Part shown: one piece after another, positions 1 to 64,000 of the stretch
Position numbering within the stretch: the first letter of the stretch is position 1
How the letters are laid out: each line of letters opens with the position of its first letter
Assembly (NCBI RefSeq): GCF_010550695.1
Contig: NZ_JAAGOB010000012.1
Location: 13,844-77,843 of the forward strand
Length of the DNA stretch: 64,000 nt
Direction: 5' to 3'
DNA from: Phytoactinopolyspora alkaliphila
GTDB lineage: Bacteria > Actinomycetota > Actinomycetes > Jiangellales > Jiangellaceae
Notes under the pieces: generated by a model
What the model was told of the DNA's origin: nothing
The model's input: the letters and a program-made list of their open reading frames with translations, nothing else
Database searches by the model: none
Position numbers and translations under genes: made by a program

Positions 1-269
1 CGGTATGGGCCTCGACGGGTGACGCTCGTGCGGGCGCGGGCGGGTACGTGGAGCCAGAGGTGGACCAGCTCATCCTGGCGGCCAACGCGGCGCCGTCCGA
101 GGACGAGGCGGCGGCGCTCTACCAGGAGGCGGAGGCCCGGGTCTTCGAGGACTTCCCCGCTGTCCCGCTGTTCTACGCGACGTACAACTTCGCGCACAGC
201 GAGAACGTGTCCAACGTGATCATCGGCTTCAGCCAGATCGAGCTGACCCAGGTCGTCGTCAACGAGTAG
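1..269 (+). CDS. ABC transporter substrate-binding protein, family 5 (peptide/nickel type), C-terminal fragment; 5' end lies outside the window
   Basis: The frame is open from the window edge. The C-terminal sequence ...YQEAEARVFEDFPAVPLFYATYNFAHSENVSNV... is typical of Opp/Dpp-type solute-binding proteins. It is followed by a peptidase and two DppB/DppC-like permeases. Confidence 0.6.
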   Translation, partial: VWASTGDARAGAGGYVEPEVDQLILAANAAPSEDEAAALYQEAEARVFEDFPAVPLFYATYNFAHSENVSNVIIGFSQIELTQVVVNE

Positions 270-281
270 GAGAGCACCACC

Positions 282-1652
282 GTGTTATTGACTCCGGCCC
301 GGGCCGGCCAGGAAGCGCTGCAGGTCATCCCCGAGTTCGGCACCATCCCCGGTGTCGACGAGCTCAACCGTGAGTTCGCCGAGATCGCCGAACGTGCGGG
401 AACCGCGCTCCGGCGGATCGGCACCTCGCGCCTGGGGGAGCCGCTCTGGGCGCTGACCGTCGGCTCCGGGCCGGCCCATGCGGTCGTGTTCGGGGGCGTC
501 CATCCGAACGAGCCGATAGGCGCTCTGACCGCCACCCACCTGGCGCGGACTCTGGTGGAGGACTCGAGCCTGCGCGAGGCACTCGGCTACACGTGGCACA
601 TCGTGCCGTGCATCGACCCGGACGGTGCCCGGCTGAACGAAGGCTGGTTCGGTGGGCCGTTCACCCGGGGCCACTACGCCAGGCACTTCTACCGGCCGGC
701 TGGGCGCGAGCAGGTGGAATGGACCTTCCCCTTCGCTTACAAGAACGCCTATTTCGATCGCATGATGCCGGAGACGGTCGCCCTGATGCGGCTGATCGAC
801 GACACCGAGCCGGCGTTCATGTGCTCGTTGCACAACGGCGAGCACGGCGGGGTGTACTACTACGTGTCCAGGGAGACGCCGGGCCTGTACGAGCACCTGC
901 AGGCGATTCCCGCGGCGCTGAACCTTCCACTCGACACCGGTGAGCCGGAGATGCCCTATATCCGGCGTTTGGCGGACGCGATCTTCCGGATGAGCCGCAC
1001 CGAGGAGGCGTACGACTTCGCCGAGTCCGCCGGACTCGACCCGTCCGAGGTGGACATCGGCGGCTCGAGCTCCGCGTATGCCGAGAAGTACGGGACACTC
1101 TCTCTGGTGACGGAGGTTCCGTACTGGTCGCATCCGGACGCTGACGACAACACCCCCGCTGGCACGAGCTACGCGGACGCCCTGAGCAGGCGGGCGGACG
1201 GGCTGGCGGATCTTGGTGAGGTCCTCGAGAACGCGCTGCGCGCGGTGGAGCCCGACCTGTCCGTGGAGTCGCCATTTCTGCGCGCCTCGCGGGCCTTCAT
1301 CCCAGCCTTCAGCCGGGGCGCGCAGCAGGAGCGGTACCGCGCCGGCCAGCCGGACGCGGATCGGCCCGCCACTAAGGCGGAGCTGTTCGGATGCCTCGAC
1401 CGGGTGCACTGCTTCCGGCTTCGCTACGGCGGCATGCTCCTGCGTGCTCTCGACGGGGAACTGGCCATCGGGAACGGCACGCCTGCCATCCGTGCCCAGC
1501 ACGCCGCGCTGGCCACGGCCTACGATGCGTGGGTGTCCGAGGCTGAGGAAGGAACCACGTCCACGCTGATCCCCCTGGGCGACCTTGCCGCCGTGCAGTA
1601 CGCGGCGATCCTGACGACCAGTGTGTACGCCGTCGCTGAACCACCGGCCTGA
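282..1652 (+). CDS. M14 / AstE-AspA superfamily zinc carboxypeptidase-like protein (456 aa)
   Basis: GTG start preceded by AGGAGA. The zinc-ligand motif GGVHPNEPIG (the GG-H-NE motif of the succinylglutamate desuccinylase/aspartoacylase-M14 clan) and a downstream WHIVPCIDPDGARLNEGW segment are present. It has a long C-terminal extension with no match I recognise. Confidence 0.65.
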   Translation: MLLTPARAGQEALQVIPEFGTIPGVDELNREFAEIAERAGTALRRIGTSRLGEPLWALTVGSGPAHAVVFGGVHPNEPIGALTATHLARTLVEDSSLREALGYTWHIVPCIDPDGARLNEGWFGGPFTRGHYARHFYRPAGREQVEWTFPFAYKNAYFDRMMPETVALMRLIDDTEPAFMCSLHNGEHGGVYYYVSRETPGLYEHLQAIPAALNLPLDTGEPEMPYIRRLADAIFRMSRTEEAYDFAESAGLDPSEVDIGGSSSAYAEKYGTLSLVTEVPYWSHPDADDNTPAGTSYADALSRRADGLADLGEVLENALRAVEPDLSVESPFLRASRAFIPAFSRGAQQERYRAGQPDADRPATKAELFGCLDRVHCFRLRYGGMLLRALDGELAIGNGTPAIRAQHAALATAYDAWVSEAEEGTTSTLIPLGDLAAVQYAAILTTSVYAVAEPPA

Positions 1653-1660
1653 GCGGGAGC

Positions 1661-2593
1661 GTGACGATGGGCCGATACGTCCTCTCCCGGCTAGCCCAGT
1701 TGATCATTGTCTTCATCGGCGTGACGCTGCTGATCTACCTGGCCGTCTGGGCGCTGCCCGGAGATCCGATCCGGGCCATGGCCGGAGACCGCCCGCTTTC
1801 GGAGAGCGTGATCCACGCCATGCGTGAGCGGCACAACCTCAACGATCCCGTCCTGATCCAGTACGGGAAGTACATGGCCAACCTGTTGACCGGAGACTTC
1901 GGCACCGACTTCAACGGCCGGTCGGTCTCGGATCAGATGGCGCAGCGGTGGCCGGTGTCGGTGCGCCTGGCCCTCACCGCCTGGGTGCTGGAGGTGGTGG
2001 TCGGCATCACGCTCGGCGTAGTCGCCGCGCTCCGTCGCGGCAAATGGGCGGACTACACCATCCTCCTGTTCAGCATCGCGGTGATCTCCATCCCGGTGTT
2101 CGTCCTCGGATACACGGCCCAACTCGTCCTGGGCGTGCACCTGGGCATGTTCCCCGTGTCCGGGATCTCGGACGGATGGCCGCGCAGCTACATCCTGCCC
2201 GCGGTCATCACGGCCACCTTTGGTATCGCGACCGTGGCCAGGTTGGTGCGGGTGAGTGTGCTGGAGAACCTGCGCGCGGACTACGTGCGGGCAGCGTTCG
2301 CCAAGGGACTTTCCCGCCGCCGCGTCGTCTCGGTGCACGTGCTGCGAAACTCGCTGATCGCGGCGGTGACGCTGCTTGGCGTGAACCTCGGGTTCCTGCT
2401 CGGCGGATCGATAGTGATCGAGGGCATTTTCAACATGCCCGGGGTGGGGCAGCTGCTGTTCCGTTCCCTGCAGGCCCAGGAGGGCGCCGTCGTGGTGGGC
2501 GTAGCCACGGCGCTGGTCCTGGTCTTCCTGCTCGCCAATCTCGTCGTCGACCTGCTCTACGGCGTACTCGACCCGAGGATCCGGCATGAGTGA
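1661..2593 (+). CDS. ABC transporter permease, DppB/OppB-like
   Basis: N-terminus MGRYVLSRLAQLIIVFIGVTLLIYLAVWALPGDPIRAMAGDRP is the canonical DppB/OppB start. Multiple transmembrane segments and an EAA-like loop are present. Confidence 0.85.
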   Translation: MTMGRYVLSRLAQLIIVFIGVTLLIYLAVWALPGDPIRAMAGDRPLSESVIHAMRERHNLNDPVLIQYGKYMANLLTGDFGTDFNGRSVSDQMAQRWPVSVRLALTAWVLEVVVGITLGVVAALRRGKWADYTILLFSIAVISIPVFVLGYTAQLVLGVHLGMFPVSGISDGWPRSYILPAVITATFGIATVARLVRVSVLENLRADYVRAAFAKGLSRRRVVSVHVLRNSLIAAVTLLGVNLGFLLGGSIVIEGIFNMPGVGQLLFRSLQAQEGAVVVGVATALVLVFLLANLVVDLLYGVLDPRIRHE

Positions 2594-3482
2594 GCACGAG
2601 GTTCAAGCCGTCGACGACACCGCCGCGAAGGCGACCCTCCTCGGCGACGCCTGGCGAGACCTGCGCCACAACCCGCTGTTCCTGGCGAGTGGATTCGTCG
2701 TCGCCGTGATGGTCCTGATGGCGGCGTTCCCCAACGTGTTCTCCGGATGGTTCGGCAACGGTGACCCGCGCGTCTGCGACCTCGGCCGCAGCGGGGACGG
2801 GCCGGCGAGTGGGCATCCGTTCGGCTTCGACAAGCAGGGCTGCGACGTCTACGCGAACGTGATCCACGGTGCGCGAGCTTCGATCAGTGTGGGTGTGCTG
2901 GTGACGACCTTCTCACTCCTCCTCGCAATCACCCTGGGCAGCGTCGCCGGCTACCGGGGACGCTGGCTCGACGCACTGATCAGCAGGATGGCCGACGTGT
3001 TCTTCGGCTTCCCGTTCATCCTCGGTGCCCTGGTGGTGCTGAACAGCCTGGGTACGCGCAGCATCTGGACGGTTTCCGCGGTACTCGCCCTGTTCATGTG
3101 GCCGACGATGACCCGCCTGATGCGCTCGTCGGTGCTGTCCGTCAAACAGATGGACTACGTGCAGGCCGCCCGGGGCCTCGGTGCGGGAGGCTGGCGCTTG
3201 GTACGCCGCCACATCCTTCCCAACGCGGTGGCGCCGGTGATGGTGATGGCCACGATCACCATCGGGACGGCGATCGTGGCCGAAGCGGTTCTCACCTTCC
3301 TGGGAGTGGGACTCCAGGCGCCGGCGATCTCGTGGGGCCTGCAGCTGTCCAACGCGCAAACCGACTTCCAGATGTCGCCTCACCTGCTGATCTACCCGTC
3401 GATCTTCCTGAGCCTGACGGTGCTCAGCTTCATCGTGCTCGGTGACACGATCAGGGAGGCCTTCGACCCGCGGATGCGCTAG
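2586..3482 (+). CDS. ABC transporter permease, DppC/OppC-like
   Basis: Overlaps the previous gene by 8 nt, consistent with translational coupling. Hydrophobic, with a BPD_transp_1-like core. Confidence 0.85.
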   Translation: MSEHEVQAVDDTAAKATLLGDAWRDLRHNPLFLASGFVVAVMVLMAAFPNVFSGWFGNGDPRVCDLGRSGDGPASGHPFGFDKQGCDVYANVIHGARASISVGVLVTTFSLLLAITLGSVAGYRGRWLDALISRMADVFFGFPFILGALVVLNSLGTRSIWTVSAVLALFMWPTMTRLMRSSVLSVKQMDYVQAARGLGAGGWRLVRRHILPNAVAPVMVMATITIGTAIVAEAVLTFLGVGLQAPAISWGLQLSNAQTDFQMSPHLLIYPSIFLSLTVLSFIVLGDTIREAFDPRMR

Positions 3483-3646
3483 GCGCCTGCGCAGCGCACA
3501 TGGATCAGGTGACTCAACGGTCCATCTGCGAGGATTTTCGTCGTCTGATCCAGGGGCGAACGCGCGGTGGTGACGACGAGCACATCGAGTCCGCCAGCGT
3601 GGCAGCGGAGCCGGCTGATAGGCTCGCGGAGACCGGCGTCCTTTAA

Positions 3647-3668
3647 ATCCCGTCCAGTGAGGCGGGGA
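3647..3668 (+). promoter_or_regulatory. PyrR-binding-loop-like RNA hairpin overlapping the pyrR ribosome-binding site
   Basis: The sequence aaatCCCGuccagugaggCGGGgaagggggu has a CCCG/CGGG stem whose loop, UCCAGUGAGG, closely matches the PyrR box consensus (ARUCCNGNGAGG). The SD-like GGAAGGGGG starts at 3666, and the ATG is at 3686. Confidence 0.5.
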
Positions 3669-3685
3669 AGGGGGTCCCTTTCCGC

Positions 3686-4291
3686 ATGTCTCGTCACCTG
3701 TCCGGCTTCCGGACCGTCCTCAGCGAGGACGAGATCAACCGGGCGCTTGCCCGGATGGCCCACGAGGTCGTAGAGCGCAACAAGGGCGCTTCCGGCCTGG
3801 TAGTCCTCGGCATTCCCTCACGTGGGGTGCCACTGGCCCAGCGACTCACCGCTCGCATCTCCAGCGTCGAGGACATCGCCGTGCCGGTTGGCGCGCTCGA
3901 TGTCACGATGTACCGCGACGATCTGCGGTTGCGCCCGGCGCGTGCACTGGAGCCCACCGACATCCCCGACGGCGGCGTCGACGGCAAGACCGTGGTCCTG
4001 GTGGACGACGTTCTCTACTCAGGACGCACCATCCGAGCGGCGCTCACCGCACTCGACGACGTCGGCCGGCCGCGCGCTGTACGGCTCGCGGTCCTCGTGG
4101 ATCGCGGCCACCGCGAACTGCCCATCCGAGCCGACCACGTGGGCAAGAACCTCCCCACGTCGCTGCGCGAGAGCGTCCGCGTGCTGCTGAACGAGGTCGA
4201 CGGCCAGGACGCGGTGCTCGTCGGAGCCACGGCCGACGCACACCCGGCGCCAGAAGCACACCTGGCAGCCGGCGAAGAGGAGGCCCGATGA
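3686..4291 (+). CDS. pyrR: Bifunctional pyrimidine operon regulator / uracil phosphoribosyltransferase PyrR
   Basis: 201 aa. Contains the PRPP-binding motif [13 protein letters not shown]. Sits at the head of the pyr operon. Confidence 0.95.
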
Positions 4292-5241
4292 TCCGCCATC
4301 TGTTGTCCGCCGCCGACCTTTCCCACGAGGAAGCGACGCTGATCCTCGACACCGCGGACGAGATGGCGCGGCTCACGGAGGGCCGGGCGGTGAAGAAGCT
4401 GCCCACGTTGCGTGGGCGCACCGTGGTGAACCTGTTCTTCGAGGACTCGACCCGGACCCGGACCTCGTTCGAGCTGGCCGCGAAGCGGCTCTCAGCCGAC
4501 GTGATCAATTTCTCCGCGAAGGGTTCCAGCGTGTCCAAGGGCGAGAGCCTGAAGGACACCGCATTGACGCTCGCCGCCATGGGCGCGGACGGCGTCGTCG
4601 TCCGTCATTCTGCGAGCGGCGCCGCGTACCGCCTCGCGACGTCCGGGTGGATCAGCGCGAATGTGCTGAACGCCGGCGACGGCACCCACGAGCATCCGAC
4701 GCAGGCGCTGCTGGACGCGTTCACCTTGCGTCGGCATCTCGGAGACCTACGCGACCGCGACGTCGTGATCGTCGGCGACGTGCTCCATGGCAGGGTGGCA
4801 CGCAGTAACGTGCTCCTGCTCGCCACGCTGGGGGCACGGGTCACGCTGGTGGCCCCGCCGACCCTCCTGCCGCTGGGCGTGGAGAACTGGCCGTGCGAGG
4901 TCACCTATGACCTCGACGCGGCGCTGCCCGGTGCGGACGCGGTCATGATGTTGCGCGTCCAGCGGGAACGGATGAACGCGGCGTTCTTCCCGTCCGCCCG
5001 CGAGTACAGCAGGCGCTACGGGCTGGACGCGCGCCGCTTCTCGTCATTGCCGGAGGACGCGATCGTGCTGCATCCGGGGCCGATGAACCGCGGCATGGAG
5101 ATCAGCGCGGACGTCGCGGACAATGAGCGGTCCGTGATCGTCGAGCAGGTCACGAACGGTGTCTACGTCCGGATGGCGGTTCTGTACCTGATGCTCGCCG
5201 GATCCGGGACCGGGTCAGCCGGCGGCGAGGACGCCGCATGA
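4288..5241 (+). CDS. pyrB: Aspartate carbamoyltransferase catalytic subunit
   Basis: 317 aa with the ATCase/OTCase fold motifs STRTR and HPTQ. Its start overlaps the pyrR stop by 4 nt. Confidence 0.95.
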
Positions 5242-5284
5242 TCCCGGCGCCGACGAGCAGAGCCAACACGAGGGGAGAACGGGC

Positions 5285-6595
5285 GTGAACGGCGAGAGCA
5301 TCCTGATCAGAGGGGCGCGGATCCTCGGCGGTCCCCAGGGCGACATGCTGCTACGAGACGGGGTGATCGCGGCCCTTGGTGGTGACGTTGACGGCACCGG
5401 AGCGCGAGCGATCGACGCGGACGGCCTTGTGGCCCTGCCGGGCCTAGTTGACTTGCACACTCACCTTCGCGAACCTGGGCGCGAAGACGCCGAGACGGTG
5501 GCCTCCGGAACCCGGGCCGCCGCGGCCGGTGGATTCACCGCCGTGCACGCGATGGCCAACACCGATCCGGTGGCAGACACCGCGGGCGTGGTAGAGCAGG
5601 TCTGGCGGCTGGGCCGCGAAGCCGGTCACGCGGACGTGCGTCCGGTGGGCGCGGTGACCGTCGGGCTGGCCGGGGAGCGGCTGGCCGAACTCGGCGCGAT
5701 GGCCGACTCCGCCGCCCGGGTGCGGGTCTTCTCCGACGACGGGATCTGCGTGTCCGACGCCGTGCTGATGCGCCGTGCGCTGGAGTACGTGAAAGCTTTC
5801 GACGGCGTGATAGCGCAGCATGCGCAAGAGCCCCGCCTCACCGAGGGCGCCCAGATGAACGAGAGCGAGCTCTCGGGCCGGCTCGGTCTGCGCGGCTGGC
5901 CCAGTGTGGCCGAGGAGGCGATCATCGCCCGCGACGTTCTCCTGGCCGCACACGTCGGTTCCCGGTTGCACATCTGCCACTTGTCCACCAGGGGCTCGGT
6001 GGAGATCGTGCGGCTGGCCAAGCAGCGCGGACTCCCCGTCACCGCCGAGGTGACTCCGCATCACCTGCTGCTCACCGAAGACCTGGTCTCCACCTACGAC
6101 GCCCGGTACAAAGTCAATCCGCCGTTGCGGAGCGCCGACGACGTGGCCGCGGTGCGTGAGGGGCTGGCCGACGGCACGATCGACATCGTAGCCACCGACC
6201 ACGCTCCGCATCCGGTGGAGGACAAGGAATGCGAGTGGGATGCCGCTGCCTTCGGCATGCTCGGGCTGGACACGGCGCTGTCCGTCGTCCAGCACACGAT
6301 GGTCGACACCGGCTTGCTCGACTGGTCCGGCGTCGCCGACCGGATGTCGTTCGCCCCGGCCCGGATCGGCCGCTGCGACAGCGACGACGCCGCCCAGGGA
6401 CGTCCACTCGCGGTCGGCGAGCCGGCCAACGTCGTCCTGATCGATCCGGCCGCCTCCCGCACGGTCGACGCGCGCACGTCGGCGTCGCTGTCGCGCAACA
6501 GCCCGTACGACGGCATGAAGCTGCCGGGTGGCGTCGTGGCGACGTTCTTGCGCGGCCGTCCGACCGTGGAGGACGGTGCGCTGACGTGGATCTGA
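5285..6595 (+). CDS. pyrC: Dihydroorotase
   Basis: 436 aa. Has the metal-binding DLHTHLREPG motif and the amidohydrolase fold. Confidence 0.93.
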   Translation: MNGESILIRGARILGGPQGDMLLRDGVIAALGGDVDGTGARAIDADGLVALPGLVDLHTHLREPGREDAETVASGTRAAAAGGFTAVHAMANTDPVADTAGVVEQVWRLGREAGHADVRPVGAVTVGLAGERLAELGAMADSAARVRVFSDDGICVSDAVLMRRALEYVKAFDGVIAQHAQEPRLTEGAQMNESELSGRLGLRGWPSVAEEAIIARDVLLAAHVGSRLHICHLSTRGSVEIVRLAKQRGLPVTAEVTPHHLLLTEDLVSTYDARYKVNPPLRSADDVAAVREGLADGTIDIVATDHAPHPVEDKECEWDAAAFGMLGLDTALSVVQHTMVDTGLLDWSGVADRMSFAPARIGRCDSDDAAQGRPLAVGEPANVVLIDPAASRTVDARTSASLSRNSPYDGMKLPGGVVATFLRGRPTVEDGALTWI

Positions 6596-7101
6596 GGACG
6601 GGAATCGCCGTCGCGCTACTGGGTATGCTGCTCGTTGCGTCGTACCTGATGATGTGGCGGGGCTGGCGGAGGCGCGCGTCCCGTGACGCGCGGCTGCCGG
6701 CGCCGCCGGAGACGTTGCCGGCCGCTCCCAGCCGGGTCGGGCCGATCACCGGCACCTATCTCGGCACCACGGTGGCGGGTGACTGGCTGGAGCACGTGGG
6801 CACCCAGGGCTTGGACCGCCGTAGCGCGGCCACGGTGACGGTCACGGACGCGGGCGTGGAGATCGGCCGGTCGCCGGAACCGCCGCTGGCCATACCCGCC
6901 GGCGCCATCCACGCGATCCGCCTGGACCGGGCCGCGGCGGGCAGAGCGGTACGCCGCCCGGAATACCTGATCATCACCTGGGCGCATGCGAACCGGTCAC
7001 TGGACACGGCACTGCGCCCACATCATCGTGACGATCTCGGGCGGCTCCTCGATGCCGTAGAGGCGCTCGTGGAGCGTGAGGTGACGTCGTGGACGGAATG
7101 A
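6586..7101 (+). CDS. Conserved membrane protein of the pyr operon (pyrC-carA intergenic gene, Rv1382-position homolog)
   Basis: GTG at 6586 lies in frame within the 6229..7101 ORF and overlaps the pyrC stop by about 10 nt. Its N-terminal TM helix ([18 protein letters not shown]) is in the same position as the small membrane protein between pyrC and carA in other actinobacteria. The start site is uncertain; an alternative ATG lies about 30 nt downstream. Confidence 0.55.
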
Positions 7102-7178
7102 ACGCTGTACCGACGCCGGCGGTCGAGGTATTTGTCGGTGCCTTTGCAATGCGCACACCGACGCACCGCCGCCTCGAT

Positions 7179-7326
7179 GTGCGCAGAGCAGCGGATTGCA
7201 TGGATGTGCGCAGAGCGGCGTGTTGCATGGATGTGCGCAGAGCGGCGTGTTGCGTGGATGTGCGCAGAGCGGCGTGTTGCGTGGATGTGCGCAGAGCGGC
7301 GTGTTGCGTGGATGTGCGCATTGCAA
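7179..7326. repeat. 27-bp tandem repeat, 5 full units plus a partial unit (unit GTGCGCAGAGCGGCGTGTTGCGTGGAT), in the carA leader
   Basis: Units are seen directly at 7179, 7206, 7233, 7260 and 7287. The first copy is degenerate and a truncated sixth copy begins at 7314. Each unit begins with the palindromic hexamer TGCGCA. The array is bracketed by inverted arms TTGCAATGCGCAC (7144-7156) and GTGCGCATTGCAA (7314-7326). Confidence 0.9.
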
Positions 7327-7348
7327 AGCGAGCTGGAGGAGAGTTTTG

Positions 7349-8493
7349 ATGACGACGCGCACACCAGCGCTACTTGTTCTGGAGGACGGACGTGTATTCC
7401 GCGGCGAGTCCTACGGCGCAGCGGGGGAGACGTTCGGCGAAGCTGTGTTCTCCACCGGCATGACCGGCTACCAGGAGACCCTGACCGATCCGTCGTACTA
7501 CCAGCAGGTGGTGGTGCAGACAGCGCCGCACATCGGCAACACCGGGGTGAATGACGACGATCCCGAGTCCAGGCAGATCTGGGTGGCGGGCTACGTGGTC
7601 CGCGACCCGGCCCGACGTGCGTCGTCGTGGCGTGCCACTCGCGGCCTCGAAGCGGAGCTCGCGGCACAGGGCGTGGTGGGCATCAGCGGGGTGGACACCC
7701 GGGCTCTCACCCGCCACCTGCGTGAACGTGGCGCCATGCGGGTCGGCATCTCCAGTGTCGAGGCCGACGCCGACGCTCTGCGAGAGCGAGTGCTCGCCAG
7801 TCCGCAGATGCTCGGCGCGGACCTGGCCGCCGCCGTCTCCACCACCGAGCCGTACGTGGTGCCGGCAGAGGGCGAGCGGCGGTTCACCGTCGCTGCACTT
7901 GACCTGGGCATCAAGACGATGACACCACGGCGGATGGCCGAGCGGGGCATCGAGGTCCACGTCCTGCCGGCGACGTCGACCGCCGACGACGTGCTCGCCG
8001 TGCGGCCGGACGGGCTGTTCCTCTCGAACGGTCCTGGAGACCCGTCCACAGCCGATGGCCCTCGGGACGTCCTGCGTGCGGCGCTTGAGCACGACCTGCC
8101 GTTCTTCGGCATCTGCTTCGGCAACCAGGTGTTCGGGCGGGCTCTTGGGTTCGGCACCTACAAGCTCGGCTACGGCCATCGCGGCATCAATCAGCCTGTT
8201 CAGGACCGCGGTACCGGGAAGGTGGAGGTCACCGCGCACAATCACGGCTTCGCGGTGGACGCGCCACTCGACCGCGCCACCGACACCCCGTACGGCCGGG
8301 CCGAAGTCAGCCATGTCTGCCTCAACGACGACGTCGTGGAGGGCCTTGCTCTGCGCGGCGCCGGCGGTGAGCTCAAGGCGTTCTCGGTGCAGTACCACCC
8401 CGAGGCCGCCGCAGGCCCGCACGACGCGGCGTATCTGTTCGACCGCTTCGTAGAACTGATGAGTGTGACCCAGCGGACGCAGGGGGATGGCTG

Positions 8494-8494
<1 letters not shown>
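7349..8494 (+). CDS. carA: Carbamoyl-phosphate synthase small (glutaminase) subunit
   Basis: ATG at 7349 preceded by GGAGGAGAG. 381 aa with a class I glutamine amidotransferase triad region. The upstream in-frame extension from 7196 runs through the tandem repeat and is rejected as the start. Confidence 0.93.
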
Positions 8495-11816
<3,322 letters not shown>

Positions 11817-11820
<4 letters not shown>

Positions 11821-12962
11821 CACCGTACGGTCTGCTGTTCGAACGCGTCCTGACCCGCCTGGACGCCGAACGCGCGCATCATCTCGCGGTCGGCCTGATG
11901 CGGGTGGCGGCGCGGCTCCCCGGTGCCCGGCGGGCCGGATGGCGACGGCTGGCGCCCGCCGATCCAGCCCTCACAGTCGAGGCGATGGGGCTGCGCTTCC
12001 CAGGCCCCCTGGGGCTCGCAGCGGGCTTCGACAAGAACGCGATCGCCATCGACGCCCTCGGCGCCCTCGGCTTTGGCTTCGTCGAAGTGGGAACTGTCAC
12101 CGGACGCGCGCAGCCCGGAAATCCCCGGCCCCGGCTGCACCGGCTGCTCGCCGACCGGGCAATCGTGAACCGGATGGGTTTCAACAACGACGGCGCTGCT
12201 GCCGTGGCCGCGAGGCTGGCCGCGCGGCGCCGTCGCCGGGGTTCCCTGCCGATCGTCGTCGGCGTGAACATCGGCAAGACCAAGGCCGTGCCCGACGCCC
12301 AGGCGATCTCCGACTACGAGGCGAGCACCCGGATGGTCGCGCCTTACGCGGATTACCTCGTGGTCAACGTCAGCTCCCCGAACACACCCGGCCTGCGTGA
12401 CCTGCAGGCGGTCAGCCAGCTCCGGCCGCTGCTGACCGCGGTTCGTGCGCAGGCCGACGCTGTCACGGACCGGCGTGTGCCGCTGGTGGTGAAGATCGCG
12501 CCGGATCTCAGCGACGACGACGTGCTCGCGGTCGCGGACCTCGCACTGGAGTTGCGACTGGACGGCATCATCGCCACCAACACCACCGTCTCCCGCGCGG
12601 GTCTGTCCTCGGCACCCGGCGACATCGACCGCGTAGGCGCGGGTGGACTGTCGGGGGCGCCCCTGGCGGCTCGCGCCCTCGAGGTGCTGAAGCTGCTGAG
12701 CAGCCGGCTCGCCGACATCGGCACCTCCGGTGACGACCAGACCCGCGGACCTGGTGACACGCCGGACGTCGCCCTGATCTCGGTGGGCGGGGTATCCGAC
12801 GCGCGGGACGTGTACGAGCGGTTGCAGGCCGGAGCCGACTTGGTCCAGGCGTATACCGCGTTCATCTACGGCGGTGCATCGTGGCCGTCGCGTGTGCATC
12901 GCGAACTCGCCGGTCTTCTCGCGCACGGCGTTACGTTGCGTCCTGCAGAGCGTGCTCCGTGA
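11817..12962 (+). CDS. pyrD: Dihydroorotate dehydrogenase (quinone), class 2
   Basis: 381 aa with the FMN-binding barrel motifs [17 protein letters not shown] and [15 protein letters not shown] overlap with the carB stop. Confidence 0.9.
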
Positions 12963-13002
12963 CCCTCACACTGCAGGACGCAACGGAGAAGGAGCGGGCA
13001 TC

Positions 13003-13848
13003 ATGACGTTCGGCGCGCGGTTGCACAACCTGATGGGGGAGCGGGGGCCGCTGTGCGTCGGTGTCGACCCGCACCCGAGCCTGCTGTCGGCGTGGGGCCT
13101 GCCCGACACGGCGGACGGCCTGGAGCGGTTCTGCCGGACGGTGGTCACGGCCATCGCCTCCGAGGTGGCCGTGCTCAAGCCACAGTCGGCGTTCTTCGAA
13201 CGGCACGGCTCGGCGGGCATCGCCGTGCTGGAGCGGCTGGTCGCGGCTGCCCGCGAGCAGGGTGCACTGGTGCTGATGGACGCCAAGCGCGGCGACATCG
13301 GCTCGACCGTGCAGGCCTACGCCGACGCCTACGTGGACCCGGCGTCGCCGCTGTGCTCCGATGCGGTGACGGCATCGCCGTACCTGGGCTTCGGCTCGCT
13401 GCGGCCGTTGCTCGACGCGGCGGCCGCACACGGCAACGGCGTGTTCGTCCTCGCCCGTACCTCCAATCCGGAAGGCGGTGCTGTGCAGGAGGCGCGCACG
13501 TCCGACGGCCGGAACGTGGCCGTGAGCATGCTGGCGCAGGCGGCGGTCGAGAACGCCGGCATCGAGCCGCTGGGCAGCGTCGGCTGCGTCGTCGGGGCCA
13601 CCCTCGGCGGGCTGGGTTCCCTGGGTATCGCGCAGGGCGATCTGCTCATCAACGGCCCCCTGCTGGCGCCGGGAATCGGGGCTCAGGGTGCGGCCGTGAG
13701 CGATCTCCCTCGCATTTTCGGGGCGGCTCTGCCCCTGGTGATGCCGTCCGTGTCGCGCGAAGTTCTTCGGGCCGGACCGGACGGTGCCGAGCTGCGGGCC
13801 AGCACGTTTGCATTAAAGGCCCAGGTCAACGAGATGTTGATCGAGTAG
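13003..13848 (+). CDS. pyrF: Orotidine 5'-phosphate decarboxylase (long, actinobacterial type)
   Basis: ATG at 13003 preceded by GGAGAAGGAG. 281 aa. The N-terminus [25 protein letters not shown] is typical of type-2 OMP decarboxylases. The longer ORF from 12874 is rejected. Confidence 0.9.
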
Positions 13849-14024
13849 GTCGGCCAGTCGGGTGTCTTATGACGCGACACGTGACAAGAAAATTGTGTGT
13901 CGGTGCGTGCAGCCGGGGTGAGTAGGGGTACCGTGGACCACGTTGCTGACCTGGTGGTTCAGCCGCTAGGTTCCAGTTGTTCAGCAAAGTCCGTCCGATT
14001 CGACACAACAGAGGTGACCCGCTC

Positions 14025-14339
14025 GTGGCGCTCCCAAACTTGACTCCAGAACAGCGCGCGGCCGCTCTCGAGAAGGCTGCCCAGGCCCGCCGGGAGCGGG
14101 CGGAGGTCAAGAACCGGCTCAAGAATGCCGGTGCCAAGCTCAGCGATGTCCTGAAAGAGGGCGAATCCAACGAGGTTATCGGCAAGATGAAGGTGTCGGC
14201 TCTTCTTGAGTCGCTGCCCGGCGTGGGCAAGGTCCGCGCGAAGCAGATCATGGAAGAGATCGGCATCGCCGAAACGCGTCGTGTGCGCGGCCTGGGTGCC
14301 AACCAGCAGGCTGCGCTCATCGAGCGTTTCAGCGGTTGA
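14025..14339 (+). CDS. mihF: Integration host factor MihF (mIHF)
   Basis: GTG at 14025 with an AGAGG ribosome-binding site. 104 aa, closely matching the actinobacterial mIHF sequence (ALPNLTPEQRAAALEKAAQARRERAEVKNRLK...SLPGVGKVRAKQIME). Confidence 0.85.
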   Translation: MALPNLTPEQRAAALEKAAQARRERAEVKNRLKNAGAKLSDVLKEGESNEVIGKMKVSALLESLPGVGKVRAKQIMEEIGIAETRRVRGLGANQQAALIERFSG

Positions 14340-14947
14340 GCCTGGGCTTGCCACAACCTTCGGCGGCCCTGGGCGGCAAGAGAGTGATCGTTCTCTCAGG
14401 GCCGTCGGCGGTTGGCAAGACAACGGTCATGCGACGGCTCCGCGCGGAGCATCCCGAGCTGACCATCGCTCCTACCGTCACCACCCGGCCGATGCGGCCT
14501 GGTGAGGTGGACGGCTCCCCGTACTTCTTCGTGGACGACGCCACGTTCGACCGCAAGATCGAGCAGGGCGAGTTCCTCGAGTGGGCAGTCGTGCACAAGG
14601 CGGCGAAATACGGCACGCCGCGGGCGGCCGTCGAGCAGGCCAGGTCCGAGGGCCGGTCGGTGCTGATCGAGGTGGATCTCCAAGGGGCCCGCCAGATTCG
14701 CGCCACCATGCCCGAAGCCTTGTTCGTCTTTCTCGCCCCACCGAGCTGGGAGGAACTCGTCCGGCGGCTCGTCGGCCGGGGCACCGAGTCGGACGAGGAA
14801 CGGAACCGGCGGCTGCAGACCGCGCGCGAGGAGCTCGCGGCCGAGGCCGAGTTCGACATGACGCTCGTCAACACGGATGTGGCCAGTGTGTGCCAGGAAT
14901 TGGTAGCATTACTGGGTTCATCCCCCAATCCTGCCCGGAGGCATTAG
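14336..14947 (+). CDS. gmk: Guanylate kinase
   Basis: P-loop motif GPSAVGKTT. Matches the guanylate kinase family. The start codon is uncertain; a TTG at 14336 overlaps the mihF stop, and a later start is possible. Confidence 0.88.
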
Positions 14948-14948
14948 C

Positions 14949-15305
14949 GTGTCTGGACCCCATGGAGCCATGGAGGGCATCACCAACCCGCCTATCGATG
15001 AGCTCCTCTCCAAGACCGATTCCAAGTACGGTCTGGTGATCTACGCTGCCAAGCGGGCACGCCAGATCAACGCCTACTACTCGCAGCTGGGCGAAGGACT
15101 CCTCGAGTATGTCGGTCCGCTGGTCGAGACCCGCGTTCAGGAGAAGCCGCTGTCGATCGCGCTGCGCGAGATCGATGCCGGCCTCCTGACCGCTGAGGAG
15201 ATCGACCCGGCAGAGCTGGCGGCGGAGTCCGACGTCCGTGAGGTCACGGCCGCCGATGTGACGGCAGCTGACATCGCGGCCGCCGGCCCGTCCGACCAGG
15301 AATGA
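14949..15305 (+). CDS. rpoZ: DNA-directed RNA polymerase subunit omega
   Basis: Core sequence [52 protein letters not shown] is the conserved actinobacterial RpoZ. Has an acidic C-terminal tail. Confidence 0.9.
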
Positions 15306-16558
15306 GCCCAGGAGCGCCCGAGTCCGGCGGAGGCCGGCTCCGGGTGCTCTTAGGGGTCAGCGGCGGTATCGCCGCGTACAAGGCCTGTGAGGTGCTGCGG
15401 CAGCTGACCGAGGCCGGTCACGACGTCCGTGTGATCCCCACGGAGGCGGCGCTGCGTTTCGTGGGTGCGCCCACGTGGGCGGCGCTGTCTGGCCAGCCCG
15501 TGGCCACCAGCGTCTTCGAGGATGTGCACGAGGTGCCGCACGTGGCACTCGGCCAGTCGGCTGATGTGGTGCTCGTCGTTCCCGCCACCGCCGATCTGCT
15601 GGCGCGCGCCGCCGGCGGCCGGGCCGACGACCTTCTCACCTCCACACTGCTCACAGCGCGATGCCCGGTCGTGTATGCACCCGCGATGCATACAGAGATG
15701 TGGGAGCACCCGGCCACGGCGGCCAATGTATCCACGTTGCGTGCTCGTGGTGCCGTGGTGATCGAGCCTGCCGCCGGCCGGTTGACCGGGGCCGACTCGG
15801 GCAAGGGCCGGTTGCCCGAGCCGGCGGCCATCGTCGAGGTGATGCGTGGGGTTCTGCGCTCGCACCGTACGGGTGCCGACCTTGCCGGCACGCATCTGGT
15901 GGTGTCCGCCGGGGGGACGCGTGAGCACATCGATCCAGTGCGATTCATCGGCAACCGCTCGTCCGGGAGACAGGGCTACGCGGTCGCTCAGGCAGCGGTC
16001 AGTCGCGGGGCACGGGTTACCGTCGTCGCAGCCAATGTCGCCTTGCCGGACGTCGCCGGTGCGGATGTGATCCGCGTGGTATCGGCGGAACAGCTTCGCG
16101 AGGTGGTGCTCAAGGCCGCGGCCGATGCCGACGCCGTGGTGATGGCGGCGGCAGTGGCGGATTTCCGGCCTCGGCAGTACCAGGAATCGAAGATCAAGAA
16201 GACGGCGGAGAGCATGGACGCTCCGTCGATTCAGCTGGAGCGCACCCGCGACATCCTGGCCGAGCTGTCGGCCGAGCGAAGCTCGCAGCATCAGGTGGTC
16301 GTGGGGTTCGCGGCCGAGACCGGCGACGCTTCTGGCGGCGTGCTCGATCATGGCCGGGCCAAGCTGGCGGCGAAGGGCTGCGACCTGCTCGTCGTCAACG
16401 AGGTCGGGGCTGACCGCGGGTTCGAGTCCGAAGAGAACCAGGCGGTGATCCTCGACCGCGACGGCTCTGCCACGGAGGTGCCCCACGGGCCCAAATCCGA
16501 GCTGGCCCATGTCATTGTGGATCTGGTGGCGCAGCGGCTGGGATCGCGCCATAGTTGA
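15302..16558 (+). CDS. coaBC: Bifunctional phosphopantothenoylcysteine decarboxylase / phosphopantothenate-cysteine ligase
   Basis: 418 aa. N-terminal flavoprotein domain ([20 protein letters not shown]) and C-terminal DFP ligase domain. Confidence 0.93.
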
Positions 16559-16582
16559 GATCCCACGTCGCCGGGAGGAAAG

Positions 16583-17776
16583 ATGACGCTGCGGCTATTC
16601 ACGTCCGAGTCCGTGACCGAGGGGCATCCGGACAAGATCTGCGATCAGATCAGCGACGCCGTGCTGGATGCCATGCTGGCCGACGATCCCGCGAGCCGGG
16701 TGGCCGTGGAGACGATGGTGACCACCGGACAAGTACACGTCGCCGGTGAGGTCACCACCAGCACGTATGCGGACATTCCCGCCATCGTGCGGGACACGAT
16801 CCTCGACATCGGCTACGACTCCTCCGCCAAGGGTTTCGACGGGGCGTCGTGCGGGGTCAACATCGCCATCGGCGCGCAGTCGGCCGACATCGCGCAAGGT
16901 GTCGACACGGCGTACGAGTCCCGGGTAGAGGGCGACGACGATCCGCTCGACCGGCAGGGTGCGGGCGACCAGGGTCTGATGTTCGGCTACGCATGCGACG
17001 AGACACCGGAACTGATGCCGCTGCCCATCAGCCTCGCCCATCGGCTCGCGCAGCAGCTCAGCCACGCCCGCAAGAGCGGTGCCGTGCCGTATCTGCGCCC
17101 GGACGGCAAGACCCAGGTCACCATCGAGTATGACGGCGATCGCCCGGCACGCGTCGACACGATCGTGATATCCACCCAGCACGCCTCCAACGTGGATCTG
17201 GTCAACCTCCTCACTCCGGACCTCATCGCATACGTGGTAGCTCCGGTCCTGGAGCAGTTCTCGCTGCCGTCGGACGGGCATCGGCTCCTGGTGAACCCCA
17301 CCGGGCGCTTCGAGATCGGCGGCCCGATGGGCGACGCCGGACTCACCGGACGGAAGATCATCATCGACACGTACGGCGGCATGGCGCGCCACGGCGGCGG
17401 CGCTTTCAGCGGCAAGGACCCGTCCAAGGTAGACCGCTCCGCCGCCTACGCGATGCGGTGCGTGGCGAAGAACGTGGTAGCCGCGGGACTGGCCACCCGG
17501 TGCGAGATCCAGGTCGCCTACGCGATCGGCAAGGCCGAACCTGTGGGCCTGTTCGTGGAGTGCTTCGGCACCGAAGCGCTCCCGGTCTCGCAGATCGAAC
17601 GCGCCGTGGCCGACGTCTTCGATTTGCGTCCGGCGGCCATCATCCGCGATCTGGATCTGCTGCGGCCCATCTACCGGCAGACGGCGGCGTACGGCCATTT
17701 CGGCCGAGAGCTGCCGGCGTTCACGTGGGAGCGGACCGACCGCACCGAGGCGCTCAAGGATGCCGTCGGCGGATGA
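16583..17776 (+). CDS. metK: S-adenosylmethionine synthetase
   Basis: 397 aa with the [16 protein letters not shown] motif and the [10 protein letters not shown] motif. Confidence 0.97.
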
Positions 17777-17791
17777 GATAGAAACGACGCT

Positions 17792-19825
17792 GTGGGTGAG
17801 GATGATCGTGAATCCGACAGCGCCGGCCAGCTGGCGCTGACGGGTGCGCCCGCACCGAAACGCAAGGCACCGAAGAAGCAGTCCATGGCGGAGGACGCTC
17901 CGGTGGCGCGTGTGCTGGTCGACATTGGGCTGGCGCACCTTGACCGGCCGTTCGACTACCTGGTTCCCGCGTCCATGGCCGATGGCGCCGTTCCGGGCGC
18001 GCGGGTACGGGTGAGATTCGCCGGCGCCGATCATGACGGCTTCATTGTGGAACGCACGGACAGCAGCGAGCACACGGGGCGGCTGTCCCCGTTGCGGCGC
18101 CTCGTGTCCCCGGAACCGGTACTGACTCCTCAGGTGGCGCAGCTGGCGCGAGCCGTCGCCGACCGGTACGCCGGTACCGTGGCCGACGTGCTGCGCCTGG
18201 CGGTGCCTCCCCGGCACGCGAGGACCGAGAAGGAGCCGAGCCCGGCGCCCACCCCGGCTCCGTCGCGCCCCGCCCCGGGTGGATGGGCGGACCACCGCCA
18301 TGGCACGGCATTGCTGGACGCGCTGGCCGATGCCCGAGCTGGCGCGCGACCCCCGCGAGCGGTGTGGAACCCCGGGCCTGCGGCCGCGTGGCCGGACCTG
18401 CTCGCCAGGCTCGTCGCCACCACGGTCTCAGGTGGCCGCGGGGCGGTGGTGGTGGTCCCCGACGCACGCGACGTCGCCCGTCTGGACACGGCCCTACGGG
18501 ATGTCATGGGGGAGGGGCGGCACATAGCCTTGGAGGCCGACGCCGGCCTGGCTGAACGGTACAGGCGCTGGCTTCGGGCCTTGCGTGGATCGGTCCGCGC
18601 CGTTGTCGGCACCCGTTCGGCGGCATTCGCGCCGGTCGCGAATCTCGGCCTGGTGGCGATCTGGGACGACGGCGACGACCTGTTCGCCGAGCCCCGCGCG
18701 CCGTACCCCCACACCCGCGAGGTGCTGCTGCTGCGGGCCCATCTGGCCGGTGCGGCGGCGGTCGTGGGAGCGCATGCGCGGACCGCCGAGGCGCAGCAGC
18801 TCGTGGAAACAGGATGGGCGCGCGCCGTGGAACCGGAGCGCAGCGCGGTGCGTGCTCGTGCGCCCCAGATCCACACCGTCGGCGACGAGTATGAGCAGCA
18901 TCGCGATCAAGCGGCACGCAGCGCCAGGCTGCCGTCGCTGGCGTGGCGCGTCGCCCGCTCCGGATTGCAGCGCGGCCCGGTTCTCGTTCAGGTGGCCCGG
19001 GCCGGATACGTGCCGGCTCTGGCGTGTGCGCGGTGCCGGACGCCCGCGCGCTGCTCGCGGTGTCCGGGCGGTCTGCGGCTCAGTGAGCACGGCGGCGCGC
19101 CGACGTGCGAGCGATGCTCGACGCCCGCACCGTCCTGGCAATGCACGGAATGCGGGCATGGCCGGCTGCGGGCCGCAGTGGTCGGGCTGCGCCGCACGGT
19201 GGAGGAACTCGGCCGGGCATTCCCCGGTGTCCAGGTCTGGCAGTCGGGCGCCGAGGCGGTGACCGACACTCTCGGTCCCGAGCCGCGGCTGGTGGTCGCT
19301 ACCCATGGGGCGGAGCCGGAGGTCACCGGAGGTTACGCGAGTGCGCTGCTGCTGGACGGCACGTCGATGCTGAACCGGCAGAGCCTGCGGGCCGCGGAAG
19401 AGGCCCTGCGCCGGTGGCTGCGCGCGGCCGCGCTCGTGAGGTCACGGCCCGGAGGCGGGGAGATCGTCGTCGTCGCAGATCCTGGCGTTCCTGCGGTGCA
19501 GGCACTGGTGCGCTGGGATCCGGCCGGCTTCGCGGCCAGGGAACTCGCCGAGCGCGCTCAGCTGCATTTCCCACCGGCGGCCCGGGTGGCCCAGCTGCGG
19601 GGAGCGAGGGGTGACATCGACGAACTCCTGCGGCTGGCCGAGCTGCCGGCGGGTGCGCAGATCGCCGGGCCGGACCAGGACGGAGATACGGCGCAGGCAC
19701 TGGTGCGGGTGCCTCGGTCCTCGGGAACATCCCTGGCCGCAGCGCTGCGGGGCGCAGCCGGAGTGCGTTCCGCGCGCCGTTCCGGTGAGCCGGTGCGCAT
19801 CCAGATCGACCCCGCCGACCTCTGA
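17792..19825 (+). CDS. priA: Primosomal protein N' (PriA), actinobacterial type
   Basis: 677 aa. Contains a Cys-rich zinc-binding region (CARCRTPARCSRCPGG...CERCS...CTECG). Sits in the conserved position after metK. The true start may be a later Met (MAEDAPVARVLVD). Confidence 0.85.
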   Translation: MGEDDRESDSAGQLALTGAPAPKRKAPKKQSMAEDAPVARVLVDIGLAHLDRPFDYLVPASMADGAVPGARVRVRFAGADHDGFIVERTDSSEHTGRLSPLRRLVSPEPVLTPQVAQLARAVADRYAGTVADVLRLAVPPRHARTEKEPSPAPTPAPSRPAPGGWADHRHGTALLDALADARAGARPPRAVWNPGPAAAWPDLLARLVATTVSGGRGAVVVVPDARDVARLDTALRDVMGEGRHIALEADAGLAERYRRWLRALRGSVRAVVGTRSAAFAPVANLGLVAIWDDGDDLFAEPRAPYPHTREVLLLRAHLAGAAAVVGAHARTAEAQQLVETGWARAVEPERSAVRARAPQIHTVGDEYEQHRDQAARSARLPSLAWRVARSGLQRGPVLVQVARAGYVPALACARCRTPARCSRCPGGLRLSEHGGAPTCERCSTPAPSWQCTECGHGRLRAAVVGLRRTVEELGRAFPGVQVWQSGAEAVTDTLGPEPRLVVATHGAEPEVTGGYASALLLDGTSMLNRQSLRAAEEALRRWLRAAALVRSRPGGGEIVVVADPGVPAVQALVRWDPAGFAARELAERAQLHFPPAARVAQLRGARGDIDELLRLAELPAGAQIAGPDQDGDTAQALVRVPRSSGTSLAAALRGAAGVRSARRSGEPVRIQIDPADL

Positions 19826-19851
19826 GCCCACCGGTACCGACGAAAGAGGTG

Positions 19852-20526
19852 TTAGCCGGCGAGGGTGCGGTAGTGGTCGACGGCGGCCGCCGGTTCGCCG
19901 TCGAAGGCGATCGCACCTTCGTGGAACACGAGCACGCGGTCGGACCCCAGGACGGCGTCCAAATCATGTGTGACGAGCACCACCTGCTGGGGCACGGACG
20001 CCAGCAGATCGGCGATCCGGCGCGCGTTGCGCAGGTCGAGCAGCGTGGTGGGCTCGTCGCACACCAGGATCTCCGGCGCGGTGACGAGCACCGAGCACAG
20101 GGCCAGCAGCTGCTTCTGGCCACCGGACAGCAGATGCGCGGGATGGTCGGCGTGGCCGTCGAGCCCGAAGGCCGCGAGGTGCTCGGCGACGATCCGGGCG
20201 GCGTCGGGCTTGGCCAGCCTCCGCCGGCGCAGGCTGAACGCCACGTCCTCGGCGACGGTGGGCATGACGATCTGGGCGTCCGGGTCGGTGAAGACGAATC
20301 CGACTCGCCTGCGCACTCGTGCACCATCGGTCCGGGTGTCCAGCCCGCCTACCCGGACGCGACCCTCCGTGGGAATGACGAGGCCGTTGAGCAGCCGGGC
20401 GAACGTGGACTTTCCCGAGCCGTTGGCGCCGATGACGCCGATTCTTCGCTCGGTCAGGGTGAGATCCAGGTGATCAAGGACGCGCCGCTCCCCGAATGCG
20501 TGGCAGACGCCTTGAACCTCGATCAC
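19852..20526 (-). CDS. ABC transporter ATP-binding protein, ECF/CbiO-like, short (224 aa), with no adjacent permease
   Basis: Walker A GANGSGKST, signature LSGGQKQ and Walker B ILVCDEPT are present. The FTDPDAQIVMPTVAEDVAF segment is typical of EcfA/CbiO. It is convergent with priA, 27 bp away, and no transmembrane partner gene is adjacent. Confidence 0.8.
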   Translation of the reverse strand: MIEVQGVCHAFGERRVLDHLDLTLTERRIGVIGANGSGKSTFARLLNGLVIPTEGRVRVGGLDTRTDGARVRRRVGFVFTDPDAQIVMPTVAEDVAFSLRRRRLAKPDAARIVAEHLAAFGLDGHADHPAHLLSGGQKQLLALCSVLVTAPEILVCDEPTTLLDLRNARRIADLLASVPQQVVLVTHDLDAVLGSDRVLVFHEGAIAFDGEPAAAVDHYRTLAG

Positions 20527-20743
20527 GGCGACAAATGTAAACTAACGGGGTTTTGACACCTGCGGCGGACTCGGGGACGCGTGCCGGAGCAGGGACGAGA
20601 ATCGGTATCGGTCCGCGCCGTCCTCGTCTTCAATGGCGGACGAACACGGTCCACGATCAATACGCAAGAGAACCCAGGCTGGATCGGCTAAACGGTCGCC
20701 TGGCGCCATGCCCATATCGCGACGCGACGGAGACCACTGAACG

Positions 20744-22342
20744 ATGCTCACCGCCCATGAGGTAGAAGTACGTGCCGGGGCGCAGATCCTGCTCGCCGGG
20801 GCCACATTCAGGATCGCGCCCGGGGACAAGATCGGGCTTGTCGGACGAAACGGCGCGGGCAAGACGACGCTCACCCGGATTCTCGCGGGTGAGGGGCAAC
20901 CGTTCGGTGGCAGCGTCAGCCGATCCGGCGAGGTGGGGTACCTGCCGCAGGATCCCCGGACGGGCGACCCGGACGTGCTGGCCCGGGACCGGATCCTCGG
21001 CGCACGGGGGCTCGATGTGATCACCGCGCAGTTGCGTCGCGCCGAGGAGCAGATTGCCTCGGAGAACACCGCAGAGCACGAGCGGGGCATGCGCCGGTAC
21101 AGCCGGCTTGAGTCGGAGTTCCTCGCGCTGGGCGGTTACGCGTCGGAGAGCGAGGCCGCGACCATCGCCGCCAGTCTCGGCCTGGACGAACGCGTCCTGA
21201 CTCAGCCTTTGCGCACCCTTTCCGGTGGACAGCGCCGGCGCATCGAGCTTGCCCGGATCTTGTTCTCCGACGCCGGCACCATGTTGCTGGACGAGCCGAC
21301 CAACCACCTCGACGCCGACTCGATCATGTGGCTGCGTGACTTCCTGCGTGCATACAAAGGCGGGTTGGTGGTCATCAGCCACGACGTCGCGTTGCTGGAC
21401 AAGACCGTCAACCGCGTCTTCCACCTCGATGCCACGCGAGCCGAACTCGATGTCTACAACGTGGGCTGGTCCACCTATCTTCAGCAGCGCGAGAGCGACG
21501 AGCGGCGACGACGCCGGGAGCGTACCAACGCCGAGAAGAAGGCCAGCGTGCTGAAGGCCCAGGCCGACCGGATGCGGTATAAGGCCACGAAGGCGGTTGC
21601 GGCGCAGAACATGGATCGCCGGGCTCAGCGGCTGCTCGCCGGGCTGGAGGAACAGCGACGCTCGGAGAAGGTCGCCAAATTGCGGTTCCCGGATCCGGCA
21701 CCCTGCGGCAAGACACCGCTGACGGCGCGCGGGCTGTCGAAGTCGTACGGCTCGCTTGAGGTATTCACCGACGTCGACCTCGCCATCGACCGCGGCAGCA
21801 GAGTCGTGGTGCTCGGCCTGAACGGAGCGGGAAAGACCACCCTGCTCCGAATCCTCGGCGGAGCCGAGAAGCCGGACACCGGAATTGTGGAGCCGGGACA
21901 CGGGCTGCGGCTGGGCTACTACGCCCAGGAACATGAGACCTTGGACACATCGCGCACCGTGCTCGAGAACATGCGCGCCGCTGCCCCCGACCTGCCCGAC
22001 GTGGAGGCGCGGCGCGTGCTGGGGTCGTTCTTGTTCTCCGGCGACGCGGTCGACAAACCGGCCGCGGTGCTCTCCGGCGGGGAGAAGACCAGACTGGCTC
22101 TGGCCTCACTGGTCGTATCCAGTGCCAACGTCTTGCTGCTCGACGAGCCGACCAACAACCTCGATCCGGCGTCGCGGGAAGAGGTATTGGGCGCGCTGAG
22201 GTCATTCGCGGGCGCGATTGTGCTGGTCACCCATGATGAAGGTGCGGTCGACGCGCTGTCTCCTGAACGAGTCCTATTGCTTCCGGACGGCGTCGAAGAT
22301 CTCTGGAATGCAGAGTATTCGGACCTTGTCGCGTTAGCCTAA
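20744..22342 (+). CDS. ABC-F family ATPase (tandem ABC cassettes, no TM domain)
   Basis: 532 aa with two Walker A motifs (GRNGAGKTT and GLNGAGKTT) and two signature motifs (LSGGQRRR and LSGGEKTR), and no hydrophobic domain. This is the architecture of ribosome-associated ABC-F proteins such as EttA and antibiotic-resistance (ARE) ABC-F proteins. Confidence 0.9.
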   Translation: MLTAHEVEVRAGAQILLAGATFRIAPGDKIGLVGRNGAGKTTLTRILAGEGQPFGGSVSRSGEVGYLPQDPRTGDPDVLARDRILGARGLDVITAQLRRAEEQIASENTAEHERGMRRYSRLESEFLALGGYASESEAATIAASLGLDERVLTQPLRTLSGGQRRRIELARILFSDAGTMLLDEPTNHLDADSIMWLRDFLRAYKGGLVVISHDVALLDKTVNRVFHLDATRAELDVYNVGWSTYLQQRESDERRRRRERTNAEKKASVLKAQADRMRYKATKAVAAQNMDRRAQRLLAGLEEQRRSEKVAKLRFPDPAPCGKTPLTARGLSKSYGSLEVFTDVDLAIDRGSRVVVLGLNGAGKTTLLRILGGAEKPDTGIVEPGHGLRLGYYAQEHETLDTSRTVLENMRAAAPDLPDVEARRVLGSFLFSGDAVDKPAAVLSGGEKTRLALASLVVSSANVLLLDEPTNNLDPASREEVLGALRSFAGAIVLVTHDEGAVDALSPERVLLLPDGVEDLWNAEYSDLVALA

Positions 22343-22467
22343 AGGTGCACTCGAGCGCGATATCCGAGCCATCATGTGGGATTGATCTTGCGTTCGGGTG
22401 GCGAAAAACAGTAATGGGACGGATCATGGTCCTCTGTCATGGAGGACTACGAAAACGGGGAGGACGC

Positions 22468-22689
22468 GTGGCCGACAAGTTGGTAAAGGGCGCGCGGATC
22501 AGCGGAGGACAGCGTGACCAGCTCTCCACTGATCTGAAGAAGCAGTATGAAAGTGGCAGGAGTATCCGGGAACTGGCGTCCGAGACCGGGCGTTCCTACG
22601 GCTTCGTCCATCGCCTGCTTTCCGAGTCAGGTGTGACGTTGCGCGGGCGCGGCGGCGCTACCCGCGGCAAAGCCCGGAAGAAGTCGTGA
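22468..22689 (+). CDS. Small helix-turn-helix regulatory protein (73 aa)
   Basis: GTG at 22468 lies 7 nt after GGGGAGGA. The sequence KGARISGGQRDQLSTDLKKQYESGRSIRELASETGRSYGFVHRLLSESGVTLRGRGG matches a small HTH family widespread in actinobacteria. Confidence 0.7.
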   Translation: MADKLVKGARISGGQRDQLSTDLKKQYESGRSIRELASETGRSYGFVHRLLSESGVTLRGRGGATRGKARKKS

Positions 22690-22714
22690 CCACTTTCACG
22701 AAGCTCGCGTAGCC

Positions 22715-22785
22715 GAAAATGATCTTGGCCTTTCCGGTTCTTGTTCCACTGACGGTGAGAGTCCTGGAAAGGCCAAGATCATTTC
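22715..22785. terminator. Long near-perfect inverted repeat (21-bp stem, about 26-nt loop) 3' of the HTH gene; candidate intrinsic terminator or structured RNA element
   Basis: GAAAATGATCTTGGCCTTTCCGG (22715-22737) pairs with CCTGGAAAGGCCAAGATCATTTC (22763-22785) and is followed by TTCTTAAAGG. The region is AT-rich relative to the surrounding genome. Confidence 0.55.
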
Positions 22786-22910
22786 TTAAAGGAACGGAAC
22801 GGCAGAATCGGGCGCTGACGGCGTGCTGGAAGAAACCTGCCGGTCCTGGTGTTGTCTTGGCCTGACACATCTGATGTCAAGGGCAGAGGCAAGGCTACGG
22901 ACGGAGGTCG

Positions 22911-24818
22911 GTGCGGGTGTCGATGGGTGGCGCGTGGATGGCTTCCCGTTCCTTTTCACGGGACCGGAGTGTGACCGAGCGCAGGCTCACCCGTGGAACC
23001 ACCAAGCGCATCCTGCGGTTCGCCGGGCCGTACCGGCGGCAGATCGCGGTCTTCCTGGTGACGACGGTGGCCTCGGCGGCAAGCGCCGCTGCCGTCCCGC
23101 TGCTGCTCAAGCTGGTCATCGACTCCGGGGTCGTCCCGCAACGCCGTGACATCGTCGTCTGGGGAGCCTTGGCGGTGGCGGGGCTTGCCCTGCTCGACGC
23201 CGGGCTCAACCTTCTGGGCCGGTGGATGTCGGCGCGGGTGGGGGAAGGTCTCATCTTCGATCTACGCCGCCAGGTCTTCGACCACGTCCAGCGCCAGCCC
23301 GTCGCCTTCTTCACCCGCACCCAGACGGGATCGCTGGTCTCGCGGCTGAACTCCGACGTGGTGGGCGCCCAGCAGGCGTTCACGGGGACACTGTCCCAGG
23401 TGGTCAGCAACGCCGTGACGCTCGTGCTGGCTCTCGGAGCCATGCTGATTTTGTCATGGCAGATAACTCTGGTGGTGCTGGTGCTGGTGCCGCTGTTCCT
23501 GCTTCCGGCCAAGCTGATCGGCCGGAGGCTTGCCGACATCTCTCGTGAGTCGATGCAGCTCAATGCCGCGATGAGTCAGACGATGACGGAGCGGTTCAAT
23601 GTCGCGGGCGCGCTGCTGGTGAAGATCTTCGGACGCTATGAGCGCGAGACGGAGACGTTCAGCCAGGATGCCGCCCGAGTGCGCGATATCGGCATCGTCC
23701 AGGCGTTGTACGCGCGGTACTTCTTTGTGGGGCTGACGTTCCTGGCGTCGCTCGCCACGGCGGTGGTGTACGGAGTGGGTGGCTGGCTCGCCATCGACGG
23801 CACGCTGCAGGTCGGCACCCTCGTGGCTCTCGCCGCCTTGCTGACCCGGCTGTACGGCCCGCTGACGGCATTGTCGAACGTGCAGGTGGATGTCATGACG
23901 GCGCTAGTGAGCTTCGAGCGCGTGTTCGAGGTGCTCGACCTCGAACCCATGGTCAGGGATCTCCCCGGTGCGACTGTGCTGGTAGCCAGGCAGCCGGCGC
24001 CGCTGGACTCTTCCGCGCCCGCGCTGTCGATCGAGTTCGACGACGTGAGCTTCCGGTATCCGTCGCCCGGCGAGGTGTCGCTGGCATCTCTGGAAGCCGT
24101 GGCCCGGCCGGCCAGCAACGGGACGGGCGAGGAGGTGCTGCACGACGTCTCCTTCCGGGTCGATCCCGGGCAGATGGTTGCGCTGGTCGGTCCTTCCGGA
24201 GCCGGTAAGACGACCATCACCCAGCTCGTGGGCCGCCTGTATGACCCGGACCGAGGTGTGGTCAGGGTCGGGGGCCGCGACGTCCGGCAGGTGACACTCG
24301 AGTCGCTGCACGACGCCGTGGGTGTCGTGACCCAGGACGCGCACATGTTCCACGACAGCATCCGTTATAACCTTGCCTACGCCCGTCCGGACGCCAGCGA
24401 CGACGAGCTTCTCGCCGCCGTGTCCGCGGCACAGATCGGGGAGCTGATCGCCGCCTTGCCCGACGGCCTGGACACCGTGGTGGGGGACCGGGGTTACCGC
24501 CTGTCCGGCGGGGAGAAGCAGCGCCTGGCCATCGCCAGGCTGTTGCTGAAGGCACCTCGAGTGGTGGTACTGGACGAGGCGACGGCGCACCTGGACTCGG
24601 AGTCGGAGGCAGCCGTCCAGCGAGCGCTGAAGACGGCCCTGGTAGGCCGGACGTCGCTGGTCATCGCCCACCGGCTGTCCACCGTGCGTGATGCCGACAT
24701 GATCCTCGTCGTGGTCGCGGGCCGCATCGTCGAGCGGGGCACGCACGACGAGCTGCTGCATGCCGGCGGCACCTACGCCGAGCTGTATCGGACTCAGTTC
24801 GCTTTGCAGGCCGGCTGA
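22911..24818 (+). CDS. ABC transporter, fused permease/ATP-binding (type I exporter, MsbA/MdlB-like)
   Basis: 635 aa with an N-terminal 6-TM domain and a C-terminal ABC domain carrying Walker A GPSGAGKTT, signature LSGGEKQR and Walker B VVLDEATA. The start codon is uncertain. Confidence 0.9.
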   Translation: MRVSMGGAWMASRSFSRDRSVTERRLTRGTTKRILRFAGPYRRQIAVFLVTTVASAASAAAVPLLLKLVIDSGVVPQRRDIVVWGALAVAGLALLDAGLNLLGRWMSARVGEGLIFDLRRQVFDHVQRQPVAFFTRTQTGSLVSRLNSDVVGAQQAFTGTLSQVVSNAVTLVLALGAMLILSWQITLVVLVLVPLFLLPAKLIGRRLADISRESMQLNAAMSQTMTERFNVAGALLVKIFGRYERETETFSQDAARVRDIGIVQALYARYFFVGLTFLASLATAVVYGVGGWLAIDGTLQVGTLVALAALLTRLYGPLTALSNVQVDVMTALVSFERVFEVLDLEPMVRDLPGATVLVARQPAPLDSSAPALSIEFDDVSFRYPSPGEVSLASLEAVARPASNGTGEEVLHDVSFRVDPGQMVALVGPSGAGKTTITQLVGRLYDPDRGVVRVGGRDVRQVTLESLHDAVGVVTQDAHMFHDSIRYNLAYARPDASDDELLAAVSAAQIGELIAALPDGLDTVVGDRGYRLSGGEKQRLAIARLLLKAPRVVVLDEATAHLDSESEAAVQRALKTALVGRTSLVIAHRLSTVRDADMILVVVAGRIVERGTHDELLHAGGTYAELYRTQFALQAG

Positions 24819-24920
24819 AGGTGCCCACCTGCGGCTCCACGAGGTGTCGTCGGCCTCGAACCAGCGCCGTCGTTTCACTCAGCCGCTAGCGGCGAGTCGC
24901 CGGTAGGCCGGGTTTGTATC

Positions 24921-25676
24921 GTGGGCGGTATGCATCATCCGCGACGTCGGCCCGCCGCTCTGCCGGCAGCATTCTTCACGCTCGTCCTGCTCGTCGGGGG
25001 CTGTGGCGACGAGGAGCCTGCCGGCCCCGGTGTGGGCGAAGGTAGCGAGACCTCTGCCGGCGGAGCGCCGCAGTCCCCGGACACCGGTGCTCCCGGCTCC
25101 GAGACCGCCCAAGGCGACGACGGTGGGGGAGACGAGAGCGCCGAAGGTGGCACGGACGACGAGACCTCGGACGACGAGACCTCGGACGACGGCCGCGGCG
25201 ACGAGAGTGGTCAGGACGGCGAGGAGTCCGGCGAGGCTGGTGCGGCAGCCGGCGTGACACCGAGCCCGGGCGTAGTCGGCGAGGTGCCGGCCAGGTGCCC
25301 CGAGGAAGTGGTCGCGGTGGGAGAGCGCATCACCGCGGACTACGAGCACGTCGAGATGCCGCCCGGGGACCAGCTTGCGATTCTCACCTGCGACTGGCGG
25401 GACTCGGGCAACACCATCGCCAGTGTCGAAGTGAGCTTCTCGCAGCGGATCTACGGCACCGACCTGGCCGATGTGGAAGGTGCGGAACCGGTGACGATCG
25501 CCGGCGTGGACGGCTACGTCCTGGACTCGGGCGAGCGCAAGGTCACCGCCACCATGTTCCAGTTCCACGCTGAGGGCCTGTACATCACAGGTGGATCGAT
25601 TGAGGTCGCCGACGTCGAGCAGGGTGACGTGCTGGCGCTGGCCGAAGCGGCCATCGAGTTCGTCACGTCACGGTGA
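24921..25676 (+). CDS. Putative lipoprotein with an acidic low-complexity linker
   Basis: Signal peptide with a lipobox-like LLVGGC, then a long D/E/G/S-rich region, then a roughly 130-aa C-terminal domain. No recognisable catalytic motif. Confidence 0.55.
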   Translation: MGGMHHPRRRPAALPAAFFTLVLLVGGCGDEEPAGPGVGEGSETSAGGAPQSPDTGAPGSETAQGDDGGGDESAEGGTDDETSDDETSDDGRGDESGQDGEESGEAGAAAGVTPSPGVVGEVPARCPEEVVAVGERITADYEHVEMPPGDQLAILTCDWRDSGNTIASVEVSFSQRIYGTDLADVEGAEPVTIAGVDGYVLDSGERKVTATMFQFHAEGLYITGGSIEVADVEQGDVLALAEAAIEFVTSR

Positions 25677-25701
25677 ACGCGACCGTCGTCGGCCCTCGGA
25701 G

Positions 25702-25752
25702 GCCACAGGCCCTTGCAGGCCACAGGTCCTTGCAGGCCACAGGTCCTTGCAG
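25702..25752. repeat. 17-bp tandem repeat x3 (GCCACAGGYCCTTGCAG) between convergent genes
   Basis: Three contiguous copies are seen at 25702-25718, 25719-25735 and 25736-25752. Immediately downstream is a GC hairpin CCCGGCAGGCTGCCGGG (25765-25781). Confidence 0.85.
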
Positions 25753-25801
25753 GCCTCCGTGCCCCCCGGCAGGCTGCCGGGCCGCCGGCACACCGGCCGC
25801 A

Positions 25802-28800
25802 TCAGTCGGCGTGGTGGCCCTTCGGCCGGCGCGCCCGTGCGCCACGGCTGGGCTGGTCGAACGCCTTGTCGGTGATCGAGTTGATCGCGTCCTCGATGCC
25901 GCCCACGCGATCTGCGAGCAGTCCCACGGCACCGACCGCCCGGCTCATCGGGTCCTCGTCGTCCCCGCCCAGGGCTTTGGCCCGCAGATAGGCCGACTTC
26001 ACCTCCGCCCATCGCTCGGCCTGCTCGGTGGTGAGCCGTCCACGCAGCTCCGCCAGCTTGAGTAGATTCGCCTCCGCGCCGGCGGTCAAGGTCTGTGCCT
26101 CGCCCACATAGTGGTCGTCGACCAGCGCCTCGAGCTCGTCGTCGTTCATCACCGCCACCACCCGGCCGGCCAGGGCGTTCATGTTGCGGTAGGAGCCCTG
26201 CAGCTGGAACGGCGGCTCGGTCCGCGATGCGTCGGTCTGGGCGGCCGAGGCGATGTAAGCCTGGTTGTTCGCCAGCACCACCTCCTGAACCCGGATCAAT
26301 TTACGCAGCACCGTGAGGATCTGGTCGAGCTCCACCGAGGAGTAGGGATGGACGAGCTGATCGCGCTGGGCGTTCTGGTCGCCGCGGGCAAGGCGCACCA
26401 GGAGGTCGACGTCGGCGCGCTCACGCGTGGACACGGGCGCGAGCACCGAGTTCGCGGTGAGGGAGTTCTCGATGTAGCTCAGTGCGAAGAGCTCGTCGCG
26501 GCCGGAGAGGACGTCACCGAGGTTCCATACGTCGGCGCGGTTGGCCAGCATGTCCGGCACCCGGAAACGCTGCCCTTGCTCGGTGTACGGGTTGCCGGCC
26601 ATGCACACGGCGAACCGCTTGCCGCGCAGGTCGTAGGTGCGCGTACGCCCGTTCCACACGCCCTCCATCCGGCGCTGGGCATCGCACATGGAGATGAACT
26701 TCTGCAGCAGCTCCGGATTGGTGTGCTGGATGTCGTCGAGATAGAGCAGGACGTTGTTGCCCATCTCCAGCGCGAAGTTGATCTTCTCGACCTCTTGCCG
26801 TGCCGTCGCGTTCGGCGCCTCCGCTGGATCCACCGAGGTGACCGCGTGCCCGAGCGCTGGCCCGTTCACTTTGACGAATACCAGCCCCAGGCGGCTGGCG
26901 ACGTACTCCATCAACGTCGTCTTGCCGTAGCCGGGCGGCGAGATCAGTAGCAGCAGTCCACTCTGGTCGACGCGCCTGGACTCGCCCGTGGCGCCGAGTT
27001 GCTTGGCCAGGTTGTCGCCGATCAGCGGCAGGTAGACCTCGTCGAGGAGACGGTTGCGGACGAAGCCGCTCATCACCTGCGGCTTGTACTCGTCCAGCCG
27101 GAGGACGTCGCGCTGGCGGGCGACGAGTTCGCTGCGCTGGCGCTGGTAGGCCCGGTAGGCCGGTACCCGCTCCAAGCGGAAGCGACGCGTGCGGGACAGC
27201 ACCTCGTCCAGCCGGACGCGCAGACTGCGTTCGGCGATCCGCGGGTGGGTTCCGAGTAGCCCGGTGACTGTGCTGGTCAGTGCCGCCGAGGAGTCGTACC
27301 GCGTGAGCGCGGTGCCGCACAACTCGATAGCGACGGCCTCGGGAAGATCGGAGGCCTCGAATGCCGAGGGTTCCCGCGAACGACGCTCCCCGCCGCCCGG
27401 CTCGGTGTCGGCGGTGGCCGTCATGAAGGAGCTCAGCCACGCCGTGGCGAGCTGATGCCGGGCGGCCAGATCGGATTCGAGGGCACGCAGGTCCTCTTCG
27501 AACGCCTGGCGCGATCCGGCACCCGAGCGGCGGCTCAGCGAGCGGTGGAACGAGTCGAGAAGCTTCTTCGCGCCGGCGTGAGCGACGAATCCGGCCGAGG
27601 CGTCAGCGAGTTCCTCGAACAGGTACTCGCCGGCCTGGGAGGCGTCGTCGCCGGCCACCTGTGCGGAGAGGCCCGCGTCGTGATGGAACGCGGCGATAGC
27701 CTCCCTGAGCTCGTCGCAGAGCGAGTCGACCGCGTCGGACCGGTGGAAGTTGAAGGCCGACCGGGCCTTGTGCAGCGACGCGGCCCGCGTGGACCACGAG
27801 GATCTGGCTTGTTGGTCCGCTCCGAAGGCCCAGAACAGCTGTGCCGCGCTCCGCGCGGCCGGTGTGTACCGCAGCAAGTCGGCGGCCGTGTACATCCGCA
27901 GGAGCACGTCGAGGATGGCAGCGGCGTCGTGATCGTGCACGCCGCGTTCGTAACCCTCGTCGTATCGGCTCTCCGCGACCTCACGCACCAGCCGCAGCAG
28001 CCCGTTCTCGGCGATGGCCGCTTCATGGAGGCGCTCGAGGGTGAGGCCGTTGCGCTCCTGAGCGTCGGCGAGGATCGACGCCGCGAGGTATTCGGCGCGG
28101 TACACGTCGGGCGCTTCGGAGACGAGCAACTGATCCCAGAACGGGCGGGTCTTCTCGAACTCGGGATCGTCGACGGGGGCGTGGAAGTCGGTCCCGGTGA
28201 CGGTGAAGGTCATCCGGCCGTCGTGGGGGACCAGGGTCAAGTCGATCGCTTGCGTGTTGACCGCGAACCGGTGCTGGCCGAAGCGGATCGTCTCGCCGCC
28301 GTCGTCGTACAGGTCGATGCGGTCTCGCAGTGCCCGGCCGGCCTCCTGCTGCGCGGCCTTGATCCGGCCGTCGAGCTCCTCTGCTCGGACCTGGTCGCCG
28401 AGCTCGCGGAGCTCGGTGGCGACTTTCCGGAGCCTCGCGACCATCGCGTCGGAGGCGAAGTACGTGTTGACCTCGTCGACCGAGCCGAGAGAGGTGACAC
28501 GCCGCTGCACGTTGGTGAGGATGCGCTCGGCCGAGTCGGTGAGACGGTCGGCCCGTCGGGTGCGCTCGTCGACGAGCGCCTGCTTGCGCGCGGAGAACGC
28601 CTCGTAGACGTCTTCCCGCTTGGTCTCGAGCTCAGCCAGGAAGTCGTCGAATTCGGTGAAGCGGGCCTCGAGGTTCTCCAGCTGCAGCAGCAGCCGGCCG
28701 AGCTGATCGTCGCACGCGTCGGGGGTGTTCGCCACCGCCAGAGCACCGGTGATCGCCTGTCCGAGCAGCGCGAACTCAGCGGCGAACTCCGCCCGTCCCT

Positions 28801-30988
28801 CGGTAGCGAGCAGGTCGCGCCGGCGGCCCTCGAGTGTGGCTCGGGCCCGGTTCAGCGCGCCGAGCACCTCGCCGATCCGCTCGAGAATGGCAGTGCGCAT
28901 GGTGGCGTCGGCGATGTCCAAGGATCCGATGACGTCGGTCACCGTCTCCAGCGCCTGGGACTGCTCGGCCAGCCGGTCGGCCACCTCGGTGGCGTCGGCG
29001 ACCGTGGGAATCACCGCCGCCTCGGCGGTGAGCCGGTCCACATCCTCGTGATAGCTGAGGAAGGCGTCCTCGCGTTGCAGGAACTCCACGGCCCGCTCGG
29101 CCGCGGAGGCGAGCTCGTCCTCAAGGGTCCGGTCCAGCTCGTCCAGCCGGTCCGCGTCGACGTAGCGCATGTCGCGCAGCGTCACCACGTGCCCCTTGGA
29201 CCGCCGGAGCTCGGCGAGCTGGGTCACCCACGCCTCAGCGGAGCGCGGAGCCTCGCCACGTACCCGCCGCACCAGGGACTGGATGCTCTGCGCCGTTTCT
29301 TCCACGGCCGCCGTGGACTGAGCGATCAGCGCCTGGACGTTCTCGAACTCGTCCAGAACCTGTTCCGCGGTGGTCCTGATCTCCGCCAGTGGCGTGCGTA
29401 GATCTGAGAGGTCACGATCCCCGAGCCAGTGATAGCTGTCGAAGGCGCGGGCGCAGGCGGCGATGATCGCCTCGAACACCGCGGTGGACGGTGCCATCTC
29501 GCTGATCATCCGGGTCACGGACAGGCAGTCGGAGATACCCCGGACGAGCTCGGCGTTGCCGACCCGCTCGAGGGGGCCGGTTCCCACGGGCTGGGCGGCC
29601 GCGTAGACGTCGGACTGGAACGGCGTCTGCCACACCTGCACTGGGTGGACCCGCGTTGGTTCCTCGGACGTGGCGCGCAGGATCACCAGCGTGCCGTCGT
29701 CGAAGAGCGAGTATCCGTGGCAGGGGATCGGGGTGGCCACGTCCTTGCGGATCACGTTGTAGGGCAGGAGCAGCGAGCGGCCCTCTTCGCGGGCATGGAA
29801 GACGTACAGAACGTCCTCGCCGTTGGGCGAGCGGATCGTGCGCTTGAACTCCAGGTCGGTGACGTCGGCATCGAAGGTCCGGTACTCGCCGGTGGCAAGG
29901 TAGTAGCCATCCGGGAAGATGATGCCGTGATCCTCGGGTAGCTGCAGGCAGGCCTGTCCGATGCCGTCGAGGCGGACGACCTGGGTGGTCCTGGTGTTGA
30001 AGACGAGGTGGCGCCACGTGGTCTCGTTGTAGGGCCGGATCCGGAGCAGGATGAGCGAGCCCAGACGGGCGTAGTGCACGTCGGCGTCGGCGAGACTCTG
30101 CAGTGCCTCGTCCACCGGCTCACGGTAGATGCCCGCGCCCGACTCGGTGTTGTTCTCCACCTTGATGGTGAGCTCGCCGCCAGTGGTCTCCACGAAGACG
30201 GCGTCCTCGATCGAGATGTGCGGGTACCGTCCCGGGACGTGGTTCTCCCGGGTGGTCTCGATCCACTCGAAGTCGTGCGATGGCGGGAAGGTGTGGTCAC
30301 GGTCGCCGCGGTTGTCCTGGTAGGCGAGCGTCCCGTCCGGTCCGGTCCGCCAGCGCAGCACTCGGGTGTCGTCGATACTGGGCCCGGTCTGGAAGACCGC
30401 GAGGAGCTTGTCCTCGGTCCGGCGGAGCTGAAGAAGGCGAGTCTGCCGGAAGTACCGGTACATGTCCGCGAACTCGCGCTGGAACCGGTCGCCTTCCAGC
30501 AGCCCGGGCAGCTCGTCCAGATCGGCGTCGTCGAAGCGGAAGGAGCCCGTAGCGGCCTCATCGCCTGCACCGGCTGCCGTGTCGCCCGCGGCTCGCGCGA
30601 ACCGGTGCAGCGAGAAGACGTCGGAGATCTTGGTCTCCGGCTTCATGCCGATGAACACGTTGTAGCCGAAGAGCATCAACCCGCCGGCGCCGGCGTTGCC
30701 GTTTCCGTCCACTTCCTGTGGGGACCCCATGCTGAGTGAGACGATGTCCCGCGGCACGCAATTGTGCTCGGTGCGGATCCGTTCAGTGCCGATCAGCTCG
30801 AGCTGGGCTCCACCGAAGACGTCCAGGCGCTGGACATTGAGCCGCTCGGCCCGGGCAGCGAGTTCTCCGGCCTGTTCCCGCAGCCGGGAACGGAGCACCT
30901 CGTAGGTGCCGGCTTCCAGGCCGGGGTGGTCGTCGTTCTCGGTGCGCTCGGAGCCGGCCGGCGGGGCTTCGGTCGTGGTCTCGGACAC
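25802..30988 (-). CDS. Giant 1728-aa protein with a C-terminal AAA+ (AAA_5-like) ATPase module, co-operonic with flotillin/NfeD; function unknown
   Basis: A single uninterrupted ORF whose start lies 7 nt after the flotillin stop. Walker A LLISPPGYGKTT and Walker B VLLYLDDIQH lie about 380-300 aa from the C-terminus, followed by a sensor-like GNPYTEQGQRFRVPDMLANRADVW segment. The N-terminal roughly 500 aa look beta-rich; the middle roughly 800 aa are alpha-helical with charged repeats. Confidence 0.8.
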   Translation of the reverse strand: MSETTTEAPPAGSERTENDDHPGLEAGTYEVLRSRLREQAGELAARAERLNVQRLDVFGGAQLELIGTERIRTEHNCVPRDIVSLSMGSPQEVDGNGNAGAGGLMLFGYNVFIGMKPETKISDVFSLHRFARAAGDTAAGAGDEAATGSFRFDDADLDELPGLLEGDRFQREFADMYRYFRQTRLLQLRRTEDKLLAVFQTGPSIDDTRVLRWRTGPDGTLAYQDNRGDRDHTFPPSHDFEWIETTRENHVPGRYPHISIEDAVFVETTGGELTIKVENNTESGAGIYREPVDEALQSLADADVHYARLGSLILLRIRPYNETTWRHLVFNTRTTQVVRLDGIGQACLQLPEDHGIIFPDGYYLATGEYRTFDADVTDLEFKRTIRSPNGEDVLYVFHAREEGRSLLLPYNVIRKDVATPIPCHGYSLFDDGTLVILRATSEEPTRVHPVQVWQTPFQSDVYAAAQPVGTGPLERVGNAELVRGISDCLSVTRMISEMAPSTAVFEAIIAACARAFDSYHWLGDRDLSDLRTPLAEIRTTAEQVLDEFENVQALIAQSTAAVEETAQSIQSLVRRVRGEAPRSAEAWVTQLAELRRSKGHVVTLRDMRYVDADRLDELDRTLEDELASAAERAVEFLQREDAFLSYHEDVDRLTAEAAVIPTVADATEVADRLAEQSQALETVTDVIGSLDIADATMRTAILERIGEVLGALNRARATLEGRRRDLLATEGRAEFAAEFALLGQAITGALAVANTPDACDDQLGRLLLQLENLEARFTEFDDFLAELETKREDVYEAFSARKQALVDERTRRADRLTDSAERILTNVQRRVTSLGSVDEVNTYFASDAMVARLRKVATELRELGDQVRAEELDGRIKAAQQEAGRALRDRIDLYDDGGETIRFGQHRFAVNTQAIDLTLVPHDGRMTFTVTGTDFHAPVDDPEFEKTRPFWDQLLVSEAPDVYRAEYLAASILADAQERNGLTLERLHEAAIAENGLLRLVREVAESRYDEGYERGVHDHDAAAILDVLLRMYTAADLLRYTPAARSAAQLFWAFGADQQARSSWSTRAASLHKARSAFNFHRSDAVDSLCDELREAIAAFHHDAGLSAQVAGDDASQAGEYLFEELADASAGFVAHAGAKKLLDSFHRSLSRRSGAGSRQAFEEDLRALESDLAARHQLATAWLSSFMTATADTEPGGGERRSREPSAFEASDLPEAVAIELCGTALTRYDSSAALTSTVTGLLGTHPRIAERSLRVRLDEVLSRTRRFRLERVPAYRAYQRQRSELVARQRDVLRLDEYKPQVMSGFVRNRLLDEVYLPLIGDNLAKQLGATGESRRVDQSGLLLLISPPGYGKTTLMEYVASRLGLVFVKVNGPALGHAVTSVDPAEAPNATARQEVEKINFALEMGNNVLLYLDDIQHTNPELLQKFISMCDAQRRMEGVWNGRTRTYDLRGKRFAVCMAGNPYTEQGQRFRVPDMLANRADVWNLGDVLSGRDELFALSYIENSLTANSVLAPVSTRERADVDLLVRLARGDQNAQRDQLVHPYSSVELDQILTVLRKLIRVQEVVLANNQAYIASAAQTDASRTEPPFQLQGSYRNMNALAGRVVAVMNDDELEALVDDHYVGEAQTLTAGAEANLLKLAELRGRLTTEQAERWAEVKSAYLRAKALGGDDEDPMSRAVGAVGLLADRVGGIEDAINSITDKAFDQPSRGARARRPKGHHAD

Positions 30989-30995
30989 GCCGGTG

Positions 30996-33005
30996 TTACT
31001 GCTTCGCGCCGGTCAGAGCGGCCACGGGCTGGTCGGCGAAGCCCAGACTGCGCGCCGTGTCGAGCAGGCCCTGCAGCTTCGCCGTGTTCGGCCCGCCCTT
31101 GCCGATCAGCTGCATGAGCAGCGCGGAGACGGTGAGATTCTTCAGGTCCTCGGTGTCGAAGGAGCCGAGCAGCCCGGTGATGTCGTCGACGAAGCTCGAC
31201 GAGCCGTTCAACCAGGGCTTGGCGAGCGTGCTGACCACCTCCGAGTTGCCGACGAACCCGTCCACGCCCTTGCCGAGGGAGATCGAGCTCATCAGCCGGT
31301 CGAAGAAGACGCTCTCGCCGCCGACGATGCTGATGTCGGCCTGCTCCAGACCCGTGGCCAGAACACTGGCCTGGGCCTCGGCGACGTCCTTCTGGACGTT
31401 GAGGGAAGCGAGCCTGACGTCCTTCTCCATCTCCAGCCGCAGCCGGAACTCCTCGTGCTCCCGGCTCGCGTCATCCAGCGCCGCCATCGCGGCCGCCTTC
31501 TCGGTGAGACCTTCCGCCTCGCCCTTGAGCTTCTCCCGGATCGCCTCGGCCTCGACGAGTGCCTTCTCCCGCGCGGCGGACGCCTCGGCCCGGCCGACCT
31601 TCTCGATGACCTCGGCGTCGCGCTCGCGGACCTGGACGTCGGCCAAGCCTGCAGCGGCGGCCTCGGCTTGAGTTCCTTCGGCGAGGCGGATCTTGGCTTG
31701 CGCGTCCAGCTCTGCCGCCTGCTGGCGGGCATCGGCGAGCACCAGCTCTTCCTGGGCCTTGTGCTTGGCGGCCTGTTCGGCGGCCTCCGCGGCCTTGATG
31801 TCCTTGACCAGGTTCTCCTGGGCTTCCGCCTCGGCCGTGATGACTCGGGCCTCGCGCTCCCGCTCCGCTTCCTCGACCGTGCGGACTCGCTTGATGTTCT
31901 CTTCCTGCTCGGCGACGGTCTTGTCGACCGCGACGCGTTCCCGCACGATCTCGGCGACCGCGCGCTTCTCGGTCTCGACCTCCTTCGCCATCTCGATGGT
32001 GGCGAGCTCGGTTTCCCGGTCCCGCGCCACGACCTCGAGCATGCGGTCCTTCTCGATCTTCTCCGTCTCGACCGCGACGACACGCTGCCGGTTCAGTTCG
32101 GCCACCGCGATCTCGCGGGCCTTGTTCTCGTTCTGCACACCGATCTGCTCGTCGGTGCGCAGGTTCGCGGCCTCGGCCTTGAACCGCTCCTCCGCCCGGA
32201 CACGTGCCGTCTCAGCCTCTTCACGCGCCCGCAGAGTATCGACCTCACGCTGCTGGGTCGCCTCGGCGTCGGCCTGGCGGCGCTCCAGCTCGAGGATCGC
32301 CTCACGCGCGTCGACGTTCTGGCGGGTGATCTCCTTCTCGCGGTTGCGCTCGTAGTCGTTGGTGCGGATGTGCTCCAGCGCGGTGAGTTCGGTGATCTTC
32401 CGGATGCCCTGGGCGTCCAGGATGTTCTGGCCGTCGAGCTGGGACATCGGTGTCTGCTCGAGGAAGTCGATCGCGGCGTCCTCGAGGCTGTAACCGTTGA
32501 GGTCGGTGCCGATGACCCGGATGATCTGGTCACGGAACTCGTCACGCTTGGTGTAGAGGTCGACGAAGTCCATGTGCTTGCCGACGGTCTTCAGCGCCTC
32601 GGAGAACTTGGCGTTGAACAGCTCCTGCAGAGTGTTCTGATCGCTGGCGCGCGCGGTGCCGATGGCCTGGGCGACCTTCACGACGTCTTCGACGGTCTTG
32701 TTGACCCGGACGAAGAAGGTGATCCTGATGTCCGCCCGGATGTTGTCCTTGCAGATCAGGCCTTCGTGACCGGTCCGTTCGATGTCGATGGTCTTGACCG
32801 AGATGTCCATGAACTCGGCCTTGTGAATGATCGGCAGGACCACCGCGCCGGTGAAGGTGACGTCGACTCTCTTCACCTTCGAGATGATCAACGCCCGGCC
32901 CTGCTCGACCTTGCGGAACAGCCGGGTGATCACGAAGACCAAGCCCAGCAGCACGATGAGTATGACGGCTAGCAGCACACCGAAACCGGTGCCGAGGGTT
33001 TCCAT
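30996..33005 (-). CDS. Flotillin-like protein (SPFH/band-7 domain plus long EA-rich coiled coil), YqiK/FloT type
   Basis: 669 aa with an N-terminal TM helix and an SPFH core (RALIISKVKRVDVTFTGAVVLPIIHKAEFMDISVKTIDIER...). It is followed by about 300 aa of E/A/R/K-rich heptad repeats and a C-terminal flotillin tail. Confidence 0.9.
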   Translation of the reverse strand: METLGTGFGVLLAVILIVLLGLVFVITRLFRKVEQGRALIISKVKRVDVTFTGAVVLPIIHKAEFMDISVKTIDIERTGHEGLICKDNIRADIRITFFVRVNKTVEDVVKVAQAIGTARASDQNTLQELFNAKFSEALKTVGKHMDFVDLYTKRDEFRDQIIRVIGTDLNGYSLEDAAIDFLEQTPMSQLDGQNILDAQGIRKITELTALEHIRTNDYERNREKEITRQNVDAREAILELERRQADAEATQQREVDTLRAREEAETARVRAEERFKAEAANLRTDEQIGVQNENKAREIAVAELNRQRVVAVETEKIEKDRMLEVVARDRETELATIEMAKEVETEKRAVAEIVRERVAVDKTVAEQEENIKRVRTVEEAEREREARVITAEAEAQENLVKDIKAAEAAEQAAKHKAQEELVLADARQQAAELDAQAKIRLAEGTQAEAAAAGLADVQVRERDAEVIEKVGRAEASAAREKALVEAEAIREKLKGEAEGLTEKAAAMAALDDASREHEEFRLRLEMEKDVRLASLNVQKDVAEAQASVLATGLEQADISIVGGESVFFDRLMSSISLGKGVDGFVGNSEVVSTLAKPWLNGSSSFVDDITGLLGSFDTEDLKNLTVSALLMQLIGKGGPNTAKLQGLLDTARSLGFADQPVAALTGAKQ

Positions 33006-33051
33006 CTCGTGAGAATCCTTACGTCAAGAACGAATGGTGAGGCCGGGTGGG

Positions 33052-33684
33052 TCAGAGCCTGCCGCCGGGGTCGAGCTCGGCGGCGAACGGCGAGACCCAG
33101 AAGAACTCGCCGTCAGAGTCGTAGTCGAAGATCAGTGCGGTGCTTCCGGAGAGGAACTCGTCGTCGCCGGTCTGGCGTACGTGAATGATCGCTGTGGAGC
33201 CGTCGTCAGCGGTGACCTCCGCCTGGCCGGTCCCGTGCCCGAGGGGTGCGGTGCGGATGACACAGATCTTGCCGACGAAGTCGGAACGTGAGGATTCGCG
33301 GATCTGGGGGAGGGTGCGCCGGATGAACATCACGACGAGCGAGGTGATGACCCACGCGATCACCACCGCGAGCGCGACGGCGACGATGCCCAGCGCCACC
33401 GTGGCCGGCGTGGGAAGGTCCAGTTCGCCAAGCGCCACCGTGGCGCTGAGCGCTGCGAACCAGGCGATGGCGATGATCAATGACAACGACACGGTGACCG
33501 GCACTCCCCGCAGGCCCACCGCGGCCGCGAAGTCGGCTGCGCCGGCTTCGGCGGATTCGCCGTCGAGCATGTCGATTCCCAGCCCGCCCACAATAACGAG
33601 CACCCAGTACGCCACGACCACCAGCAGCATGAAGCTGAACACGACAGCGGGGAAGGTCAGGGCGTGGTCAATGAGGTCAGCCAT
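33052..33684 (-). CDS. NfeD-family membrane protein (short form, C-terminal OB-fold), YqiJ/NfeD2 type
   Basis: 210 aa with 3-4 N-terminal TM helices and a C-terminal beta domain (DFVGKICVIRTAPLGHGTGQAEVTADDGSTAIIHV). It sits directly upstream of the flotillin gene, the canonical NfeD-SPFH pairing. Confidence 0.8.
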   Translation of the reverse strand: MADLIDHALTFPAVVFSFMLLVVVAYWVLVIVGGLGIDMLDGESAEAGAADFAAAVGLRGVPVTVSLSLIIAIAWFAALSATVALGELDLPTPATVALGIVAVALAVVIAWVITSLVVMFIRRTLPQIRESSRSDFVGKICVIRTAPLGHGTGQAEVTADDGSTAIIHVRQTGDDEFLSGSTALIFDYDSDGEFFWVSPFAAELDPGGRL

Positions 33685-33788
33685 CGTCGAACGGGCCCCC
33701 CTTCCCGTGACTGCCGGACCGTGACTCGCCGGAGTATAGCGGTCGGCAACGTCACTGTCCTGCGGGCGTCCGCACTCCGGCGGAGACG

Positions 33789-34652
33789 TCAGGTCGGAGA
33801 GCGGTGGGCGCTGGATGACTCGTCGCTGGGAGACGGAGAACGCAGGACATCCGGAGCAGAGCCGGCCCGGTGACGTTCCCCGTCACCTGTCGCGTCACCG
33901 TCCGAATCGCCGCCTGCGCCGGTTTCCTGACGTCCTTTCGCCTCGGCTCGGATCAGCAGGACGAATCCGACGACACCGACGGTGGCGAAGATGAACCACT
34001 GAACGGCGTAGGACAGGTGCGGACCACTGTCGGCCTCCGGCGGCGGGATGGCGGTGAAGCCTTCCTGGACCGGAGGCGTCGCTTCGGCCCAAGCCGGGTA
34101 CACGGGATACGGCATCGCCTCGGCGATCTCGGCGACGTTGACCGCGCGGACCGTCCCCTGGCCGAGCGTGCCCCCGGCGTCCCGATGGTCCTCGGTGACC
34201 CGGAGGCGCACGACGACGTCGACCTCGCCGGACGGTGGGGGCGGCACATCCGGGTTGTCGTCGGCGGCCGGGACGAACCCGCGGTCGACGAGAAGTGCAG
34301 TGCCGTCAGCTGTGACCAGCGGAGTAACGACGTGCACGCCGCGTTGACCGCCAAGAGGCCGCAGCCGGAGAAACAGCTCGTTGCTGGGATCGTAGCGGCC
34401 TCTGACCTCGGTGCGTCGCCACTGATCGGCGGTGTCGAAGCTCTCACCCGGCGCGAGAATCGCGTCCAGCGGTACGGGTGGCGCGTCGGCGTTGGCCTCG
34501 ATCACGGCGTTGCGTTCGGAGCGCCCGTCGGCGCGGTCGAGCTGCCACATGCCGAGCCGGAGGCAGACCAGGACGAGCAAAATGCCGGCCACCGTACGGA
34601 CCAGCCACCGCCTGCTCGCGAGGAACCTGTACACAAATCGACCGTAGACCAT
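33789..34652 (-). CDS. SURF1-family protein (cytochrome oxidase biogenesis-like), paralog 1
   Basis: 287 aa. Has an N-terminal TM helix with WQLDR, and the C-terminal SURF1 signature LSYAVQWFIFATVGVVGFV. Confidence 0.8.
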   Translation of the reverse strand: MVYGRFVYRFLASRRWLVRTVAGILLVLVCLRLGMWQLDRADGRSERNAVIEANADAPPVPLDAILAPGESFDTADQWRRTEVRGRYDPSNELFLRLRPLGGQRGVHVVTPLVTADGTALLVDRGFVPAADDNPDVPPPPSGEVDVVVRLRVTEDHRDAGGTLGQGTVRAVNVAEIAEAMPYPVYPAWAEATPPVQEGFTAIPPPEADSGPHLSYAVQWFIFATVGVVGFVLLIRAEAKGRQETGAGGDSDGDATGDGERHRAGSAPDVLRSPSPSDESSSAHRSPT

Positions 34653-34664
34653 AGCCTGGAGAAC

Positions 34665-35654
34665 ATGCTTATCGACCGGTATGGGCGTACCGCCACAGAT
34701 TTACGAGTGTCGTTGACCGACCGATGCAACCTGCGGTGCACGTACTGCATGCCGGAAGAGGGACTGTCGTGGCTACCCAAGCCCGAGATGCTCACCGACG
34801 ACGAGGTCGTTCGCCTCGTTCGCGTCGGGGTCGAGCGGCTCGGCATCCGCGAGGTCCGGTTCACCGGTGGTGAGCCGCTGCTGCGCCGCGGACTGGTCGA
34901 CATCGTGGCGGCGTGCGCCGCCTTGACGCCCAGGCCGGAGCTGTCCCTGACCACCAATGCCGTCGGGCTCGCGCGTACGGCTGAAGCACTGGCGAATGCC
35001 GGCCTGGACCGGGTCAACGGGTCGCTGGACACCTTGCGTGCGGATCGGTTCGAAGTGCTGACGCACCGGCGTCGCCTCGACGACGTCCTGAAGGGCCTCG
35101 CGGCAGCCGACGCAGCCGGTTTGGCGCCGGTGAAGGTGAACGCCGTCCTCATGCGCGACGTGAACGACGACGAGGCACCGGACCTGCTGAGCTGGGCCCT
35201 GGATCACGGCTACGAGCTGCGCTTCATCGAGCAGATGCCGTTGGACGCGCAGCACGCCTGGAACCGTGCGGACATGGTGACCGCGGGGGACATCCTCGTG
35301 TCTCTGCAGGAGGCATTCGAGCTGACTCCCGCCCACCCGGAGGAGCGCGGGAGTGCGCCGGCGGAGACCTGGCTGGTCAACGGCGGTCCCGCGCGTGTCG
35401 GCATCATCGCCTCGGTGACCAGGCCCTTCTGCGGCACGTGTGACCGCACCCGGCTCACCGCGGATGGACAGATCCGCACCTGCCTGTTCGCGCGCGACGA
35501 GTCTGATCTGCGAGGCGCGATGCGCGCCGGCGCCAGCGACGAGGAGCTGGCCGAGCGCTGGCAGGTGGCGATGGCGGGCAAGGCGGCCGGACACGGCATC
35601 GACGATCCGGGATTCCTGCAGCCGTCCCGCCCGATGTCGGCGATCGGCGGCTGA
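34665..35654 (+). CDS. moaA: GTP 3',8-cyclase (molybdenum cofactor biosynthesis protein A)
   Basis: 329 aa with the radical-SAM motif CNLRCTYCMP and the C-terminal [4Fe-4S] Cys motif CGTCDRTRLTADGQIRTC. ATG at 34665; the longer ORF from 33870 is rejected. Confidence 0.93.
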   Translation: MLIDRYGRTATDLRVSLTDRCNLRCTYCMPEEGLSWLPKPEMLTDDEVVRLVRVGVERLGIREVRFTGGEPLLRRGLVDIVAACAALTPRPELSLTTNAVGLARTAEALANAGLDRVNGSLDTLRADRFEVLTHRRRLDDVLKGLAAADAAGLAPVKVNAVLMRDVNDDEAPDLLSWALDHGYELRFIEQMPLDAQHAWNRADMVTAGDILVSLQEAFELTPAHPEERGSAPAETWLVNGGPARVGIIASVTRPFCGTCDRTRLTADGQIRTCLFARDESDLRGAMRAGASDEELAERWQVAMAGKAAGHGIDDPGFLQPSRPMSAIGG

Positions 35655-35696
35655 GACACAGCTCGGCCGAGCCCCGAGAAAACGGCGAGAAAACGG

Positions 35697-35734
35697 CGGC
35701 GTCGGGCAGCCACGGGGGAAGCCGCCCGACGCCG
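35697..35734. terminator. GC-rich hairpin (11-bp stem) between convergent moaA and the DUF3099-like gene
   Basis: CGGCGTCGGGC (35697-35707) pairs with GCCCGACGCCG (35724-35734) and is followed by TCGTTA. It is preceded by the direct repeat GAGAAAACGGC x2. Confidence 0.5.
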
Positions 35735-35814
35735 TCGTTACGCAGCGCACCGACGGGGGAATGCGGAACGTGCGCCTGGGGAGTATTGCACGTCAGGTGA
35801 GCTCACCGGAAGAG

Positions 35815-36168
35815 CTAACTTCGGTGTTTTTGATCATTTGGCTCGGTGCTCTGGGTTCCCGCAGGTAGTTCACGCTGCGCCGGCGGGGGAACCGATTCAA
35901 GGACACCGGCGGCGGGACGGCTCGCCGCGTTGACGATGACCACGGCGATGTACGGCAGGATCACGGCCCCAGCGATGAACACCCAACGAAGCCAGCCGGA
36001 GGTGATGACGGCCAGTGGCAGGCACGCGAGCCGGACTCCCATCATCCACAGGTAGCGGGTCTGGCGTGATCGCAAGTCGTTGCTACGGCCTGCAGCGGCC
36101 GTGGTCACCGACTGCACCGGCTCGTCTCGCCGGCCGCCGGAGTGGTGAATCGGGTTCACACCTGACAC
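35815..36168 (-). CDS. Small membrane protein, DUF3099-like
   Basis: 117 aa with two TM helices. The RYLWMMGVRLACLPLAV segment resembles the conserved actinobacterial DUF3099 family. The match is by motif recollection only. Confidence 0.55.
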   Translation of the reverse strand: MSGVNPIHHSGGRRDEPVQSVTTAAAGRSNDLRSRQTRYLWMMGVRLACLPLAVITSGWLRWVFIAGAVILPYIAVVIVNAASRPAAGVLESVPPPAQRELPAGTQSTEPNDQKHRS

Positions 36169-36228
36169 GGTATGGGGAGAACCACCAGGAGACCAGCCAG
36201 GTCTGTATCACTCTACGAGGAGGATGCC

Positions 36229-36438
36229 ATGGACCGGACCTATCGAGTGACCGAGATAGTCGGCACATCGCCAGACGGCGTGGACCAAGCCATCCGGAAC
36301 GGTATCAGCCGTGCCGGCCAGACCTTGCGCCACCTCGACTGGTTCGAGGTGACCGAGATCCGCGGTCAGATCGTCGACGGAGACGTCGAACACGTGCAGG
36401 TAGGCATGAAGGTGGGCTTCCGGCTCGAGGATGCCTGA
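36229..36438 (+). CDS. Dodecin (flavin-binding) family protein
   Basis: ATG at 36229 preceded by GAGGAGGA. 69 aa, and the sequence MDRTYRVTEIVGTSPDGVDQAIRNGISRAGQTLRHLDWFEVTEIRGQIVDGDV matches the dodecin fold signature. Confidence 0.8.
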   Translation: MDRTYRVTEIVGTSPDGVDQAIRNGISRAGQTLRHLDWFEVTEIRGQIVDGDVEHVQVGMKVGFRLEDA

Positions 36439-36485
36439 CGTGCGGTAGCGTCGGCGGGTCGAGAACGTGAGAGGAGACCCCCAAC

Positions 36486-37190
36486 GTGAGTCGGTCAGTT
36501 CTGGTCACCGGTGGCAACCGTGGAATCGGGCTCGCCATCGCCCGCGCCTTCGCGGAGGCCGGCGATGCCGTGACCATCACGCACCGGTCGGGCGAACCCC
36601 CCGAGGGACTGTCCGGGGTGCTGTGCGACGTCACAGACGCCGCGTCGGTCGAGGCCGCGTTCGAGAAGGTCGAGGCGGAACAGGGCCCTGTCGAGGTGCT
36701 GGTCGCCAACGCCGGGATCACCCGCGACACGTTGATGTTGCGAATGAGTGAGGACGACTTCACCGACGTGGTCGACACGAACCTGTCCGGTGCGTTCCGA
36801 GTCGCCAAGCGGGCGTCCAAGGGCATGCTTCGTGCCAGGAAGGGCCGTATCGTATTCATCTCCAGCGTCGTCGGGCTCCTCGGTTCCGCCGGCCAGGTGA
36901 ACTACGCCGCCAGCAAGGCCGGCATGGTCGGCATGGCCAGGTCCATCGCGCGGGAGCTCGGAAGCCGTTCCATCACGGCGAACGTCGTGGCGCCCGGGTT
37001 CGTCGAGTCGGACATGACCGCGTCGCTGTCCGAGGACCGGAAGGACGAGATACTCAAGGGCATACCGCTGGGCCGTTATGCGTCGGCGGAGGAAGTCGCT
37101 CGGGTCGTGCGATGGCTGGCCAGCGACGAAGCGGCATACATCACCGGTGCGGTTGTTCCGGTGGACGGCGGACTTGGAATGGGGCACTGA
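36486..37190 (+). CDS. fabG: 3-oxoacyl-[ACP] reductase (FabG1/MabA-like)
   Basis: 234 aa SDR with the cofactor motif TGGNRGIG and catalytic YAASKAG. It is followed 5 nt later by the enoyl-ACP reductase gene, the mabA-inhA arrangement. Confidence 0.9.
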   Translation: MSRSVLVTGGNRGIGLAIARAFAEAGDAVTITHRSGEPPEGLSGVLCDVTDAASVEAAFEKVEAEQGPVEVLVANAGITRDTLMLRMSEDDFTDVVDTNLSGAFRVAKRASKGMLRARKGRIVFISSVVGLLGSAGQVNYAASKAGMVGMARSIARELGSRSITANVVAPGFVESDMTASLSEDRKDEILKGIPLGRYASAEEVARVVRWLASDEAAYITGAVVPVDGGLGMGH

Positions 37191-37195
37191 ACAGC

Positions 37196-37960
37196 ATGGG
37201 AATCCTTGACGGCAAGCGGATACTGGTCACCGGCGTGCTGACCGAGTCGTCGTTCGCCTTCCACGTGGCCAAGCTCGCTCAGCAGCAGGGCGCCACTGTG
37301 GTAATCAGTGGGTTCGGGCGCATGAGCCTGGTGGAGCGGATCGCAAGCCGGCTGCCCGAGCCGGCAGGAGTGCTTGAGGTCGACGTCCAGAACGACGAGC
37401 ACCTCGACTCGCTCGCTGACCGGCTGCGCGAGCACGTCGACGGGCTGGACGGCGTCGTCCACTCCATCGCCTTCGCCCCGCAGGCCGCACTGGGCGGTTC
37501 GTTCCTCGACGCCGAGTTCGCCGACGTGTCCACGGCGGTACACGTGTCCGCGTACTCCCTCAAGTCGCTCACCATGGCCGCGCTGCCCCTGATGCCGGAC
37601 GGCGGATCGGTGGTCGGTATGGACTTCGACGCCCAGGTGGCCTGGCCCGGCTATGACTGGATGGGCGTCGCCAAGGCGGGCCTCGAGGCGACGTCGCGCT
37701 ACCTTGCGAAGTATCTCGGTGAGCGCAACGTCCGTGTGAATCTGATCTCGGCAGGTCCGGTCAAGACCATGGCGGCGCGCTCCATTCCCGGGTTCGACCA
37801 GTTCGAGGGCGTGTGGGACAAGCGGGCACCGCTCGGCTGGGACCTCAGTGATCCCGAACCGGCCGCGCGCGGCGTCGTCGCGCTGCTGTCCGACTGGTTC
37901 CCCAAGACCACAGGCGAAGTCATCCACGTCGACGGCGGTGTGCACGCTGTCGGCGCCTAG
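37196..37960 (+). CDS. inhA: NADH-dependent enoyl-[ACP] reductase (InhA/FabI family)
   Basis: ATG at 37196. 254 aa with the N-terminal MGILDGKRILVTGVLTESSFAFHVAKLAQQQGA, characteristic of InhA-type FabI. Confidence 0.9.
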   Translation: MGILDGKRILVTGVLTESSFAFHVAKLAQQQGATVVISGFGRMSLVERIASRLPEPAGVLEVDVQNDEHLDSLADRLREHVDGLDGVVHSIAFAPQAALGGSFLDAEFADVSTAVHVSAYSLKSLTMAALPLMPDGGSVVGMDFDAQVAWPGYDWMGVAKAGLEATSRYLAKYLGERNVRVNLISAGPVKTMAARSIPGFDQFEGVWDKRAPLGWDLSDPEPAARGVVALLSDWFPKTTGEVIHVDGGVHAVGA

Positions 37961-38199
37961 CCTGCGTTGTTGGTCACCTGATCGTCGTTTCGTCGCCTGA
38001 TCGTCAGCGCCGAGAGGATCAGGTGACCGTACCCGGTCCTGAGCCGGGGGATACGCCACCTGATGAGATCTCAGTATGTGGACGTCGGGCGATCAGATGA
38101 CACACACGTGCCCTGAAGCCTGCGGATGTCGTCTGATCGTTTCCGCCCCGTGTGTTTCCAACTCGTGGGCGTCGACCCAATGTGCATCGACGCGTCGGC

Positions 38200-39285
38200 T
38201 CAGCTGGCACGGGCCGTGGCGAGCGTGATCAGCGTCCGGAGCGCCTGACGGCCGTCGTCAGTGACATTCATGCTGGTGACGGCGCCTTCTGCCTGCCCGA
38301 CGAGTTCGTCGATGCGGCGCTCGACCCGGGCCCGGGCACCGGTCTCGACCATGATCTGGCGGAGGCGGTCCACGCCGGAGGCGTCCAGGTCGGCGTCGCC
38401 GAGCAGATCCGCGACGACGGCGGACTGCGCGCGGTCCGCGGTGCTGAGCGCATACGCGACGAGGAGCGTGCGCTTGCCTTCGCGCAGGTCGTCGCCGGCA
38501 GGCTTGCCAGTCAGGTCGGGATCGCCGAACACGCCGAGAATGTCGTCTCGGAGCTGGAAGGCTTCGCCCAGCGCTGCGCCGTAGCCGGAATAGGCGGCGA
38601 TCAGGTGGTGGCCGGCACCGGCGATGTGCCCGCCCAGCACGAGCGGGTGCTGAACGGAGTAGCGGGCGGACTTGTGAAGCACCACGCGGCCGGCGCGGAC
38701 GATCTGCTCCGATGGCGGGATCTCGGTGTCTGCCTGCGCGAGCATGTCGAGGTACTGACCGGCACCCACCTCGGTTCGCATCCGCTCGTAGACGGGCCGG
38801 GCCCGGTGCAGCGCGGCGTCGTCCAAGCCCGCCTGGCTCAGCAGCTCGTCGCTCCAGCCGAGCAGAAGGTCGCCCAGAAGAATGGCCGCGGCCGCACCGA
38901 ACGCGTCGGGCTCGCCCTTCCAGCCTGACTTCTGGTGGCGCGTGGCGAACGAGCGGTGCACCGCCGGACGGCCGCGACGGGTATCCGAGCCGTCGATGAG
39001 ATCGTCATGGACGAGCGCCGCCGCCTGGAACAGCTCGAGCGACGCGGCCGCTGTGAGGAGGGCCGTGTGGTCAGCCACACCCTCGGCGGCGTGGCAACCC
39101 CAGTAGCAGAACGCGGGCCGGAGCCGTTTGCCACCGCTCAGGAACTCCGCCGCCGCATCCAGCAATGGGAGCAGTTCTGTGCTGATCGGCTCAAGTAGGC
39201 ATCGCTGCTGCTCCAGAAAGCGGTCGAGGATGCCTTGAAGCGGCTGATGGAGCGGGTAGACCGGGTCTTCCGGGGACGGCATCAC
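38200..39285 (-). CDS. Polyprenyl diphosphate synthase (trans-isoprenyl diphosphate synthase family)
   Basis: 361 aa with the first DDxxD motif LVHDDLIDGSDTRRGRP and the second LRDDILGVFGDP. Confidence 0.9.
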   Translation of the reverse strand: MMPSPEDPVYPLHQPLQGILDRFLEQQRCLLEPISTELLPLLDAAAEFLSGGKRLRPAFCYWGCHAAEGVADHTALLTAAASLELFQAAALVHDDLIDGSDTRRGRPAVHRSFATRHQKSGWKGEPDAFGAAAAILLGDLLLGWSDELLSQAGLDDAALHRARPVYERMRTEVGAGQYLDMLAQADTEIPPSEQIVRAGRVVLHKSARYSVQHPLVLGGHIAGAGHHLIAAYSGYGAALGEAFQLRDDILGVFGDPDLTGKPAGDDLREGKRTLLVAYALSTADRAQSAVVADLLGDADLDASGVDRLRQIMVETGARARVERRIDELVGQAEGAVTSMNVTDDGRQALRTLITLATARAS

Positions 39286-39340
39286 GCCCGCTAGGCTACC
39301 CCGGGCACGCGGATGCGCAGGTCTTAGAGCCTGAGATGCC

Positions 39341-40303
39341 GTGTTCGGATCATGGATGGTCCGCTATCGTGACGATATGTCTCAAGGATTGCCGACGACC
39401 ACACAAGGACGCCCGACGACCATCCGAGAGCTGCTGGCCGCAGGAGAGCGGTCCTACTCTTTCGAGTTCTTCGCGCCGAAGACGGACGCCGCTGAGGTGC
39501 TGTTCTGGCGGACTATCCGGGAGCTGGAGCGGCTACAGCCGACCTTCGTCTCGGTGACGTACGGCGCGGGTGGGACCACCCGCGAGTCGACCGTCAGAGT
39601 AACGGGGCAGCTTGCCCTCGACACCACGTTGACCGCGATGGGCCACTTGACGGCCGTCAACCACTCCGTAGCGGAGCTGCGGCACGTCATCGGCCAGTAC
39701 GCGGATGCCGGAATCTGTAACATCCTTGCGCTGCGCGGTGACCCTCCAGGAAACCCGCTCGGCGAGTGGGAGGCGCACCCTGAGGGGTTCACGTTCACCG
39801 AGGAGCTGGTGCGTCTGGTGAAGTCTGTAGGCGACTTCTGTGTCGGCGTGGCCGCGTTCCCGGAGAAGCACCCGCGTTCGCCTGACCAAGCCGCCGACGT
39901 CCGGTTCCTGGTGGACAAGTTCCGCGCGGGAGCGGACTTCGCCATCACACAGATGTTCTTCGATGTCGACGACTACCTGCGGCTTCGTGACCGCGTCGAC
40001 GCCGCCGGTGGAACGAAACCGATCATTCCCGGCATCATGCCGGTCACCAACGTGAAGCAGATCGAGCGATTCGCCGAGCTGTCTGGCGCGAGGTTCCCGG
40101 ATGCGCTCGCCGAGCGACTGCGTGCCGTCGAGGACGACAAGGATGCTGTGCGGGCCATCGGTGTGGAGGTCGCCACCGAGATGTGCGAGCGGCTGATCGC
40201 CGAAGACGCTCCGGGCTTGCATTTCATCACGTTGAACCGCTCCACCGCCACCCGTGAGATCTACCAGAACCTCGGCCTGGGCGCCACCCTCACCCCCGCC
40301 TGA
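39341..40303 (+). CDS. metF: Methylenetetrahydrofolate reductase
   Basis: 320 aa MTHFR-family protein with [10 protein letters not shown] and [10 protein letters not shown] motifs. The start may be the downstream Met at about 39377. Confidence 0.88.
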
Positions 40304-40349
40304 TCTCCTCATGAAGACGCGCCGCCGCGGCCGGTAAGGTTGCGAGCTC

Positions 40350-40566
40350 GGGAGGGCTGGCGGGTAGGTTCTGCCGGCACTTTAAGAGCTCGTCGGACCC
40401 GCGAAGCACATCGCACGCCCACGTCCGTGGGCCCAAGTACGTCGCCCGACGGCGGCAGAGGCAGAGAAGGGGTCGGGGAAGGTTCTGCGGGCACGCTAAG
40501 AGCACGCTGTGGGCATGCTTCACCGCCCACTGCGTGCGACGCCCGAAGAACCCTCCCCGACCCCTT
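40350..40566. repeat. Two related, roughly 100-nt imperfect palindromic elements (A and B) in the metF/crtI-like convergent intergenic region
   Basis: Both contain GGTTCTGCNGGCAC..TAAGAGC (40367-40389 and 40481-40503). Element B is closed by a 17-bp outer stem GGGGTCGGGGAAGGTTC (40469-40485) pairing with GAACCCTCCCCGACCCC (40547-40563), and has an inner stem CACGCTGTGGGC/GCCCACTGCGTG. Element A contains the hairpin GCCCACGTCCGTGGGC (40417-40432). Confidence 0.6.
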
Positions 40567-40582
40567 CACAACGAAGCGACCC

Positions 40583-41989
40583 CTAGGCGCGGCCGACGAG
40601 GTCCGCGACGAGCGCGGCGGAGATCGCCGCCATGGGCAGGCCGGGTCCTGGATGCGCACTGGCACCGGCGAAGAAGAGCCCGTGGACGGGCGACCGGTTG
40701 GTCAGGCGTCGGCGGATGGAGCTCCCGCCGTGCCATGGCGTGCCGTACACCCGGCCGCCGGGAGCGCCGACTTCCTGCTCGAGATCGTACGGAGTGCGCA
40801 GTCGGGTGCTTTTTATGTGCTCGTTGAGGTCCACACCGCGGGCGGCGGCCAGGCCGAGGAGCTGCTGAGCGTGTGTCTCGGCCGTGCCGCGCTCGGTCCA
40901 GTCCGTCAGCTTGGCGCCGGGATCGTGGGCGGAGCAGTCGGCGTGCAACGCGATGGCCCCGGAATCCCCTGGTGCTTTGTCGCCCCGGTGCGCCAGCGTG
41001 ACGTTGGGTCCGTCCTCGGTGAGCAGGACGCTTCTGGGTGGCAGCGCGGGCTGCGAGCGTAGGGAGAGCAGCACGGTGAACACGGAACGCCCCTCCGTGG
41101 GCGCCGTGGTCCAGCGCCGCGCCCTCAGTTCGTCCAGCTCGAGATGACCAGGCGGAACTGTCGAGACGACGACGTCGGCCTTCAGCACTTCGCCGTCGTC
41201 GAGGACGACGCCCTTGACGGATCTGCTTCCCGATTCGATCCGGGTGGCCGAGGCACCCAGCCGGAGCACGCCGCCGCGGTCGGTGATCCGCTGGACAAGC
41301 GCCTTCACGAGGGTGTGCAGGCCTCCCCGAACCGTCCACGTGCCGAAGGTCTGTTCGAGGTATGCGAGGACGGCCAGCGCCGCGGGGGTACGTTCCGGGC
41401 TGCCGCCCAACGAGGTGGCGTAGGAATCCAGCACCAGCCGTAGCCGGGGGTCTTCGAGGTGGCGTGCGCCGAAATCGCGCAGGCTGCTGCCGCGGTGCAG
41501 GACCTTACGCGCTTGCGGGTTGAGCGCGAGCCAGATCAGGTCGCGGGCCGATGGGCTGCGGTCGAGCAGCCGCGGGCGGATCAGCTGCCACATGGCCTCG
41601 GCATCCCGGATCAGCTGATCCCATTGACGCCCGGCGCCGGGGCCGAACGCGCCGTCGATCACGGCGGTGGTGGCCGCCCTGCTCGCATTCGGCAGATCCA
41701 GGCACTCCCCGTCAGGGAACACGTATCGAACGGCCGGGTCGACCGGAACGAGTTCGACCTCGCGTTCGAGTGGCCGGCCAGTCTTGCGGAACAGGTCCCG
41801 GAACACGGCCGGGAGGGTCAGCGTGGTGGGACCGGTATCGACTGATACGCCGTCGATGACTTCGGTGCCGATCTGTCCGCCCGGCTCGGTGTTACGTTCC
41901 AGAACCGTGACTATGTGTCCGAAATCGGACAGCCGAGCGGCGACCGACAGGCCCGCGATCCCAGCTCCGACGACAACTACTCGTGCCAC
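40583..41989 (-). CDS. Phytoene-desaturase-family FAD/NAD(P)-dependent oxidoreductase (CrtI-like)
   Basis: The GTG start region encodes the dinucleotide-binding motif VARVVVVGAGIAGLSVAARL. 468 aa. The 212-aa N-terminal extension in the ORF track is rejected. The start coordinate is accurate to +/-1 nt. Confidence 0.8.
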   Translation of the reverse strand: MARVVVVGAGIAGLSVAARLSDFGHIVTVLERNTEPGGQIGTEVIDGVSVDTGPTTLTLPAVFRDLFRKTGRPLEREVELVPVDPAVRYVFPDGECLDLPNASRAATTAVIDGAFGPGAGRQWDQLIRDAEAMWQLIRPRLLDRSPSARDLIWLALNPQARKVLHRGSSLRDFGARHLEDPRLRLVLDSYATSLGGSPERTPAALAVLAYLEQTFGTWTVRGGLHTLVKALVQRITDRGGVLRLGASATRIESGSRSVKGVVLDDGEVLKADVVVSTVPPGHLELDELRARRWTTAPTEGRSVFTVLLSLRSQPALPPRSVLLTEDGPNVTLAHRGDKAPGDSGAIALHADCSAHDPGAKLTDWTERGTAETHAQQLLGLAAARGVDLNEHIKSTRLRTPYDLEQEVGAPGGRVYGTPWHGGSSIRRRLTNRSPVHGLFFAGASAHPGPGLPMAAISAALVADLVGRA

Positions 41990-42088
41990 GGTGGGTGAGC
42001 ATAGACCAGTCTTGACGGTCTGTCGGTGCGGGGTGCTACCTTGAAGAGCAGTCGAACAGTCGTTCGATACTGGTCTGGGAGGGATCCA

Positions 42089-42586
42089 ATGACGGCACAA
42101 TACGAGCAGGTCATCAAGGCACATGCAGAGCGTCCGGAGGTTGTTCGCAGGGTGCGTCCGCCCACGGGGCACGCGACGCTCGATCTGATCGACCATGCGC
42201 GCTCGTGCCTGGCCGAGGCGGCTTCGGCCAGCGAGGCCAACGAACGTTTCGCGGCCGCGCATTTGGCGGCGCTGCGTGCCGCGGCGGCTGTGCTCGCGGC
42301 ACGCGCGCACCCGGCTGTGCGGCGCCCGCGTGGGGTCACGGGGCGCCGGCGTGGACACGGGCCTCGCAATGTCTGGGAGCTTCTGCCCTCGGTCATGCCC
42401 GAACTCACCGAGTGGTCGGCATTCTTCGCCGCCAACGCCGGGAAGCGCGCTGCCGCTCAGGCCGGACTGCATGGCGCCGTAACACCACGGGAAGCCGATG
42501 AACTGATGCGCGACGCCGAGGCGTTCCTCGGGGTTGTGTGCGTTCTTCTCGGTTTGCCGTACCGTGAGCCGCTGGATCTCCGGTGA
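42089..42586 (+). CDS. HEPN-domain protein, SAV_6107-like family
   Basis: ATG at 42089 follows GGGAGGGA. 165 aa. The sequence LDLIDHARSCLAEA...RFAAAHLAALRAAAAVLAARA...NVWELLPSVMPELTEWSAFFAANAGKRAAAQAG matches the small actinobacterial HEPN family. Confidence 0.6.
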   Translation: MTAQYEQVIKAHAERPEVVRRVRPPTGHATLDLIDHARSCLAEAASASEANERFAAAHLAALRAAAAVLAARAHPAVRRPRGVTGRRRGHGPRNVWELLPSVMPELTEWSAFFAANAGKRAAAQAGLHGAVTPREADELMRDAEAFLGVVCVLLGLPYREPLDLR

Positions 42587-42672
42587 GTGTCCACGGCCTG
42601 TTTCCGGGACCTGAGGGACGCTCACGGGAAGCTCGGAGTACGTGACGGTGTTGTAGAGGCATAGCCAAGACA

Positions 42673-43611
42673 GTGTCTGTGCCTATTGAGGAAGTGGCCG
42701 ATATGCCGGATTCGCTTTATGTGCTAGCCGACGATGCGCCGGAACTGGACTCTCCGGTGCTCCTGTACAACCTGAGCGGGTTCGTGGATGCCGGGCGTGC
42801 TGGCGGCGGCGCCGTCGATCACCTCGTGGACAGCACCGGAGCCCAGGTACTGGCGCGGTTCGACACCGATCGGCTGGTGGACTACCGGGCTCGCCGGCCT
42901 GAGATGTACTTCGCCAACGGCAGCTTCACCGGCTACGAGCAGCCGGATCTCAGTCTTCGGCTGCTTCACGACGACGTCGGCGCCCCGTTCCTGCTGCTGT
43001 CCGGGCCGGAGCCGGACGTGATGTGGGAGGCCTTCGTGGCTGCCGTGAAGGAACTGGTGGACCGGTTCGGTGTGCGGCTCACCGTCGGGTTCCACGGGAT
43101 CCCCACTGCCACGCCCCATACGCGTCCCATCGGGATCAGTGCCTATGCCAGCCGGGACGGCCTGGTGCCGGAAGATCAACTTCTGGACATGGAGATCCGG
43201 GTCCCGGGTAGCGCAGGTTCGCTCCTCCAGTACCGCTTGGCCGAGGCCGGGTACGACGCCGTCGGCTTGATCGCGAGAGTTCCGCACTATCTCGCCGAAT
43301 CCGAGTATCCCCAGGCATCGGTCAGCATGCTTCGCTCGGTGAGTTCGGTCACCGGCCTCCTGCTGCCCGTCGGGGCCCTCGTGGACGCTTCGGAGAAGGC
43401 TGAGCAGATGGTGAGCGAACAGGTAGCGGGCAACGAACAGGTGGCGCGAGTGGTGGAGGCGCTGGAGACTCAGTACGACGCGTTCGACGGTGGCGAGTCG
43501 CGGGGCAGCCTCGTTGCGGAGTTGAAGGCCATGCCTACAGCGGATGAGATCGGTGCCGAGTTCGAGCGGTATCTGTCCGAGGCGGACCCACCAGATGACA
43601 TCGAGAGCTGA
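42673..43611 (+). CDS. PAC2 (proteasome assembly chaperone 2-like) family protein
   Basis: 312 aa conserved actinobacterial PAC2-family protein, with LYNLSGFVDAGRAG and GFHGIPTATPHTRP segments. Confidence 0.7.
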   Translation: MSVPIEEVADMPDSLYVLADDAPELDSPVLLYNLSGFVDAGRAGGGAVDHLVDSTGAQVLARFDTDRLVDYRARRPEMYFANGSFTGYEQPDLSLRLLHDDVGAPFLLLSGPEPDVMWEAFVAAVKELVDRFGVRLTVGFHGIPTATPHTRPIGISAYASRDGLVPEDQLLDMEIRVPGSAGSLLQYRLAEAGYDAVGLIARVPHYLAESEYPQASVSMLRSVSSVTGLLLPVGALVDASEKAEQMVSEQVAGNEQVARVVEALETQYDAFDGGESRGSLVAELKAMPTADEIGAEFERYLSEADPPDDIES

Positions 43612-43657
43612 CAGGCCCGGCGCCGGCGCCTGCCATGCGCAGAGTTAGGCTCGATGA

Positions 43658-43969
43658 GTGCAGCGAGACGCGCTTCCTTTCTATCGGGTGATGGCCTATG
43701 CCACGGGTGTGTTCCTGCTCGTGCTGTGTGTGGCGATGTTCGTGCGCTACGGACCCCCGGATAATCCGAGCATGAGCCAGATCGTTTCGCCGATTCACGG
43801 ATGGCTCTATGTCGTGTATCTGGTGGCTGCCGGCCTGTTGGTGTACCAGCGAGGGTGGAAGGGCACCCGCGCGGTTCTCATCGCCGCGGCGGGAACCATC
43901 CCGCTCGCCTCGTTCTTCGCCGAGCGGTACGTCGTCAGGAAGGCACGCGAGGAAGCCCGGGTTCGCTGA
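43658..43969 (+). CDS. Small integral membrane protein, DUF3817-like
   Basis: 103 aa with three TM helices and a RYV...HGWLYVVY motif. The last 35 nt overlap the 3' end of the convergent SURF1 paralog. Confidence 0.55.
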   Translation: MQRDALPFYRVMAYATGVFLLVLCVAMFVRYGPPDNPSMSQIVSPIHGWLYVVYLVAAGLLVYQRGWKGTRAVLIAAAGTIPLASFFAERYVVRKAREEARVR

Positions 43970-44726
43970 CGCTCGCGTCCTGCTCATTCGTGGCGCGGCG
44001 ACGTGAACGAATCGAAGCGCGCATCGCGGAGGCCCAGAACACCAGCGCCGCCGCGGCGAAAACCCACCACTGTGCCCCGTACGAGAAGTTCTGCCACGGA
44101 TTGACGTTGCGGATCGGGGCAACGTCATCCACGTCCAGCTCTTCCACATCCCCGGCCGGCGGAACCTGCGAGTTCAGCAGGAGGTATCCGCGGACGGTTT
44201 CGCCTGCCGGCAGGCCCGTGGCCTCGGCGACGCGCGCCGGCGCGATGTAGGCGAGCTCGTCCGGCTCGAGGACTTGACCGCTGCGTACCGTGGCGTGTTC
44301 CGGGGTTTCGGGCGGCAGGACGTGACCAGTGATCGCGACACGCGTGCTCGCGGGTTCCTGCGCTGTCTCGGGTTCCATCACCCAGCCGCGCACCACCGGG
44401 ATCACGGTGCCGTCGTCGGACCGCAACGGCGTCAGGACATACCAGCCGAGGACGCCGTCGCGGATACGGCCGGGGACGAGGTGCTGGAGTTCGGCCATGT
44501 ATCTGCCCTCAGCACGCACCGCGCGATCCGCCGCGGCGTCGATGGGCTCGTCCGGACCGATCAGCTCCTGAACCAGCACCGGCTCGCGGTCGCGATCGGC
44601 GTGGCGGCCATGGCTGTCTTCATAGGCGCCGAACTGCCACCAGCCCGCGTAGATACAGAACGCGATGGCCAGTATGAACGCGACATGCGCCGCGATCCAG
44701 CGAGGTGTCAGGAGATACCGGAGCAC
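43935..44726 (-). CDS. SURF1-family protein, paralog 2
   Basis: 263 aa with an N-terminal TM helix plus GWWQF, and the C-terminal signature FSYGAQWWVFAAAALVFW. Confidence 0.8.
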   Translation of the reverse strand: MLRYLLTPRWIAAHVAFILAIAFCIYAGWWQFGAYEDSHGRHADRDREPVLVQELIGPDEPIDAAADRAVRAEGRYMAELQHLVPGRIRDGVLGWYVLTPLRSDDGTVIPVVRGWVMEPETAQEPASTRVAITGHVLPPETPEHATVRSGQVLEPDELAYIAPARVAEATGLPAGETVRGYLLLNSQVPPAGDVEELDVDDVAPIRNVNPWQNFSYGAQWWVFAAAALVFWASAMRASIRSRRRATNEQDASVSEPGLPRVPS

Positions 44727-45008
44727 CTCTTCACGGTAGTGCCTCGACCGGCCGCCGGCACGTGCACCCTATGTCACACCGGCCACGTGACGACGATCGT
44801 GTGAGACGGCATCGGGGCGTGCTGTCCGGAGTGTGAGAGACAGAACAGATAATTCGTGAGGAATGTGATCTCTTTGTGCACGCTTCGGTCACTATTTCGG
44901 CTGGCGTGATGAACAGCGCAAGGGGGTGAGAGTAGGCTTCTACGCATCTGATGTGGGGGAACAGATCAACGTCACGCAGATCAACCATGACCATGATGGG
45001 GAAAGAGA

Positions 45009-45788
45009 ATGCAGATGACCCGACCGCACCCGCTGACGGCGATGAGGGAACGGGAGTGGTCGCAGGCGTGGGAAGAGCAGCAGCGCATCGTCGACGAGCA
45101 GTTGAACTCGCAGCGCGGCAGCTGGTTGCCGAATGTCATCGAGCGTCGCAGGTGGGGTGCCATGCGATGGACATCTGGTCGGCCCAGCCACGCGGCCACG
45201 TCAGGCAGGGCGGTCGCCGAGACCTTCGTCGTCCTCCGGCCTGATGCGGCCGGCGACACGCTCGATCAGGTGATGGAGACGCTGAAGGATCCCGCGCCGG
45301 TTGTGCGCGCGGTGGGTTTCGGGCTGCAAAGACATCACGTCATCGGCTTGGTGTCAGGTGCTGCCGCGCTTGGTGTCGTGGCAGCCGTTGGCGTCGCGCT
45401 CGCCGGCGCCGGTCCATGGGGAATGATCATTGCGGTGCTCCTCGGCGCGATAGCCGGCGCGGTAGCGGGCGGCTTCGCGGCCGGATACGCGGTGGAGCGG
45501 CAGCGTTCCGCTCTCCTCAGCGACGAGGATCGCCTGCGTGTGGTCGTCGGGCGTTACGCGTCGAAATCGTGGAGCCGGTTGGTGGAAGCGGCGTCGGCTC
45601 TAGAAGGGGCGCTTCCCAAGGAGGCCGGCAAGAACCTGGAAGATCCGGATACTCAGACCGTGGAAGCCATCCATATCGCGATGTGGGAGGCGGCCGGCCT
45701 GCTGCTGACGTCGTCGGACCACACGGGCGTGGACGTGCTGGCCGAGGGCGTGGAGCGGCTGGAGCGCGCCCACCGGGGCAGCGCCTAG
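45009..45788 (+). CDS. Hypothetical membrane protein
   Basis: 259 aa with a Gly/Ala-zipper TM region (GAAALGVVAAVGVALAGAGPWGMIIAVLLGAIAGAVAGGFAAGYA) and no recognisable domain. It is preceded by a 280-bp AT-richer intergenic region. Confidence 0.5.
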   Translation: MQMTRPHPLTAMREREWSQAWEEQQRIVDEQLNSQRGSWLPNVIERRRWGAMRWTSGRPSHAATSGRAVAETFVVLRPDAAGDTLDQVMETLKDPAPVVRAVGFGLQRHHVIGLVSGAAALGVVAAVGVALAGAGPWGMIIAVLLGAIAGAVAGGFAAGYAVERQRSALLSDEDRLRVVVGRYASKSWSRLVEAASALEGALPKEAGKNLEDPDTQTVEAIHIAMWEAAGLLLTSSDHTGVDVLAEGVERLERAHRGSA

Positions 45789-45832
45789 ACAGCGGCCGTC
45801 TGGGCGGCATGGGACGCCTGATCTCGTGGCGC

Positions 45833-47383
45833 TCAGCTGGTCAGCCACGGCGCTAGGCGTCGCACTGAGGCGATCGTGTCGGCCTCGTCTGCCGGTTTGT
45901 CCTGGCGGTACCGCAACACCCGGGCGAAGCGAAGCGCGAGCCCCGCAGGGTATCTCGGTGACGTCTGGACGCCGTCGAAGGCGATCTCGACGACGAGTTC
46001 GGGACGTACCGGGACTGACCATTCGCGGGTGGAGCCGGTGGCGAGGCGTTGGAGCTGCTCGGTCTGCCACGTCAGGATCTGGTCGGTCAGGCCCTTGAAG
46101 GTCTTGCCGAGCATGACGAAGCCGCCGGGCGGGCCGTACTCACCGTCGGGATCACGTGCTCCCAGATGGAGGTTGGAGAGCCAGCCCTGCCGGCGCCCGT
46201 GTCCCCATTCTGCGGCCAGTACGACCAGGTCGAGAGTGTGCCGCGGCTTCACCTTGAGCCAGCTGGCGCCGCGGCGGCCGGCTTCGTAGGGCGCCGAGAG
46301 AGATTTGACGACGACGCCTTCGTGGCCGTGGCCGAGGGCGTCGTCAAGAAACGCCTGGGCCTCGGTGACGTCGGCCGTGACGATCCGGGGCACCCTCTGC
46401 GACACCGGCGCGAGCTCGGCCAGCACGTCCCACCGGTCCCGCGCCGATGCACCCTCGAGATCGTCTCCTTCGGCGTGGAGACAATCGAAATAGAAGACCG
46501 ACAGGGGCGTCTCGGCCCGGGCGTGGACCACGTCTGTACGGTGTCCGATCCGCGAGGATGTGCGCTGGAATGGGAGCGGCCGGCCGGTGACGTCGAGCGC
46601 GATGGCCTCCCCGTCGAGCACGAACGGACTGCGGGGGAGCGCGCGGGCGGATTCGACTATCTCGGGTACCCGAGCCGTGATGTCATCGAGTGTGCGGGTG
46701 AAGACCCCGACGTCGTCGCCGCTCCGGTGCACCTGTACCCGGACGCCGTCGATCTTCCACTCGATGCCGGCCTCGCCTGCCTGCTCGAGCGCCTCGGCCA
46801 GTCCGGTCGAGGGCGACGCGAGCATCGGGCGCAACGGCGACCCGACAGTCAGGCGGAAGCGCTCGAGTCCGGCGGCGCCATCGGCCAGCACGGCGGCCGC
46901 CACCGGGACGAGCGCCCCCGCCATCATCACCGCGCGCCGGATGTCTCGGGACGGCACGCCGGCCGCCTCGGCCACAGCCTCGGTGAGCACGCCGTCGAGC
47001 GCTCCCTGGCGCACCTCGCCGGTGATCAGACCACCGAGCAGGCGCTGCTCGCTGGCCGTGGCCTTGCTCATGAGCGCGTGGAAGGCCGCGCGCTTGGCCG
47101 TCGTGGACCCCGGACCTGCCAGGGCCGAGATGCGATCGAGCTCGTGGTGGACGTCGAGCACCGTGAGCACCGGCTCCGTCGCCGGGCCGGGAGCGGCGCG
47201 CAGTGCCGCGTAACCGAGTCCGGTGCGGCGTTGCCGAAGCTCGCCGGCGAGATAGCTGGCGGTGACCTCGGCCTCCTGCGGCGCGGCCCGCTCCAGGCAT
47301 GCCGCGAGGAGGGCCGTCTTGCGCAGCCGGCCCCCGGCCTGCGCGACCGCCTGTGACGTGTCAGCCACTTCTACGAACAGCAT
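45833..47383 (-). CDS. ligB: ATP-dependent DNA ligase (LigB type)
   Basis: 516 aa with the adenylation motif EWKIDGVRVQVH (KxDG) and OB-fold and DNA-binding domains. Confidence 0.9.
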   Translation of the reverse strand: MLFVEVADTSQAVAQAGGRLRKTALLAACLERAAPQEAEVTASYLAGELRQRRTGLGYAALRAAPGPATEPVLTVLDVHHELDRISALAGPGSTTAKRAAFHALMSKATASEQRLLGGLITGEVRQGALDGVLTEAVAEAAGVPSRDIRRAVMMAGALVPVAAAVLADGAAGLERFRLTVGSPLRPMLASPSTGLAEALEQAGEAGIEWKIDGVRVQVHRSGDDVGVFTRTLDDITARVPEIVESARALPRSPFVLDGEAIALDVTGRPLPFQRTSSRIGHRTDVVHARAETPLSVFYFDCLHAEGDDLEGASARDRWDVLAELAPVSQRVPRIVTADVTEAQAFLDDALGHGHEGVVVKSLSAPYEAGRRGASWLKVKPRHTLDLVVLAAEWGHGRRQGWLSNLHLGARDPDGEYGPPGGFVMLGKTFKGLTDQILTWQTEQLQRLATGSTREWSVPVRPELVVEIAFDGVQTSPRYPAGLALRFARVLRYRQDKPADEADTIASVRRLAPWLTS

Positions 47384-47514
47384 GCGCCAAGTCTGCCTGT
47401 GACCACTGACAACCGCCTAGTGTCTGCGAACCAGGTTCCCTGACCGGAAAGAAGACCTGGTTGACGGGACACTCGGGCACGCGGTGCTCGTCCGCGGACG
47501 GCCGGCATCCGCGA

Positions 47515-48885
47515 TCACGTCGCGTCGGCGTCGCTTCCGAGGGTGATCTCCGCGGTGTTCTCCGCACCGTCGCGGACGTAGGTGAGTGTGACCTCGTCAC
47601 CGGGACGGTAGGAACGAGCGGCCGCGATCAGTGTGATGTGGTCGGTGACAACACGATCGTTGAGCTTGGTGATGATGTCACCCTCTTGCAGGCCGGCTTC
47701 GGCCGCGCTGCCGCCGGGCTCGACCTCACGGACCAGCGCGCCGCGCGTGCCGTCGCGCGGGGTGTCCACGCCTATGCCGATCCGTGCATGTGTGGCTGAA
47801 CCGGTCTCGAGGAGCTCCTCGGCGATGGGCCTGGCCTGATCGACAGGGATGGAGAAGCCCAAGCCGATCGAGCCGGTGTCCATGCCGGAGGTGGCGATCG
47901 CGCTGTTGATGCCGACCACCTCACCCGCCATGTTGACGAGCGGACCGCCGGAGTTGCCCCGGTTGATCGGCGCGTCGGTCTGGATGGCGTCGATGAAGGT
48001 CTGGGAACTCTGGTCCTCGCCGGTGATGATCGGCCGCTCCAGCGCCGAGATGATGCCGCTCGTCACCGTTCCTTCCAGACCGAGCGGAGAACCGATCGCG
48101 ACGACCTGCTCGCCCACCGCCAGGTCCGCGGAGTTGCCCAGCGCCGCCGGGGTGACTCCCTCCACGTCCTGAGCCTGGATGACCGCAAGATCGGTCAGAG
48201 GATCGGTTCCGATGATCTCGGCTTCGGCGGTGGTCCCGTCGCTGAACGTGACCTGCAGGGCGCTGCCCGGGCCACCGGCGGCCACGACGTGGTTGTTGGT
48301 CAGGATCTCGCCGTCGGAGGAGATGATGACACCGGTGCCGGTCCCGCTGGCGCCCATCTGACCGCCCACGGTGATCGAGACGACGCTGGGCAGCACTTGT
48401 TCGGCTACGGCCTCAACGCCGCCCCGGGGAGAGTCGGTCGATCCCGCCGGCGTGCCGTTGTTCGGCGTCAGGCTGCTCTGCACGCCTTCCTGGGAGGCGG
48501 GGGAGTCTTCGTCGAGCCACGAATACGCCGCCGCGCCGGAACCGCCGCCGAGAACGGCGCCGATGGCCAGGCCGGCGAGCAGCATCCGCCCGCGGCCGGC
48601 CTTCTTCTCCGGTGGCGTGCTCGCGGGTGCCGCGAAGACGGCGGTTTCAGCCGGGGGCACAGCGCCGCCGGGCTCCCTGTGTGGATCCGGTGACATCGAC
48701 GGGTTCCCGGTGCCCGTGTGCGCTGCCCTGCTCTGCCATGGAGAGGACGACCCGGGCGCACCGGGACCAGCCGACCAGCCGGTCTCACCTGGGCGCGGCG
48801 TGCCTGGTGGCGGTGGCGGAGCAGAAGAGCTGGCAGTCTCAGAGCTGGAGGGCAGCCGGGTGGTGCCGTGAGGTGTCTCGTTCAT
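47515..48885 (-). CDS. HtrA/DegP-family serine protease with a Pro-rich N-terminus and C-terminal PDZ (PepD-like)
   Basis: The catalytic triad context is present: His in TNNHVV, Asp in DLAV, and GNSGGPLV. It has a TM helix and a PDZ domain, and lies directly downstream of a histidine kinase / response regulator pair, as in mprA-mprB-pepD. Confidence 0.88.
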   Translation of the reverse strand: MNETPHGTTRLPSSSETASSSAPPPPPGTPRPGETGWSAGPGAPGSSSPWQSRAAHTGTGNPSMSPDPHREPGGAVPPAETAVFAAPASTPPEKKAGRGRMLLAGLAIGAVLGGGSGAAAYSWLDEDSPASQEGVQSSLTPNNGTPAGSTDSPRGGVEAVAEQVLPSVVSITVGGQMGASGTGTGVIISSDGEILTNNHVVAAGGPGSALQVTFSDGTTAEAEIIGTDPLTDLAVIQAQDVEGVTPAALGNSADLAVGEQVVAIGSPLGLEGTVTSGIISALERPIITGEDQSSQTFIDAIQTDAPINRGNSGGPLVNMAGEVVGINSAIATSGMDTGSIGLGFSIPVDQARPIAEELLETGSATHARIGIGVDTPRDGTRGALVREVEPGGSAAEAGLQEGDIITKLNDRVVTDHITLIAAARSYRPGDEVTLTYVRDGAENTAEITLGSDADAT

Positions 48886-48934
48886 GAGATTACTGTTTCC
48901 CGGAACGCTGAAAACAACCTGAGATTTGGCCTAA

Positions 48935-50373
48935 TCACTGCGAAGAAGCGGCCGGCACCGACATCGTCAGCCGGGCGCCTCCATCGGGGTTGCGATCCGC
49001 GTGCACGGCGCCGCCGTGGCGCACGGCAGCGGCCCGGACGATCGCCAGGCCCAGGCCGGAGCCGGGGCGGCCTCGCGCCTCTTTGGAGCGGTAGAAGCGC
49101 TCGAACACATACGGCAGGTCTTCGTCGGCGATGCCGGGTCCCTCATCCCTGACCTCCAGCGTGCCGTCGCGGAGGGTGACTGAGACCGTACCGTGGCGCG
49201 GGCTGTACTTGGCGGCATTGTCGAGAAGGTTGGTGACGGCGCGGCCGAGCAGCCGGGCGTCGCCGTCGACCGGCCAGGGCCGCAGGTCAGCGGAGAACAC
49301 CACGCCGGGTGCGCGCCGCCGCACTCGGACCAGCGCATCGCGGATCACGTCGGCGAAGTCCACGCGCTCCCGGGACGCCTGCGGCGGGTCTTCTCGAGAC
49401 AGTTCGACGAGGTCGCCCATCAGTTGCGAGAGCTCCTCGGCCTGGGCTCGGACGTCGGCGATGATCTGGGCCCGCTCGTCGGGGTGCAATCCGCCTTCCC
49501 GATCGCTCTGCGCCAGCAGGTCGAGGTTGGTCCGCATGCTCGTCAGCGGGGTGCGCAGCTCGTGGCCAGCGTCGGCAACCAGCCGGGCTTGGCGTGAGCG
49601 AGCCTCGTCGAGCGCTGCCAGCATGGCGTTGAACGCGTGCGCGAGGCGCGCGATCTCGTCGTTCCCCTCCACCTCGATGGGATCCAGGCGCTGCGTACGG
49701 GTGACATGCTCCGCCGCCTCGGTGAGCCTGCGCACCGGCCGCAGTCCCGCCTGGGCGATCGACACGCCGGCCCAGGCGGCCACGACAATGCCGATGCCGC
49801 CGACAACCATCGATACCACCTGAAGGCGGTCCAGTGTCTTCTCCGTCTGTTCCGTCGACTGGCTCAGTACCAGCGCGAACCCGCTCCCGGCGGGAACGGC
49901 GACCACTCGGTACGCCTCGCCCCCCAGACTGGCGGTCCGCACGCTGAGCTGGTCGGCACCCTGGGCGACCGCGAGCTCGGGCTCCTCCAGCGGTGGCGCG
50001 TTCTCCTCACCGCCGGCCACCCACGCGGTGACTTGCTCTCCTTCGGAGAAGACGATCGCCAGCCGGATACCGACCGCGAGCAATGCGTCCGCCGGTACCG
50101 TGTCGATCGTGGACCGATCACCCAGCGAGGACGAGACCACGTCGTGAGCGCGCTCGATGAGGTTCTCGTCGACGCTCCGGGTCAGCTGTGTGGACACGGT
50201 GAGGTACGCGGCCAGCGCGGTCAGCGTCACGGCGAGGCCGACGCTGAGGGCTGCCAGCGCTCCGACACGGGTCCGAAGCGAGACGCGGCGGAGCGTCCCC
50301 CGGGAGGCATGACCGTCCTGGCGCGGGGACTCGGTGGACGACGGAGGGGGAGGCGGTGGCGGCGCGGATACGG

Positions 50374-50377
<4 letters not shown>
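48935..50377 (-). CDS. Sensor histidine kinase (MprB-like)
   Basis: 480 aa with TM helices, a HAMP region, the H-box [17 protein letters not shown], and an HATPase_c domain carrying the G1/G2 boxes. Confidence 0.9.
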
Positions 50378-51075
<698 letters not shown>

Positions 51076-51139
51076 CGCCGACGTGAGAAACGCCTGAGAG
51101 ATCAGCGTGTCGCGCCGTCTCGTGACTCCATACGATGCA

Positions 51140-52591
51140 CTAGGACGCCGGCGGGGCGCCGGCTTCGTCGGACATCTCGGGCCATTCGGCGGGCGACAAG
51201 TCGGCGTCGTCGGAGGCGAACGTACGGACCGGACCTGGCGGTGTACCGGCGGACTCGAACCTCACGGTCACCCGGCTCAGCCCGCTGCCCCACACCCAGC
51301 CGGCGCCGTGCACGGCGTGGACGACGTCCATGCCGGGAACCCAGCGCCGTTCGGCGTGGACGGCGGCGTCGAGGTCTTCCTCGCCCGGTCTCGGGTCGCC
51401 CGTGCCGGCGTCGTGGACCGCCGCGAAGAGGTCGTCCTGAACCCAGTCGGACAGTCCTGACACCCCCACGCCGAGGAGCCGGATGCCATTGGACGTGTCG
51501 ATCTCCTGGAGCAGTTGAACAGCGAGCCTGACCACCGCCCGGGCATCGTCCGTGGGTCCGGGGAGCGTAGCCGACCGGGAGTAGGTGGTGAAGTCGTGCA
51601 GACGGGCTTTGAGCGTGATGGTGCGCCCAGAATGTCCCGCGCGCACGAGGCGCTCGGTCACCTTCTCCGCCATCCGGGTGACCAGAGCGGTCAGGAGCGC
51701 GGGATCGGTGATGTCGCGGTCGAAGGTATCCTCCACGCTGATCGACTTCGAGGCTCGCTCGGAGCTGACCCGCCGCTCGTCGCGTCCATGCGCGAGATGG
51801 AACAATGACCGCCCGTGCGACTCTCCGAGGAGGTCGATGAGCTCGGCCTCGGTGATCCGGGCCAGGTCGCCGACGGTGCGCACACCAAGCCGGGCCACCC
51901 TCGCGGCGGTGGCCGGGCCGACGCCCGGCAGGGCACGCACCGGAAGCGGATGCAAGACGTCGATCTCGCGGCCGGGCTCGACGATCACCAGGCCATCCGG
52001 CTTGGCCATCTCGGAGGCGATCTTCGCGAGCGTCTTGGACGTGGCGGCGCCGACGCTGGCGGTCAAACCGGTGCGCTCACGAATGGTGGAACGCAGCCGC
52101 TCACCGAGGGCACGGACCGCGTCAGCGGGCAACGGCGCGTCGCTCCCGGCCGCCAGGTCGACGAACGCCTCATCGAGCGAGAGCGGCTCCACCAGGGGCG
52201 AGAGCGTGTGCAACTGGTCCATGACCACCCGGCTGACGGCTCGGTAGGCCGGGAAGCGCCCACCGAGGTAGGCCGCGTGCGGGCAGCGTGCCCTGGCCTC
52301 GGATATCGGCATGGCCGAACGGACGCCGTACTCACGGGCCTCGTACGACGCTGTGGACACTACACCGCGCGGCCCGAGTCCGCCGACGACGACCGGGCGC
52401 CCACGCAACGACGGTTTGTCGCGCTGCTCGACCGCGGCGAAGAAGGCGTCCAGATCAAGGTGCAGCACGGTCGGATCGCGGCGCGTGGTCACTCCGCGCC
52501 CGCCTTGCTCGATGCCGCACGCACGTTCTAATCCTGCCACGAACGGGTGTGACGTGTCCGAATCCACCCGGCTCGCGTTAGTCTCGATCAC
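51140..52591 (-). CDS. dinB: DNA polymerase IV (Y-family)
   Basis: The sequence [29 protein letters not shown] is the canonical Y-family start. The true start is probably an internal GTG/ATG near it (V of [18 protein letters not shown]); the 483-aa ORF has an N-terminal excess. Confidence 0.88.
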
Positions 52592-52602
52592 GCCGCAGGC
52601 CA

Positions 52603-53055
52603 GTGTCGACCGAAGGAAGGCGAGAGGCGATGACCGCGATCGTTGTGGGATACATCCCCAAACCGGAGGGTCGTGCCGCGTTGCGGCGCGCGGCGGAGGA
52701 AGCGAAGCTGCGCGGGGCGCGCCTCGTGGTCGTCCACTCCGAACGCAGCGGCCGCGATCTGGCCGACGGCGAGGTCGAGACGGAGGACGCGCAGCTCGAG
52801 GTCGCGCGCAAGGAGCTCGCCGATGCAGGAATCGAGGCCGAGGTCCGCCAGCTGGCGCGGGGTGCCGACGTCGCCGAGGACCTCATCTCGGTCGCCGCCG
52901 AGACGGCCGCGGACTTCATCGTCATCGGGCTGCGCCGGCGAAGCCCCGTGGGCAAGCTGATCCTGGGTAGCAACGCGCAGCGGATTCTCCTCGACGCCCC
53001 GTGTCCGGTGCTCGCGGTGAAGGCCGACGACGCGGCGGACCAGGGGGGCGCGTGA
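52603..53055 (+). CDS. Universal stress protein (UspA family)
   Basis: 150 aa with the ATP-binding motif FIVIGLRRRSPVGKLILGSNAQRIL. The start may be Met-10 (MTAIVVGY). Confidence 0.85.
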   Translation: MSTEGRREAMTAIVVGYIPKPEGRAALRRAAEEAKLRGARLVVVHSERSGRDLADGEVETEDAQLEVARKELADAGIEAEVRQLARGADVAEDLISVAAETAADFIVIGLRRRSPVGKLILGSNAQRILLDAPCPVLAVKADDAADQGGA

Positions 53056-53633
53056 TGACACGGTTGCACCTGGCAGGAGACCCGGCCGCGGATGCGCTTC
53101 TGGAACGCGATCCGTTCGCCTTGCTCGTCGGCATGCTCCTCGATCAGCAGATCCCCATGGAATGGGCTTTCGCAGGCCCGGCCACCATCGCCGAGCGGCT
53201 CGGCGTCGACACGCTGGACCCCGTGGCCATCGCCGGGCATGAGGCGGAGTCGTTCGCCGCGCTGATGGCGCAGAAGCCCGCCGTGCACAGGTTCCCGGGC
53301 TCGATGGCTGGTCGTGTGCAGGCGCTCGCGGCCCACGTCGCGGAGCACTGGGGCGGTGACGCGAGCGCGATATGGCGGGATGCGACCTCCGGAGCCGAAT
53401 TACTCAAGCGGGTGAAGGCCCTACCCGGCTATGGCGACCAGAAAGCGCGTATCCTCGTGGCACTGCTGGGCAAGCAATTCGACGTACGGCCCGACGGGTG
53501 GCGGCAAGCTGCGGGCGCATACGGCGAGGACGGCTCCACACGGTCCATCGCGGACGTCGTGGACGCTGAGACGCTCGCTCAGGTGCGTGCGTTCAAGAGG
53601 GAAGCAAAGCAGAAGCAGAGGTCGCGCGGATAG
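53055..53633 (+). CDS. HhH-GPD-superfamily base-excision repair-like protein
   Basis: ATG at 53055 overlaps the USP stop (GTGATG). 192 aa. Its MTRLHLAGDPAADALLERDPFALLVGMLLDQQIPMEWAF start and the KALPGYGDQKARIL helix-hairpin-helix are typical of a conserved actinobacterial HhH-GPD family. Confidence 0.65.
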   Translation: MTRLHLAGDPAADALLERDPFALLVGMLLDQQIPMEWAFAGPATIAERLGVDTLDPVAIAGHEAESFAALMAQKPAVHRFPGSMAGRVQALAAHVAEHWGGDASAIWRDATSGAELLKRVKALPGYGDQKARILVALLGKQFDVRPDGWRQAAGAYGEDGSTRSIADVVDAETLAQVRAFKREAKQKQRSRG

Positions 53634-53688
53634 CGGCACGACCATACGGGCGAGGCGGTCTCGTCCAGCCAGCCTGAGGAGGAGCTCG

Positions 53689-55380
53689 ATGCGGGGTCCA
53701 TCGGGCGACGACAGGACGCGCGGGTCTGCGGCAACACCCGTTGACGGAGAACACGTGGGGGTCGGTGCCGTGCCGCCACAAGAGCAAAGGGGAAGGCCCG
53801 TGCGGCCAGCAGATGCACAACGGCTGCTCGGAGCCTTGGCCGGAGCCGACGCGCCCGTGGGCTTCGCCGTGTTCGACGACCAGTACCGTTACCTCGCGGT
53901 GAACGCGTTTCTCGCCGAGCGGTCCGGCAAGACCATCGCGGACCACCTCGGCAGGCGGCCGTCGGACGTCCTTCCGGGTGCCTTGTCCGCGCATACCGAA
54001 GCGATGATCGATCGTGTGCTGCGCACCGGCGAGACCGTGAAGGCCGACGAGCCCGCGGTGCCGAACGCGAGCGGAGCGGTGACCTACTTGCGGTCCACGT
54101 GGTACCTGGTGGACGAGGGCGACCGGCGCGAGGTGGCTATGTTCGTGGTCGACGACACCTCGCAGCGCAGTGCGCTTTCCGCCCTGCGGCACAGCCGGGC
54201 TCGCAACGCGCGACTCCTGGAAGTCGCCGAGGAGCTGGCCGAGGCCGTGACCGTACAGGAGGTGGCCGCCGCTGTGTCGGTCATCGGCCGGGCCACCGTC
54301 GGCGCGCGGTGGACGTCGGTCGTCCTGGTCGGGGATACCGACCTTGAGCTCGACGGACCGTACGTGTCGCGATGGCCGGACCGAGCCGTGACACCCATGT
54401 CGGAAGTGCTGCGTACCGGATGGCCGCTCTTCCTGCCCTCGCGTGAACAAGCGCGCGAGGAGTTCCCGGACGAGCGCTTCGGCGCCTTCCTCGACCAAAC
54501 GGAGGAGCGTTCCTGGGCCGTGCTGGCCTTGTCCACCGATTCCGGCCGGATCGGCGCCGTGCGCTTCGGCTTCGATGAGGAACAGGAGTTCGCATCGGAG
54601 GCCTGCCGGTTCCTCAGGGCAGTCGCCCAGCAATGCTCCGTGGCATTCGAACGAGCTCGGCTGTTCGAACAGGAACGCACCGCGACGGCCTCCCTGACCG
54701 AGGGCTTGATGCCTCCAGTGCTACCCCGCATCGAGGGCCTCGAGCTGGCCGCACGGAGTGTGCCCGGGTCCGCGGACGCCGTGGGCGGCGACTGGTACGA
54801 CGCTTTCGAACTGCCGGACGGAACCGTCTCGGTCGTCGTCGGCGACGTGATGGGACACGGCTTGTCCGCCGCGTCCGGCATGGGTCAGCTCCGCGCCGCG
54901 CTCCGTGCGCTAGCGCTGGGCGACGCCGACCCGGGAGCGGTCCTCGAAGGCCTGGACCGCCTGGTGGAGGGCGGTGGCTCGGTAGAGATGGCCACGGTGG
55001 TCTACCTGGTCATCGATCCGTCGGACGGGCGTGTCCGGCTCGGTGACGCGGGACATCTGCCCATGGTGCGGGTGCCCCTCGACGGCGAGCTCGAGCTCGT
55101 CGACGGTGGCTCCGACACCACGCCCATCGGGGTCGGGGAGGCCCGGCTGAGCCGTGGCATCGCGCTGGCTCCCGGTGAGATCCTGCTCGCCTTCACCGAC
55201 GGCCTGGTGGAGAGCAGGTCGCGCGGGGTCGAAGAAGGCGTCGCCGAGCTGCTGAGCTGTTTGGACGAGCATCGGCGGGAGCCATTGGATACGATGCTCG
55301 ACGCGATGGTCGAGCGGCTTCGCATGCCCGGCCCATCGGACGACGTCACGGTTCTCGCGCTACGGTGGACGGGGCTGTGA
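53689..55380 (+). CDS. PAS/GAF-containing PP2C (SpoIIE-type) serine phosphatase
   Basis: ATG at 53689 follows TGAGGAGGAG. 563 aa with PAS-like and GAF-like N-terminal regions and a C-terminal PP2C with DWYD, VGDVMGHG and the FTDGL motif. The upstream extension from 53431 is rejected. Confidence 0.85.
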   Translation: MRGPSGDDRTRGSAATPVDGEHVGVGAVPPQEQRGRPVRPADAQRLLGALAGADAPVGFAVFDDQYRYLAVNAFLAERSGKTIADHLGRRPSDVLPGALSAHTEAMIDRVLRTGETVKADEPAVPNASGAVTYLRSTWYLVDEGDRREVAMFVVDDTSQRSALSALRHSRARNARLLEVAEELAEAVTVQEVAAAVSVIGRATVGARWTSVVLVGDTDLELDGPYVSRWPDRAVTPMSEVLRTGWPLFLPSREQAREEFPDERFGAFLDQTEERSWAVLALSTDSGRIGAVRFGFDEEQEFASEACRFLRAVAQQCSVAFERARLFEQERTATASLTEGLMPPVLPRIEGLELAARSVPGSADAVGGDWYDAFELPDGTVSVVVGDVMGHGLSAASGMGQLRAALRALALGDADPGAVLEGLDRLVEGGGSVEMATVVYLVIDPSDGRVRLGDAGHLPMVRVPLDGELELVDGGSDTTPIGVGEARLSRGIALAPGEILLAFTDGLVESRSRGVEEGVAELLSCLDEHRREPLDTMLDAMVERLRMPGPSDDVTVLALRWTGL

Positions 55381-55494
55381 GCTACGCCACGGCCCGTGCC
55401 CCGATGTGTGGGGCGGGACGGGAAGCGTGCTTCGTGTCAGAATGTTGTGTTGCGTGTCTTGATCGTCTGCCCCCCAAACGACGAGAGGTTGTTC

Positions 55495-57045
55495 GTGTCG
55501 CCTAGCCCGTCCCGTTCCAAGTACGCCCGGATCTTCGAGCTACCGCCCGTCCAAGAGCTTGTGACTCGAGGCCGGGAGTCCGGATCGGTGAACGCCCAGG
55601 ATGTGCGCGTGGCTTGCGAGGAGGCGAACCTCGCGATGAAAGAGAGCCGCATCGTCGTCGAGCATTTGAAGTCAACAGGTATTACTGTCGAGATTGCAGC
55701 TGCCGACTCGCGGACCCGTTCACGGAAGCGTGTGGTGGCCGCTGCGGCTCGTCGCACCACGGCGACGGCATCCACACCAGCGCACCAGGCCGAGACGGCG
55801 GCCGAGAGTACAGGCCAGCAGGCACCGGAGAAGAGCGAGGGATCTGTGAAGACTGCGGTGAAGAAGACTCCGGCGGCGGCAGTTCAAGACGAGCCCTCCG
55901 AGGCCGCTCCAGCGGTTTCCACAGCCAAGGCGGCTGCTACCAAGACCAAGCCCGCCCGCGGGCGCAAGGGCGGCAAGCGCGGCGCGGCGGAGACCGCGGA
56001 GGTCGCACCCGGTTCGCCGCAGGCGGCACCGGGCGCCGATGAGCCGGATCCCAGCGAGCTGACCGACGAAGGCTTCGTCCTGTCCGAGGACGACGACACC
56101 GACGAGCCCGAGCAGCAGGTGGTCGTCGCCGGTGCGACGGCCGACCCGGTGAAGGACTATCTGAAGCAGATCGGCAAGGTCCCGCTGCTCAACGCCGAGC
56201 AGGAAGTCGAGCTCGCGAAGCGCATCGAAGCCGGCCTGTTCGCCGAGGAGAAGATCGCCAACGAGTCCGGCACCACCGATCAGAAGCTGGTCAGCGAGCT
56301 GTCGTGGATCGCCGAAGACGGCCGGCGCGCCAAGAATCATCTGCTCGAAGCGAACCTGCGACTCGTCGTCTCGCTAGCCAAGCGTTACACCGGCCGGGGC
56401 ATGCTCTTCCTCGACCTGATCCAGGAAGGCAACCTCGGACTGATCCGTGCGGTCGAGAAATTCGACTACACGAAGGGGTACAAGTTCTCCACTTACGCCA
56501 CGTGGTGGATCCGGCAGGCGATCACCCGGGCCATGGCCGACCAGGCCCGGACCATCCGCATTCCGGTCCATATGGTCGAGGTCATCAACAAGCTCGCCCG
56601 GGTTCAGCGCCAGATGCTCCAGGACCTGGGGCGCGAGCCCACACCGGAGGAGCTGGCCAAAGAGCTGGACATGACGCCGGAGAAGGTCGTCGAGGTCCAG
56701 AAGTACGGGCGCGAACCCATCTCCCTGCACACCCCGCTCGGTGAGGACGGTGACAGCGAGTTCGGAGATCTCATCGAAGACTCCGAGGCGATCGTGCCCG
56801 CGGAAGCTGTGTCGTTCACGTTGCTCCAGGAGCAGCTGCACGCCGTGCTGGACACCCTGTCCGAACGTGAGGCCGGGGTCGTCTCCATGCGTTTCGGCCT
56901 GACCGACGGGCAGCCGAAAACCCTGGACGAGATCGGCAAGGTCTATGGCGTCACGCGCGAGCGGATCCGGCAGATAGAGAGCAAGACCATGAGCAAGCTC
57001 AGGCACCCGTCGCGTTCGCAGGTTCTGCGGGACTACCTCGACTAG
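55495..57045 (+). CDS. sigA: Principal RNA polymerase sigma factor (sigma-70 group 1, HrdB/SigA)
   Basis: GTG at 55495 follows GAGAGG. Regions 1.2-4.2 are all present ([31 protein letters not shown]...[44 protein letters not shown]...). The N-terminus resembles HrdB region 1.1 plus a basic/Ala-rich linker. Confidence 0.95.
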
Positions 57046-57128
57046 ACCTGTCTCTCTCCTCTCGTGTCGCGAGCAGACAACGCAGGCCGGCCGGCGTCCA
57101 TCGCAGATCGGGGAGAGGTGAGCCGAGC

Positions 57129-57704
57129 GTGAGTCCGCCCGCAGAGATCGAGCGCCGACGTTCCTCGCCGCTAGCTCAGCTGATCCCCGTGATCGGCATG
57201 ATCGCCCTGATGTGGGGACAGGAGATCGTCGACCAGCTTCCTGGCGTCGATCTCGACCAGTACGGTATCCGTCCGCGCAGTGCGGAGGGGCTCGCAGGCA
57301 TTGTCAGCGCGCCCTTCCTCCACGGCGGCTTCGACCATCTGATCGCCAACACCGGCGCGTTTCTGGTACTCGGCAGTCTCATAGCGCTCACCACCAGAAA
57401 GTTCTGGCCGGTCACCATCGGTGTGGCGCTCCTGGGAGGATTGGGCACCTGGCTGGTGGCAGCGGCCAATACCAATCACATCGGAGCCAGCGGGCTCGTC
57501 TACGGCTTCGCGGCGTTCCTCGTCGCCTGGGGTGTTCTCACCCGCCGCCTGCTGAGCCTCGTCGTGTCCATCCTCGTCGTCGTCATGTACGGCGGGATCG
57601 TCGTGGGAGTGCTGCCGGGCCAGCCGGGCATCTCCTGGCAAGGTCACCTCTTCGGCGCCCTGGCCGGCGTCGTCATGGCGTTTGTGCTGCGCCGCAAGGG
57701 GTGA
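57129..57704 (+). CDS. Rhomboid-family intramembrane serine protease
   Basis: 191 aa with 6 TM helices, the catalytic GASGLVYG (GxSG) and His in HLFGALAG. The start codon is uncertain. Confidence 0.85.
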   Translation: MSPPAEIERRRSSPLAQLIPVIGMIALMWGQEIVDQLPGVDLDQYGIRPRSAEGLAGIVSAPFLHGGFDHLIANTGAFLVLGSLIALTTRKFWPVTIGVALLGGLGTWLVAAANTNHIGASGLVYGFAAFLVAWGVLTRRLLSLVVSILVVVMYGGIVVGVLPGQPGISWQGHLFGALAGVVMAFVLRRKG

Positions 57705-58036
57705 GGTAGGGTTCTTCATCGGCGCGTCGGCACACACCGACATTATCCGGGCTATTGGTGGGACGATGTCGGTTCGCTCGCTCAGACCCGCGTGTGCGTG
57801 GTGTCGTGTGAGTTCCGGCCGCGGGATGCTGGGCGTCGTGAGTCGTGGAACCGGTCGTGGGAAGAATCGGGACTGCGGACGGCACATAGCCACACGACGC
57901 GGCCCACACCGGCCGTGACGATCGCCGTGGGGCAGATTGCTGGTGCAAAGACACTGGTCAGTGCGCCGTGAAGATCGTCGTGGTGGTCCTGGCGGTTCCC
58001 TGGTCGGCGGCAGCCGGGTTTTGGGCTACCTAGAGT

Positions 58037-58068
58037 CCTGCCCGCGACGCCGTGGCGCCGCGGGCAGG
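58037..58068. terminator. GC hairpin (10-bp stem) 3' of the small zinc-ribbon gene
   Basis: CCTGCCCGCG (58037-58046) pairs with CGCGGGCAGG (58059-58068) across a 12-nt loop. It lies 20 nt beyond the minus-strand TAA stop. Confidence 0.4.
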
Positions 58069-58088
58069 GAAGCTGGGCTTGGCTGAAT

Positions 58089-58301
58089 TTAGGACGCGGG
58101 TTCGCTCGGCGCTGTGAGACGCGCGGTCTCGTCGTGCCATTCAAGCGCGATGGGACGTAGCTTGGCCTCGAACTTGCGGCCGTGGTGGCCGCAGAACAGC
58201 AACTCGCCCTGGTCGAGCATCGCACGGATGTAGGCCTGGGCTCCGCAGCTGTCGCAGCGGTCAGCGGCGTTCAACGGCTTGGTCGCGAGAGTAGTCGTCA
58301 C
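58089..58301 (-). CDS. Small zinc-ribbon protein (70 aa), conserved actinobacterial, divergent from the ParE-like gene
   Basis: GTG at 58301 lies 9 nt after AGGAAGG. The sequence VTTTLATKPLNAADRCDSCGAQAYIRAMLDQGELLFCGHHGRKFEAKLRPIALEWHDE carries a CxxC...CxHH metal-binding arrangement. The longer 136-aa ORF is rejected. Confidence 0.6.
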   Translation of the reverse strand: MTTTLATKPLNAADRCDSCGAQAYIRAMLDQGELLFCGHHGRKFEAKLRPIALEWHDETARLTAPSEPAS

Positions 58302-58720
58302 GTCGCGCACCTTCCTGATCGTGGGGCCACTCGCTGTGGCGGGTGGTCGTGTCTTGCATCCGTACCAACATGTAATCACCCGGATGCGTTCCCGGTATGC
58401 CCCCACGGGCGGGTTCGCTCTGCGCGTACAGAATTCCGAGTGACGCTGGTCACAGGTCAGGACATCCTTCTTCTCGGGTGGAGAAACGGACGCCATCACC
58501 GGGTGCCGGCCTCATCGCCAACTGTCCATATAGTGACACCGTTCGTCTCACATTTCAAGCAGATGGACGTGCGTCATCGCGCTCACCTGGTGACGGCAGC
58601 ACTCACGCCCAGCCGGGTGGCACTCAGGGCGTGGCGCTGCGGACCCGTCGGTCGCCCGGCCTATGCTGGCAGAGCCGGCGTGACCGACACGCCAGAAGCA
58701 GTGCAAGGAGGAGCCGCCCC

Positions 58721-60814
58721 GTGAACCGGCAGACCGCCAGCAGCCGAGGCAGCGACTACACCGCGCGTCATCTGTCGGTCCTCGAAGGACTGGAAGCGGT
58801 TCGCAAGAGGCCCGGCATGTATATCGGCTCCACCGACGCCCGGGGCCTGATGCACTGCCTGTGGGAGATCATCGACAACGCCGTGGACGAGGCGCTGGCG
58901 GGTTATTGCAACCGGGTGGATGTGGTGCTGCGCGCGGACGGATCCGCCGAGGTCCGGGACAACGGCCGGGGCATTCCGGTCGACATGCACACCAAGTCCG
59001 GCCTGTCCGGCGTCGAGGTGGTCTTCACGAAGCTGCACGCCGGCGGTAAGTTCGGCGGCGGGTCGTATGCGGCCACCGGTGGGCTGCACGGAGTGGGCGC
59101 CAGCGTCGTGAACGCGCTTTCGGGCCGGCTCGATGTCGAGGTGGATCGCGCGGGCAAGACCCATGCCATGTCATTTCGCCGCGGTGAGCCGGGTCTGTAC
59201 GGCGGGGACGGCCCCGAGGCTCCGTTCGAGCCGTTCACCGACCATTCTGAGCTTCGCGTCACCGGTAAGGTCGCCAAGCGTGCCTCGGGAACCCGCGTGC
59301 GGTTCTGGGCAGACCGGCAGATCTTCCTGCGTGACGCCACGTATACCTGGGATGAGCTCGTCTCCAGGGCGCGGCAGACGTCGTATCTCATTCCGGGCTT
59401 GGAACTCGTGGTTCGAGACGAGCGTGGCGAGACACCGGTGGAGGAGAAGTTCCGCCACGACGGCGGCATCAGTGAGTTCGTGGAGTATCTCAGCCCGGGC
59501 GCGTCGGTCACAGATGTCCTGCGGCTCACCGGTTCGGCCACCTTCCGGGAGACAGTCCCAGTCCTTGACGACGACGGCCAGCTGATCTCCAAGGACACCG
59601 AACGCACCTGTGAGGTCGATATCGCCTTGCGGTGGGACACCGGCTACGACTCGATCTCCCGTTCGTTCGTCAACGTGATCTCCACGCCCAAGGGCGGAAC
59701 CCACGTCGCGGGCTTCGAGCAGGGCCTGATCAAGGTGATGCGCGATCAGATCAAGGCGAACAGCCGCCGGCTGAAGGCCGGCAACGACAAGATCGAGAAG
59801 GACGATGTGCTCGAGGGGCTCACCTCGGTCGTCACTGTTCGCCTGGACGAGCCGCAATTCGAGGGGCAGACCAAGGAGGTCCTCGGAACGTCTGCCGTAC
59901 GCGGCATCGTGGCCAGCGTCGTGGAACGTGAGCTCAAGGCCTTCCTCACCTCCACGAAACGCAACGAGAAGGCCCAGGCGTCGGCCGTGCTGGAGAAGGT
60001 CGTCTCAGCCGCTAAGGCACGCGTCGCGGCGCGCTTGCACAAGGAGACCGTGCGGCGCAAGAACGCGCTGGAGACCAGCACACTGCCTACCAAGCTGGTC
60101 GACTGCCGCTCGAACAGTCTCGATCGATCCGAACTGTTCATCGTCGAGGGAGACTCCGCTCTCGGCACTGGCAGATCGGCCCGAGACGCGGAGTTCCAGG
60201 CATTGCTGCCGATCCGCGGGAAGATCCTCAACGTGCAGAAGGCGTCCGTGGGCGACATGCTCAAGAACGCCGAGTGCGCCGCCATCATCCAGGTGCTCGG
60301 AGCGGGAAGCGGCCGGACGTTCGACATCGACCAGGCCCGCTACGGCCGGGTGATCCTCATGTGCGACGCCGACGTCGACGGCGCCCACATCCGCACGCTT
60401 CTCGTCACGCTCTTCTTCCGGTACATGCGGCCCTATGTGGAGGCCGGCCGGCTGTTCGCCGCAGTGCCCCCACTGCACCGTCTTGAGCTGATCAACCCGA
60501 AGAAGGGACAGGACAAGTACATCTACACGTACACCGACGCGGAACTGCACCGCGTGTCGCTGGAGTTGCAGCGTAAGGGTGTGCGGTGGAAGGAACCCCC
60601 CCAACGGTACAAGGGCCTCGGCGAGATGGACCCCGACCAGCTGGCCGAGACCACCATGGATCCACGTCACCGGCGGCTGCGGCGGATCACGGCCGCCGAC
60701 GCGGAGGCGGCCGAGCGGGTATTCGAACTGCTCATGGGTAACGACGTCGCACCCCGTAAGGAGTTCATCATCGCCGGTGCGGCCGAGCTGAATCGCGAAC
60801 AGATCGACGCCTAG
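58721..60814 (+). CDS. Type IIA DNA topoisomerase subunit B (GyrB/ParE family; likely topoisomerase IV ParE-like paralog)
   Basis: GTG at 58721 follows GCAAGGAGGAG. 697 aa with the GHKL ATPase motifs (ELVRKRPGMYIGSTD, HCLWEIIDNAVDE), a transducer domain and Toprim (EGDSA...LPIRGKILNV), and C-terminal PLKGK/QRYKGLGEM motifs. Its location next to hrdB mirrors Streptomyces parE. Assignment as ParE versus GyrB is not certain from sequence alone. Confidence 0.9.
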   Translation: MNRQTASSRGSDYTARHLSVLEGLEAVRKRPGMYIGSTDARGLMHCLWEIIDNAVDEALAGYCNRVDVVLRADGSAEVRDNGRGIPVDMHTKSGLSGVEVVFTKLHAGGKFGGGSYAATGGLHGVGASVVNALSGRLDVEVDRAGKTHAMSFRRGEPGLYGGDGPEAPFEPFTDHSELRVTGKVAKRASGTRVRFWADRQIFLRDATYTWDELVSRARQTSYLIPGLELVVRDERGETPVEEKFRHDGGISEFVEYLSPGASVTDVLRLTGSATFRETVPVLDDDGQLISKDTERTCEVDIALRWDTGYDSISRSFVNVISTPKGGTHVAGFEQGLIKVMRDQIKANSRRLKAGNDKIEKDDVLEGLTSVVTVRLDEPQFEGQTKEVLGTSAVRGIVASVVERELKAFLTSTKRNEKAQASAVLEKVVSAAKARVAARLHKETVRRKNALETSTLPTKLVDCRSNSLDRSELFIVEGDSALGTGRSARDAEFQALLPIRGKILNVQKASVGDMLKNAECAAIIQVLGAGSGRTFDIDQARYGRVILMCDADVDGAHIRTLLVTLFFRYMRPYVEAGRLFAAVPPLHRLELINPKKGQDKYIYTYTDAELHRVSLELQRKGVRWKEPPQRYKGLGEMDPDQLAETTMDPRHRRLRRITAADAEAAERVFELLMGNDVAPRKEFIIAGAAELNREQIDA

Positions 60815-60827
60815 CCTGCGGGCTAAC

Positions 60828-62021
60828 TTGCCGATGTCAGCACAGGTCAGCCTCTGGTCCATCGGGCCGTCGGTATATCTGCCGTCCCTACTATTCGGCA
60901 TCGGCCAGGGAGCCATAGCGCCGGTGGTCGTGCTGTCCGCACGAGAGCTGGGCGCCTCGGTAGCGACGGCCAGTCTTGTGGTGGCGATGCTGGGCGTCGG
61001 CCAGATCATCGGCGACCTGCCAGCGGGCATGCTCGCCGTACGGATCGGGGAGCAGCGGGCCATGCTCGTGGCGGCCGCCGCAACCGTGGGCGCGCTGGTG
61101 CTGTGCATCATGGCGAACTCGGTATGGGTGCTGGCCATCGGTATCGGGATGGTCGGAACAGCCGCATCGGTGTGGGGACTGGCCAGGCACGCCTACCTGA
61201 CCGAGGTGATTCCGTACGCACAGCGCGCCCGGGCACTGTCGACGCTGGGCGGAACGCACCGGGTCGGCATGTTCGCAGGCCCGTTCATCGGTGCGCTGGT
61301 CATGAGCGGCATGGGGACCGACGGCGGCTACTGGGTGCACGTCGCTACGGCTGTCCTGGCTGCCGGCCTGCTCGTCCTGCTTCCCGCGGTCCCCAGTCCG
61401 TCGCCCCGCTCAGGACACGACGTCTCGCGAGAGAGCACGCTCGACGTGGTCCGACGGCACCTGCCGGTCCTGCGTACCTTGGGGATGGGCGCGCTCCTGG
61501 TGGGGGCGGCCCGGGCATCGCGTCAGGTGGTGATACCCCTGTGGGGCGACCACATCGGCCTGGATGCCGCCACCACGAGCCTGATCTTCGGTCTCTCCGG
61601 TGCTGTCGACATGCTGCTCTTCTATCCGGCCGGCCTGGTCATGGACCGGCTGGGGCGGCGCTGGGTGGCCGTGCCGTCGATGCTGGTACTCGGTCTGTCC
61701 TACGTCCTCCTTCCGCTCACGCACAGCGTGGCTACGCTGGCGGCAGTGTCGATGGTGATGGGTCTGGGCAACGGCATGGGCAGCGGCATCATCATGACCA
61801 TCGGATCGGACATCTCACCGGCGGGCAGCCGTGCGACCTTCCTCGGGGCGTGGCGGCTGTGTGCCGATGTCGGAAACGGAGCGGGGCCGGTGCTGATCAG
61901 CGCGGTCACCGCTGCCGCCGCGCTGGGGCCGGCGATATTGTCGATGGGTGCGGTCGCGGCTCTCGCGGCCCTCGGTATGGGCTACTGGATCCCACGCTAC
62001 GGAGGATCCCCGAGAGAGTGA
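60828..62021 (+). CDS. MFS transporter
   Basis: 397 aa with 12 predicted TM helices and an MFS-type loop between TM2 and TM3. Confidence 0.85.
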
Positions 62022-62029
62022 GGGCGTGT

Positions 62030-63331
62030 ATGTCGGCTGAGACCTCCGCGGACATCAGACGCCGGCCAGCGATGCGCACCAGCCAGATCGTCTCGGCGGC
62101 GGTGATCGGCGCAGCGGCCGGCGCGGCACTCACGTCAGGGCGGGGCCGGCGGGCGGCGCTGGCGGGCACGCTCGTCGGCGCCGGCCTCACCGGAGTGTCC
62201 GAATGGATCGCCCGCGCCCGGCAGCGGCCGGACGAGATTCCTGCCCTGCCGCACCGGATCCTGGTGAGCACGGCGCTCGCCGCCCCTGTCGGATGGCTCG
62301 CCGACCGGCTGGGCACTCCGCGTCCGCTGAGTGTCGGCCTGGTCGCCGGAGGCATCGCGGGAGCCATGGGTGTCCGGCCGCACAAGGTGGTGCTGGGACC
62401 CGCGGTCGGGGGTGCCGTAGGCGCCGTCCTGGGACGCGCGGGGCAGCACGTACCTGCGGCGACGGTTGCGGCAGCGACCGTTCTGGCGTACCGCACGATC
62501 TCCGCGCTGGTCTTCCGTGATGCTCAGATCTCGCTTCTTGCCGAGGACGCGGATCCCGCCGAGCTGCCTTTCGTGGTGCCGCTCGGCACTCAAGCTCGGT
62601 ATGTCGGGACCGACTACGTCCGTGAGCTCGCGGGTATCGCCGGGGGAACCTATACGCGTGACGCCTCCGACGTCGGCATCGTCTCCTCGCTGGATGAGCT
62701 GAACGGCCCGGACTTCGATGCCCAGCGGGTGGATCCCCTGGTCCGCGAGTTCTACGAGCACACCACCCGGTTCAGTCTCGACATCCGGCCGCACTGGCGC
62801 GCCTGGGTCCGGCCGGGGTACGTGCTGTACCGGACGCTGGTCGCCCGCCCGCTCGGCCAGGCCAACGTCCCCATGAACCAACGCGCCGCCCTTCGCGGAG
62901 TCACCAGCAGGATCGACACGATCAGTGGGCTCCACGGCCCCGACGTCCGAGGTTGGATCCGATCGTTCACCGACGACGACGAGCCCATCTACGTCGGCAT
63001 CTACACCACCTACCGGCACGGCGGGCGCGGCTACATCAGCGTTGGATTCCCGTTGCCCGGCTCGAGTTTCACCGCGACCCTCACGCCCACTGCCCGCGAT
63101 GACGGTGGACTGACGCTGTCGAGCACGAGCACGCTCACCCATCCCGGCCACTACCTGACCTACATCGACCCGGGGTCGAGTCACCTCACGTCGCTGGCCG
63201 TACGGGGCTTCGCCGAAGAGCTGCACGTCCGTGCCGACGGCGGCGAGCTGAGCGCCGAGCATGCGTTCACGCTGTTCGGTCTGCCGTTTCTCACATTGCA
63301 CTACCGGATCTGGCGTTCCGGCGCCGCCTGA
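62030..63331 (+). CDS. Hypothetical protein (N-terminal Gly/Ala-rich membrane region plus an unknown roughly 250-aa C-terminal domain)
   Basis: ATG at 62030, in frame within the 61103..63331 ORF, which is otherwise rejected because it overlaps the MFS gene. 433 aa with no motif I recognise. Confidence 0.55.
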
Positions 63332-63395
63332 TCCGTCTCCGGGAATCCCCGCCGCCACCGGACCTGGTCGCGGGATCGCCGTATGCTGGCGTCCC

Positions 63396-64000
63396 GTGGA
63401 CACGCATCCCGTGGCAGGCGAGGGCGCGGAGCCTGCCGGACCTGACCCGCCGGCAGACAAGGCGTGCGGCCTCGGCTCGGTGGAGATCGCGTGTGACGAG
63501 TCCGGCGCCGAGGGCGAGAACCTCGTCGGCGGAAACACAGACGTGTTCGCCCACGCGAGTATCCGGTTAGGCCCGGAACAGGCGGCCGCATGTCTACTCG
63601 AGCTGCGGGAGCGGATCCGCTCGCCGGCCGTGGAGTACAAGGCGAACCATCTCTTGCGAGAGAAGCACCGGAGCGTACTCATCTGGCTGCTTGGGCCGGA
63701 CTCGCCGATTCACGGCAAGGCCAGCGTTCATCTCACCGACAACACGTTCCTCGTCGTCAGGCGGATTGTCGACACGCTGATCGGCGACGCCGCGGACGCG
63801 GAGAGCGGGGGTCTGTTCCCCAGTCCGGAGACCGAGGCGAGCGCACTCGCACTGGTCCACGACGGGCCGCGCGTGCTCGGCGCCGCACGGTGGCGGACGT
63901 TCCTGGAGGCCTCCACGGCTCTGCTGCGAGTGAGAATCCGCGGGAACTACACCGATCCTGTCGGAGTCTTTTTCGAGCTGGTCGGTGACGTACACGCTGA
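63396..64000 (+). CDS. Partial ORF (5' end) running off the window; carries a DESG-type motif (possibly DUF3800-like)
   Basis: Open from GTG at 63396 to the window end, about 201 codons. It is absent from the track because it has no stop within the window. The sequence VEIACDESGAEGENLVGGNTDVFAHASI resembles the N-terminal DESG motif of the DUF3800 family. Weak evidence. Confidence 0.4.
   Translation, partial: MDTHPVAGEGAEPAGPDPPADKACGLGSVEIACDESGAEGENLVGGNTDVFAHASIRLGPEQAAACLLELRERIRSPAVEYKANHLLREKHRSVLIWLLGPDSPIHGKASVHLTDNTFLVVRRIVDTLIGDAADAESGGLFPSPETEASALALVHDGPRVLGAARWRTFLEASTALLRVRIRGNYTDPVGVFFELVGDVHA

Follow-up and report, generated by a model that had tools for sequence, protein, structure and literature searches.

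A 27-bp tandem array inside a putative palindromic intergenic repeat of the Phytoactinopolyspora alkaliphila pyr operon

The array and its setting in the pyr operon

The DNA considered here is a 64-kb stretch (hereafter the window) from Phytoactinopolyspora alkaliphila (Jiangellaceae), the top CarA match being 100% identical over 381 aa. Within it a pyr operon runs in the order pyrR-pyrB-pyrC-bPH_11-[247-nt spacer]-carA-carB-pyrD. It begins with pyrR (3686-4291, + strand, Pfam Pribosyltran match), pyrB (4288-5241) and pyrC (5285-6595), continues with a bPH_11 (bacterial PH-like) gene encoding an N-terminal hydrophobic segment (6586-7101, + strand; Pfam PF25362, 3e-29), and closes with carA (7349-8494, + strand, 381 aa; Pfam CPSase_sm_chain and GATase, with a corresponding NCBI protein), carB (8494-11820) and pyrD (11817-12962). 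The bPH_11 gene is the cistron immediately upstream of the spacer and ends in the stop codon TGA at 7099-7101 (+ strand), 247 nt before the carA ATG; its orthologues sit before carA in relatives L081-L085 and L105 also. A preliminary description of this DNA gave the length of the gap correctly, although the ATG lies at 7349 and not at 7350, and regarded the region as the leader of carA. Since the gene order from pyrR to pyrD runs through it, the region is an intercistronic spacer within the pyr operon, with bPH_11 as the upstream gene, and not a carA leader.

At the 5' end of the operon, upstream of pyrR, a PyrR-binding hairpin (CCUUUAAAUCCCGUCCAGUGAGGCGGGGAAGG; 3640-3671, + strand) overlaps the pyrR ribosome-binding site. 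Its RF00515 score (30.5 bits, E 0.096) is below the gathering score, despite which the loop fits the conserved hairpin UCCAGUGAGGC, and the arrangement resembles translational repression of the mycobacterial type. In the spacer region (7050-7420) the same model found no match, even at E<=10, and the array contains no hairpin with the conserved UCCAGAGAGGC loop such as a PyrR binding site would possess. A PyrR site within the units had been suggested by the presence in each of GCAGAGCGGC, which is like CCAGAGAGGC, but was ruled out by the Rfam search, in which the spacer matched no family and yielded only chance microRNA-like hairpins. A consensus scan of 6500-7800 on both strands revealed no promoter-like or terminator-like site. 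No TA dinucleotide in the spacer would suit a -10 element, and the GC-rich stem is not followed by the U-tract of an intrinsic terminator or attenuator, the nearest U4 run being 15 nt past it. Promoter and terminator readings of the spacer were dropped in view of the empty consensus scan and the lack of a suitable TA dinucleotide.

Most of the spacer is taken up by a tandem array. Tandem Repeats Finder places this at 7176-7320 with a period of 27, 5.4 copies (as assembled in one draft assembly), 96% matches and a score of 255, making it by far the strongest tandem array in the 64-kb window. Repeat finding, inverted-repeat detection and alignment together resolve it into five 27-bp units and a 7-nt stub (7179-7320, + strand), as the preliminary description had proposed. 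On the + strand, unit 1 (7179-7205) differs from the consensus GTGCGCAGAGCGGCGTGTTGCGTGGAT at four positions and unit 2 (7206-7232) at one, while units 3, 4 and 5 (7233-7259, 7260-7286 and 7287-7313) are mutually identical; the stub GTGCGCA occupies 7314-7320. Four unit matches were observed, against none in shuffled sequence. Each unit opens with GTGCGCA, so that the palindrome TGCGCA, noted previously as the start of every unit, is confirmed.

The array is enclosed by inverted arms. The 13-nt arms reported earlier, TTGCAATGCGCAC (7144-7156) and GTGCGCATTGCAA (7314-7326), are exact, but they are only part of longer arms of 24-26 nt that extend over 7142-7167 and 7303-7328. The inverted repeat around the array pairs 7142-7165 with 7305-7328 (24 nt, 92% complementary, 139 nt apart). 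The left terminal arm, CTTTGCAATGCGCACACCGACGCACC (7142-7167, + strand), was found as an inverted repeat, by an arm scan and in an alignment of seven arms; the right terminal arm, GTTGCGTGGATGTGCGCATTGCAAAG (7303-7328, + strand), was found by the first two of these and overlaps the last unit. Between the left arm and unit 1 is the 5' part of the loop (7168-7178, + strand), which is unrepeated and, by alignment, diverged from the relative L081 described below. The unit itself is composed of the 3' part of the loop and the inner 16 nt of the right arm. Because it includes those 16 nt every unit is complementary to the left arm, and each is able to pair with that single arm (inverted repeats I3-I6).

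Other repeats are present elsewhere in the window. An intergenic 17 bp x 3.8 tandem repeat (GGCCACAGGTCCTTGCA) lies at 25691-25755, 14 nt after a TGA at 25675-25677. A hairpin at 40466-40567 has 27-nt arms that are 93% complementary (GAAGGGGTCGGGGAAGGTTCTGCGGGC / GCCCGAAGAACCCTCCCCGACCCCTTC) around a 48-nt loop; it has no Rfam match and its sequence is unrelated to that of the element next to carA. Finally, a perfect 19-nt inverted repeat (AAATGATCTTGGCCTTTCC), AT-richer than the genome and with a 30-nt loop, is found in noncoding DNA at 22717-22784.

Origin of the array and distribution of its arms

The preliminary description had called for the copy number to be compared among relatives, and the comparison proved informative in the case of L081, a JGI metagenome contig whose CarA is 93% identical, and whose operon is around 85% nucleotide-identical, to that of the window. 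At the orthologous site L081 has a 148-nt spacer containing a single-copy form of the element, consisting of left arm, 27-nt loop and right arm. Alignment of the two requires a single clean gap of 108 nt, equal to four units, and the L081 element measures about 80 nt, that of the window 187 nt. On the strength of these alignments the array appears to be a secondary amplification inside a single-copy hairpin element, a point missed earlier. With one copy in L081 against 5.4 in the window, a comparison between species, the copy number is evolutionarily labile.

The single-copy form also offers a plausible route to the array. In L081, GCGCA pentamers are located in the loop (2575-2579) and in the right arm (2602-2606), exactly 27 nt apart, and such a pair would be the expected substrate for slippage duplication of the segment between. 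Units 3-5 of the window are nearest to the L081 unit, whereas units 1 and 2 have a derived G>A change in common, so that more than one round of duplication must be envisaged, and the two 5' units are drifting. We therefore picture an original element of about 80 nt, in which two arms of about 26 nt (consensus CTTTGCAATGCGCACAYCSACGCAAC) were inverted around a short loop to give a long imperfect hairpin, and which would have entered the bPH_11/carA junction in an ancestor that P. alkaliphila recently shared with one sister lineage. Slipped-strand mispairing between the two GCGCA pentamers could then have doubled the 27-nt segment, with later rounds of slippage raising the array to 5.4 copies. 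We hold this account of the anatomy and origin of the array with high confidence.

The polarity of the change, insertion and not loss, comes from the same junction in other relatives. A survey was made of the 80 CarA-matched genome loci listed (relatives at <=79% identity among these matches). P. mesophila (L082) has a bPH_11-carA spacer of 35 nt, P. limicola (L083) one of 25 nt and L084 one of about 35 nt, while in Haloactinopolyspora alba (L105) the two genes meet in a 4-nt ATGA overlap; the element is absent from all four of these Jiangellaceae junctions. It is absent too from 47 further actinobacterial loci, whose junctions are estimated at -10 to +49 nt, with about 14 nt the commonest length. 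In P. mesophila the left end (GAATGA.GCTGTACCG) and the right end (GGAG..TTTGATGA) of the window spacer are still recognisable. Judged from these sequences, the element is an insertion into a junction that normally overlaps or spans at most about 50 nt.

A further junction, that of the sister species P. halotolerans (L085), has an unrelated bPH_11-carA spacer of 103 nt (2898-3000) with a GC palindrome of its own. In the same contig the carA-carB spacer (4153-4263) is 112 nt long and contains a 24-bp x 2.5 tandem repeat, which echoes the 3' end of carA (ELMER...) and closes in a TAATG overlap with carB. The tight junctions of the pyr operon thus seem prone to acquire repeats of a length that keeps the frame.

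These junctions bear on the proposal, made in the preliminary description, of carAB control by PyrR, ArgR or a nucleoid protein, with the array serving as a multi-site DNA operator or as an RNA attenuator. The six TGCGCA palindromes at 27-bp spacing and the TTGCAA palindromes in the arms lend the idea some appeal, as does the fact that carAB is controlled by both arginine and pyrimidines in many bacteria. Nevertheless, the site is missing from sister species and the nearest relative has a single unit, while at a spacing of 27 bp neighbouring sites would not lie on the same side of the helix. The spacer offers no promoter on which an operator might act and no terminator for an attenuator, and the operon already has a good PyrR hairpin at 3640-3671, in contrast to the empty RF00515 search of 7050-7420. 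In relatives the two genes overlap or stand very close together, so that this position holds no ancestral operator or attenuator. Taking the sequence features together, we consider control of carAB by such a site highly improbable.

The arms themselves recur elsewhere. A scan of metagenomes with a 20-nt arm pattern returned 15 loci, among which one, L097, is a real match; the other 14 are lone matches of 20-23 nt that have no partner arm and look like chance. L097 coincides in sequence with part of L101 and of L102 and derives from an uncultured member of the Jiangellaceae, the best named homologues of its MarR protein being from Jiangellaceae MAGs (75-78%). The arms are here situated between genes for a 5'-3' exonuclease and for MarR, some 230 nt upstream of the MarR gene, and comprise CTTTGCAATGCGCACACCCACGCAAC, a direct second copy of that arm 58 nt downstream, and an inverted partner, GTTGCGTTGGAGTGCGCATTGCAAAG. 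They differ by 1-3 bases of 26, whereas the 126-nt interior is unrelated to the carA element. L104, from a relative whose MarR is 92% identical, has no copy of the element in its 20 kb. When seven arms are aligned, a conserved block of about 27 nt emerges, with a sharp end at CTTTGCAA and unrelated flanks.

Near-identical arms at two unrelated loci in two Jiangellaceae genomes, with presence and absence among relatives at both, suggest a dispersed family of BOX- or MITE-like type. The family is known from these two loci only, in different genomes; no further arm copies occur in the 64 kb of the window, nor in some 92 kb of DNA from other Jiangellaceae (about 156 kb in total). A 531-aa query made by concatenating six-frame peptides of the arms found no match at E<=10, a scan of viral contigs for the element found nothing, and a literature search for the arm sequence and the species name was equally negative. 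No target-site duplication is discernible in the arm flanks of the window, L081 or L101 (L104 being rearranged at the L101 locus), nor was an insertion sequence found whose ends match; for these two reasons it is by inference that we propose the family to have been mobile.

Two directly oriented copies of the left arm, each with 8 nt of its flank, lie 58 nt apart in L101 (7762-7853). A partial tandem duplication involving an arm has therefore arisen independently at both known loci.

The carA start and the frame across the spacer

A repeat with a period of 27 nt keeps all frames open, as was recognised from the start, and an in-frame ORF running from 7196 to 8494 is indeed present, in which (L/R)HGCAQSGVL is read five times. 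The true start of carA is however the ATG at 7349. The NCBI CarA protein (P0001) has 381 aa and is 100% identical, over its full length, to the product from this codon, and all of the CarA homologues inspected (60/60) start within a few residues of the equivalent position. A Shine-Dalgarno sequence, GGAGGAG, read directly from the DNA at 7335-7341 (+ strand) and identical in L081, is separated by 6 nt from the hairpin base and by 7 nt from the ATG that follows. The segment 7196-7348 (+ strand), for which no homologue shows an equivalent, is a spurious N-terminal extension of carA made by the array, and the ORF from 7196 is a repeat artefact. The preliminary description rightly called this an annotation trap, and it is flagged here for the carA start.

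A second frame is free of stops across the whole spacer (7098-7349, + strand). It leads from an ATG at 7098, with an additional in-frame GTG at 7089, to a TGA at 7347-7349, and it shares an ATGA overlap (7098-7101) with the upstream stop and a TGATG overlap (7347-7351) with the carA ATG. Its counterpart in L081 is a 50-aa ORF with GTGA and TGATG overlaps. A Pfam search of the peptide from this frame gave no family. A phmmer search with the 86-aa ORF (7089-7349) against 1.84 billion representatives gave only unrelated translated minisatellites with a 9-residue periodicity. The 27-nt unit lacks stops in all six frames, with a GC3 of 6/9 in each, and for this reason an open frame is weak evidence of coding; the frame is probably not a real protein gene. 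That the repeats encode protein at all, whether as a CarA extension from 7196 or as an 86-aa repeat protein, strikes us as scarcely credible: both ORFs are open, but the homologue N-termini, the 381-aa NCBI protein, the Shine-Dalgarno sequence in front of 7349, the empty Pfam search and the HMMER matches to other translated minisatellites all speak against it.

A different matter is whether the frame might be translated for the sake of what lies downstream. Ribosomes could restart at the ATGA, melt the hairpin and terminate on the carA AUG, making of the frame a bridge like that proposed for mycobacterial MIRUs; more speculatively still, the Arg-Arg pairs (CGC AGA) in each unit could render such coupling sensitive to arginine. 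Overlaps of start and stop are found at both ends of the frame in both species, even though the upstream stop has moved, and the 27-nt period preserves the frame. Moreover, the ancestral junction was a 4-nt overlap or very short, so that translational coupling would be the ancestral state. For MIRUs, insertion at start codons has been described, together with an internal ORF that is coupled (PMC12548453). Against this, a unit that is open in six frames with the same GC3 in each bears no coding signature, and the TGA ahead of the carA ATG predates the element, occurring also in relatives that are without it. Conservation of the peptide between the window and L081 is poor, no homologues of it were found, and carA has a strong Shine-Dalgarno sequence of its own. 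The frame is no more than suggestive as a coupling device, and its translation as a bridge is, in our judgement, distinctly doubtful. The 9-codon period may nonetheless help to explain how an insertion probably transcribed within the operon mRNA came to be tolerated, in that it would keep a stop-free frame from the ATGA overlap to the TGATG overlap.

Codons 3-8 of carA (GCGCACACCAGCGC, 7357-7370) resemble the inner left arm (GCGCACACCGACGC, 7151-7164), as a result of which the right arm and each of the units show about 76% complementarity to the 5' coding end of carA. Since MTTRTPAL is also encoded in H. alba, which has no element, the likeness is probably due to chance.

Folding, arm conservation and comparison with known repeats

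The single-copy hairpin of L081 is predicted to fold at -49 kcal/mol (z -5.0) on the + strand and -54.5 kcal/mol (z -7.2) on the - strand, and the L097 region likewise folds as one long hairpin (z -3.7). For the window element the corresponding figure is -102 kcal/mol (z -2.5). In the predicted folds the outer arms close the whole array into one loop, in agreement with the original suggestion. In partition-function calculations on constructs with 0-9 units, the Shine-Dalgarno sequence had an unpaired probability of 0.59 and the AUG one of 0.74, the same throughout, and such models would make the array an insulated domain at equilibrium; accessibility that is independent of the number of units is a further count against an operator or attenuator role. 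The pairing of the outer arms, which would confine the array to a domain ending 6 nt before the Shine-Dalgarno sequence, may be another reason for which the insertion was tolerated.

Quite unlike their surroundings, the arms have hardly changed. The left arm of the window matches that of L081 at 24 of 26 bases and the right arm at 26 of 26 (50/52), to be compared with two neutral proxies from the same pair of sequences: 66.8% for third codon positions of carA and 31 of 40 for the left flank of the spacer. The 20 nt leading into the carA ATG are identical throughout (20/20). The longest identical run in the 6.8-kb alignment, 71 nt (7301-7371; the next longest being 44 nt), spans the right arm, the Shine-Dalgarno sequence and the first 23 nt of carA. 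A purely selfish element or a neutral relic would be expected to have decayed, so that some function in cis, or else homogenisation, is likely. Purifying selection, homogenisation against other copies and recent exchange of a tract are all possible causes of the conservation, and a cis function of the arms is possible.

It may accordingly be asked whether the hairpin is a selected cis-acting RNA of the pyr mRNA, serving as a processing site (RNase III-type), as a stabiliser that would uncouple the levels of pyrR-pyrB-pyrC-bPH_11 from those of carAB-pyrD, or as an organiser of the carA initiation region, with the units either a by-product or a tuning device in which each is an alternative partner for the left arm. 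The near-identity of the arms, the 71-nt run and the divergence of the left flank and of the 5' part of the loop are as expected if it is the stem that matters; the duplex of 24-28 bp ends 6 nt from the Shine-Dalgarno sequence, and each unit can pair with the left arm. On the other hand, other family members do without a spacer at this junction, and it is the arm sequence, beyond mere pairing, that recurs at the MarR locus. The mismatches are C.A on the + strand, being G.U on the other, and the better fold is that of the - strand, unlike what selection on a sense RNA should produce. The number of units makes no difference to how accessible the ribosome-binding site is predicted to be, and sequence diversity is too low for a covariation test. 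We regard selection for such an RNA as unlikely on present evidence.

A bolder version would see here a previously undescribed Jiangellaceae hairpin family with a host function, bound by protein or cleaved by an RNase, in which the number of decoy arms and the Arg-Arg-rich frame tune carAB-pyrD relative to pyrBC. Were this so, the spacer would be a copy-number-variable expression rheostat at the branch point of arginine and pyrimidine synthesis. The unusual degree to which the arms are conserved is compatible with such a role, but we think it quite improbable.

The reading we prefer remains an amplified palindromic intergenic repeat, mobile in origin and tolerated in the operon through its insulation or its frame; for the explanation in full, mobility and tolerance included, we would put the probability a little above even, at roughly 0.55. 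The element is not a demonstrated regulator of carA. Its interest lies rather in the before-and-after pair formed by the single hairpin of L081 and the 5.4-copy array of the window, which illustrates how a minisatellite can arise within a bacterial hairpin element. The array is also a candidate typing marker for Phytoactinopolyspora. Should the strongly conserved arms prove functional, the element would represent a case of a repeat co-opted for controlling a core biosynthetic operon.

Of known repeats, the BOX elements of Streptococcus pneumoniae bear the closest comparison in architecture. There the boxA and boxC ends pair around a variable array of boxB modules, which changes by slippage and sometimes produces ORFs (PMC3049150); BOX elements of S. 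pneumoniae and S. suis are intergenic and can affect neighbouring genes (PMC3049150, PMC3184786). The carA element similarly has paired terminal modules around variable tandem internal modules, the same arms enclosing one unit in L081 and 5.4 in the window, and in its intergenic location, the structural insulation of its array from the stem and the appearance of ORFs in large arrays the likeness continues. It is a resemblance of architecture only, sequence and phylum being unrelated; with a high-GC actinobacterium as host, homology of sequence is not to be expected. The modules differ in size (a 27-nt unit and 26-nt arms here, as opposed to about 45 nt for boxB and about 50-59 nt for the BOX arms), and BOX is found at more than 100 sites per genome whereas the arms of the carA element are known at two loci. 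Most distinctively, the carA-element unit includes 16 nt of the right arm, making each copy a decoy partner for the left arm. The comparison extends a BOX-like architecture to a little-studied actinobacterial family.

Mycobacterial MIRU-VNTRs share other characteristics with the array: both comprise units within operons, between co-directional genes of an actinobacterium, with a period divisible by three and a variable copy number, in the present case 1 against 5.4 between species that are about 85% nucleotide-identical. MIRU units are 46-101 bp in length and are not known to be bracketed by inverted arms or to occur outside Mycobacterium. The carA-element unit has 27 bp and derives from a hairpin element. 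The internal ORF of a MIRU overlaps the flanking stop and start codons, which is thought to preserve translational coupling (PMC12548453). Overlaps of this kind are present here (ATGA at 7098-7101, TGATG at 7347-7351), though with all frames open they carry little significance.

MITEs and REPINs are short, intergenic and capable of forming a hairpin from terminal inverted repeats (PMC3184786). The carA element is also short and noncoding, forms a long hairpin and is present or absent at orthologous sites among relatives. It possesses terminal inverted repeats (24-26 nt, 92% complementary) around a short noncoding core of less than about 400 bp, but the flanking target-site duplication of a MITE has no counterpart. 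Unlike REPs, its arms are not good palindromes, containing by eye a 4-bp self-complementary stem (TGCG...CGCA). Readings as an integron attC site, a CRISPR or a REP were dropped, the R-box consensus being absent, there being no spacers and the arms not being palindromic.

To judge from its sequence, the carA element falls outside the BOX, MIRU and MITE/REPIN families, and the inclusion of part of an arm in the amplified module sets it apart from each of them. As to kind, we rate it among those already known, the small palindromic intergenic repeats with an internal VNTR.

Follow-up and report, generated by a model that had tools for sequence, protein, structure and literature searches.

A flotillin operon of Phytoactinopolyspora alkaliphila with a giant DUF3686 AAA+ ATPase corresponds to the core of the Pseudomonas aeruginosa bac cluster

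Introduction

Pairing of SPFH proteins with AAA+ machines is established for HflK/C with FtsH and for prohibitin with the m-AAA protease. The characterised MoxR-class ATPases CbbQ and NorQ act through a VWA partner. For bacterial flotillins, the mechanism is still debated and, to our knowledge, a source of energy has yet to be linked to these proteins. In the E. coli YqiJ-YqiK and B. subtilis YuaF-FloT operons, the flotillin gene comes after the gene for a small multi-TM protein carrying a C-terminal beta-domain, as in the locus described here; these operons are without an AAA+ gene (the E. coli operon was examined), whereas the present locus has one, and its flotillin is longer. In S. aureus, the operon pair FloA-NfeD is implicated in stress survival and acts as an ATP-independent holdase for unfolded proteins (Ukleja et al. 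2024, PMC11222466). It resembles the flotillin and NfeD-like pair studied here, but FloA is a short flotillin and the system is without an ATPase partner.

Two descriptions come closest. In P. aeruginosa, the 'biofilm-associated cluster' bacABCDEF (PA3732-PA3727 / PA14_16140-16200) yielded RT-PCR products covering every junction, including the one between flotillin and ATPase, and the proteins BacB-F were increased together 6- to 13-fold in a bacA mutant (Wallart et al. 2024, PMC10948618). BacE was not recognised as an ATPase in the bac papers (PMC10948618). By in silico comparison, Ravi et al. (2024, PMC11237479) found an operon which combines a flotillin, a YqiJ/YuaF-like protein and a 'novel AAA+ ATPase with coiled-coil and beta-propeller'. 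The class comprises CesT/Tir-PspA, band-7/flotillin, beta-propeller-AAA+ and YqiJ/YuaF proteins, and 'abbreviated operons' contain the flotillin, the YqiJ/YuaF protein and the AAA+ ATPase alone. That description is comparative only, without structure-based assignment of the AAA+ clade or experiment.

Comparison with the described systems

The locus lies in a 64,000-nt stretch of P. alkaliphila DNA, called the window below. Its domain content is identical to that of the class of Ravi et al., of which it represents the abbreviated form. The three window genes have collinear counterparts, likewise on one strand, in those of BacC (213 aa), BacD/PaFlo3 (688 aa) and BacE (1746 aa), with identities of 29% (E=1e-19; BacC/PA14_16160, named short NfeD in the literature), 49% and 47%, respectively. 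The Pfam architecture of BacE equals that of the window ATPase; the latter and P0314 of P. aeruginosa share 47% identity over 1701 aa. In contrast to Bac, the trio is without adjacent BacA (DUF2170/YjfI), BacB (PspA/IM30) and BacF (PLDc_2), and the gap between flotillin and ATPase gene is 7 nt versus 149 nt in P. aeruginosa. The printed RT-PCR primers map inside the flotillin and ATPase genes, 557 bp apart, as published; primer PA14_16180/90_R, as printed, has no match at ≤ 3 mismatches, and one is obtained when a single indel is allowed.

The trio is thus the catalogued bacCDE-like core of a widespread PspA-linked envelope-stress operon. The first-pass annotation had proposed it as a candidate for an undescribed membrane-microdomain-associated ATPase system, which is not supported: the operon class is in PMC11237479 and the orthologues bacC-bacD-bacE are in PMC10948618.

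Locus organisation and transcription signals

ORF calling placed the three genes exactly where they had been annotated, in a tight tandem on the minus strand (Table 1). All three ORFs have a coding-type GC3 of 0.87-0.91. The gap between the NfeD-like gene and the flotillin gene is 46 nt, and the flotillin TAA is followed after the 7 nt by the GTG of the ATPase gene; the tight junction seen in the first pass was borne out, and a 4-nt overlap of start and stop occurs in about 22 related loci. A ribosome-binding-like stretch (GGAAGGGGGG) lies upstream of the gene 1 ATG. The candidate promoter upstream of gene 1 is the sole σ70-like match on both strands between 25500 and 34000.

The upstream neighbour, at a distance of 104 nt, is a SURF1-family gene on the minus strand (33789-34652). 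A divergent MoaA ORF of 594 aa was considered for this position and rejected: frame-wise GC3 and Pfam indicate that it is over-extended and that SURF1 is the neighbour. An unrelated convergent gene is located downstream of the trio. The surroundings in the window are of housekeeping type (SURF1, MoaA, ABC transporters, MTHFR). Queries for PspA, CesT and DUF2170 by tblastn gave no match anywhere in the window.

Table 1. Coordinates of genes, protein domains and the putative promoter, counted from the first nucleotide of the window
Feature	Coordinates	Strand	Basis
Promoter-like site AGGACA-17-TATACT	33733..33761	-	Candidate; consensus match alone, in the 104-nt SURF1/NfeD-like gap
Gene 1, YqiJ/YuaF-like (short NfeD-like) membrane protein, 210 aa	33052..33684	-	Translation, hydropathy, profiles
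Gene 2, flotillin-type SPFH protein, 669 aa	30996..33005	-	Band_7, YqiK homology
Gene 3, DUF3686/DUF7902/AAA+ protein, 1728 aa, GTG start	25802..30988	-	Pfam; BacE orthologue
Beta-propeller, DUF3686 core, residues 64-454, after helix 28-58	29627..30799	-	AlphaFold model mb330c5c75cf2
Long-helix/coiled-coil region, residues 478-892, includes DUF7902	28313..29557	-	Model helices of 25-58 residues
Small beta-domain, residues 900-938, conserved HRF-VN-Q ... TGTDF	28175..28291	-	Both models; conservation 0.54
All-helical domain, residues 965-1194, G1016-V-H1018-D-x-D1021-A motif	27407..28096	-	Models, alignments
AAA+ alpha/beta core, residues 1310-1495	26504..27061	-	Motifs Walker A, Walker B, sensor-1, PDMLANR
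Lid and C-terminal helical domain, residues 1496-1710	25859..26503	-	Model, alignments

Flotillin and NfeD-like protein

The gene 2 product consists of an N-terminal TM segment, an SPFH domain, a long E/A-rich coiled coil and a C-terminal extension. Its identification as a flotillin-like SPFH protein was confirmed by Band_7 (PF01145; E=1e-9, 39.1 bits versus a cut-off of 23.6), by 29% identity to E. coli YqiK (E=1e-38), in which the E/A-rich region also aligns, and by a single TM segment in residues 1-34 according to hydropathy. It is not a FloT equivalog (NCBIfam NF058507, 29.5 bits versus a cut-off of 700 bits). The C-terminal extension (about residues 575-669) is common to most ATPase-linked flotillins and absent in YqiK.

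The NfeD label given to gene 1 in the first pass was its weakest part. Pfam NfeD (PF01957) and YqiJ gave no match at E ≤ 10 for the protein itself, and none at E ≤ 0.05 in 23 aligned sequences (the protein and 22 homologues). What remains is a tentative short NfeD-like relationship: the best PDB profile is YuaF (2K14), a weak match with E=0.033; hhalign against E. coli YqiJ is also weak (probability 50%, E=1.6e-4), and the identity to BacC is that given above. The gene is placed directly upstream of an SPFH gene, as in NfeD and YqiJ-YuaF pairs. Three hydrophobic segments were found by hydropathy (4-41, 52-88 and 88-126), and the C-terminal beta-domain is predicted to be cytoplasmic.

Domain structure of the ATPase

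The NCBI model of the gene 3 product (P0001) has 1705 aa, is 100% identical and starts 23 codons later. Homologues usually have 15-30 residues before a conserved G-x-YEV motif, in agreement with the GTG start. In the first-pass annotation the protein had been regarded as unplaceable, with a beta-rich N-terminal domain devoid of recognisable motifs. The beta-rich fold was reproduced by the model, in which it forms a propeller; the remainder does not hold, as residues 42-520 match DUF3686 (PF12458) with E=1.6e-210 (699.7 bits versus a cut-off of 25) over profile positions 1-448 of 448, and residues 641-724 match DUF7902 (PF25472) with E=2.1e-29 (102 bits versus a cut-off of 26). More than 6,000 homologues were found and the family is annotated in thousands of genomes. 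Co-encoding of the ATPase with flotillin is known from many annotated genomes, which goes halfway towards refuting the first-pass proposal, but the family is not a well-characterised one with an established function.

In the propeller region, pLDDT is mostly 85-95 (model mb330c5c75cf2), and all Foldseek matches in the PDB are beta-propellers (sialidase 3h6j, DCAF1 WD40, Ski8 and the clathrin terminal domain; E about 2e-5). The columns of the motif in the all-helical domain are invariant in alignments of 36 and 48 sequences. Propeller, coiled coil and helical domains are without a solved relative, since PDB searches with the whole protein, by sequence and by profile, match the Walker-A region alone.

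The AAA_5 domain (PF07728) expected at the C-terminus was found in residues 1346-1471 with 27.5 bits, next to AAA with 27.8 bits, both exceeding the Pfam cut-offs. Walker A is SPPGYGKTT at 1350-1358, which fits GxxGxGK[ST]; across the 48 aligned sequences its GYGKT positions do not vary, and among 36 diverse sequences P1352, G1353 and G1355 alone are invariant, the others nearly so. Walker B is LLYLDD at 1414-1419; it has the acidic pair (D1418, D1419), but with Asp in place of the catalytic Glu of hhhhDE, and DD is invariant in the 48 sequences and nearly so in the 36 diverse ones. In the core, a hairpin (1440-1453) lies between the strand of Walker B and that of sensor-1 (N1466), and PDMLANR carries R1484. 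Invariant residues of the lid and C-terminal domain are R1589, P1592 and R1601 (RTEPPF..QGSYRNM). Apart from the Asp in Walker B, the nucleotide-binding motifs are intact, and they are conserved. The best structural matches of the module are CbbQ, NorQ, dynein and midasin; with the closest fold being MoxR-class and both the sensor-1 Asn and a trans-acting Arg present, the module is of the MoxR/dynein class (AAA_5). Compared with CbbQ/NorQ and the dynein/midasin AAA_5 modules, it is without a VWA/MIDAS partner gene, has the DD in Walker B and forms the C-terminal portion of a giant multidomain protein.

Neither a TM segment (hydropathy, maximum KD19 1.57) nor a Peptidase_M41 or other protease domain (Pfam) was found in the protein, in agreement with the first pass. 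HflK/C-FtsH and prohibitin-m-AAA join an SPFH scaffold to an AAA+ machine, as does the window by genetic pairing. In contrast to the FtsH type, the window ATPase has no TM helix and no M41 domain, belongs to the MoxR/dynein rather than the classical clade, and comprises about 1,700 aa with propeller and coiled coil. The SPFH protein probably faces the cytoplasm, judging from charge and hydropathy, whereas that of HflK/C is periplasmic. The HflK/C-FtsH analogy is offered as a hypothesis.

Conservation and distribution

Among related loci for which upstream DNA is available, the flotillin gene is directly upstream of the ATPase gene in 84 of 85, from at least six phyla, so that the linkage is near-obligatory across phyla. 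It is present on the same strand in all 77 genome loci with upstream DNA (Actinomycetes, Myxococcota/'delta', Acidobacteriota, Clostridia and proteobacterial MAGs), and likewise in Agaribacterium, Flavobacterium, Sphingobacterium, two metagenomic/MAG loci, plasmid pQBR103 and P. aeruginosa. The sole locus without it holds a truncated copy of 1040 aa lacking the AAA+ module. NfeD-like protein, flotillin and giant ATPase form a conserved unit, as first proposed, but the full trio is not universal, because an NfeD-like gene was undetected in about 12 Streptomyces loci.

Beyond the NfeD-like gene, no further conserved partner was found in 80 genome-scan loci. A PucR-like regulator is limited to about 30 loci, of which the inspected examples are from Streptomyces. 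VWA genes were absent among the window neighbours and the conserved flanking clusters, and the actinobacterial module encodes neither a protease nor a partner chaperone. The trio of Pseudomonadota and Bacteroidota is joined to CesT/Tir or YjfI and PspA/IM30 genes in one gene string, with TelA, TPM, DUF350 and polyamine-synthase genes nearby, in agreement with Ravi et al.; full operon versions are those of Flavobacterium, Sphingobacterium, a MAG, Agaribacterium and pQBR103. PspA is absent from the window and the 80 genome-scan loci, so the PspA link of the present locus is by homology with other phyla only.

Hundreds of species carry the module, among them P. aeruginosa, Proteus, Vibrio, Streptomyces and Myxococcus. 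Identity of the ATPase is about 70% across actinomycete families and drops roughly with taxonomic distance. The gene is widely held in P. aeruginosa, and one 90% cluster has 3,222 member sequences. Of 72,556 plasmid records, 13 contain the ATPase, mostly chromids or mislabelled chromosomes; some megaplasmids, including pQBR103, carry the module. No match was obtained in 50,697 phage records. In PADLOC-DB 2.0, the ATPase matches at the Walker-A level only (IetA, mad8; E ≥ 0.0017, about 30 residues), and nothing was found for the NfeD-like protein or the flotillin.

Discussion

On balance, we lean towards the trio being one membrane-associated machine, the minimal bacCDE-like core of PspA-linked envelope maintenance, in which the ATPase remodels the scaffold or releases its cargo. 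All soluble parts should be cytoplasmic, because the ATPase is without a TM segment and positive charges follow the flotillin TM as well as TM3 of the small protein. The flotillin, anchored by its N-terminal TM, would assemble into an oligomeric SPFH/coiled-coil scaffold on the cytoplasmic membrane face, supported by the three-TM YqiJ/YuaF-like protein with its cytoplasmic beta-domain. The soluble 1,728-aa protein may dock on this scaffold through the propeller, the long coiled coil or both, and form a MoxR/dynein-class AAA+ ring. ATP would then drive assembly, disassembly or opening of the scaffold; alternatively, the ring could release or extract proteins or a lipid patch held by it. The flotillin-NfeD holdase, otherwise independent of ATP, would thereby exist in an energy-driven form. 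The most likely role of the ATPase is that of an ATP-driven remodeller of the flotillin scaffold in membrane-stress maintenance; physical contact, ring formation, the remodelled target and the physiological trigger we infer.

This reading is supported by the linkage in 84 of 85 loci, the tight junctions and the sole promoter-like site upstream of gene 1, and further by co-transcription and co-regulation of the P. aeruginosa orthologues, the PspA-type gene neighbourhood, the topology and the SPFH-AAA+ precedent. Several observations count against it. The NfeD-like gene is undetected in the roughly 12 Streptomyces loci, and PspA is absent from the window and the genome-scan loci. With DD in place of DE in Walker B, hydrolysis could be slow or regulatory. 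The absence of a VWA partner nearby weighs as well, given that CbbQ and NorQ work through one. Finally, deletion of paFlo3/bacD in P. aeruginosa led to about 20% less biofilm without a marked stress phenotype; a bacE mutant has not been reported in the P. aeruginosa literature.

Instead of the scaffold, the ATPase might act on clients: flotillin and NfeD-like protein would merely concentrate damaged or unfolded membrane proteins, which the propeller recognises and the ring unfolds, extracts or hands on, as a non-proteolytic analogue of FtsH in HflK/C. The linkage evidence fits this equally, propellers are typical ligand- or peptide-binding platforms, SPFH-AAA+ protease pairs are established, and FloA-NfeD of S. 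aureus needs no ATP to hold unfolded proteins (PMC11222466). We nevertheless consider it unlikely, as the MoxR/dynein class, to which the best matches CbbQ, NorQ, dynein and midasin belong, does not consist of classical threading unfoldases, the actinobacterial module lacks a protease or partner chaperone, and no client is known. Another alternative would give the ATPase a Vps4-like role, with PspA/ESCRT-III-like polymers from genes elsewhere as its main target and the flotillin as a mere membrane landing pad. In its favour, operons of Pseudomonadota and Bacteroidota include PspA together with its CesT/YjfI partner, and abbreviated operons have been suggested to work with PspA encoded elsewhere (Ravi et al., PMC11237479). 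We rate this alternative as improbable.

More improbable still is an anti-phage or conflict system with the SPFH protein as membrane sensor and the ATPase as the effector coupled to it. It could be suspected from the AbiJ_NTD4, deaminase and FRG genes following the Agaribacterium locus, the PLD-family gene after the trio in P. aeruginosa and the megaplasmid copies, but the PADLOC matches are Walker-A noise, and phage records are devoid of the ATPase and plasmid records nearly so. The very high conservation, with identity tracking taxonomic distance, the wide possession in P. aeruginosa and the housekeeping neighbours in the window also argue against it. Hardly credible is the function in the database name, a DNA repair ATPase with an incidental flotillin neighbourhood. 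The Pfam text for PF12458 reads 'ATPase involved in DNA repair', a name passed on by NCBI as 'DNA repair ATPase', and there are weak RuvB matches; Pfam finds no DNA-related domain in the protein. The name is unsupported for the DUF3686 family and should be flagged as misleading.

Almost without exception, the module combines a flotillin with an ATPase that is very large and highly conserved. A single family accounts for the 'hypothetical' BacE of the P. aeruginosa biofilm/virulence cluster, for the 'DNA repair ATPase' of genome annotations and for what the comparative PSP study named a 'novel AAA+ ATPase'. This link was not made in the literature found, and neither were the MoxR/dynein-class assignment and the recognition of flotillin, rather than PspA, as the constant partner. 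Searches for literature on DUF3686/PF12458 or 'DNA repair ATPase' with flotillin found none, and those pairing flotillin with MoxR nothing relevant. Taken together, the three links turn a vague annotation into a testable hypothesis, the remodelling of flotillin assemblies by the ATPase. Carried further, scaffold remodelling suggests a bolder proposal, which we find rather doubtful as a whole: the DUF3686 protein could be the first dedicated ATP-driven partner of a bacterial flotillin, a MoxR/dynein-class ring with six propeller-plus-coiled-coil arms which opens, disassembles or reloads the flotillin cage, perhaps gripping it by the C-terminal extension of most ATPase-linked flotillins. Flotillin and ATPase would be the invariant unit, and NfeD-like protein, PspA, CesT/YjfI and PLD lineage-specific additions. 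If this is true, the minimal operon of actinobacteria would define, in functional terms, the core of a novel class of SPFH-AAA+ machines for membrane repair.

Operon structure and surroundings

The three tandem minus-strand ORFs of the first-pass annotation were recovered at the positions it had assigned. Their third-position GC content (0.87-0.91, genome GC 68%) is typical of real genes. Gene 1, encoding the small NfeD-like protein, is separated from the flotillin gene by 46 nt, and the flotillin stop codon is followed after 7 nt by the GTG of the giant ATPase gene. NCBI models the giant protein with 1705 aa (P0001), 100% identical and starting 23 codons further in. Since a conserved G-x-Y-E-V motif is preceded by 15-30 residues in most homologues, this GTG is at least as plausible a start as the NCBI one.

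A SURF1-family gene (E = 1.3e-42) is located 104 nt upstream of the operon on the same strand. MoaA as a 594-aa plus-strand ORF (33870-35654) was rejected as over-extended: its radical-SAM part begins near 34695 and the SURF1 gene overlaps, a place at which a simple GC3 filter selects the wrong strand. The single sigma-70-like site in 8.5 kb (33733-33761), a candidate promoter, lies in the gap between the SURF1 gene and gene 1. The convergent downstream ORF (251 aa, GC3 0.81) had no Pfam match, and other genomes do not keep it beside the module. The convergent intergenic region between this ORF and the giant gene showed no canonical terminator. Directly past the giant-gene stop codon, this region contains a 17-nt tandem repeat (25691-25755, consensus GGCCCTTGCAGGCCACA, 3.8 copies, 93% matches).

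Features of the operon, its products and its neighbours. Positions are those of the window; protein domains were predicted by AlphaFold.
Feature	Position	Strand	Residues	Remark
SURF1-family gene	33789-34652	minus		
Gene 1, small NfeD-like protein	33052-33684	minus		ORF, 210 aa
Gene 2, flotillin	30996-33005	minus		ORF, 669 aa
Flotillin C-terminal extension	30996-31280	minus	about 575-669	
Gene 3, giant ATPase	25802-30988	minus		ORF, 1728 aa, GTG start
Helix			28-58	AlphaFold
Beta-domain			64-454	AlphaFold
Very long helices			478-892	AlphaFold
Small beta-domain			900-938	AlphaFold
Helical domain			965-1194	AlphaFold
G-V-H-D-x-D-A motif	27923-27943	minus	1016-1022	all-helical domain between coiled coil and AAA+ module
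Short beta-element, then long helix			1230-1259 (beta-element)	AlphaFold
AAA+ alpha/beta core			1310-1495	AlphaFold
Walker A			1350-1358	SPPGYGKTT, conserved in alignments
Walker B	26723-26749	minus	1414-1422	LLYLDDIQH, DD in place of canonical DE
Sensor 1			N1466	conserved in alignments
Arginine in PDMLANR			R1484	conserved in alignments
Lid arginines			R1589, R1601	conserved in alignments
Lid and C-terminal helical domain			to about 1710	AlphaFold
Convergent downstream ORF	24921-25676	plus		

Domain architecture of the giant ATPase

Pfam searches matched the whole DUF3686 profile (residues 42-520, E = 1.6e-210), DUF7902 (641-724) and, just over the cut-offs, AAA_5/AAA (1346-1471), the last as had been expected for the C-terminus from the sequence alone. 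The earlier statement that the protein has no TM helix also held, as no TM segment was found in its 1728 residues. In sequence searches against NCBIfam and PDB, the Walker-A region was the only part matched. AlphaFold, supplied with 48-sequence alignments, gave one model for residues 1-1200 (pLDDT 81.9) and another for 880-1728 (pLDDT 88.6, pTM 0.79). The beta-rich N-terminal domain, which the first-pass annotation could assign to no motif, is DUF3686, and Foldseek placed its modelled structure among beta-propellers (sialidase, DCAF1 WD40, Ski8, clathrin terminal domain; E about 2e-5).

Conservation of the ATPase motifs was read from two alignments, one of 36 diverse sequences and one of 48 mixed ones. 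Some motifs show no variation in either; each of the rest is invariant in one alignment and almost invariant in the second. The Walker B Asp-Asp has no exceptions in the 48-sequence alignment and is almost invariant among the 36 diverse sequences; conserved Q and H residues come after it. The Asp-Asp pair may indicate slow or regulated hydrolysis. By segment, the majority fraction is highest in the AAA core (0.76), followed by the lid (0.59) and the propeller (0.54). G1016, H1018 and D1021 of the G-V-H-D-x-D-A motif are invariant in both alignments.

Flotillin and small NfeD-like protein

Gene 2 encodes a flotillin-type SPFH protein of 669 aa (Band_7, E = 1e-9) with a single N-terminal TM followed by basic residues. 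Its coiled coil is long, E/A-rich and alignable with E. coli YqiK (29% identity, E = 1e-38). YqiK lacks a C-terminal extension (W-L-x-G...D-x-KNLT-x-SA-x-L...A-x-x-LG) which, in the flotillin alignment A5, is common to most ATPase-linked flotillins from Actinomycetes to Bacteroidota and is a candidate docking element. The distal part, LG end included, is missing in 4 of the 18 ATPase-linked flotillins aligned: those of loci L075, L077 and L082 (Agaribacterium) are without the extension, and that of L012 retains the KNLT-like part without the distal LG. The ATPase is present at all four loci.

The product of gene 1 (210 aa) contains three hydrophobic segments, the third of them followed by an RR-rich stretch, and a beta-rich C-terminal domain. 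Neither it nor any of 22 homologues matched the Pfam NfeD or YqiJ models. The best PDB match of a profile of the 23 aligned small proteins was the YuaF C-terminal domain (2K14), which was weak (E = 0.033), and hhalign against E. coli YqiJ gave E = 1.6e-4 at 50% probability. Therefore, the protein is termed YqiJ/YuaF-like (short NfeD-like) here, a candidate rather than an assigned member of that family.

Distribution and linkage

The giant-protein family has more than 6,000 matches in a 90% clustered database and forms 895 clusters at 50% identity (290 at E ≤ 1e-30), with lengths mostly of 1,600-1,850 aa; a one-genome-per-species scan gave at least 600 matches. For linkage, 81 loci were compared, four of which begin at a contig end. 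In all 77 loci with upstream DNA, the gene immediately upstream of the ATPase gene, on its strand, encodes a flotillin homologue (47-77% identical). These loci belong to many actinomycete families, Myxococcus and other ‘delta’ genomes, Acidobacteriota, and Clostridia and proteobacterial MAGs. Start and stop codons of ATPase and flotillin overlap by 4 nt in about 22 loci. Outside these 77, a single locus (L086:9001-12123) lacks the flotillin and is the sole exception to the linkage; it carries a truncated 1,040-aa copy with DUF3686 and DUF7902 and without the AAA+ module, in the vicinity of an integrase and Por-secretion-tail proteins.

About 65 of these 77 loci also encode the small protein. 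Upstream of the flotillin, no NfeD/YqiJ-like gene was detectable with a crude ORF filter (≥ 100 aa, GC3 > 0.8) in about 12 Streptomyces loci (L038, L045, L052, L054, L056, L059, L065, L066, L068, L069, L070 and L080). Thus, flotillin and ATPase are the invariant pair, and the module of that Streptomyces sub-lineage appears to consist of these two only.

Clustering of flanking ORFs yielded no broadly conserved partner beyond the trio. About 30 loci, those inspected being from Streptomyces, have upstream of the module a mostly divergent gene of about 360 aa with a C-terminal PucR-like helix-turn-helix (e.g., L049:5326-6408, minus strand); this gene is a candidate local regulator and is absent from the window. 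The module is rare on plasmids (13 of 72,556 records).

Distant family members (27-35% identical) were compared as well. Sphingobacterium has the order CesT_Tir-PspA-DUF4177-small-flotillin-ATPase with a TPM protein downstream, and a MAG has the same order followed by DUF4178/DUF350/spermine synthase. The order in Flavobacterium is CesT_Tir-PspA-small protein-flotillin-(586-aa protein)-ATPase; the extra gene (L083:7228-8988, F. litorale) has a faint SMC_N match. Plasmid pQBR103 carries YjfI-PspA-rhomboid-DUF2491-DUF350-DUF1190-glutathionylspermidine synthase-small-SPFH-ATPase, and on a metagenome contig the trio is followed by TelA. In Agaribacterium, DUF2170 (YjfI) and PspA are divergent from the trio. 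That module is followed downstream (L082:15567-20090) by genes for VasI, AbiJ_NTD4, a member of the cytidine/dCMP deaminase family and an FRG-domain protein; among the loci compared, this one alone has such surroundings, which resemble a defence island.

Correspondence to described operons

Operons combining the three elements with CesT/Tir-PspA were described by Ravi et al. (mSystems 2024; preprint 2020; PMC11237479), with PLD added in some Proteobacteria; the authors also note a wider distribution of abbreviated operons, which are limited to flotillin, YqiJ/YuaF and in some cases the ATPase. The distant loci agree with this operon class gene for gene. The window carries the abbreviated form.

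In P. aeruginosa, the family member (P0314, 1746 aa, 3,222 member sequences) is a very widely held gene in the string DUF2170-PspA_IM30-213 aa-688 aa-ATPase-PLDc_2, then YaeQ, RecJ and LasB. This string is bacABCDEF, the operon that Wallart et al. described in 2024 (PA14_16140-16200; PMC10948618), and the published primers bear this out: PA14_16180/90_F lies within the flotillin gene, its reverse primer falls on the conserved RTENNCIARD codons of the ATPase gene at the printed distance of 557 bp, and the PA14_16190/200 pair crosses the ATPase-PLD junction. Against the P. aeruginosa genome used here (L090), the printed PA14_16180/90_R has one indel (supplement of PMC10948618), and the PA14_16190/200 pair is 176 bp apart versus 501 bp printed (PMC10948618). 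Errors in the table or differences between strains are the probable causes, and the primers flank the junctions nonetheless.

RT-PCR products were obtained over every bac junction, a sigma-54 promoter was proposed, and BacB-F co-accumulate 6- to 13-fold in a bacA mutant; BacE was not named an ATPase (Wallart et al. 2024, PMC10948618). In a 2026 study, PA14_16180 is PaFlo3 and PA14_16160 a short NfeD, and paFlo3 deletion caused only about 20% less biofilm. Identity to BacE is 47% for the window ATPase, to BacD 49% for the flotillin and to BacC 29% for the small protein. The first-pass annotation was partly right, in that the conserved SPFH-AAA+ module it proposed is real; it was wrong to regard this module as undescribed, given Ravi et al. 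and the bac operon. What the window carries is the minimal actinobacterial version of this Bac/PSP-associated flotillin-ATPase operon, in which PspA is missing.

Proposed function

Two precedents are established: SPFH proteins build large ring or cage assemblies partnering AAA+ machines (HflK/C-FtsH, prohibitin-m-AAA), and FloA-NfeD of S. aureus is an ATP-independent holdase (PMC11222466). From hydropathy and charge, the flotillin is predicted to have its SPFH domain and coiled coil, and the small protein its beta-domain, in the cytoplasm, on the same side as the soluble ATPase. The ATPase would form a MoxR/dynein-class ring, engage the flotillin scaffold via its propeller and long helical arms, and use ATP either for remodelling that scaffold or for setting free what the scaffold holds, which would serve a PspA-type membrane-maintenance response. 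Linkage, architecture and, for Pseudomonas, the transcription and proteomics data are observed; the remainder of this scheme we infer. That scaffold and ATPase work as a joint machine is the best supported reading, given how nearly obligatory the pairing is, how tight the junctions are and how well the nucleotide-binding residues are conserved, and we give it a little better than an even chance. The ATPase as a client extractor is a close variant, to which we assign a much smaller but appreciable probability.

A Vps4-like action of the ATPase on PspA is improbable, as the constant partner is flotillin rather than PspA and the AAA+ fold is not Vps4-like. Still less probable is an anti-phage defence module, against which the outcome of a PADLOC search, the housekeeping genes of the neighbourhood, the strong sequence conservation and the absence of the module from phage records all count. 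The database name ‘DNA repair ATPase’ draws on generic Walker-A similarity to RuvB, found no support past it, and is very unlikely to be correct. The existence of the flotillin-ATPase module will not surprise specialists familiar with PSP comparative work. The system gives direct access to the question of what flotillins do in bacteria.
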